Assembly: GCA_013331805.1 (NCBI GenBank)
Contig: DUFS01000083.1
Coordinates: 3,268-21,010, forward strand
Source: Candidatus Micrarchaeota archaeon
GTDB lineage: Archaea; Micrarchaeota; Micrarchaeia; Anstonellales; Anstonellaceae
Reading direction: 5' to 3'
DNA length: 17,743 nucleotides
Shown here: in pieces, positions 1 to 17,743 of the stretch
Layout of the letters: each line of letters begins with the position of its first letter
How positions within the stretch are numbered: position 1 is the first letter of the stretch
The notes under the pieces: generated by a model
The model's input: only the letters and a program-made list of their open reading frames with translations
Told to the model about the DNA's origin: nothing
Database searches by the model: none
Program-made: the position numbers and the translations under genes

Positions 1-23
1 CTAAAGCAGGTAGGGGTTAGCAT
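1..23 (-). CDS. Possible 5' end of a divergent gene running off the window (MLTPTCF...)
   Basis: Minus strand reads GGTGA-AGCGAT-ATG (ATG at 23) and stays open to the window edge; only 7 codons are visible. Confidence 0.3.
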
Positions 24-41
24 ATCGCTTCACCAAAATGA

Positions 42-76
42 CTATCATTTTGTCTTAAATCCAGACGAAATGATAG
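42..76. repeat. 14-bp inverted repeat (one T-G pair) in AT-rich intergenic DNA; operator or hairpin
   Basis: CTATCATTTTGTCT-TAAATCC-AGACGAAATGATAG; it overlaps a second palindrome CAAAATGA-CTA-TCATTTTG (34-52). Confidence 0.6.
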
Positions 77-168
77 GTTATTACTATTTAATTTCTATCA
101 ATATCTATCAATAGTTCCGAATACTTTTACGCTCTTATTAACTATATTTTTATTTCAACAGTCAAAAA

Positions 169-198
169 TAGTTAAGTTTATATTGGTTTACTTAACTA
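169..198 (+). promoter_or_regulatory. TATA box (TTTATA 177-182) bracketed by a perfect 9-bp inverted repeat; probable autoregulatory operator of a leaderless operon
   Basis: TAGTTAAGT (169-177) - 12 nt - ACTTAACTA (190-198). The ATG at 208 lies about 26 nt after the TATA box. An extra half-site TTAACTA is at 138-144. Confidence 0.65.
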
Positions 199-207
199 AA
201 TTTATCT

Positions 208-1095
208 ATGGCTTTAAAATTAAGCAAATCCGAGATAAGGGCGCTGCGCCAGATATGCCGACAGGACGGCACGGTTAGTGGACTTGCTGCCAAGCTGGGG
301 GCAAAGGAGAGTTTCATGTCCAGGGTTCTTCGTAGCCTGGGGGAAAAAGGTCTTGTTGGGGTAAAAAAGGACGGCGTGAAAAAAACAGTGCAGCTCTCGG
401 TTGCCTCGCACGCACAGAATTTCAAGCTGCTTTCGGACTCAAGACCGGATGCCAAAATAGAGGGCTGGCTTTCCGGATTCGCAATGGACATATTGGTGGT
501 TTCCGAAGATGGCGCTGAAACCAACCTCATACTGGAGGAAACGGGCTGCACTGCCGCCACCCTTTACAAAACTTTGAAATCGCTGCTTTCTGCGGGCGTG
601 CTCCTCTGGAAAAATGGAAGGGTGGAAATAACAGACGGGCTCTTGAAGAAATTCGTTGCCTCATATGCGGACAACATCCAGCTCATTGCCCAGCGCAATG
701 CGAAGGGGTTCAACACTTCAATCCGTATCAGGAAAAACGTTGTCCTTCGGACGGACGCAAAAAACGTTCCGCCATATTTCACGCAAACCGGGCTCTCCGC
801 GCTTGCAAAAAATGGGCTTGAAGCCATGCTGACGTCCTACGATGACTTTTACTTCAACCTTGACGGGCAGAAAAGGGAACTTAGCCCGGAGGAGTCTTTC
901 ATCCATGCCCTGCTTTTGACCACGCTCCAGCAGCATCAGGACATGCCGGTCCTTGCCATCTTCTTTGCCAAGAACAAGCGCAGGCTTGACTTGGGAGCAA
1001 TTAAAAAACTTGCAAAAAAATACATGGTGGAGGGCGCTCTTGAAGAAATCAGGCGGGAAACCGAGTTCCACGAAAAGATGAAGGGATTTGAATGA
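208..1095 (+). CDS. Winged-HTH (MarR/ArsR-like, two HTH segments) protein; putative antitoxin/regulator of the downstream nucleotidyltransferase
   Basis: TVSGLAAKLGAKESFMSRVLRSLGEKGLV and a second HTH-like segment (TAATLYKTLKSLLSAGVL); ATGA overlap with the next gene. Confidence 0.75.
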   Translation: MALKLSKSEIRALRQICRQDGTVSGLAAKLGAKESFMSRVLRSLGEKGLVGVKKDGVKKTVQLSVASHAQNFKLLSDSRPDAKIEGWLSGFAMDILVVSEDGAETNLILEETGCTAATLYKTLKSLLSAGVLLWKNGRVEITDGLLKKFVASYADNIQLIAQRNAKGFNTSIRIRKNVVLRTDAKNVPPYFTQTGLSALAKNGLEAMLTSYDDFYFNLDGQKRELSPEESFIHALLLTTLQQHQDMPVLAIFFAKNKRRLDLGAIKKLAKKYMVEGALEEIRRETEFHEKMKGFE

Positions 1096-1835
1096 GAAGG
1101 AGCTTCACCAAAGGCGATCTGGAAGCGGCGTTCCAAAAGGTCGGCGCAATCCTGCAAAAGCCGCTGACCGTTTACCTTCTGGGCGGCAGCGCAATGTGCT
1201 TCCGCGGGCAGAAGGCAGGCACAAAGGACCTTGACCTGGTTTTCACGAGCAGGGAGGATTTCCAGGATTTTGTTTCCGCAATAGGGAAAAACGGTTTTAC
1301 GGAGGCAAAACAGGTCGAAACCGAATACGCTGACATGATGGCTGCTGGGATTTGGCGCAACAAGGAAGATTTTAGGATGGACCTGTTCGTGAACACAGTC
1401 TGCCGCGCGCTGAGCATTTCTGGAAAAATGGTGCAGAGATCTGAGCTTCTCGGCGAATACGGCAAGCTGGTTGTAAGGCTCGTTTCAAACGAGGATGTAA
1501 TCCTCTTCAAAGGGATAACCGAGCGGCCCGATGATGCGAACGACATAGCGGCAATAATACTCCGCTCCGACATAAACTGGAACGTCGTCTTGGACGAATG
1601 CATTGCCCAGAGCAAAACAACCTCCTGGTACGGGCTTCTTGCAGACAAATTCGCAGATATTGAGGAAACGCAAGGGATAACCGTCCCCATAACGGGCAAA
1701 ATACTGGAACTTGACCGGCAGGTGCTGGTAAAAAACGCGCTTGAAATGCGGCTGAAGAAAGGCATGAGCAGGAAGGACGCGATAAGCGATCTCTCGAAGA
1801 AGGGATTTTCCAAAAAGGAGCTTGAGGGATTGTAA
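1092..1835 (+). CDS. DUF6036/AbiEii-like Pol-beta-superfamily nucleotidyltransferase (putative type IV TA/Abi toxin)
   Basis: VYLLGGSAM...TKDLDLV motif, FRMDLF, and C-terminal K..TERPDDANDI (R-x-x-D-x-x-D) motif. Confidence 0.75.
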   Translation: MRRSFTKGDLEAAFQKVGAILQKPLTVYLLGGSAMCFRGQKAGTKDLDLVFTSREDFQDFVSAIGKNGFTEAKQVETEYADMMAAGIWRNKEDFRMDLFVNTVCRALSISGKMVQRSELLGEYGKLVVRLVSNEDVILFKGITERPDDANDIAAIILRSDINWNVVLDECIAQSKTTSWYGLLADKFADIEETQGITVPITGKILELDRQVLVKNALEMRLKKGMSRKDAISDLSKKGFSKKELEGL

Positions 1836-1912
1836 ATGAAACGTCTCTATCTGTCATTTGCCCACTTGCAAAATGGAGGGATGGCAAGCAAAAAAAGTAT
1901 GATTGTGGAAGT

Positions 1913-2320
1913 TCATGGCGTGAAAAGTTCATTGTTTAGTATTTCTCGCATGCAGGCCGTAGCGCTTCCAGAAAATACCCGTATCCATTCACCAGTATAT
2001 CTCTTATAAGAAAGTTCAAGCCTGCCTTCTCTGCCAAGCACACTGACATACATAAGGCGCGCGAAGCATGTTTCAAAATAAGGCGAAATTGCACGTGGGG
2101 AAGGGCAGGCGTATTTTGAACACAAGTAAAAACAGCCCGCATGCCATTTGGAGTGAATTTCCACCAGGTAGTTGAATTCCCTGTTTTTTGGAGGCTTCTT
2201 GATGTATTTTTTGTGCAGAGCTTCCACGAGCGCCGCCGCTTCAAGTTCAACACGCGCTCGGAGTGTTTCAGGCAGTTTCAGCCTCTTTGGCATGAAAACC
2301 CATGCGCCTCCCCTCGCCAT
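1913..2320 (-). CDS. Conserved-looking hypothetical protein (135 aa)
   Basis: ATG at 2320 preceded by GGAGG. Motifs FNYLVEIHSKW, YACPSP, FARLMY and YKRYTGEW resemble a widespread uncharacterised family (recalled, not searched). Confidence 0.6.
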   Translation of the reverse strand: MARGGAWVFMPKRLKLPETLRARVELEAAALVEALHKKYIKKPPKNREFNYLVEIHSKWHAGCFYLCSKYACPSPRAISPYFETCFARLMYVSVLGREGRLELSYKRYTGEWIRVFSGSATACMREILNNELFTP

Positions 2321-2384
2321 GCAAAGCCTCCAAAAGACGTTGAGACGCAAGAGATATAACGCTTTGGCGCTACACAATGGCGGT

Positions 2385-2939
2385 GTGGTCCTGAGAAAAA
2401 TCTGGCTCATTGTGAAAAATGATTTCAGTTATGGCAGTGCTGGTGTTGCAGTCTTCAGCATCTCAGAGGCTGCGTGGAAAAACTGCGAGGAATTAGCACG
2501 CAAAGAAATAGACTCGCTCAAGGCTTGGGAAGAATTTGAAAGCTCTGCAGTATTCAAGGTGAGGAAACTCAAATCCGAAGACTTCCCTATTCACGGTTTC
2601 GGTGTCTATGTGAAGGAGAAGCAAAGGTTGGAGCGGTTGGCGGCATCTTTCTGCATCAAGGAGCTGCCGTTTGATGAGCTCCCAAAGCCCTCAAAATTTG
2701 CAACAATAATGGAGAAGCCAGTGTTCAGCACGGGCTTGGACAAAGACTCGTTTGTGGCGTCTGTGAGAGAATATGCCCACCTGCCAGGCAGCGGAATTGC
2801 CGATGCGGATGCTTTTTGTGCAAAGATTCTTGAAAAATGGAAGACACTTCGTGAAGAAGGAGATAACATATCTGCTGACGGCTTTCTTGTAATGAGGGAG
2901 AGCTACAGGCTGGATGTTCGCCCCATCAAAACGCAGTGA
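2385..2939 (+). CDS. Hypothetical protein (~184 aa; start uncertain)
   Basis: 3' part of ORF 2172..2939. GTG at 2385 follows a TATA-like ATATAA (~2354-2359) and avoids overlap with the divergent gene; the gene abuts the next ATG. Confidence 0.55.
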   Translation: MVLRKIWLIVKNDFSYGSAGVAVFSISEAAWKNCEELARKEIDSLKAWEEFESSAVFKVRKLKSEDFPIHGFGVYVKEKQRLERLAASFCIKELPFDELPKPSKFATIMEKPVFSTGLDKDSFVASVREYAHLPGSGIADADAFCAKILEKWKTLREEGDNISADGFLVMRESYRLDVRPIKTQ

Positions 2940-2943
2940 TGCC

Positions 2944-3669
2944 ATGAAACTGAAAATAAGCTTTGATGACATTGCGCCTGCCTTTGAGCAGGCATCTGAT
3001 TCTTCTCTTTACATGTTCATCGATACAAAAGAGAACCGCATAGTGGTTCTTTCCGATAATGAGGCTACCGATGCCGATTTTGAGATAATGAAACGACCGA
3101 GATATGTTGCATTGCCCAGAAGGGATTCGAAAGATGATTACTTCCGGATGGAATCATTCACATACGTGATGAGCTGCTGTGATCTTGAGCTTGTGCAGAA
3201 ATTCCACAAGGCATTAAGGCAAAACAAGCCATTCGGGAATTTCAGGGATTTGCTCTCGCAACACTTGGAGATTGAGCAACAATGGTTTGCATTTGAGAAG
3301 AAAGCCGCAAGGAATGACGCAATTGATTGGCTCTGCGAGGAAGGCATTGAGCTTGAGGGCCAGCGGCTGATTCCGGAAATTGAAATCCGCGAGCTGGATG
3401 AAGAAAGTGTCAAAAAGCTGCCTGATGAGATACGGGTTCTGAAGGCGCGAGCCTGCCTGCAATGCCACAACGAAAGTGGACTAGAAGCAAGGCTTTTTGC
3501 AGCGAGCACTCAGATTGTCAATGCAATGATAGAAAACGAGATATATCGCATATTGAAGGACAAATACTCGTTGTCCGAGTACGCGGGCTGGTCGGATGAC
3601 AGCCAGACTGTGCTGGTTGCTGCCAAGTGCCCAAAATGCGGCAGCGAAGAGATATTTTTTGATTACTGA
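2944..3669 (+). CDS. UPF0158-family protein with C-terminal Zn-ribbon-like domain
   Basis: LKISFDDI...YVALP...YFRMESF...KPFGNFRDLL...QWFAFE...DWLCEEGI matches the UPF0158 pattern; CLQC and CPKC pairs follow. Confidence 0.7.
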   Translation: MKLKISFDDIAPAFEQASDSSLYMFIDTKENRIVVLSDNEATDADFEIMKRPRYVALPRRDSKDDYFRMESFTYVMSCCDLELVQKFHKALRQNKPFGNFRDLLSQHLEIEQQWFAFEKKAARNDAIDWLCEEGIELEGQRLIPEIEIRELDEESVKKLPDEIRVLKARACLQCHNESGLEARLFAASTQIVNAMIENEIYRILKDKYSLSEYAGWSDDSQTVLVAAKCPKCGSEEIFFDY

Positions 3670-3678
3670 TGTGATTTC

Positions 3679-6324
3679 TTGAAGGAACAAAAGACATTTC
3701 TGGACTGCCCGCATTGCGGTGCGAGCGTGCGGGATGTAAATTTCAGCGCGCACCTTGCAAAGGCGCACGGGCAGGCGCCGTCCGATGCCGACCGCGCAGC
3801 GCAGAGCGGCAATCCGGAACAGGCTCGGAAGGAAGGTCTTCACAATCTGGCTGGTCTTGCGCACAGTACGCGCAAAAGGAAGGCTGGCGTTGAACAAGCA
3901 TTCAGACGCGACGAGAAGGGAGCATTGCGCCCGCAGGAACATTACGACTATGGAAAGATGTTAAGATACTGGTTCGTATGCAAGGAATGCAAGAGAAAGA
4001 GCCAGCTGCCAACCGGGTTCATATCTGTAGAAGACGAAAAGGGGGAACGGTTGAAATTCATGCTTGAAGTAATGTGCAAGCACTGCGGCTCACACAATGT
4101 TGAAATGGAACAATGGGAACGCTACGGAGTGCTTATGCGTCTGACTTTGGGCGTCAACCTAACGGATGCGCAGGAGGCCGCCCCCGTAGTGGCGGGTGCA
4201 GCGGTTGGCGGCGTTGAAATGGATGCCGCAAAAGCCATCCATTATTACGAAAAGGCACTTGCCAGCAAAGATGCGGATGATTGGGAGAAATGGACAAGAT
4301 ATGCAAACCTTCTCAGAGTCACCAACAGGTACGACGATGCAATAGCCGCATTTCGCAAGGCAGGGGAGCTTAAGCGTTCGACAGTGGCGCCTCCGCTTGG
4401 GCTCGGGAAGATTTTTTTCCACCGCTGGAAAATCTATGGGATGAAGGGCGCGCGGCAGGAGGCAAAGGAGAACCTTGCGCGCGCCCTGATTGCCAACAAG
4501 GCAAACGGAGACCTTGCAACCATCCACAATGAAAGGTGGGAAGTTGAACAAGGGATATGCGAGTTGCTCGATAAAACCGGCACTGTGGGAACTGGCATTG
4601 CGCTCGCCTCTACGCGAGATATTGAAAAGGAATTTGCCAAAGGAATAAAGAATGGCACAGGGGGCGAAATAAGCGTCAGAATGTCCTCAATGCAGGAAGT
4701 GGCAGAAGCAGCATCCAACGCAGCTGCTATGCTGTTGGTTGAAAAGCCTCAGACGGACAAGGCGGAATTGATCCGCGCGCTGGAATCGCTTGGGAATGAC
4801 CTTGATTCCAATGACGCTCTTGCTTCATATTTCCGCGACCACGCCAAAGTTGCATTGATGCAGAAAATCAAGAATGGCAGGGTGTATAACGTGGCAGAGC
4901 TGCGTGGCGGCATGGCATTGGCTGCAGGGCTGCTCAAGAAAGAGCCGAAATATTTTGCAGCACTGCACGTGGATGCCGAGGAGAACAGACGCAAGATTTC
5001 CAGAAAAGCGCCATCAGTAAGGGAAAAAACAGACAACCCTGATGCAAACACTGAAGGAACACAGAAAATGAATGCGGTGCGGCTGTCCAATGGCAAAATA
5101 AGGCTGGATTTCGGAAATGAACTGGATTCCATAGCAGACGAGTGCCCCTGCCCGACCTGCATGTTCCGCTCTACGCCGCGCTACAAGAGCATCTTAGAGC
5201 AATATTCGCAGAACCATTCATTGCCTGCAGAAAACTGCCAGCTTTCGGATTACATCAGCTATATCTCAGATCTTGCATATTTTGCAAACTACGTGTATAC
5301 GGAAAACGGCACCAGCATGGCTGAGCAGAACCAAAAATACAGCCTTGCCACATTCGACTTTCGCATGCTGCTAAGGTTTGAAGATGATGATTACTACCGC
5401 TTGAAGGAAAAGGCGCAGGAACCCGACGCCAAGTGTATAAAGGAGCTTGGCAAGTTGGCTCATGCATACCCGCGCGACGAAACAGTGCTGGATTTGTACG
5501 CCGAGGTGCTCATACACGATTTCCAGTTCCATGCGGCAGAAAAAGTGCTGGACAAGATAGATGTGCTGCACCCAGACAAAAGGGCGCACGACTGCATAAA
5601 CGCCCGCGCACAGCTTATGATACAGCGCGATTTCGACTTTGAGCGCGCGCTTCGGATTGCGGATGAGGGACTGCTTCTTTACCCAAAATCGTTCGACCTG
5701 AACATCACCAAAGCAGCCGTGCTTTCGTGGAGCAATGACAAGAACGGCGCGGCAACCTACCGCGAGGCAGCGCGTGCCATAGACTCCAAGAGGTACGAGA
5801 AATTCATGAAGGAACACTGGATTGAGGATGCGCCAGAAGAGATGAAGACGCTGCGCTTTATGCACACATGCAACGAAATAATGATGCTGCATGATGGGAA
5901 TGCTGAAGCACAGAAGCTTCTTGAGAGGGCGGTGCGCTTCTGCCCAAGAGGCAATCGCGACGCCGAAATGCTGGTACGAAGGATGGGCTTTGACATTGCG
6001 CTCTCGCAAAACGACCTTGCGCGCGCAGCCGCACTGGTTGCTGAAATGCAGCTTGCTGGAGTTGAGGAGAACTGCCTGTATTGCGAAGGGGCGCTTGCCT
6101 ACCGGCAAGGCGGCTGGAAAACTGCGCTCTCAAAGGCGCGCGAAGCGCAGGAAATGGCTTCAAAAAAGAAGGCGAAATATTTCCTTCCAGCCCTCTATCT
6201 CATCGAGGAAGTTTCCCGCGCGCAGGGTGACGCGGAAGGACTGAAAGATGCGCGCGAAAAAATCGCTGCTGCGCGCGCCTACCTTGCCACTATTGCACCG
6301 CCAAAATTTGGCCGGCAGCGATAA
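3679..6324 (+). CDS. Large multidomain Zn-finger/TPR-repeat protein (881 aa)
   Basis: CPHC..H...H, CKEC/CKHC, TPR-like helices (YANLLRVTNRYDDAIAAFRKA; LYAEVLIHDFQFHAAEKVLDK; YCEGALAYRQGGWKTAL), and an internal CPCPTC. Confidence 0.75.
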   Translation: MKEQKTFLDCPHCGASVRDVNFSAHLAKAHGQAPSDADRAAQSGNPEQARKEGLHNLAGLAHSTRKRKAGVEQAFRRDEKGALRPQEHYDYGKMLRYWFVCKECKRKSQLPTGFISVEDEKGERLKFMLEVMCKHCGSHNVEMEQWERYGVLMRLTLGVNLTDAQEAAPVVAGAAVGGVEMDAAKAIHYYEKALASKDADDWEKWTRYANLLRVTNRYDDAIAAFRKAGELKRSTVAPPLGLGKIFFHRWKIYGMKGARQEAKENLARALIANKANGDLATIHNERWEVEQGICELLDKTGTVGTGIALASTRDIEKEFAKGIKNGTGGEISVRMSSMQEVAEAASNAAAMLLVEKPQTDKAELIRALESLGNDLDSNDALASYFRDHAKVALMQKIKNGRVYNVAELRGGMALAAGLLKKEPKYFAALHVDAEENRRKISRKAPSVREKTDNPDANTEGTQKMNAVRLSNGKIRLDFGNELDSIADECPCPTCMFRSTPRYKSILEQYSQNHSLPAENCQLSDYISYISDLAYFANYVYTENGTSMAEQNQKYSLATFDFRMLLRFEDDDYYRLKEKAQEPDAKCIKELGKLAHAYPRDETVLDLYAEVLIHDFQFHAAEKVLDKIDVLHPDKRAHDCINARAQLMIQRDFDFERALRIADEGLLLYPKSFDLNITKAAVLSWSNDKNGAATYREAARAIDSKRYEKFMKEHWIEDAPEEMKTLRFMHTCNEIMMLHDGNAEAQKLLERAVRFCPRGNRDAEMLVRRMGFDIALSQNDLARAAALVAEMQLAGVEENCLYCEGALAYRQGGWKTALSKAREAQEMASKKKAKYFLPALYLIEEVSRAQGDAEGLKDAREKIAAARAYLATIAPPKFGRQR

Positions 6325-6471
6325 TTGCTGCATTCGCTTTGATATAACACGGCTCCGCAAAATGCTGTGCGCTTCATCCAAAATCTAAATTACACAACAT
6401 TGCCTGCGATGCTGAGAGTCTCATTTCAAAACGCCATTTTCAAATCAGAAAATCCTTCTTTCTCCTCGATG

Positions 6472-6509
6472 ACCCCGGGACAGAACGTACCAGTCTACGC
6501 CACGACCCC
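6472..6509 (-). tRNA. tRNA-Pro-like 5' half only (positions ~1-38); split-tRNA half, att remnant or pseudogene
   Basis: GGGGTCG-TG-GCGT-AGACTGGT-ACGT-T-CTGTC-CC-GGG-GT: acceptor strand, U8, A14G15, G18G19 and a paired D-stem. No T-arm or CGACCCC was found downstream. Position 33 is C rather than U. Confidence 0.55.
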
Positions 6510-6586
6510 GCGCTTCCACACTGGGTTATGCAGGCGCTGGTTTATGAGCACCTGCGAGGGGTTGTGGAACGACCCCTGCTTTGCGC
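6510..6586 (-). ncRNA. Structured ~77-nt leader RNA (two hairpins plus a potential pseudoknot) abutting the tRNA half
   Basis: Closing GCGC/GCGC, AGGGGT/ACCCCT and GCAGGTGCT/AGCGCCTGC stems; loop TTCCACA is complementary to downstream TGTGGAA. Confidence 0.45.
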
Positions 6587-6607
6587 TACCGAGTTATGGC
6601 TGGCATC

Positions 6608-6617
6608 TTTTTATATA
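6608..6617 (-). promoter_or_regulatory. Archaeal TATA box (TATATAAAAA) for the leader/tRNA-half transcript
   Basis: Lies just after the DUF475 stop codon and predicts a start site near 6587, where the structured leader begins. Confidence 0.55.
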
Positions 6618-6621
6618 GGTT

Positions 6622-7557
6622 TTAGGCGGCGGTTCCTCGCACTTTTATGTGCTCGTGCGATTTCCAGAAGAAGTAGCCTATGCAGCCGAATGTCAGCACC
6701 GGGGAGACATAGGCTGGAATGTGGGCGCCGAATGCATCAAGGAGCATTATTGCCCCGAGAAGGAGGATGGAATACATCGCCCCGTTCTTGAGGTATATGT
6801 ATTTTTTCACGGTCTCAATGTTCCTGATGGTCAGCTCGCGGACCACCAATGCGCCAAGCCCGTTGCCAAGGAGTATGAGGGGGACCGACAGCGTGAATGC
6901 GAACGCCCCGATCACCCCGTCCACCGAGAATGTGCTGTCTATGACCTCAAGGTAGAGTATCTTGCTCCAGTCGCCCATATTGGCCGAGCCCCCGTGCAGA
7001 AGCTGCTGCTCGTGCTGCTCGGCATTCTGCTTGAAGCCATGCGTTATGAAAAAGGCTGTTGAGCCCACCACTGCCCCGAATGCCATGAGCTGGTTCCGTC
7101 CCATCGCAAACCACACGATAAGCGTGAGGAGTATGGACACGACTGCATAGAACCACACTCCCTGCTTTTGGAAGAAGCGCTCCGGGTGCAAGCCGAAGGA
7201 TTTTGACTCCAGGAACAGCCAGTGGAAGAACAGGAAAACCAGGAAAACCCCGCCCCCCGCAAGCAGAATGGGGGAGCTTTGCTCCACAGCCGCAGCAACG
7301 GCAGGGTCGGAGCTGAAAGTCGCGAAAAGCGCTCCATCGGGCCCGAGAGAGGGGGTTGCAGCCCATACGATAAGGAGGGGGAGTGCGCCGCGCACCACAA
7401 ATACGGCGATTACGATCCCGAATGTGAGGAACCAGCGCCGCGCGCGCTCACTCATTTTGGATAGCACCTCGGCGTTTATCACTGCGTTGTCTATGCTGAT
7501 TATTGACTCAAAGAGCACAAGCCCGAGCACGGTGAGCAGCATTCCAAACAGATCCAT
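6622..7557 (-). CDS. DUF475 / TerC-like integral membrane protein
   Basis: LFESIISIDNAVINA and LYLEVIDSTFSVDGVIGAFA motifs, many TM helices; TATA-like TTTATTTAA about 25 nt upstream (leaderless). Confidence 0.9.
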   Translation of the reverse strand: MDLFGMLLTVLGLVLFESIISIDNAVINAEVLSKMSERARRWFLTFGIVIAVFVVRGALPLLIVWAATPSLGPDGALFATFSSDPAVAAAVEQSSPILLAGGGVFLVFLFFHWLFLESKSFGLHPERFFQKQGVWFYAVVSILLTLIVWFAMGRNQLMAFGAVVGSTAFFITHGFKQNAEQHEQQLLHGGSANMGDWSKILYLEVIDSTFSVDGVIGAFAFTLSVPLILLGNGLGALVVRELTIRNIETVKKYIYLKNGAMYSILLLGAIMLLDAFGAHIPAYVSPVLTFGCIGYFFWKSHEHIKVRGTAA

Positions 7558-7700
7558 GGAAAAATAATTCCAGACAGGATTAAATAAAGATGGCAGCCTA
7601 AGTGCGCCTGCGCGGATAAATGGATTCTCAGGGCAGAAGCCGTGCTATCACATGGCAATGCGGATAATGTAATAAAAGCTTGACAGTGGAATCCAACACC

Positions 7701-7859
7701 ATGGGAATGAGCAAGAAGGACCTCTCAAGGAAGCACGCCAACATGAAACTGAAGATTGCCGAGCTGGAGCAAAAGGCGAGGATGGATCCGCTGAAAAGGC
7801 ACCCGGAAGTGCACGAGGAGCTTGCCAGGCTGAAGAAGGACCTGGCAGAGTCGGGCTGA
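7701..7859 (+). CDS. Small basic helical protein, 52 aa (MGMSKKDLSRKHANMKLKIAELEQKARMDPLKRHPEVHEELARLKKDLAESG)
   Basis: Read by eye (below the ORF-track cutoff). Codon usage matches the core genes, an AT-rich promoter-like stretch sits at ~7670-7677, and the product is coiled-coil-like. Confidence 0.7.
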   Translation: MGMSKKDLSRKHANMKLKIAELEQKARMDPLKRHPEVHEELARLKKDLAESG

Positions 7860-7868
7860 GGGAGGAGC

Positions 7869-8045
7869 ATGCCAAGCGCAAGATCCCTTTTGTTCATGCT
7901 GCTGCTTCTTGGCTCGATTTTCGCGGCCCAGACGCCGCTTGAAAAATTCCTGAACGACTCCTTTGAGCCTGACCAGGAGGTTAAAGCTGAGATGTTGGAG
8001 GCAGCAGCATCCACAGGCTTTGCATATAGATCAGATATTTCTTAG
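7869..8045 (+). pseudogene. 58-aa signal-peptide ORF, probably a truncated secreted protein
   Basis: RBS GGAGGAG; MPSARSLLFMLLLLGSIFAA-QTPLEK signal peptide; stops at TAG 8043-8045 after about 38 mature residues. Confidence 0.45.
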
Positions 8046-8128
8046 CTCCTGACCCGAATTTGTATTCAGGCTTGCACCCACAGAAGCTTTTAAATAGGCT
8101 TGCCACCTAAGAGAACGCCGAGGAGGTT

Positions 8129-8392
8129 ATGGTCATGAAAGGAAGGCTGGTCAATTACAGGCGGGGAGTGCACACCGAATACACCAACCAGTACATAGTT
8201 GAGGTCGAAGGAGTCAAGGACCGCGACTCTGCTTCGGGCATACTTGGAAAGAAGGTGGTCTGGAAAACCGCGACCGGAAAGGAGATAGTGGGCGGGGTTT
8301 CCAAAGCCCACGGGAATTCCGGGGCGGTTCTGGTGCGCTTTGACAAGGGGCTTCCCGGCCAGGCAATTGGGACCGAAGTCGAGATATCCTGA
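8129..8392 (+). CDS. rpl35ae: 50S ribosomal protein L35Ae
   Basis: KGRLVNYRRG...HGNSGAVLVRFDKGLPGQAIG signature; TATA TTTTAAATA (8088-8096) and RBS GGAGGT. Confidence 0.95.
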   Translation: MVMKGRLVNYRRGVHTEYTNQYIVEVEGVKDRDSASGILGKKVVWKTATGKEIVGGVSKAHGNSGAVLVRFDKGLPGQAIGTEVEIS

Positions 8393-8429
8393 TTTTATTC
8401 TTATCCTCCTCATCCCACTACTGATTGGC

Positions 8430-8825
8430 ATGGAATACAAGTTCCTTGAGCACACTGCTGACGTGATGTTCGAATCCTACGGGAAAAGCTACGAGGAAGC
8501 GCTTGAGAACGCCGCCAAGGCGATGTTTTCCATACTTGGAAATGCAAAGGAGAAGGAGCATTTCCAATTTTCTGTCTCTGCCCATGACCTCGAGGAGCTT
8601 TCGGTGCAAACGCTTGCGGACCTGCTCGCTTATGCCGACACGCACGAAATCGTGCTTTCAAGGATGAAGGTGCTCAAGTTCGACCGCAAAGCCTGCCTTC
8701 TCGAAATTGAGGCCTGGGGCGAGAAAAAGCGCCCAAGGGACGCGGTCAAGGCTGTGACCTACCACGAGATCATGGTAAAGGAAGATGAAAAAGGCTGGAC
8801 AATAAGGATGATTCTTGACGTTTAG
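8430..8825 (+). CDS. Archease (RtcB tRNA-ligase cofactor)
   Basis: MEYKFLEHTADV N-terminus, VKAVTYH and C-terminal ILDV; true start is the ATG at 8430. Confidence 0.95.
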   Translation: MEYKFLEHTADVMFESYGKSYEEALENAAKAMFSILGNAKEKEHFQFSVSAHDLEELSVQTLADLLAYADTHEIVLSRMKVLKFDRKACLLEIEAWGEKKRPRDAVKAVTYHEIMVKEDEKGWTIRMILDV

Positions 8826-8836
8826 GGTGAATTTGC

Positions 8837-10051
8837 TTGTCCTCGATCATTGATGGCGCCAGGGATTTCCTATCCGACCCTTTCAACCGTTTCATAGCCC
8901 TCCTTGTTTTCGTGCTCGCCCTGTACTCGTTCGCATTCGCGCCTGCTGCCGCACCCATTACACCTGGAGGCAGTGAGGGCGGGAATGCCTCGCTCGCAAT
9001 CCATTTTTTCTACCATCCGGCCTGCCCGCACTGCAAGGAGCAGATAGGCTACAACCAGGGAATTGCGGATGAATTCCCCCAAGTGGCTTGGGCTTACCAT
9101 GACATTTCGATCCCAAGCGAGAACCTGATATTTTCCGAAACAATGGCGCGCCTTGGGAAAAACGCAAGCGGGACGCCGACAACTGTGATAAACCGGACTG
9201 CCATTGTGGGCTTTGACCGCGAGGTGACGCCCGGCCTTATCCGAGACGCGATATCGGCCGAGCTTGCCAATCTTCCGCCTAAAAATGCCACTGACACGCC
9301 CAAGGAGAGGAAGTTCAGCCTTCCTTTTATCGGGGAGATCAACCCCAAGGAAAACTCCCTTCTTGTGCTTTCGGTTGCCCTTGGGCTCATTGACGGTTTC
9401 AACCCCTGCGCCATGTGGGTGCTGGTTTACCTGATTTCGATAACGCTCACAATGCACGATAGGAGGCGGCTTTTCCTGGTCGCAGGCACCTTCCTTTTTG
9501 CCTCTGGAGCCTTGTACTTCCTTATCATGTCTGCCTGGCTCAATGCATTCATGTTCCTGGGTTACACCCGGATTGTCATGATAACGGTGGGCGCGCTTGC
9601 CATAGGCTGGGGATTGCTTTCGCTTAGGGAGTTCGTGAAGAACAAGGGGGAAATATCCTGCAATGTCGGCGACCTTGAGGAAAGGAGGAATATCCGCAGA
9701 GGAGTGGATGCAATGCTGCATTCGCCCCTGACCATTGCCACCTTTGCAGGAATCGCGTTTCTTGCATTCACAATAAATTCAATCGAGTTTGTGTGCTCTG
9801 CTGCCATACCGGCTGTGTTCACGCAGGTGCTCGCGCTGCAGCAGCTTCCTTGGTACCAGCACTACGGCTACATATTCATCTACTGCATTTTCTACATGCT
9901 GGATGACATGTTGGTCTTCGGGCTCGCGTTTTTCGCAATGGGAGGCTCGCTCGGCGACAAGATAGCCTCTTACGGGCATGCAATTGGGGCAATAATACTC
10001 TTGGCTCTCGGGATCATGCTGCTTTTCGCGCCCAACGTGCTTATGGTCTAG
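8837..10051 (+). CDS. Membrane redox protein: thioredoxin/glutaredoxin-like domain fused to a CcdA/DsbD-like transmembrane domain
   Basis: N-terminal TM anchor, FFYHPACPHC and GTPT; then DGFNPCAMWVL and IEFVCS in a multi-TM domain; GGTGA RBS before TTG. Confidence 0.8.
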   Translation: MSSIIDGARDFLSDPFNRFIALLVFVLALYSFAFAPAAAPITPGGSEGGNASLAIHFFYHPACPHCKEQIGYNQGIADEFPQVAWAYHDISIPSENLIFSETMARLGKNASGTPTTVINRTAIVGFDREVTPGLIRDAISAELANLPPKNATDTPKERKFSLPFIGEINPKENSLLVLSVALGLIDGFNPCAMWVLVYLISITLTMHDRRRLFLVAGTFLFASGALYFLIMSAWLNAFMFLGYTRIVMITVGALAIGWGLLSLREFVKNKGEISCNVGDLEERRNIRRGVDAMLHSPLTIATFAGIAFLAFTINSIEFVCSAAIPAVFTQVLALQQLPWYQHYGYIFIYCIFYMLDDMLVFGLAFFAMGGSLGDKIASYGHAIGAIILLALGIMLLFAPNVLMV

Positions 10052-10058
10052 AAGAAAG

Positions 10059-10553
10059 TCAGAGTCTGTCCTTTGCATTGCCGCCGTCCCCGCTTATCGG
10101 CTTTCCGTTGATTTTGACGCTGTTTTCAAACGGGAGCTTCACGTAATAGACCCCTTCCTCGTCCTTGAGCACCACCGGATTTTCAGACAGCGCCTTGATG
10201 TCCACGAGGAAGACGCCCTCCTTGATTATTTTGATATTCTCCACGTCCTCCGAAGTGAATGTGGTGCGGGCGAAGTATGATTCGGGTGCTTTGCCGCTGC
10301 TTTCGGCCTTTTCAGCTGCCGATTCTTTTATTGGAGCAGCCTTGCTTTTCTCCTCACCCATAATTTGCTGCGGCTGTTCCTGCGCCTGCGGCACCTGCAA
10401 GGGCCCTTGGGCTGTCTTGGGAGGGGGGTCCTCAGCTGCCTTTTCCTCAACAGACTCCTTGTTGAAGACAAAAACCTTGGAGCCGCAGGGGCAGCCGTTG
10501 TCTATTTCCTCAAGCGAGGCCGCAGCCCTGCCGCATCTGACGCAATTGTGCAT
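10059..10553 (-). CDS. oapC: OapC/ArvC (DUF2072) Zn-ribbon protein
   Basis: MHNCVRCG...GCPCGSKVFVF, low-complexity linker, VENIKIIKEGVFLVDIKAL and EEGVYYVKL; GGTGA RBS before the ATG at 10553; adjacent to oapA. Confidence 0.85.
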   Translation of the reverse strand: MHNCVRCGRAAASLEEIDNGCPCGSKVFVFNKESVEEKAAEDPPPKTAQGPLQVPQAQEQPQQIMGEEKSKAAPIKESAAEKAESSGKAPESYFARTTFTSEDVENIKIIKEGVFLVDIKALSENPVVLKDEEGVYYVKLPFENSVKINGKPISGDGGNAKDRL

Positions 10554-10572
10554 AATGTCACCAAAGGGCAAA

Positions 10573-11193
10573 TCAGGAAAGTTTCTGCACGATTTCCTTG
10601 TACAGCCTCTCCAGATTCTCGCCAGTCATTGCAGAGACTTCCACGAAGTCGTAACCCGGGAAAGCCTCCTTCACCCTCACCGTGTTTGCAGAGGGCAGGT
10701 CGATCTTGTTCGCAACCACTATGACCGGGACGTTCCTGGCTTCCATGTTCCCCAGGATGGTAATATTAGCCTGCGTGTAGGGATCCTCGGTGGCGTCGAT
10801 TATGAAAAGCGCCGCATCCACCTTGTCCATGTGGCGTACGGCGTCCACCACCCCGCGCGTGGCTTCCCGCGCGCGCTTCTGCGCATCCTCCTTTGAAAAC
10901 CCGTATTCGAGGAAGTCGCGGTAGTCCACCTTGACCGCAATGCCTGGCATGTCAAGCAGGCTCATGGTAAGGCTGTAGCCGCGCAGCTTGAGCGTGACCT
11001 TGTCCTTCTTGTGGACCACGCGCGTCTCGTGGGGGACCGGGCTTACCGCGCCCATGGGCTCGCCTGCCAGATCCACGCAGATCCTGTTCGCAAGCGTGGT
11101 CTTGCCCACGTTGGGGCTGCCGTATATTCCAAGAGTCACGCTTTTTTTCTTGAGAAGGAGCTTTTTGAGCCAGTTTATGAACTTGTGTATCAT
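10573..11193 (-). CDS. oapA: OapA/ArvA Era-like small GTPase
   Basis: GIYGSPNVGKTTLANRI, PHETR, DMPG, REATRGV, DPYTQAN, NKID and SA motifs; amphipathic N-terminal helix. Confidence 0.9.
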   Translation of the reverse strand: MIHKFINWLKKLLLKKKSVTLGIYGSPNVGKTTLANRICVDLAGEPMGAVSPVPHETRVVHKKDKVTLKLRGYSLTMSLLDMPGIAVKVDYRDFLEYGFSKEDAQKRAREATRGVVDAVRHMDKVDAALFIIDATEDPYTQANITILGNMEARNVPVIVVANKIDLPSANTVRVKEAFPGYDFVEVSAMTGENLERLYKEIVQKLS

Positions 11194-11229
11194 GCGATCC
11201 CTGAATTAGCCGTTATGATTGACAAAAAA

Positions 11230-12420
11230 TTAAAAAGGCGCCTTATGTGCCGCTTCGCCCCCCTTGAGGAAAAACTCGCCCTTTGAAGCCATGCCAATCA
11301 CCTTGGGAAGGCCGACGTGCTCGCGCTCCAGGATTTTTCCTGCTGCCTCCTCCCAGGTCTTGCAGCCAGATATGTCCACCTTTTCCTGGTAGATTATGGC
11401 GCCGCCGTCCAGCGACTCGTCCACAAAGTGGATGGTGTAGCCTGATATTTTCTCCCCTGCCTCAAACGCGTCCTTCTGCGCGTGCGCCCCGGGGTATTTT
11501 GGAAGGAGCGATGGGTGGATGTTGATCATCCTGCCCTTGTATAATGAAAGAAGCGAGCTGCTTTTGATTATCTTCATGTAGCCGGCAAGCACCACCAGGT
11601 CTGGAGAAAGCTCGTCGAGCTTTTCCTTGATTTTCCCATCCAAATCCTCGCGCGATGACCATTGCATCACATATGCCGGGATGCCGCTTTCATTCGCTCG
11701 CTCAATTGCCGCTGCATCAGGGTTGTCGGTAATGAGCCCTACGATTTCCACATCCAGCTCGCCTTTTTTTCTCGCATCGATAATTGACTGGAAATCGCTT
11801 CCCCTGCCCGAGGCAAGCACTGCAATTCGGAATTTCCTTTCCGACGCAGGCGAAAAATCCATTTCGCATGTTATCGCGCCTTTTTCCGTGACTATCATGT
11901 CCATCGCAATGTCGTGCGGCTCCTCGGGAATTCTTTCTACAAGCTGCATGTCATAGGCCAGCCCGATTTTCTTGCAGCTGAACTTGCGAAGGAGCGAGTC
12001 ATAGTAGCCCATGCCAAAGCCTATCCGATGCCCGCGCCTGTCAAAGGAGACTCCTGGCACCACGGCAAGCCCGATTGATTCCGGGGCAACTTTCATTTCG
12101 GGCTTTATTGGGGGCTCGAGGATTCCGAATGCGCCTGGCGAAAGCTCGTCAATGGAATTTATCCTGAAAAGCTCGAGCGTTTTTGTCTCCTTATTGGTCA
12201 CGGGAAGCGCCACGCACTTGCCAAGCGAAAGCGCGGACTGGATTATCCCATCTGTATGTACTTCGCCCTTTTTGGAGGCGTAAAGCAGTATGCAGGAGGC
12301 AGAATCGAACTCTGGCAGGCGGATGAAGCGGTCCATTATGTTGAGGCAGTGCACGTGCCCGCCCGAGGAGTGGTAGGATTCGCGCCTCTCGATCATTTCC
12401 CTGCGGATGCGGTCCTTCAT
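11230..12420 (-). CDS. purN: Fusion of 5-formyltetrahydrofolate cyclo-ligase (N-terminal) and phosphoribosylglycinamide formyltransferase PurN (C-terminal)
   Basis: GAFGILEP and VPGVSFDRRGHRIGFGMGYYD, then IAVLASGRGS, LAGYMKI, INIHPSLLP and HFVDESLDGG, all in one frame. Confidence 0.9.
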   Translation of the reverse strand: MKDRIRREMIERRESYHSSGGHVHCLNIMDRFIRLPEFDSASCILLYASKKGEVHTDGIIQSALSLGKCVALPVTNKETKTLELFRINSIDELSPGAFGILEPPIKPEMKVAPESIGLAVVPGVSFDRRGHRIGFGMGYYDSLLRKFSCKKIGLAYDMQLVERIPEEPHDIAMDMIVTEKGAITCEMDFSPASERKFRIAVLASGRGSDFQSIIDARKKGELDVEIVGLITDNPDAAAIERANESGIPAYVMQWSSREDLDGKIKEKLDELSPDLVVLAGYMKIIKSSSLLSLYKGRMINIHPSLLPKYPGAHAQKDAFEAGEKISGYTIHFVDESLDGGAIIYQEKVDISGCKTWEEAAGKILEREHVGLPKVIGMASKGEFFLKGGEAAHKAPF

Positions 12421-12463
12421 TTTTTAACCCCGTTGAGCTTGCCTGGCTGCCCCCCTTGTCGTA

Positions 12464-13738
12464 TTATTGGGCTATCCTTATTTTATCCTTACCGAAAAGC
12501 CCAGCAAGAAGGTATATGGAACCCGCAATTACAACCGTGCCTTCCTTTCCGGCAATCCTTTTTGCCTGGATTAGCGCTTTGCCTGGATATTTTACTTCTA
12601 TTGGCATGAATCGGCAGCGCCTTGCGGCATCGGCAAGCTCCTGGATTGATGCGGCGCGGGCAAGGGGCACCTCGGTGAGCACCAGTTGGCTGAAAAACGG
12701 CCGGAGAATGTCCAGCACCTGCTTGTAGTCCTTGTCAGACATTGCTGAGAAGAGCAGGACCTTTCTGCCCTTTATCCTCCGAAGCTCGTGCGCTATTGCA
12801 AATGCTGCGCCCGGGTTGTGGCAGCAGTCGGCTATGACTTTTGGGCTGTGCGATAGGGTCTGCAGCCGATAAGCTGGGCAGGAGGAGGAAAGGCCTTTTT
12901 GGATGGCTGGTTTTTTTGCCCCTAAATGGACGGCGCATGCAAGCGCGACGAGCGAATTGTTCACCTGGAATTTTCCCGGTGCTGCGAGGGATATCCTATA
13001 GCTGTTGCCACCTAACCGCGCCCTGTAGGAATATTTCCCATCCCTGGAGCCGAGCGCGGAGATTTTTACAGCATCCGAAACGAAGATTGGCTTTGCCCCA
13101 ATAGCCGCGCACTCCTTTTCAATTGCAGCGCACACCTGGCTGTTCACCTGCCCGACGATTAGCGCTCGCCCCTTCCTTGCAATGCCGCATTTTTCATGCA
13201 CTATCTCCTCCTCGGTCTTTCCAAGTATATCTGTGTGCTCAAGGGAAATCGAGGTGATGGCTGAAACTTCGGGCTCGCACGCATTGGTGGCGTCTTGCCT
13301 TCCGCCTAAGCCCACCTCGAGAACTGCGCACTTGACCTTGCGCCAGGAGAAGATGAGAAGCGCCATTGCAGTCACCACCTCGAAAAAAGTGGCTTCTATG
13401 TCGTTTTTTGAGCAGGCTTTTTTCACCTCCAGGTATGAGGCGACAATGTCCTTCCTGTCAGCGTTCTTCCCGTTTATCCTGATGCGCTCAGGGAATTCCT
13501 CCACCTGGGGGGAAAAATATGATCCGGTCTTCCAGCCGTTCTTCGAAAGAACGCTTCCCAGCATCTCAACGGTTGAGCCCTTGCCGTTGCTTCCTGCGAC
13601 CAGGCAGCACCTGAAGCTCTTTTCAGGATTTCCAAGAAGCGCAAGAATCCTCTTTATCCTTTCCAAGCCCAGGTGAATTCCGAATTTGTCAAGGGAATAT
13701 ATTTCGGAAAGCGCCTTTTCGTAGGACTTTGAGGGCAT
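12464..13738 (-). CDS. folC: Folylpolyglutamate synthase/dihydrofolate synthase
   Basis: VAGSNGKGST, ATFFE, EVGLGGRQDATN, DCCHNP and AGSIYL; ATG at 13738 preferred over GTG at 13750. Confidence 0.93.
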   Translation of the reverse strand: MPSKSYEKALSEIYSLDKFGIHLGLERIKRILALLGNPEKSFRCCLVAGSNGKGSTVEMLGSVLSKNGWKTGSYFSPQVEEFPERIRINGKNADRKDIVASYLEVKKACSKNDIEATFFEVVTAMALLIFSWRKVKCAVLEVGLGGRQDATNACEPEVSAITSISLEHTDILGKTEEEIVHEKCGIARKGRALIVGQVNSQVCAAIEKECAAIGAKPIFVSDAVKISALGSRDGKYSYRARLGGNSYRISLAAPGKFQVNNSLVALACAVHLGAKKPAIQKGLSSSCPAYRLQTLSHSPKVIADCCHNPGAAFAIAHELRRIKGRKVLLFSAMSDKDYKQVLDILRPFFSQLVLTEVPLARAASIQELADAARRCRFMPIEVKYPGKALIQAKRIAGKEGTVVIAGSIYLLAGLFGKDKIRIAQ

Positions 13739-13746
13739 GGTTTCCC

Positions 13747-14589
13747 TCACTTCCCGCCGCGAATGCGGTAGCAGAGGATTGCGTTATGCATCAGGGCGGC
13801 AACCGTCATGGGCCCCACCCCCCCTGGCACTGGCGTGATGAGCGAGGCTTTTTCCTTCACAGAATCAAAGTCAACGTCTCCGATGAGTTTTTCGCCTTCC
13901 CTGCTTGTGCCGGCATCTATGACAACCGCACCTTGCTTCACCATGCCTGCCTTGAGGAGCTTGGGCTTGCCTACTGCTACGCAGACAATGTCCGCCTGCG
14001 CAGACAATGAGCCGATGTCAGGGGTTTTGCTGTGGCATATGCTCACTGTGCAGTTCTCGTTCAATAGAAGAAGAGCAAGCGGCTTTCCCACTATCCTGCT
14101 CCTGCCGATCACCACCGCGTGCTTTCCTGCCAAAGCAACCCCGCTTTGCTTGAGCAGGTGCAGGATGCCCAGTGGGGTGCAGGGGATTATTTTCCCCTGG
14201 TTGAACGCGAGCTTTCCGAAATTCTCCGGATGGAACCCGTCAGCGTCCTTTTCAGGCGCAACCTGCGCTAGCACCTTATCCTCGTCTATTGCTTGAGGCA
14301 TGGGAACCTGGACCAGTATTGCGTCCACCTTGCCCTCCTTGTTCAGCTTTTGGACCGCCCCTATCACTTCGCTTTGGGTTGCAGATGCAGGCAGCCGCAC
14401 GTCCTTGGATACAATGCCCGTGAATTTGCAGGCTTCGATTTTTTTCCTGACATAGACTTCTGATGCGGGGTCATTTCCCACCAGGACTATTGCAAGGCAT
14501 GGTGGGCGCGAAAGGGAGGATACCTCCTGCGCAGCCTTTTCAAGGAGCGCATCCGCCATTTTTTTCCCGTCGATTATTTTTGCAGGCAT
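13747..14589 (-). CDS. folD: Bifunctional methylene-THF dehydrogenase/cyclohydrolase
   Basis: IIDGK, YVRKK, KDADGFH, PCTP, GRSRIVGKP and TPVPGGVGPMT. Confidence 0.97.
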   Translation of the reverse strand: MPAKIIDGKKMADALLEKAAQEVSSLSRPPCLAIVLVGNDPASEVYVRKKIEACKFTGIVSKDVRLPASATQSEVIGAVQKLNKEGKVDAILVQVPMPQAIDEDKVLAQVAPEKDADGFHPENFGKLAFNQGKIIPCTPLGILHLLKQSGVALAGKHAVVIGRSRIVGKPLALLLLNENCTVSICHSKTPDIGSLSAQADIVCVAVGKPKLLKAGMVKQGAVVIDAGTSREGEKLIGDVDFDSVKEKASLITPVPGGVGPMTVAALMHNAILCYRIRGGK

Positions 14590-14594
14590 ATGTA

Positions 14595-15845
14595 TCAGCC
14601 CAGTTCAGGGTAAAGCGGGAATTTCTTGGTAAGCTCAAGCACTTCCTCCCTCACTTTGGCTTTCACCGATGCGTCGTTCAGTGCCGAGCACACGCGCTTT
14701 ATCATCCTGCCGATTTCCTTCATTTCGCTTTTTCCCATGCCCCGGGTTGTGAGTGCAGGGGTGCCAAGCCGGATTCCGCTTGTCACAAAGGGCGACTGCG
14801 TGTCATAGGGAATGGTGTTCTTATTCACTGTTATGTTCGCCTCGTCAAGTGCGATCTGCGCCTCCTTTCCGGTTATTTTCATGTTGGTAAGATCGGCAAG
14901 CAAGAGGTGCGTGTCAGTGCCTCCTGACACAAGGACGAATCCTTCTTCCATTAGGGATTCAGCAAGCGCCGCGGCATTCTCCACTATACTTTTTGCGTAT
15001 TCGGAAAACTCGGGCTGCATGGCTTCCTTGAGGCACACCGCCTTTGCCGCAATTGCGTGGTCGAACGGGCCGCCCTGAAGCCCGGGAAAGACGGCCTTGT
15101 CTATCATCTGCTGGAATTCCTGCTTGCAGAGTATCATCGCCCCGCGAGGCCCCCGCAGCGTCTTGTGGGTGGTGGTGGTGATCACGTCCGCATGGGGGAA
15201 GGGCTGCGGATGCACACCGCCAGCAATTAAACCTGCGATGTGCGCCATGTCCACCATGAAGTGCGCATCGGTGGCTTCGGCGATTTCGGAAAACCTCTTG
15301 AAGTCCACCTGGCGGGGATAAGCGGTGTAGCCAGCCACAATGAGCTGGGGCTTTTCCTCCTTTGCCAATCTTTCAATCGCGTCGAAATCCAGCCTGTGCG
15401 TTGTCGGGTGCACGTTGTAGGGTATTATTTTGTAGACCTTGCCAGAAAAGTTGACCGGGCTTCCGTGGGTGAGGTGGCCCCCGTGCGAAAGGTTCAGGCC
15501 CATAATCTTGTCACCTGGCTGAAGGAGGGCGAAATAGGCAGCCATGTTTGCCTGCGAGCCTGCGTGCGGCTGAACGTTGGCATGGTCTGCATGGAAAATC
15601 TGCTTTGCCCGGTCTATTGCAAGATTCTCGCAGCCGTCCACGAACTGGTTGCCCCCGTAATAGCGCTTGCCCGGGTAGCCTTCGGAATACTTGTTGGTGA
15701 GCACGCTCCCTTGAGCTTCCATGACCGCAAGCGAGGCGAAGTTTTCGGACGGGATGAGCTCCAGGCCCTCGCGCTGGCGCTGCAGCTCCATCCTTGCAAG
15801 GTGGTAGATGTCCGGGTCGGTTTTCTGGACGTTATCCATTGGCAT
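14595..15845 (-). CDS. glyA: Serine hydroxymethyltransferase
   Basis: [42 protein letters not shown] and [23 protein letters not shown] before the ATG at 15845. Confidence 0.97.
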
Positions 15846-15866
15846 GCTTCGCACCTCTTGAATCGG

Positions 15867-17189
15867 TCAGTCCTTGCCCACTGCCTGCTCCACTATTTTG
15901 ATCGATTCGCCGATGTAGCTTTTCGGGTCGAACAGCAGGGCAAGCTCTCCCTTTTTGATGAATTTCAGGACATCCTTGTTGGAGGAGAGCACGTCGAGCA
16001 TTTTTTTCTTGCTGCTGAAGGATTCCATTGCGCAGTTACGCATAAGCTCGTGCGCCTGCTGGCGGCCCATGCCCTTTTCGGTGAGCGCAATCATTATCCT
16101 CTCGGCCATCACCGCGCCGCCAGTTAGCTCCAGGTTCCTTGCGATGTTTTCAGGATAGAACTGCAGGCCCTCAAGGATCTTGTTCATTTCCAAAAGCATG
16201 TAGTCCGTCACAATGAACCCCTGGGTGAATATGAAGCGCTCGTTTGCCGAATTCGATAGGTCGCGTTCGTGCTCCAGGGGGATGTTCTCGAGTGCGACCG
16301 CAACGTTGGCGCGCACCAGCCTTGCAAGCGAGCAGACCCGCTCGCTCTTGTGGGGGTTCCTCTTTTGCGGCATGGTGGAGGAGCCCACCTGCTTGCTTCC
16401 AAATGGCTCTGAGATTTCCATTATTTCGGTCCGCTGCAGGTTGCGGATTTCCTTGGCGATTTTCTCAAGTGTCGCTGCAATCAGCGCAAGGGTGAAAAGG
16501 GCCTGAGCGTGCCTGTCGCGCTGCACCACCTGGTTGGTGACCTGCGCAGCCTTGATGCCAAGCTCCTGCATGACAAGGGACTGGATTTTCGAGCCCTTGC
16601 CCCGGAAGGTGGCCATGGTGCCTGCTGCCCCAGACATCTTGCCAACCGAAATCATCTGCTCTGCCTGGTCCAGCCTCTCCATGTGGCGGCCCATTTCGGA
16701 AAACCAGAGCGCGAACTTCATGCCATAAGTGGTGGGGACCGCGTGCTGGCCGTGCGTCCTTGCTATGCAGACCAAATTCTTGCGCTCAATTGCATGCCTT
16801 TTCAGCAGGGCCCTTGTTGCAAGCAGCCTTTTTCTTATGATCCCGATTGCCCGCTTGAGCGTGAGCGCTGTTGCGGTGTCCTCTATGTCATAAGAGGTGG
16901 CGCCGAAGTGAACAAAGCCCCCGTATTTTTCGCACTTTTCCGAAAGCGCCCTCACCATTGCCATCAGGTCGTGGTGTATTTCGGCCTCGATTTCTTCCAC
17001 GCGGGCAAGCTCCACTTTTTGCGCTGCCTGGCTTATTTCTTCAGCTGCCTGGGAAGGAATGTTCTTGAGCTTGGCATGAGCATTGGCAAGCGCCACTTCC
17101 ACCTCAAGCCAGGACGCAAGCTTCGCCCCCTCCTCAAAAAGCGCGTTCATCTCGGTTTTGTACCTTGAGTCTATCGGAGACACAACCAT
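15867..17189 (-). CDS. purB: Adenylosuccinate lyase
   Basis: SPIDSRY, HFGATSYDI, ARTHGQHA and GSSTMPQKRNP; true start MVVSP at 17189 after a GGGTGG RBS. Confidence 0.97.
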   Translation of the reverse strand: MVVSPIDSRYKTEMNALFEEGAKLASWLEVEVALANAHAKLKNIPSQAAEEISQAAQKVELARVEEIEAEIHHDLMAMVRALSEKCEKYGGFVHFGATSYDIEDTATALTLKRAIGIIRKRLLATRALLKRHAIERKNLVCIARTHGQHAVPTTYGMKFALWFSEMGRHMERLDQAEQMISVGKMSGAAGTMATFRGKGSKIQSLVMQELGIKAAQVTNQVVQRDRHAQALFTLALIAATLEKIAKEIRNLQRTEIMEISEPFGSKQVGSSTMPQKRNPHKSERVCSLARLVRANVAVALENIPLEHERDLSNSANERFIFTQGFIVTDYMLLEMNKILEGLQFYPENIARNLELTGGAVMAERIMIALTEKGMGRQQAHELMRNCAMESFSSKKKMLDVLSSNKDVLKFIKKGELALLFDPKSYIGESIKIVEQAVGKD

Positions 17190-17204
17190 GGGAATCCACC
17201 CTAA

Positions 17205-17256
17205 TGCGGGGAAGTCCTTGGGCTGAACCCAATAACTCAACATCCAGCCCCCCGCA
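17205..17256 (-). promoter_or_regulatory. Structured 5' leader of the purB-folate operon (candidate cis-regulatory RNA)
   Basis: Outer stem TGCGGGG/CCCCGCA encloses GGCTGGA/TTCAGCC, with an alternative TTGGG/CCCAA pairing; it lies between the TATA box and the RBS. Confidence 0.45.
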
Positions 17257-17278
17257 CATGAATTATGTCATCAGGAGA

Positions 17279-17286
17279 ATTTAAAT
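17279..17286 (-). promoter_or_regulatory. TATA box (ATTTAAAT) for the purB operon
   Basis: Purine-rich BRE-like GGTAAGAAC upstream; predicts a start site near 17255-17260. Confidence 0.5.
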
Positions 17287-17334
17287 GTTCTTACCCGTCA
17301 GGTGAAAAAATTCGAAAAAAAGTGCTGATCCAGG

Positions 17335-17528
17335 AAATGCGATTCCTGTCCCCTCATTTTTTCTGAAGAAAAAATGCGGATGCACATTCCTGCGGGAATG
17401 AATCCGGCATTTATTCAAGAATAAATGCGGATGCCGGGACGACAAACTGCGCAGCAGTTTGGCGGCTTTTTCCGCAGCAGCGGAAAATAGGCAGCCGCAT
17501 TGAGCGAAGCGAAATGCGGATGCCGGGA
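17335..17528 (-). repeat. Decaying direct repeats of the tRNA-Gly 3' end separated by palindromic spacers
   Basis: Plus strand AAATGCGGATGCCGGGA at 17512-17528 (the tRNA itself) and 17423-17439, AAATGCGGATGC at 17372-17383, AAATGCG at 17335-17341. Confidence 0.8.
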
Positions 17529-17743
17529 TTTTCACCAAGAGAACACCACCATTTTCTTTTGGGGTGGAGCCCTCAGCCCTTTTCTTTTCGGAAAAGAAAG
17601 GGGATATGGGTTTGAACCCGGACCATTGACTTTCTTTTAGACCTTTTCCCGCTTTTCCGTGGACGCTTTTTCGAGCGTACCCATCTGGAGCGAGAAAAAG
17701 GGTCCTTGGAAGGCCAAGATACTAGCCAGGTTATACTACATCC
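17515..17743 (-). tRNA. trnG: tRNA-Gly(TCC) with two introns: 37/38 (17632-17706, 75 nt) and 59/60 (17529-17610, 82 nt); first 2 nt (predicted GC) lie beyond the window; CCA not encoded
   Basis: Spliced: (GC)GGATG TA GTATAACCTGGCTAGTAT C TTGGC CT TCC A|A GTCAA TGGT CCGGG TTCAAA|T CCCGG CATCCGC A. Acceptor, anticodon and T stems all pair, and intron 2 has a perfect BHB. Confidence 0.9.

Follow-up and report, generated by a model that had tools for sequence, protein, structure and literature searches.

A tRNA half-like sequence in a Micrarchaeota genome as a probable chimera of two tRNA gene fragments

Described split and fragmented tRNA genes and the present locus

Split tRNA genes, reportedly described for Nanoarchaeum equitans by Randau in 2005 and for Caldivirga maquilingensis by Fujishima in 2009, are one system that the locus studied here resembles. 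Like them, it consists of a lone 5' portion broken between positions 37 and 38, with a promoter and a trailer that is not tRNA, and it belongs to an organism with a splicing endonuclease and many unusual introns. A second system is that of tRNA gene fragments associated with mobile DNA. The part of PMC9897764 that we draw on describes the tRNA gene fragments of integrated elements as pervasive in archaea, and in the portion of the Islander paper used here (PMC4383910), tRNA gene fragments mark the ends of islands. A third is ARMAN-2 (Candidatus Micrarchaeum acidiphilum), for whose tRNA genes PMC3239211, in the part consulted, describes unusual introns; according to the legend of its Fig. 1C, the pre-tRNA-Pro(GGG) has two T-loop introns, at 53/54 and 59/60.

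Our analysis concerned a window of 17,743 nt, which corresponds to positions 3268-21010 of contig C56 in G000, a 1.19-Mb, 83-contig, 91.5%-complete assembly of a Micrarchaeota archaeon. Within the window, 38 nt at 6472..6509 on the minus strand were first taken for the 5' half of a tRNA-Pro. Read from 6509 to 6472, they run GGGGTCG-TG-GCGT-AGACTGGT-ACGT-T-CTGTC-CC-GGG-G-T, and directly 3' of them stands CATCGAGGAG / CATCGAGGAGAAAG. In register, the stretch corresponds to a tRNA 5' half that breaks off between positions 37 and 38. The acceptor 5' strand, the D-arm, and the 5' anticodon strand up to GGG-G-T are all present as the original prediction claimed, and so are a C at position 33 and a short D-loop, which has 8 nt. 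Because its first 13 nt, GGGGTCGTGGCGT, occur six times in the 1.19-Mb genome, against about 0.04 occurrences expected by arithmetic, the stretch is far from a chance resemblance. ARAGORN, run with introns allowed on both the window and the whole genome, called no tRNA at the locus, and Rfam gave no match there, either at the gathering score or at E<=10 across 6100-6700. On the minus strand, the 147 nt that lead to the stop of an 881-aa open reading frame (6324) contain no anticodon-stem 3' strand, no T-arm, and no acceptor 3' strand, which bears out the reported absence of a GACAG, T-arm, and CGACCCC continuation downstream.

If the stretch were half of a split tRNA, the mature molecule would start GGGGUCGUGGCGUAGACUGG and carry the anticodon GGG, and the partner would comprise a leader able to pair with CAUCGAGGAG and, after it, GACAG, a T-arm, and CGACCCCA. 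The original prediction proposed to look for such a 3' half and leader in the genome, and neither was found in the 91.5%-complete assembly. Specifically, no 3' half was present at any of the CGACCCC sites in G000. Strict T-arms gave 27 matches in the genome, none of them compatible with the GGGGTCG acceptor strand except that of tRNA-Trp, and among 358 acceptor-compatible 3' ends behind a 5-bp hairpin, only the one of tRNA-Trp was tRNA-like. The tRNA-Trp 3' half (CGATCCC-A) was considered as a shared partner and rejected, because CTGTC and its anticodon stem (CCTGC) are unable to pair. A genome-wide search for leader motifs of the CTCGATG type yielded no partner leader; a scan for complements of the trailer that tolerated G-U pairs returned only the opposite strand of the locus itself and low-complexity runs; and no bulge-helix-bulge at a junction with a partner was found for the 38-nt stretch. 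The genome does contain one tRNA_int_endo match, at C69:15867-16100 (E=4e-18), representing a splicing endonuclease, which would have to cut relaxed bulge-helix-bulge motifs to serve a split tRNA. The literature that we searched held no paper joining "split tRNA" and "Micrarchaeota," and nothing on point for an integrase or integration at a Micrarchaeota tRNA gene.

Another difference from the split genes of N. equitans and C. maquilingensis is an intact gene with the same anticodon. In a scan of the genome for loops of the form YU-GGG-RN that close on a 5-bp stem and have a fitting acceptor no more than 400 nt away, a single convincing gene for tRNA-Pro(GGG) emerged, on the minus strand of contig C11 (14174..14022). 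Its 5' part reads GGGGTCA-TG-GGGT-AACCTGGCTA-GCCT-T-CCAGC-TTGGGGT-GCTGG-AGAT-CCGAG, and its 3' part [33 nt]-TTCAAAT-[46 nt]-CTCGG-TGACCCC-A. When the 33- and 46-nt inserts that flank the T-loop are removed, ARAGORN recognizes a 74-nt tRNA-Pro(GGG), which in mature form would start GGGGUCAUGGGGU; on the unspliced genome, the same program reports no intact tRNA-Pro(GGG). As far as the figure legend describes the ARMAN-2 gene, the C11 gene has the same architecture of two T-loop introns. Used as a DNA query, it finds a match in 22 of the 23 genus genomes, including the other three that carry the composite described below (G003, G020, and G022). With this gene in the genome, the isoacceptor of the supposed half is already encoded. 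The count of intact tRNA-Pro genes that the original prediction called for therefore speaks against it. The prediction had also named, as an observation that would tell against it, an intact tRNA elsewhere with the same 5' sequence together with the lack of a free 3' half, and this was found in part.

Detection is a general difficulty in this genome. Its tRNA-Pro(TGG), at C14:5-143, has a 65-nt intron and is miscalled by ARAGORN as Ser(TGA); a tRNA-Pro(CGG) start lies at the end of contig C59; and Rfam tRNA matches number only 23, compared with 32-40 in five relatives. In G022, ARAGORN calls both tRNA-Pro(TGG) and tRNA-Pro(CGG) as intact. In many G000 tRNA genes, the D-arm or T-loop is interrupted by introns that the detection programs cannot cope with, in agreement with the unusual introns described in the cited part of the ARMAN-2 paper, so that a "missing" isoacceptor is not evidence for a split gene. 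The C11 tRNA-Pro(GGG) would decode CCU and CCC, and the intact tRNA-Trp on contig C71 would serve tryptophan.

Origins of the two tRNA pieces

The first part of the 38-nt stretch (6488..6509, minus strand) is a 5' stub of tRNA-Trp type, made up of the acceptor 5' strand, U8/G9, the D-stem 5' strand, and the D-loop. Its first 14 nt agree at 14/14 positions with the start of the intact tRNA-Trp gene at C71:10440; the D-loop that follows is close to that of tRNA-Trp (AGACTGGTA vs. AACTTGGTA). The neighboring gene, for a TerC/DUF475 membrane protein (6622..7557, minus strand; Pfam E=2e-46), is a flank conserved in some relatives. Orthologues are present in 6 of the 23 genus genomes, G000 among them, with 89-90% identity in G006, G011, and G020 and 67% in G010 and G013. 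Behind TerC in G006, and on its strand, come a related copy of the 67-nt upstream insert described below and then an intact tRNA-Trp, directly after which lies a displaced tRNA-Trp 3' half. In G011, the island-end sequence TTCTGGTTTTTTGAC (...CGAGATGAATTTCTGGTTTTTTGAC) comes directly after TerC and leads into a Fic-type island, the same one that follows the composite in G020. The DNA past TerC hence differs between relatives (G006 has tRNA-Trp there, G011 a Fic island), and a boundary between conserved and variable sequence runs through this point. Such synteny points to a tRNA-Trp as the gene that would once have stood at the TerC locus, and it implies that everything past the junction is island DNA. 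As a fallback, the original prediction had offered a tRNA broken by the accessory block, or a pseudogene. In essence this was right, except that the resident gene appears to have been tRNA-Trp and not tRNA-Pro.

The leader between TerC and the stub is also of tRNA type. A conserved archaeal tRNA-type promoter, AAACCTATATAAAAAGATG, occupies 6603..6621 on the minus strand. Its TATA box (TATATAAA, 6617..6610) does exist upstream as predicted, but it stands 108 nt before G1 and not about 25-40 nt. Related promoters, with 85-93% identity over 28-53 nt, precede intact tRNA-Trp genes in G015 and G007 and the composite in G003, and among G000 copies of the promoter 15-mer (<=2 mismatches) this is the only one that adjoins a tRNA-like start. 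Between the TATA box and G1 lie a D-arm-like scrap and a 67-nt insert. The scrap, TAACTCGGTAGCGC (6583..6596, minus strand), was recognized by its similarity to the tRNA-Trp D-arm; it agrees at 13/14 positions with the D-loop and D-stem 3' strand and is also found upstream of the intact tRNA-Trp of G015. The insert (6510..6576, minus strand), identified through copies in relatives, opens with a duplicate of the tRNA start, GGGGTCGT, continues with a near-palindromic copy, CCACAACCCC, and further contains a 7-bp hairpin, GCAGGTG/CGCCTGC, and the element TGTGGAA. Copies with 80-84% identity stand before GGGGTCGTGGCGT in G005, G024, and G019, and the one in G024 precedes an intact tRNA-Trp. No Rfam family matched the insert at the gathering score or at E<=10. 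A permuted tRNA, with its 3' half upstream, was considered and rejected: the 67 nt upstream of the stretch are a separate conserved insert that also stands before intact tRNA-Trp genes.

Next to the stub is a 10-nt linker, CGTTCTGTCC (6478..6487, minus strand). By eye it can be read as the D-stem 3' strand plus the anticodon-stem 5' strand. It aligns with neither tRNA-Trp nor the real tRNA-Pro(GGG), and among the nine composite variants compared below it is kept as C[GAT]T[TA][TCA]TGT[CT]C.

Beyond the linker, the sequence is the 3' end of a tRNA-Pro(GGG) gene in inverted orientation. This fragment, found by BLAST against the C11 gene, occupies 6439..6477 on the plus strand and consists of the T-loop TTCAAAT (6439-6445), a 19-nt insert where the second intron sits (6446-6464), the T-stem 3' strand CTCGA with the acceptor 3' strand TGACCCC (6465-6476), and a G at the discriminator position (6477). 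The matching blocks are TTCAAATC (8/8) and CTCGATGACCCC (11/12), and the T-loop is at the right distance for a short second intron. Set beside the ARMAN-2 gene, as far as the figure legend describes it, the fragment retains the T-loop, a short insert at the second intron, and the last exon; the difference is that the ARMAN-2 gene is functional, whereas the window holds an inverted 3' piece only. Both pieces of the composite are nearly identical to the ends of intact tRNA genes in the same genome (14/14 for the Trp 5' end; 11/12 in the window and 13/14 in the C71 copy for the Pro(GGG) 3' end).

The inverted fragment overlaps the 38-nt stretch by 6 nt, and GGG-G-T is the complement of 6472-6476. 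Reverse-complemented, GGGG-TCATCGAG, which had been read as anticodon plus trailer, gives the 3' end of tRNA-Pro(GGG) (CTCGA-TGACCCC). Since the trailer has this origin, the four G's taken for "GGG + G37" are the complement of C69-C72. The supposed nucleotide 33 is likewise the complement of the discriminator (A or G), and it is T in eight of the nine variants and C in the window. The GGG anticodon would accordingly be an artefact of fusion, as a complement of acceptor C69-C72, and the tRNA-Pro identity kept in the fallback of the original prediction would fall with it.

Other copies agree with this reading of the trailer. The reverse complement of the composite segment GGGG[TC]CATCGAGA is TCTCGATG[AG]CCCC, and CTCGATG[AG]CCCC is present on the opposite strand in 10 of 10 distinct composite places. 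Real tRNA-Pro(GGG) genes end AATCTCGA-TGGCCCC-A in most relatives and AATCTCGG-TGACCCC-A in G000. At the 20 of 23 loci that could be resolved, the combinations are CTCGA+TGGCCCC (13 loci), CTCGG+TGACCCC (4), CTCGG+TGGCCCC (1), and CTCGA+AGGCCCC (2). Furthermore, the second copy in G022 (GGGGCCATCGAGA), which is the lone GGGGCC copy, agrees at 14/14 positions with that genome's own tRNA-Pro 3' end, TCTCGATGGCCCCA.

Recurrence and conservation of the composite

The junction GGGGTCATCGAG occurs at three sites in G000, namely, in the window, at C71:14313, and at C59:22068. At the C59 site, the same GGGGTCATCGAGATAGA end is joined to a decayed 32-nt stub of tRNA-Pro(CGG), located 2 kb before the start of a presumably intact tRNA-Pro(CGG) gene at the contig end. 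When we scanned 176 genomes of the order for the junction, 16 places in 14 genomes matched. Six of these places represent the composite unit proper and are confined to 4 of the 23 genus genomes (G000, G003, G020, and G022); the other 10 are unrelated and mostly coding sequence. A looser pattern applied to 42 family genomes added a second copy in G022, GGGGGCA...GGGGCCATCGAGAAAG, and a metagenome scan contributed three further composite variants. A scan of a genome collection gave mostly chance bacterial matches, the real ones being limited to three Micrarchaeota/Micrarchaeia records. Viral contigs yielded six matches to the junction pattern, all in unrelated sequence and none with a tRNA stub.

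For comparison we used nine distinct Micrarchaeia variants with a Trp-type start and counted the C59 copy separately. These variants share a plan of GGGG[TG]C[GA]TGGCGT, eight variable nucleotides, AC[GAT]T[TA][TCA]TGT[CT]C[TC], and GGGG[TC]CATCGAG, with a composite junction of the form ...TGTCC(Y)GGGGTCATCGAGA.... In copies other than that of the window, the plan continues with some 6-8 nt of variable spacer, then a motif rich in TT (TT[CT][CT]GA in five of the eight non-window variants), a run of 5-6 T, and GAC. In G003 and in the second copy of G022, a promoter, AAACCTAT[AT]TAAA, lies about 41 nt upstream. Peculiar to the window copy are the C at position 33, an interrupted T-run (GATTTGAAAATGG), and the 67 nt inserted between the leader and G1.

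Conservation along the unit is uneven. The 13-mer, the junction, and TTYTGATTTTTTGAC are nearly invariant across the nine variants, and the D-loop and a 6-nt spacer vary freely. The D-loop G18G19 is present in one variant and missing in the other eight; the 11-24 pair is kept in four and broken in five. Folding of the half together with its trailer gave a consensus of -7.75 kcal/mol and no compensatory pairs. On the basis of these alignments, the composite shows no tRNA-type constraint. The uneven pattern suggests instead some other constraint (on an att or protein-binding site, or on an RNA) or repeated gene conversion, rather than free decay.

The genes around the composite change from place to place. 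In the window, the accessory block (208..6324, plus strand; Pfam) comprises a TrmB/MarR-like regulator, a DUF6036 nucleotidyltransferase, a 255-aa open reading frame without a family, UPF0158, and the 881-aa protein, which has only faint TPR matches. Homologues of the block were absent from the orthologous composite loci, which share no protein synteny. The neighbors of the C71 composite are AbiEi/AbiEii, HNH, and SWIM; those elsewhere include Fic in G020, AAA_14 in G003, and AbiEii-like genes upstream in G003 and G022. At three places, an intact tRNA-Trp lies downstream of the composite on the same strand, at a distance of 3.9 kb on C71 (composite at 14346, tRNA-Trp at 10440), 1.25 kb in G020, and about 10.5 kb in G022.

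Explanations for the composite and the wider pattern of tRNA ends

The feature is, in our view, probably not half of a working tRNA but a non-coding chimera left over from tRNA genes where TerC meets the accessory island. The ancestral order at the locus would have been TerC, promoter, and tRNA-Trp, of which the promoter, the leader with its 67-nt insert, and the first 14-22 nt of the tRNA would be left in G000. Through the 10-nt linker, this stub would have become joined to an island terminus that consists of an inverted tRNA-Pro(GGG) 3' end, reaching from T-loop to discriminator. GGGG on the stub strand would then be the complement of CCCC in the acceptor and, with the linker, would mimic an anticodon arm with anticodon GGG. 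The junction may have arisen by site-specific or microhomology-guided recombination of a mobile island, with the tRNA-Pro(GGG) 3' end as the attachment sequence. In this respect, reverse-complementing the core of the Pro 3' end gives TGGGGTCAT, a sequence similar both to GGGGTCGT of the tRNA-Trp start and to TTGGGGT of the Pro anticodon loop. The composite unit could subsequently have spread or persisted as an island end in several Micrarchaeia, and it is now presumably inert.

As a chimeric remnant, the composite is an atypical member of a class that is well documented, that of tRNA gene fragments at the ends of islands. Like them, it includes a piece identical to an intact tRNA end and sits where conserved DNA gives way to a variable block with toxin-antitoxin or defence cargo; in the C71, G020, and G022 cases, an intact tRNA-Trp of the same strand follows a few kb to about 10 kb farther on. 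It differs in that pieces of two tRNAs (Trp 5' and Pro-GGG 3') are fused head to head and that the stub is a 5' one with a promoter and not the usual 3' fragment.

Several observations speak against a simple integration scar. No Pfam integrase domain was found among the island's open reading frames (in G000, PF00589 matched twice, on C60 and on C64 only), so the recombination mechanism is one that we infer. A fragment displaced by canonical integration is usually in direct orientation and adjoins its own tRNA gene, whereas here the Pro fragment is inverted and the intact tRNA-Pro is on another contig. The attL/attR anatomy is also incomplete in the contig of the window, unlike on C71, in G020, and in G022, where a direct-repeat partner adjoins the intact tRNA-Trp. 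A second 13-mer is present on the far side of the block, at C56:2896, outside the window, and it is followed by no intact or recognizable tRNA. Finally, three conserved segments amid free variation suggest that there is room for a recombination site or an RNA.

Of the alternatives, the one that survives best takes the first 33 nt as the genuine 5' half of an extra tRNA-Pro(GGG)-like gene, which would make the Pro identity historical. In that case, the attachment core of a mobile element (reverse complement TGGGGT) would have recombined with the anticodon-loop sequence YTGGGGT and interrupted the gene precisely there. Some integrases prefer the anticodon loop of tRNA genes. The loop YU-GGG-GU is that of the real tRNA-Pro(GGG), TTGGGGT, and differs from the tRNA-Pro genes with TGG and CGG, which have GA at 37-38; moreover, the element end on C59 follows a tRNA-Pro(CGG) stub of about the same length (32 nt), which suggests insertion at 33/34. 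Nevertheless, we think a broken paralog of this kind unlikely. Positions 1-22 match tRNA-Trp, at 14/14 and then in the D-loop, and are unlike the real tRNA-Pro(GGG) (GGGGTCATGGGGTAACCTGGCTA). The syntenic locus in G006 holds tRNA-Trp, and the bases of the putative D-stem and anticodon stem vary without compensatory change.

It is also conceivable, in our judgment at long odds, that the composite is a functional unit, either as the attachment site or end of an island or as an RNA of about 65-140 nt whose 3' part is antisense to tRNA-Pro(GGG), the complementarity being perfect over the last 14-15 nt of that tRNA. The three strongly conserved segments between variable ones in the nine variants would be expected of such a unit, and orthologues combine a conserved promoter 41 nt upstream with an oligo-T run after the unit. 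In addition, the unit recurs beside genes for AbiEii-type and other nucleotidyltransferases, Fic, and HEPN, and in G011 the element end abuts TerC and is accompanied by the Fic island that G020 also has. Against function, the T-run of the window copy is interrupted and its promoter displaced by the 67-nt insert, the orientation relative to the toxin genes is inconsistent, the unit was not found on viral contigs, and no more than 4 of the 23 genus genomes carry it. We give little credence to the proposal that the composite serves as a working module of an undescribed Micrarchaeia island family, whether as a tRNA-gene attachment site or as a small RNA that pairs with or mimics the tRNA-Pro(GGG) 3' end, although such an RNA could be viewed in the context of the tRNA-targeting toxins of the islands (AbiEii-type nucleotidyltransferases, HEPN, and Fic). 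The central claim of the original prediction, a 5' half of tRNA-Pro(GGG) that is trans-spliced at a bulge-helix-bulge to a separate 3' half, has become extremely improbable: it can draw on the tRNA register of the acceptor, D-arm, and anticodon arm, the upstream promoter and the oligo-T run of orthologues, recurrence in four genus genomes, a splicing endonuclease alongside many non-canonical introns, and the failure of ARAGORN to see an intact tRNA-Pro(GGG), but four of the tests that define a split tRNA went against it, with no partner half in the 91.5%-complete assembly, a trailer whose only complement is its own opposite strand and which is explained as an inverted tRNA-Pro 3' end, a two-intron intact gene matched throughout most of the genus, and core nucleotides (G18G19, the 11-24 pair, and, in the window, position 33) that are not conserved.

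The main value of identifying the feature as a probable chimeric remnant is a corrected annotation, in which a candidate DPANN split tRNA gives way to a chimera of two tRNA gene fragments. Two T-loop introns hide the true tRNA-Pro(GGG) from both ARAGORN and Rfam, and in intron-rich Micrarchaeia the combination of an orphan half and a missing isoacceptor can come purely from such detection failure. Looking beyond the window, the ends of tRNA genes in this genus appear to be recombination hot spots, with short direct or inverted copies of tRNA termini lying beside toxin-antitoxin and defence islands. This litter of tRNA ends may merit a systematic look for the mobile elements responsible. On contig C33, a 13-nt tRNA-Pro(TGG) start lies 1.6 kb upstream of the intact gene. 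Separately, a truncated TnpA of the IS200 type is present at C56:2935-3231, outside the window.

A conserved insert ahead of the tRNA stub

Between the promoter/leader and the tRNA start of the probable chimeric remnant lies a conserved insert of 67 nt (window 6510-6576, minus strand). Its four elements are a second copy of the tRNA start (GGGGTCGT), a near-palindromic version of that copy (CCACAACCCC), a hairpin of 7 bp (GCAGGTG/CGCCTGC), and the sequence TGTGGAA. Copies with 80-84% identity are found ahead of GGGGTCGTGGCGT in three relatives (genomes G005, G024, and G019), where the G024 copy precedes an intact tRNA-Trp. In addition, a related version occurs in a fourth relative, G006. The insert in the window, which was assigned to no Rfam family, could represent either a miniature mobile insert that duplicated its target or a structured leader.

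Composites, apparent cassettes, and island gene pairs

Another family of composites is represented at position 2896 of the source contig C56, which is 372 nt before the start of the window and thus outside it, and at locus L002 of G005. Its members follow a common plan, with GGGGTCGTGGCGT followed by approximately 9 nt, AAAAGTTA, 3 nt, and TTTAGGG. On C56, a truncated IS200-type TnpA (C56:2935-3231) and the hairpin CCACGGGCTTTAGCCCGTGG lie 39 nt ahead of the composite, and HEPN and Pol-beta nucleotidyltransferase genes come after it. The island in the window and the one on contig C71 of the same genome each carry a regulator paired with a nucleotidyltransferase: a TrmB-like protein with DUF6036 in the window (208-1835), and AbiEi with AbiEii on C71 (10785-12353). 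These pairs are probably type IV toxin-antitoxin modules.

At locus L007 of relative G007 (contig C84), two tandem modules, each running from GGGGTCGTGGCGT through GATTTTGCGTTCTGATGGAGGG to a lipoprotein-like ORF, are followed by a promoter and an intact tRNA-Trp. The AAACCTATATAAAAAGATG promoter precedes the second module and the tRNA-Trp, and was not seen ahead of the first module. The modules resemble gene cassettes that were introduced where the tRNA begins and that are possibly expressed from the tRNA promoter. Separately, a displaced copy of the tRNA-Trp 3' half (ACCTGCATGTTAGGGTTCAG...CAAATCCCTACGATTCC), with a T-loop insert of its own, lies directly behind the intact tRNA-Trp at locus L271 (G006:C14).

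Interrupted tRNA genes and the tRNA-Pro loci

Only 23 Rfam tRNA matches were recovered from the source genome, compared to 32-40 in five relatives. Its tRNA genes include some with D-arm introns (C50:1706 and C54:7154) and others with introns behind the T-loop (C11:15778 and C83:888), the latter two sharing a near-identical insert. The real tRNA-Pro(GGG) gene (C11 14022-14174, minus strand; locus L227/L228), whose T-loop is flanked by inserts of 33 and 46 nt, was detected by neither ARAGORN nor the Rfam tRNA model. Just upstream of it, a 14-nt direct repeat (GTTCATGGGGTCAT) surrounds an insert of ~31 nt that has inverted ends and contains NN. Among relatives (loci L236-L241; G011, G020, G006, G022, and G017), CCATGGCCCCATAGG is located ~60 nt upstream of the tRNA-Pro(GGG) gene and is a direct copy of that gene's 3' end, ATGGCCCCATA, so that repeats of the 3' terminus stand on both sides of the gene.

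In the source genome, ARAGORN mistakes the tRNA-Pro(TGG) gene (C14 5-143 and C33 1-19), which is interrupted at 37/38 by an intron of 65 nt, for tRNA-Ser(TGA). C33 and C14 overlap at their ends within this gene, so it is probably here that the two contigs are joined. The gene's start recurs as a 13-nt copy at C33:1622, 1.6 kb upstream.

What the first reader, a model, noticed from the sequence alone, without database searches (positions are those of the whole stretch)
6510..6586. Unrecognised pseudoknotted RNA fused directly to tRNA position +1
Seen on the minus strand: GCGC-AAAGC-[AGGGGT CGTTCCACA ACCCCT]-C-[GCAGGTGCT CATAAACC AGCGCCTGC]-ATAACCCAG-TGTGGAA-GCGC|tRNA. The loop TTCCACA can pair over 7 bp with TGTGGAA. 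The leader also repeats the tRNA's first 8 nt (GGGGTCGT), and its ACAACCCC could pair with the acceptor strand in place of the missing 3' half. I cannot match it to SRP, RNase P, 5S, twister, pistol or HDV consensus. Inference: a novel ncRNA, a processing element, or a folding chaperone for the tRNA half.
Basis: partly seen in the sequence, partly recalled or inferred. Interest (0 to 1): 0.7.

Follow-up and report, generated by a model that had tools for sequence, protein, structure and literature searches.

The report
Duplicated tRNA-start module beside dead tRNA-Trp fragment
The supposed new RNA fused to a tRNA is a conserved, partly palindromic copy of a tRNA gene's own promoter and first bases, and here it sits in front of a dead tRNA-Trp stump at the edge of an inserted gene island in a Micrarchaeota genome.

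Summary
Three parts of the reading fail.

- **No tRNA follows.** Only the first 13-14 nt of tRNA-Trp are there. They form the left direct repeat of an accessory-gene island; the intact tRNA-Trp lies on another contig.
- **The 7-bp pseudoknot is not supported.** A stem that long arises in 10% of shuffles and shows no covariation.
- **No Rfam family matches.**

The stretch is still a real element. It is one copy of a 65-77-bp module found only in one Micrarchaeota family (12 of 151 genomes of the order). It always sits directly 5' of tRNA-Trp, tRNA-Pro(CGG) or tRNA-Pro(GGG), or of their stumps. Its order is:

- a direct copy of tRNA nt 1-8;
- TCC;
- an inverted copy of nt -4..+8;
- a TATA-like box at -43..-32;
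- a leader;
- the tRNA.

Covariation across 20 units supports one helix, between the inverted copy and -4..+10 of the tRNA start (0 of 500 shuffles).

My best reading (0.5) is a promoter-bearing replacement 5' module at a tRNA 5'-end insertion hot spot. A functional leader RNA switch remains open (0.22).

The parts
6608..6617 (-). TATA-like box of the ancestral tRNA-Trp promoter (P1), -41..-32 from copy 1
   Evidence: Read. The same promoter (90% identity) directly drives a complete tRNA-Trp in G015. Box position measured.
6569..6576 (-). Copy 1: direct copy of tRNA-Trp nt 1-8 (GGGGTCGT), where the tRNA would start relative to P1
   Evidence: Copy 1 equals nt 1-8 of the downstream start in 18 of 20 units.
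6566..6568 (-). TCC spacer; its CC can pair with G9 G10 of the tRNA start
   Evidence: Nearly invariant columns. The pairs 18-96 and 19-95 are C-G in 19 of 20 units.
6554..6565 (-). Inverted copy of nt -4..+8 of the downstream start (ACAACCCC+TCGC), the 5' strand of the covarying helix
   Evidence: In own-genome tRNA loci the best inverted match has 4-6 mismatches of 12; here it has 2.
6530..6555 (-). Hairpin 2 (GCAGGTGCT / AGCGCCTGC). Its loop CATAAACC (6539-6546) is a degenerate copy of the CATAATATTAACA box
   Evidence: Hairpin 2 is 76.2% paired with 5 pairs changed on both sides, in Trp units only. The A/T box lies inside -43..-32 in 15 of 19 units, at 6/9 A/T here.
6514..6520 (-).
   Evidence: Present in about 10 of 15 units by eye. 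No covariation in A1. Chance level 10%.
6502..6513 (-). GCGC + copy 2 (GGGGTCGT), the -4..+8 of the tRNA-Trp stump and the 3' strand of the covarying helix
6441..6509 (-). tRNA-Trp 5' stump (nt 1-14 identical, about 10 more diverged), then a conserved non-tRNA tail (..GGGGTCATCGAG..) and T-runs. This is the left direct repeat and end of the island.
   Evidence: Family members in G020, G003, G022 and G000:C71 at 76-91% identity. An intact tRNA-Trp lies 1.25 kb (G020) and 10.5 kb (G022) further on the same strand. No tRNA call.
208..6324 (+). Accessory-gene island next to the stump: TrmB-like HTH, DUF6036 nucleotidyltransferase, DUF3024 (on the - strand), a 255-aa ORF and an 881-aa ORF with no family, and UPF0158
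   Evidence: It continues on C56:1-3267 with HEPN, a nucleotidyltransferase and an IS200-like fragment. Its far end is not on the contig.
6622..7557 (-). DUF475/TerC-family membrane protein gene, the conserved host neighbour upstream of tRNA-Trp
   Evidence: In G006 the order is DUF475, two modules, then a complete tRNA-Trp.

Best explanation
**What it is (shown).** The 77 nt are one copy of a 65-77-bp 'tRNA-start module' specific to one family of Micrarchaeota. The module re-duplicates the start of the tRNA gene it precedes. Its order is:
- a direct copy of tRNA nt 1-8, placed about 25-40 nt behind an upstream TATA-like box;
- TCC;
- an inverted copy of nt -4..+8 of the downstream start;
- a second A/T-rich TATA-like box at -43..-32;
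- a leader of about 30 nt;
- the tRNA.

In this window the module is not followed by a tRNA. It is followed by a stump holding tRNA-Trp nt 1-14 plus a conserved non-tRNA tail. In relatives the same stump is the left direct repeat of inserted accessory-gene islands, whose right end is a complete tRNA-Trp with its own promoter and leader.

**How it works (inferred).** The 5' end of tRNA-Trp is an insertion hot spot, and the tRNA-Pro genes with a similar start may be too. Inserted DNA brings a replacement promoter, leader and first bases, so that a complete and expressed tRNA is rebuilt at one end while a stump is left at the other. The module is the smallest form of that replacement arm. Its 12-14-bp inverted repeat is the conserved pairing or recognition element. 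The repeat is contiguous as a 27-bp palindrome only if copy 1 and copy 2 are recombined. When read through from the upstream promoter, the module is simply a long leader that RNase P can remove.
For: **Family and specificity.**
- BLAST and a covariance model find the module in 12 of 151 genomes of the order. All are in family f1 (11 of 41 besides the own genome); the other families give 0 of 109.
- It precedes complete tRNA-Trp (G024, G005:C6, G041, G051, G017, G006), tRNA-Pro(CGG) (G011, G003, G017, G022, G005) and tRNA-Pro(GGG) (G005). Copy 1 equals that tRNA's own nt 1-8 in 18 of 20 units.

**Helix.**
- The helix is 87.9% paired over 20 units. Seven pairs and 28 cells have changes on both sides; 0 of 500 shuffles reach the covariation score (or the share of cells paired), and 1 of 500 reaches seven such pairs. 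Slid controls give 35-54%.
- The four pairs outside the tRNA are 80, 70, 95 and 85% paired. Against the flank of copy 1 they are 45, 55, 30 and 50% paired.
- RNAalifold picks the same helix on its own.

**Promoter.**
- The A/T box lies inside -43..-32 in 15 of 19 units. The canonical tRNA-Trp box sits at -41..-32.
- The P2 box and leader resemble the P1 box and leader (29 of 2000 shuffles score as well).

**Islands.** A stump, then cargo, then a complete tRNA-Trp on one strand:
- G019: a 1.1-kb Fic gene.
- G020: 1.25 kb with Fic.
- G022: 10.5 kb.
- G000:C71: 3.8 kb with AbiEi/AbiEii, HNH and SWIM.

**Host order.** G006 keeps DUF475, modules, complete tRNA-Trp, so the tRNA has been displaced here.

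**Leader removal.** RNase P RNA is present at 87.7 bits against a cut-off of 84.

**Precedent.** Passages of the review PMC8371274 report that pTN3-like integrases use the 5' half of a tRNA gene and that the rebuilt tRNA is expressed from an element promoter.
Against: - **No recombinase is tied to these sites.** Five islands have none by Pfam: the one in this window, G000:C71, G019, G020 and G022.
- The one tyrosine recombinase, at the far end of the G005:C1 island, runs off the contig. Among its relatives, 2 of 11 fetched loci lie near a tRNA, on its 3' side, and 0 of 11 carry a module.
- **The far end of this window's island is not on the contig.** C56 and C71 do not overlap.
- **At tRNA-Pro(CGG) the module sits in conserved host surroundings with no cargo.** Dus and an E1-E2 ATPase are the neighbours. 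That looks like a stable part of the gene rather than a scar.
- **Compensatory changes in the 4 bp outside the tRNA are what selection on a nucleic-acid helix gives.** A protein site would not show them.
- **The palindrome's 3-bp centre fits no known core-site geometry.**
- **No module was found on viral contigs.** There were 2 pattern matches, scoring 18.4 and 10.9 bits against 34-97 bits for real units.
- **DNA contigs from four runs show this locus unchanged, with no empty site**.
Confidence: 0.5

Rival explanations
1. A functional cis-acting leader RNA. Transcribed from the upstream promoter, the inverted copy can pair with copy 1, giving an 8-bp hairpin with a TCC loop that mimics the tRNA's acceptor stem and leaves the tRNA free. 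Or it can pair with -4..+10 of the real tRNA, giving a 12-14-bp helix that buries the RNase P site. The choice would gate maturation of tRNA-Trp and tRNA-Pro.
For: - Compensatory changes sit exactly in the 4 bp outside the tRNA, with nine different tetramers by my count of the table, mostly matched by their partners.
- The module is kept in conserved host surroundings at tRNA-Pro(CGG) in two diverged types.
- Copy 1 tracks the identity of each tRNA.
- A TATA-like box lies 25-40 nt before copy 1 in most loci, so read-through transcripts are plausible.
- Hairpin 2 has many G-U pairs on the tRNA-sense strand.
Against: - No RNA data were available.
- Several helix mismatches are C-A on the tRNA-sense strand and would be G-U on the other strand, so the strand signal is mixed.
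- The module is absent in front of complete tRNA-Trp genes in G015, G021 and G019, so it is dispensable.
- It also precedes dead stumps, as here.
- If the internal box is the working promoter, the inverted copy is not in the transcript.
Confidence: 0.22
2. A neutral quasi-palindrome. It would be a fold-back or tandem duplication of the promoter and tRNA start whose arms are kept alike by replication template switching. Only the A/T box (the promoter) would be functional.
For: - The module is made of direct and inverted copies of adjacent DNA.
- P2 resembles P1.
- A second own-genome tRNA (C37:16793-16949) has a 14-nt direct copy of its own start 59 nt upstream. By my own reading of the upstream sequence printed there, an inverted partial copy follows.
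- That template switching can create compensatory-looking changes in short hairpins is recalled knowledge, not taken from a call.
Against: Trp and Pro modules are homologous outside the repeats (covariance-model E-values down to about 1e-13). They are about 80% identical between genera while their flanks do not align. That argues for constraint or transfer rather than drift.
Confidence: 0.15
3. An archaeal bulge-helix-bulge intron inserted after tRNA nt 8, with copy 1 as exon 1, cut out by the splicing endonuclease.
For: With splice sites after nt 8 of each copy, a 4-bp central helix (GGYC with GGYC), 3-nt bulges and a 2-3-bp inner helix (CC with G1 G2) can be drawn in 17 of 17 units.
Against: - The outer helix is 0 bp in 17 of 17 units.
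- The central helix is a trivial result of GGYC being self-complementary, and has two G-U pairs in Trp.
- The same scan recovers the tRNA-Phe and tRNA-Leu introns with 5-bp outer helices.
- This fold excludes the covarying helix.
Confidence: 0.04
4. One reading: a 5' half of a split tRNA (anticodon-loop-like CC GGG GT) with a chaperoning or processing leader.
For: The stump family is conserved in five loci. Four of them read CT GGG GT at the anticodon-loop place.
Against: - No 3' half was found. The only T-arm followed by a matching acceptor strand in the genome is the complete tRNA-Trp. The assembly is 91.5% complete.
- The stump's anticodon-stem strand cannot pair with the tRNA-Trp 3' exon.
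- In G020 and G022 a complete tRNA-Trp follows the stump on the same strand.
Confidence: 0.03

Closest known systems
Integration into the 5' half of archaeal tRNA genes by pTN3-like (SSV-family) integrases
   Same: Both leave direct repeats of the tRNA's 5' part around inserted DNA. A complete tRNA is rebuilt and expressed from a promoter supplied by the insert. Tandem insertions at one tRNA occur. (Review PMC8371274, passages only.)
   Different: No SSV/pTN3-type integrase split by the site was found. Most islands here have no recombinase at all. The repeat is only 13-14 nt. The palindromic start module has no counterpart in the passages I read. That review does not mention DPANN or Micrarchaeota (0 occurrences).
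Split tRNA halves of Nanoarchaeum and Caldivirga (recalled, not read here)
   Same: A separately promoted piece that begins like a tRNA and stops near the anticodon loop.
   Different: No 3' half and no complementary leader-trailer pair. A complete tRNA of the same start exists in the genome and, in relatives, just downstream.
Bulge-helix-bulge tRNA introns at non-canonical positions (recalled; the motif geometry was checked on own-genome introns)
   Same: An insert inside the first bases of a tRNA, flanked by short repeats, in a lineage with many tRNA introns.
   Different: The outer helix is missing in every unit. The conserved helix is a different one.
H-type RNA pseudoknot
   Same: Two stems whose strands interleave can be drawn.
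   Different: The two stems abut with 0-nt loops, so they cannot both form. Only one of them covaries.

Membership tests
Any Rfam family | Match at or above the family's gathering score | tested here: not met
   0 matches in the window at gathering thresholds. In E-value mode over 6200-6800 there are 2 matches, at E 0.29 and 7. Both lie inside the DUF475 gene and none in 6440-6620.
tRNA gene (for the part after 6510) | Cloverleaf with acceptor, D, anticodon and T arms | tested here: not met
   ARAGORN finds 0 genes in the window. The Rfam tRNA model gives 22 matches in the genome, none on C56. Only nt 1-14 equal tRNA-Trp.
Split-tRNA 5' half | A 3' half elsewhere whose acceptor strand pairs with it | tested here: not met
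   Scans for a T-arm followed by CGACCCC, CGATCCC or near variants find only the complete tRNA-Trp. Caveat: the assembly is 91.5% complete, in 83 contigs.
Split-tRNA 5' half | A trailer complementary to the leader of the 3' half | tested here: not met
   No complement of the trailer lies next to a T-arm-like motif.
Bulge-helix-bulge intron (strict hBHBh') | A 4-bp central helix between two 3-nt bulges, closed by an outer and an inner helix | tested here: not met
   At the only register with a central helix (after nt 8) the outer helix is 0 bp in 17 of 17 units. The scan finds the tRNA-Phe and tRNA-Leu introns. It does not find the tRNA-Trp intron, so relaxed motifs can escape it.
H-type pseudoknot | Both stems supported and sterically compatible | tested here: not met
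   Stem TTCCACA/TGTGGAA is 69.4% paired, has 0 double changes, and all 500 shuffles are as good. Chance of such a stem is 10.45%. The loops would be 0 nt.
Integrative-element attachment site in a tRNA 5' half | Direct repeats of the tRNA's 5' part flanking non-core DNA, with a complete tRNA at one end | tested here: inconclusive
   Met in G019, G020, G022 and G000:C71. For the island in this window only the left repeat is on the contig.
Integrative-element attachment site in a tRNA 5' half | A site-specific recombinase encoded next to the site | tested here: not met
   None by Pfam or NCBIfam in five islands. One tyrosine recombinase lies at the contig end of the G005:C1 island, linkage unknown. 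0 of 11 homologue loci carry a module.
Integrative-element attachment site in a tRNA 5' half | An insert-borne promoter for the rebuilt tRNA | tested here: inconclusive
   An A/T box lies inside -43..-32 in 15 of 19 units, the spacing of the canonical box. Activity cannot be tested here.

The most novel reading that the evidence does not exclude
The module is a cis-acting RNA device made from the tRNA's own start. It holds an acceptor-stem mimic (copy 1, TCC, inverted copy) and an anti-acceptor strand that can instead capture -4..+10 of the nascent tRNA and hide the RNase P site. This two-state leader would gate maturation of tRNA-Trp and tRNA-Pro in Micrarchaeota. A variant of the same reading is a miniature element that homes to tRNA starts by this pairing.
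Probability: 0.22. Interest if true: 0.75.

Novelty: new variant of a known kind. Interest (0 to 1): 0.45.

Why it matters
For annotation, the stump should not be called a tRNA or a tRNA half, and the leader is not a pseudoknotted ncRNA.

For biology:
- It documents an insertion hot spot at the 5' end of tRNA-Trp in a DPANN lineage. The islands are small, lack an integrase, and mostly carry toxin-antitoxin or defence-type genes. Each is bounded by 13-14-nt repeats, and each copy has its own promoter and leader.
- The passages I read give 5'-half targeting as a peculiarity of pTN3-like elements.
- The conserved palindromic start module, with clean compensatory changes outside the tRNA, is unexplained by any family I could test. 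It offers a concrete, small object (about 70 nt) for testing leader-controlled tRNA maturation or a new recombination site.

Tried and rejected
- **Rfam** and **ARAGORN**: nothing at the locus.
- **Permuted or two-piece tRNA or tmRNA**: no T-arm or 3' acceptor strand up- or downstream.
- **C50 candidate 3' half**: it lies in what looks like coding sequence and has no proper T-arm; dropped.
- **RNA evidence**: no RNA holder listed.
- **DNA contigs of four runs**: they bridge 6395-6973 unchanged. No joint skips the module; all listed joints lie at 6681 or beyond, inside the DUF475 gene.
- **Collection scans with a 17-base pattern**: 106 and 119+ stretches, nearly all chance matches in GC-rich bacteria. 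Only 19 loci have a tRNA start behind the pattern. Two further strings (L032, L140) were dropped as bacterial chance matches.
- **Viral contigs**: 2 pattern matches, neither a unit.
- **Integron attC, IS200/IS605 ends and REP elements**: considered by eye and rejected. There is one copy per site, the two hairpins are unlike each other, and the R'/R'' order is wrong.
- **A small divergent ORF starting at the conserved CAT upstream of some units**: the peptides are not conserved.
- **881-aa ORF against the SWIM protein of the C71 island**: unrelated.
- **Contig ends of C56 and C71**: no overlap.
- **Earlier notes of this scan**: nothing at this place or with this sequence.

Full report
**1. Observation**

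The minus strand of 6620-6440 reads in this order:
- a TATA-like box (tatataaaaa, 6617-6608);
- a short leader;
- GGGGTCGT (6576-6569);
- TCC;
- ACAACCCC TCGC (6565-6554);
- a 9-bp hairpin with loop CATAAACC (6555-6530);
- ATAACCCAG, TGTGGAA, GCGC;
- GGGGTCGT again (6509-6502);
- GGCGTAGACTGGTACGTTCTGTCCC GGGGTCAT CGAGGAG and T-runs.

Three exact GGGGTCRT sites and one inverted near-copy lie within 108 nt; the rest of the window holds one exact site. The 95 nt fold at -40.5 kcal/mol, with z -2.59.

The 7-bp TTCCACA/TGTGGAA pairing is not beyond chance. 10.45% of 2000 shuffles of the 77 nt hold a perfect stem that long.

**2. No tRNA follows**

ARAGORN calls nothing in the window. Rfam finds nothing at gathering scores and nothing in 6440-6620 in E-value mode. 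The Rfam tRNA model gives 22 matches in the genome, 16 of them over the cut-off, and none here.

The genome has 1.19 Mb in 83 contigs, 52.9% GC and 91.5% completeness. Record titles of matching relatives name Micrarchaeota.

Its complete tRNA-Trp(CCA), which carries an intron, is at C71:10331-10440. The window piece shares nt 1-14 with it and then diverges.

No 3' half exists. The only T-arm followed by a fitting acceptor strand in the genome is that tRNA-Trp.

**3. What the stump is**

The stump and its non-tRNA tail form a conserved family. Members are in G020, G003, G022 and a second copy at G000:C71:14282-14347, at 76-91% identity.

In relatives a complete tRNA-Trp follows the stump on the same strand:
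- 1.25 kb on in G020, with a Fic gene between;
- 10.5 kb on in G022, with transporters and trehalose genes between;
- in G019, a module plus tRNA nt 1-13, then a 1.1-kb Fic gene, then a promoter and a complete tRNA-Trp;
- in G000:C71, 3.8 kb holding AbiEi/AbiEii, HNH and SWIM genes between the second stump and the real tRNA-Trp.

One metagenome contig holds two modules 1.67 kb apart, each followed by tRNA nt 1-13.

Left of the stump, the window carries a TrmB-like regulator, a DUF6036 nucleotidyltransferase, DUF3024, UPF0158, and 255-aa and 881-aa ORFs with no family. The contig goes on with HEPN, a nucleotidyltransferase and an IS200-like fragment. Right of the locus the genes are housekeeping ones: DUF475, archease, OapC and folate enzymes.

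G006 keeps the order DUF475, two modules, complete tRNA-Trp. I therefore read the stump as the left direct repeat of inserted DNA that displaced the tRNA. The far end of this island is not on the contig, and C56 and C71 do not overlap. For this window that reading is an inference from relatives.

**4. The leader is a member of a family**

In G015 the same promoter (90% identical) drives tRNA-Trp directly. The 67 nt between the two GGGGTCGT copies are missing there.

With the insert, the locus recurs in G005 (twice), G024, G019, G041, G051, G017 and G006 (two in tandem), and on metagenome contigs. That gives 15 distinct units.

A covariance model built from 14 units finds it in 12 of 151 genomes of the order. 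All are in family f1 (11 of 41 besides the own genome); the other families give 0 of 109.

The new hits lie in front of tRNA-Pro(CGG) in five genomes and tRNA-Pro(GGG) in one. There the direct copy is that tRNA's own start: GGGGCCGT, or GGGGCCAT against GGGGTCAT.

The tRNA-Pro(CGG) loci share host neighbours (Dus, an E1-E2 ATPase) and have no cargo.

**5. Structure**

Helix between the inverted copy and -4..+8 of the downstream start, on 14 units:
- 86.7% of cells paired;
- 4 pairs and 14 cells changed on both sides;
- 0 of 500 shuffles as good.

The same helix on 20 units, extended by CC with G9 G10:
- 87.9% paired;
- 7 pairs and 28 cells changed on both sides;
- 0 of 500 shuffles as good;
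- slid controls 35-54%.

The four pairs outside the tRNA take nine different tetramers by my count. Examples are TCGC/GCGA, GTGC/GCAC, AAGC/GCTT, GAAA/TTTC, GCCT/AGGC and GTTA/TAAC. They are 80, 70, 95 and 85% paired. The same four letters against the flank of copy 1 are 45, 55, 30 and 50% paired.

RNAalifold chooses this helix unprompted.

Hairpin 2 is kept in Trp units, at 76.2% paired with 5 pairs changed on both sides and many G-U pairs on the tRNA-sense strand. It is not kept in Pro units.

By eye it is there in about 10 of 15 units and is compensated in two (G041 and L058). It is absent from G017, G006a, L038, L079 and L049.

It abuts the covarying helix on both strands, so the two cannot coexist.

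In the window's own copy the helix has 2 mismatches in 12. Other own-genome tRNA loci have 4-6 mismatches at best.

**6. Promoter**

The most conserved interior motif, CATAATATTAACA, lies inside -43..-32 of the tRNA in 15 of 19 units. The canonical tRNA-Trp box sits at -41..-32, and other own-genome tRNAs have theirs between about -39 and -22.

The window's copy is degenerate, at 6 of 9 A/T. The stretch from box to tRNA resembles the canonical box and leader (29 of 2000 shuffles score as well).

Most units also have a TATA-like box 25-40 nt before copy 1. The module therefore looks like a second promoter-plus-start placed behind the first.

**7. Other models tested**

- *A bulge-helix-bulge intron.* The only register with a central helix (after nt 8) has no outer helix in 17 of 17 units. 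The scan recovers the tRNA-Phe and tRNA-Leu introns.
- *RNase P.* Its RNA is present, so long leaders need no special route.
- *A recombinase.* None is encoded in five islands. One tyrosine recombinase sits at the contig end of the G005:C1 island. It has many homologues in the family, up to 17 in one genome. Among them, 2 of 11 fetched loci lie at tRNA 3' sides and none holds a module.

**8. Comparison with what is known**

Passages of a review of archaeal tyrosine recombinases (PMC8371274) say that pTN3-like integrases use the 5' half of a tRNA gene. They also say the rebuilt tRNA is expressed from an element promoter, and that tandem integrations occur. That is the nearest known kind.

That review has no mention of DPANN or Micrarchaeota. 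My three literature searches found no description of such a module. They cover open-access papers and preprints only.

**9. Verdict**

The finding is real as sequence and as a conserved element, but it is mis-described. It is a duplicated, partly inverted tRNA-start module with a promoter-like box, sitting before a dead tRNA-Trp stump at an island border.

Probabilities:
- replacement promoter and 5' arm of an insertion hot spot: 0.5;
- functional leader RNA switch: 0.22;
- neutral quasi-palindrome: 0.15;
- bulge-helix-bulge intron: 0.04;
- split-tRNA half: 0.03.

The covarying helix is the part that no known family explains.

Noticed in passing
G000:C37:16793-16949 (minus strand; outside the window): Another intron-bearing tRNA has an exact 14-nt direct copy of its own start (GCCGACGTGGCAGA) 59 nt upstream, followed by an inverted partial copy (TCTGCCAC CGGC). 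This is the same direct-plus-inverted layout as the module, but with unrelated sequence.
   Followed up: partly
L030 (G000:C71) 10441-10560 and 14348-14422; L009, L010, L264: Two further leader types precede tRNA-Trp or its stumps. One carries scrambled pieces of tRNA-Trp (D-arm-like ACCTGGTAGCG, CTACGACGTGAA). The other has a GC-rich hairpin. They swap places between stumps and complete genes in different genomes.
   Followed up: partly
window 3679-6324 (+): An 881-aa ORF next to the stump has no Pfam or NCBIfam match and only two marginal PHROGs matches (E 0.0019 and 0.0083, unknown function).
   Followed up: partly
window 11230-12420 (-): One 396-aa ORF joins a 5-formyltetrahydrofolate cyclo-ligase domain to a formyltransferase domain, inside a run of folate and purine genes.
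   Followed up: no
L031 (G000:C56) 2935-3231 (-): A 98-aa fragment of an IS200-like Y1 transposase, beside a HEPN/nucleotidyltransferase pair, lies in the same island just outside the window.
   Followed up: no
L030 (G000:C71) 10331-10440 (-): The intron of the complete tRNA-Trp shows no strict bulge-helix-bulge motif in a scan that recovers those of tRNA-Phe and tRNA-Leu. The intron's 3' part repeats the anticodon-loop letters CCAGA.
   Followed up: partly
family f1 genomes: Homologues of one tyrosine recombinase (about 400 aa) are very unevenly spread: 17 matches in G003 and 10 in G017, but none in 18 of the 42 genomes searched.
   Followed up: no
whole genome G000: Few tRNAs are detectable: ARAGORN finds 12 and the Rfam tRNA model finds 16 over the cut-off. 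Several carry long introns. Either many are unassembled or they escape standard finders.
   Followed up: no

Follow-up and report, generated by a model that had tools for sequence, protein, structure and literature searches.

A predicted two-intron tRNA-Gly(UCC) gene at a contig end of a Micrarchaeota archaeon, and the hairpin cassettes and tRNA tail copies behind it

The window analysed here, the whole stretch of 17,743 nt taken from the host assembly, corresponds to C56:3268-21010, and its end is also the end of the contig. At this end, on the minus strand, lie three exons and two introns of a tRNA-Gly(UCC) gene, followed by a series of tRNA tail copies separated by hairpin-rich spacers (Table 1). 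The host genome (1.19 Mb, 52.9% G+C, 83 contigs, 91.5% complete) is, by sequence, that of an Anstonellaceae-like Micrarchaeota archaeon; the close homologues of its splicing endonuclease EndA are labelled Candidatus Anstonellaceae, Micrarchaeia and Micrarchaeota.

Table 1. Features of the tRNA-Gly(UCC) locus (window coordinates) and loci with comparable end copies (contig coordinates)
Feature	Coordinates	Strand	Description
Exon 1	17707..17743	-	37 nt, tRNA positions 3-37
Intron 1	17632..17706	-	75 nt, canonical position 37/38, relaxed BHB
Exon 2	17611..17631	-	21 nt, tRNA positions 38-59
Intron 2	17529..17610	-	82 nt, T-loop position 59/60, strict hBHBh'
Exon 3	17515..17528	-	14 nt, tRNA positions 60-73
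Type B two-hairpin cassette, non-coding	17440..17514	-	75 nt, directly 3' of the tRNA
Second exon 3 copy, exact (positions 60-73)	17426..17439	-	no BHB-competent context upstream
Two-hairpin spacer	17384-17425	-	42 nt, between second and third tail copies
Third tail copy (positions 65-73), then T6	17375..17383	-	9 nt
Fourth tail copy	17323-17331	-	degenerate
Tail-copy loci in host genome	C13:1-260, C46:8866-8962, C55:9819-9940, C36:17988-18166, C60:8184-8290, C71, C44		
5'-end copies at tRNA-Ser	C37:16936-17009, C32:31748-31821 (host); L062 (G012)		

Exon 1 carries the 5' strand of the acceptor stem without its first two nucleotides, the D arm, the 5' strand of the anticodon stem, UCC and A37. 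Exon 2 supplies the 3' strand of the anticodon stem, a 4-nt variable loop, the 5' strand of the T stem and the T loop up to A59, and exon 3 supplies U60, the 3' strands of the T and acceptor stems and the discriminator A73. CCA is not encoded, A73 being followed by TTT. When the exons were joined by script, ARAGORN reported a normal 74-nt tRNA-Gly(tcc), and the result was the same with GC, NN or no prefix. In the spliced tRNA the acceptor stem has 7 bp and the D stem 4 bp, the anticodon UCC lies in a 7-nt loop (CUUCCAA) with U33 and a purine at 37, and a class I variable loop of 4 nt is followed by the T arm CCGGG-UUCAAAU-CCCGG and discriminator A. The sequence-only reading had proposed just this three-exon gene (17515..17743, introns at 37/38 and 59/60), and it held in ARAGORN after splicing, in the blind scan and among the orthologues described below.

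The cloverleaf is complete except for two nucleotides at the 5' end, because the contig stops there; tRNA positions 1-2 and the promoter lie beyond it (17744-45 are not on the contig), and the pre-tRNA would measure at least 231 nt. In all 21 genus orthologues these two positions read GC, before GGA(T/C)G. Glycine identity of the archaeal/eukaryal type is set in the acceptor end by C2:G71, G3:C70 and A73. G3:C70, G71 and A73 are present in the gene, the partners at positions 1-2 being off the contig.

The unspliced window yielded no tRNA with ARAGORN and no Rfam match at the gathering score. With introns allowed, ARAGORN found 19 tRNAs in the host genome, including Gly(ccc) and a doubtful Gly(gcc), and no Gly(tcc), in line with the earlier suggestion that standard callers might miss the gene.

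The exon-intron junctions of both introns lie in bulge-helix-bulge (BHB) motifs. At intron 2, the outer helix is the T stem itself (CCGGG/CCCGG, C49-G53 with C61-G65), and the central helix pairs U54-A57 (UUCA) with UGAA in four of four Watson-Crick pairs. With the bulges A58 A59^C and AA^U60 and an inner helix CCA/UGG, this is a strict 3-4-3 BHB, the textbook motif that had been read from the sequence. For its part, intron 1 was described from the start as having only a relaxed motif, and this was borne out: in its central helix, CUUC/AAAG, three of the four pairs form (C32-U34 with AAG) and C35 stands opposite A, leaving the host helix one base off the common GAAG. The bulges are C36 A37^A and AA^A38, and the inner helix GGACC/GGUCU is shifted by one extra A. 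Because of the flanking A's, the junction of intron 1 can equally be written 36/37 or 38/39.

A blind scan for BHB motifs was run on both strands of the whole 1.19-Mb genome. The motif had to contain 4 bp in its central helix, two bulges of 3 nt, 3 bp or more in the inner helix and 4 bp or more in the outer one, and introns of 10-320 nt were admitted. The scan returned 18,582 strict candidates, and the products of cutting them out were passed to ARAGORN with its own anticodon-intron option. Only seven gave a tRNA across the junction. Four were shifted versions of one tRNA-Ser intron on contig C14, and one was exactly the 82-nt intron 2, to which ARAGORN itself added the 75-nt intron in the anticodon loop. 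Since the scan was ignorant of the first proposal, the structure was recovered independently of it. The minimum-energy fold given by RNAfold recovered neither BHB; it favoured a 3-bp UUC/GAA register for intron 1 and contained no intron 2 BHB at all. Such a failure is usual, because BHBs are not minimum-energy structures.

The locus was then compared among relatives. A locus query matched 31 of 41 related genomes, the host genome included, and 21 of the genus's 22 other genomes yielded the tRNA-Gly(UCC) locus. Twenty of these loci were complete, that of G016 running off its contig; in G007, a 75% complete genome, there was no exon-1 match. The comparison set thus consisted of 21 complete loci, 20 from relatives plus the host gene. 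Over the first 30 nt of exon 1, the 21 genus genomes showed zero or one difference, and the 74-nt exon sets of the complete loci varied at only 7 columns. One of the changes was compensatory, pair 6:67 being T-A in 15 loci, C-G in 4 and T-G in 2.

The introns behaved differently from the exons. Intron 1 was present in 16 of the 21 complete loci, with lengths of 20-126 nt, and absent from 5; intron 2 was present in 15, with lengths of 29-225 nt, and absent from 6. Ten loci carried both introns and none lacked both. The alleles without an intron read exactly as the predicted spliced junctions, ...CCTTCCA-AGTCAA... and ...GGGTTCAAA-TCCCGG..., and the exon boundaries are settled because these intron-lacking orthologues carry the spliced sequence. 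The central BHB helix was perfect in 11 of the 16 intron-1 alleles and in 10 of the 15 intron-2 alleles. The Rfam tRNA model scored 45-52 bits (gathering score 29) in five of six tested orthologues with an anticodon-loop intron only, and gave no match for the allele with a T-loop intron only. The longest T-loop introns measured 225 nt in G009 (L033) and 221 nt in G004 (L034), and that of G009 contains an internal tandem duplication of a hairpin module. In a soil-metagenome contig of run X6, positions 17535-17610 were swapped for 122 other letters between the same exons; the replacement sets in precisely where exon 2 ends and spares the final 6 bases of the intron. Judged by its sequence, this variant is a strain with a different intron 2, that is, a case of intron replacement between strains.

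Because an exact second copy of exon 3 lies downstream, sequence alone cannot prove which copy is used. The mature tRNA might take the copy at 17426-17439, in which case the first copy would fall within an intron 2 of about 171 nt. Both 14-nt copies have the same sequence, and the long T run that resembles a terminator (T6) follows the last good tail copy and not the first. However, UGG-UGAA-AA, the sequence that completes the BHB with the T loop, stands in front of the first copy only; in front of the second stands ...UUUGUCG, where the strict scan found no BHB. Moreover, 18 of the 20 complete loci of relatives lack the cassette and keep the same exon 3 context, and the downstream copy has decayed in G015 and G005. 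We consider use of the downstream copy very unlikely and retain the three-exon gene with the 82-nt intron 2.

The gene could also be a decaying pseudogene full of insertions, GGA being decoded by another gene outside the assembly. Such a gene might have escaped, the genome being 91.5% complete in 83 contigs, and the tRNA gene is cut by the contig end and surrounded by repeat debris. This reading is at odds with the near-invariant exons and the compensatory pair change in 21 species-level genomes, with the fact that in each genome nothing but this locus matches the exon-3 14-mer or exon 1, and with the BHB geometry, which is kept in both introns. Within the 91.5%-complete host genome neither ARAGORN with introns nor BLAST with the exons found any other tRNA-Gly(UCC). 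Exon 1 matched only C56 and the CCC isoacceptor. At -ps90, ARAGORN returned 301 calls, mostly spurious; an intronless 'Gly(tcc)' at C45:1960-2049 was rejected for its poor fold, and BLAST showed none of six further low-threshold tcc calls to be like the conserved exons. Decay of the gene is about as improbable as use of the downstream copy, and a functional gene remains the preferred reading.

The assembly of the locus was supported by other data. The tRNA stretch of the window occurs in groundwater and soil metagenome runs, and Logan contigs matched it without differences in X1 (17464-17743), X5 (17300-17678) and X6 (17479-17672 and 17680-17743); one X1 contig reaches 19 nt past the window end, and X1 is possibly the sample from which the genome came. 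A chance cloverleaf or a chimera assembled from repeated intron-like sequences is hardly credible: repeats of the intron families do lie on many contigs and probably break assemblies, but contigs of three other runs match without differences, only 7 of the 18,582 BHB candidates yield a tRNA, and the orthologous structure is found in 21 genomes. Taken together, the locus very probably holds a functional tRNA-Gly(UCC) gene of a Micrarchaeota archaeon with two BHB introns, without its first two bases at the contig end.

In RNA data, the wetland metatranscriptome run X20 contained only partial, unspliced-looking pieces from relatives, over 17642-17743, one of which passes from intron 1 into exon 1. 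The contigs of this one RNA run held no spliced, junction-spanning or circular-intron RNA, contigs being unable to show absence. In the four runs whose contigs were compared with the stretch, the sole joint was the DNA strain variant of X6. One X20 contig matches exon 1 exactly (17712-17743), stops at tRNA position 32 directly against adapter and carries 114 nt of upstream sequence; it may come from a fragment of a relative's pre-tRNA with its leader, or from DNA carry-over.

The sequence-only reading held that such a gene would need a broad-specificity splicing endonuclease, and the enzyme genes of the host fit that expectation. A single EndA locus was found, on C69. Its open reading frame in the genome copy (P0001, 290 aa) is interrupted by NN (L009:1733-1734). 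The database protein P0002 (396 aa) is 100% identical to it over 282 comparable residues and ends with the same last 18 residues as the frame after NN; the NN stands for about 0.3 kb encoding a third (βC) unit present in P0002. A second NN mark occurs in the genome copy on C68, around 1020. Residues 4-396 of P0002 align with residues 4-387 of the ARMAN-2 enzyme 4FZ2 (395 aa; PMC3488258; E value, 1.2e-129), while α'2, α4 and (αβ)2 structures match its catalytic part only, with E values of 1e-22 or weaker. According to the alignment, P0002 is a single polypeptide of three units (αN-α-βC), as in the ε2-type endonuclease. Counted on the same alignment, K160 of P0002, in GSYK, lies opposite K161 of ARMAN-2, in GTYK, which we take to be the conserved lysine of the ARMAN-specific loop. 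Passages of Kaneta et al. 2018 (PMC5829648) state that the ARMAN-type loop with this conserved lysine gives broad specificity and that non-canonical introns are removed only by the (αβ)2 and ε2 types. According to Fujishima et al. 2011 (PMC3239211), the ARMAN-2 ε2 enzyme cleaves in vitro both a strict BHB at 37/38 and a relaxed one at 59/60, and the tRNAs of ARMAN-2 have introns at many positions, including two in one T loop. The sequence data therefore support the presence of a broad-specificity ε2 endonuclease in the host.

The ligase RtcB is also present in the host genome. Its matches on C72:27-2753 (minus strand) form two pieces, covering profile positions 1-50 and 44-426 and lying about 1.4 kb apart, both inside one 960-aa open frame; this split suggests a large in-frame insertion such as an intein.

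We infer splicing from the architecture of the gene, the BHB pairings, the conservation of the exons against the turnover of the introns, and the enzyme genes. In the pathway proposed, the homodimeric ε2 endonuclease would cut both 3-nt bulges of each BHB, the strict one at 59/60 and the relaxed one at 37/38. RtcB would join the three exons and probably circularise the introns, RNase P and RNase Z would trim the ends, and CCA would be added post-transcriptionally.

Both introns had relatives in other tRNA genes of the host. Intron 1 was 94% identical over 51 nt to a sequence on C62, located (by eye) in a tRNA D region at a contig end, and 91% identical over 53 nt to one on C14, located in tRNA-Ser(tga) at 37/38; weaker matches occurred on C46 and C68. 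Intron 2 matched a sequence on C37 (91% over 58 nt), again in tRNA-Ser(tga) at 37/38, another on C11 (90%) in the T loop of tRNA-Leu(gag), and a third on C83 (88%) in the T loop of a two-intron tRNA, and its 3' part partially matched a T-loop intron on C50. Members of both intron families were also found in most genomes of the genus and beyond it, in other families of the same order, with, for example, 20 matches in G039; BLAST of the G039 copies of the intron 2 family gave 3 alignments, in 2 of 16 fetched loci. A single-deletion scan with ARAGORN at 10 intron-family loci returned either 832-1015 alternative solutions or none. From their similarity, both introns are members of repeat families that have been copied between tRNA genes of the lineage, sometimes to other positions.

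The closest known system is that of ARMAN-2 (Candidatus Micrarchaeum acidiphilum), which belongs to the same phylum and has the same three-unit endonuclease architecture. Its tRNAs, as PMC3239211 describes them, are likewise interrupted at 37/38 and 59/60, with motifs of both the strict hBHBh' and the relaxed kind, and a single tRNA can carry more than one intron. Examples of such disrupted tRNAs are pre-tRNA-Cys (59/60) and pre-tRNA-Pro (53/54 and 59/60). The introns reported here are longer (75 and 82 nt) than the 13-25 nt of the assayed ARMAN-2 substrates mentioned in that source (PMC3239211). The present case also differs in concerning Gly-UCC and, going by homologue names and run labels, an Anstonellaceae-like lineage of neutral groundwater. 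Here the introns belong to multi-copy families, and cleavage is predicted, whereas it was assayed in ARMAN-2. The gene thus adds one more case to the disrupted tRNA genes that have been known in ARMAN-type archaea since 2011.

In Thermoproteales, too, tRNAs with multiple introns and the transposition of introns are said to have been described, by Sugahara in 2008 and Fujishima in 2010. The likeness lies in near-identical introns in different tRNA genes and positions, rapid gain and loss between close relatives, and dependence on a broad-specificity EndA, all of them features that Thermoproteales reportedly show. However, the enzyme is (αβ)2 there and ε2 here, the superphylum is different, and the intron families here recur across an order, in which 31 of 41 genomes match the locus query.

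The region behind the gene was not unique in its layout. The exact exon 3 copy, starting 75 nt downstream of the gene, is followed by the shorter and the degenerate copies, and the spacers between tail copies are pairs of hairpins. A tRNA followed by a cassette and a copy of its own tail was also found at seven or more other host loci (His, Gln, Asn, Trp, Met and the tRNA 3' parts on C36 and C60), and the layout recurs in relatives (loci L052-L066). Two types of cassette were distinguished. Type A ends in GCTCCA and stands behind tRNA-Gln, tRNA-His and the C36 tRNA in the host; in relatives it follows tRNA-His, -Asp, -Ser and -Thr (ARAGORN) and tRNA-Asn and -Gln (by eye). Type B ends in GTCG and stands behind tRNA-Gly in the host and G015, and behind the C36 and C60 tRNAs; in the type B cassette of the window, the 5' part holds an inverted tRNA tail copy (plus strand, 17490-17501). 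Every cassette leads into the tail of its own host tRNA, which begins at position 60 or close to it. On the right, the cassettes always end at or near this position, at the junction of T loop and T stem, while the left edge of the duplicated segment lies 0 to about 16 nt into the trailer. At five other tail-copy loci the strict scan likewise found no BHB that would splice between tail copies. Because copies decay, as in G015 and G005, the tail copies look like scars rather than functional exons. Mirror-image copies of the 5' end were found upstream of tRNA-Ser genes: positions 1-14 recur there as an exact copy of 14-15 nt, at a distance of 59-61 nt from the gene and with a hairpin between.

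Two known arrangements resemble this one, the distal repeats of E. coli tyrT/tyrV (RtT, RF00391) and the att-site duplications made by tRNA-targeting integrases. In both, as here, the last 9-14 nt of a tRNA are copied behind the gene, with short, hairpin-rich non-coding DNA between. Rfam gave no RtT match at the tail-copy region, in contrast to the first. As for the second, a large integrated element or an att scar was rejected after a 14-mer search of 23 genomes, in which extra matches occurred only in G004 (a contig-end overlap) and G020 (a coding-region chance match); there is no integrated element, and of the 22 other genus genomes, 20 have a single copy of the exon 3 14-mer, one has none and one has the chance match. 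One site-specific att core is also unfit to explain the layout, because the same cassette families stand behind different tRNAs and carry each host tRNA's own tail.

Other candidate sources for the cassettes were considered. A casposon origin of the duplications of about 14 bp was rejected, no Cas1 being found in the host genome. The genome contains three IS200/IS605-type fragments of Y1 transposase, at C56:3022-3243 (just upstream of the window), C28 and C42, one reverse transcriptase ORF (a 403-aa frame, C79:540-1151) and two tyrosine recombinases. Nothing links any of these to the cassettes, nor the Y1 fragments or the reverse transcriptase to the introns. Compared with the T-loop introns of G013, G019 and G022 (72-76 nt), the type B cassette showed only 41-50% identity around one shared motif, a level at which homology is not established. 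At a permissive threshold, Rfam gave only sub-threshold noise over 17100-17743; the best hit of apparent relevance, RF04247 (Hac1/Xbp1 intron) on the plus strand across the type B cassette, scored 22.2 bits where the gathering score is 41 and was treated as chance. We met no paper on tail-copy cassettes, in literature searching that was not aimed at them, and do not claim that they are unpublished.

It is conceivable, though on present evidence rather unlikely, that a single insertion process targeting tRNA genes, with a hot spot at 59/60, gives rise both to the T-loop and anticodon-loop introns and to the hairpin cassettes. Inserts that happened to complete a BHB would survive as introns, and other inserts would be tolerated only where positions 60-73 had been duplicated and an intact gene remained. 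The 13-14-nt tail copies would then record, at the DNA level, the arrival of archaeal tRNA introns, and how these introns arrive is a question that a 2026 preprint (10.64898/2026.10.13.758758) calls still open.

For the organism, no second tRNA gene for GGA codons could be recognised in the genome, GGA making up 44 of the 240 GGN codons in seven long ORFs of the window, and this one was missed by ARAGORN and Rfam. Because callers miss intron-split genes (19 tRNAs at 91.5% completeness), tRNA counts used as a measure of genome quality are too low for such genomes. The gene itself adds little to the 2011 ARMAN-2 picture. What is added is the proof of the exon boundaries by comparison, the turnover of introns inside one genus, the typing of the enzyme, a record of the tail-copy cassettes and the shared intron families. 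In general, the comparison of 21 genomes shows that, within one genus, introns at two fixed sites are gained, lost and replaced very fast, and the genus is therefore well suited as a natural system for studying the spread of BHB introns.
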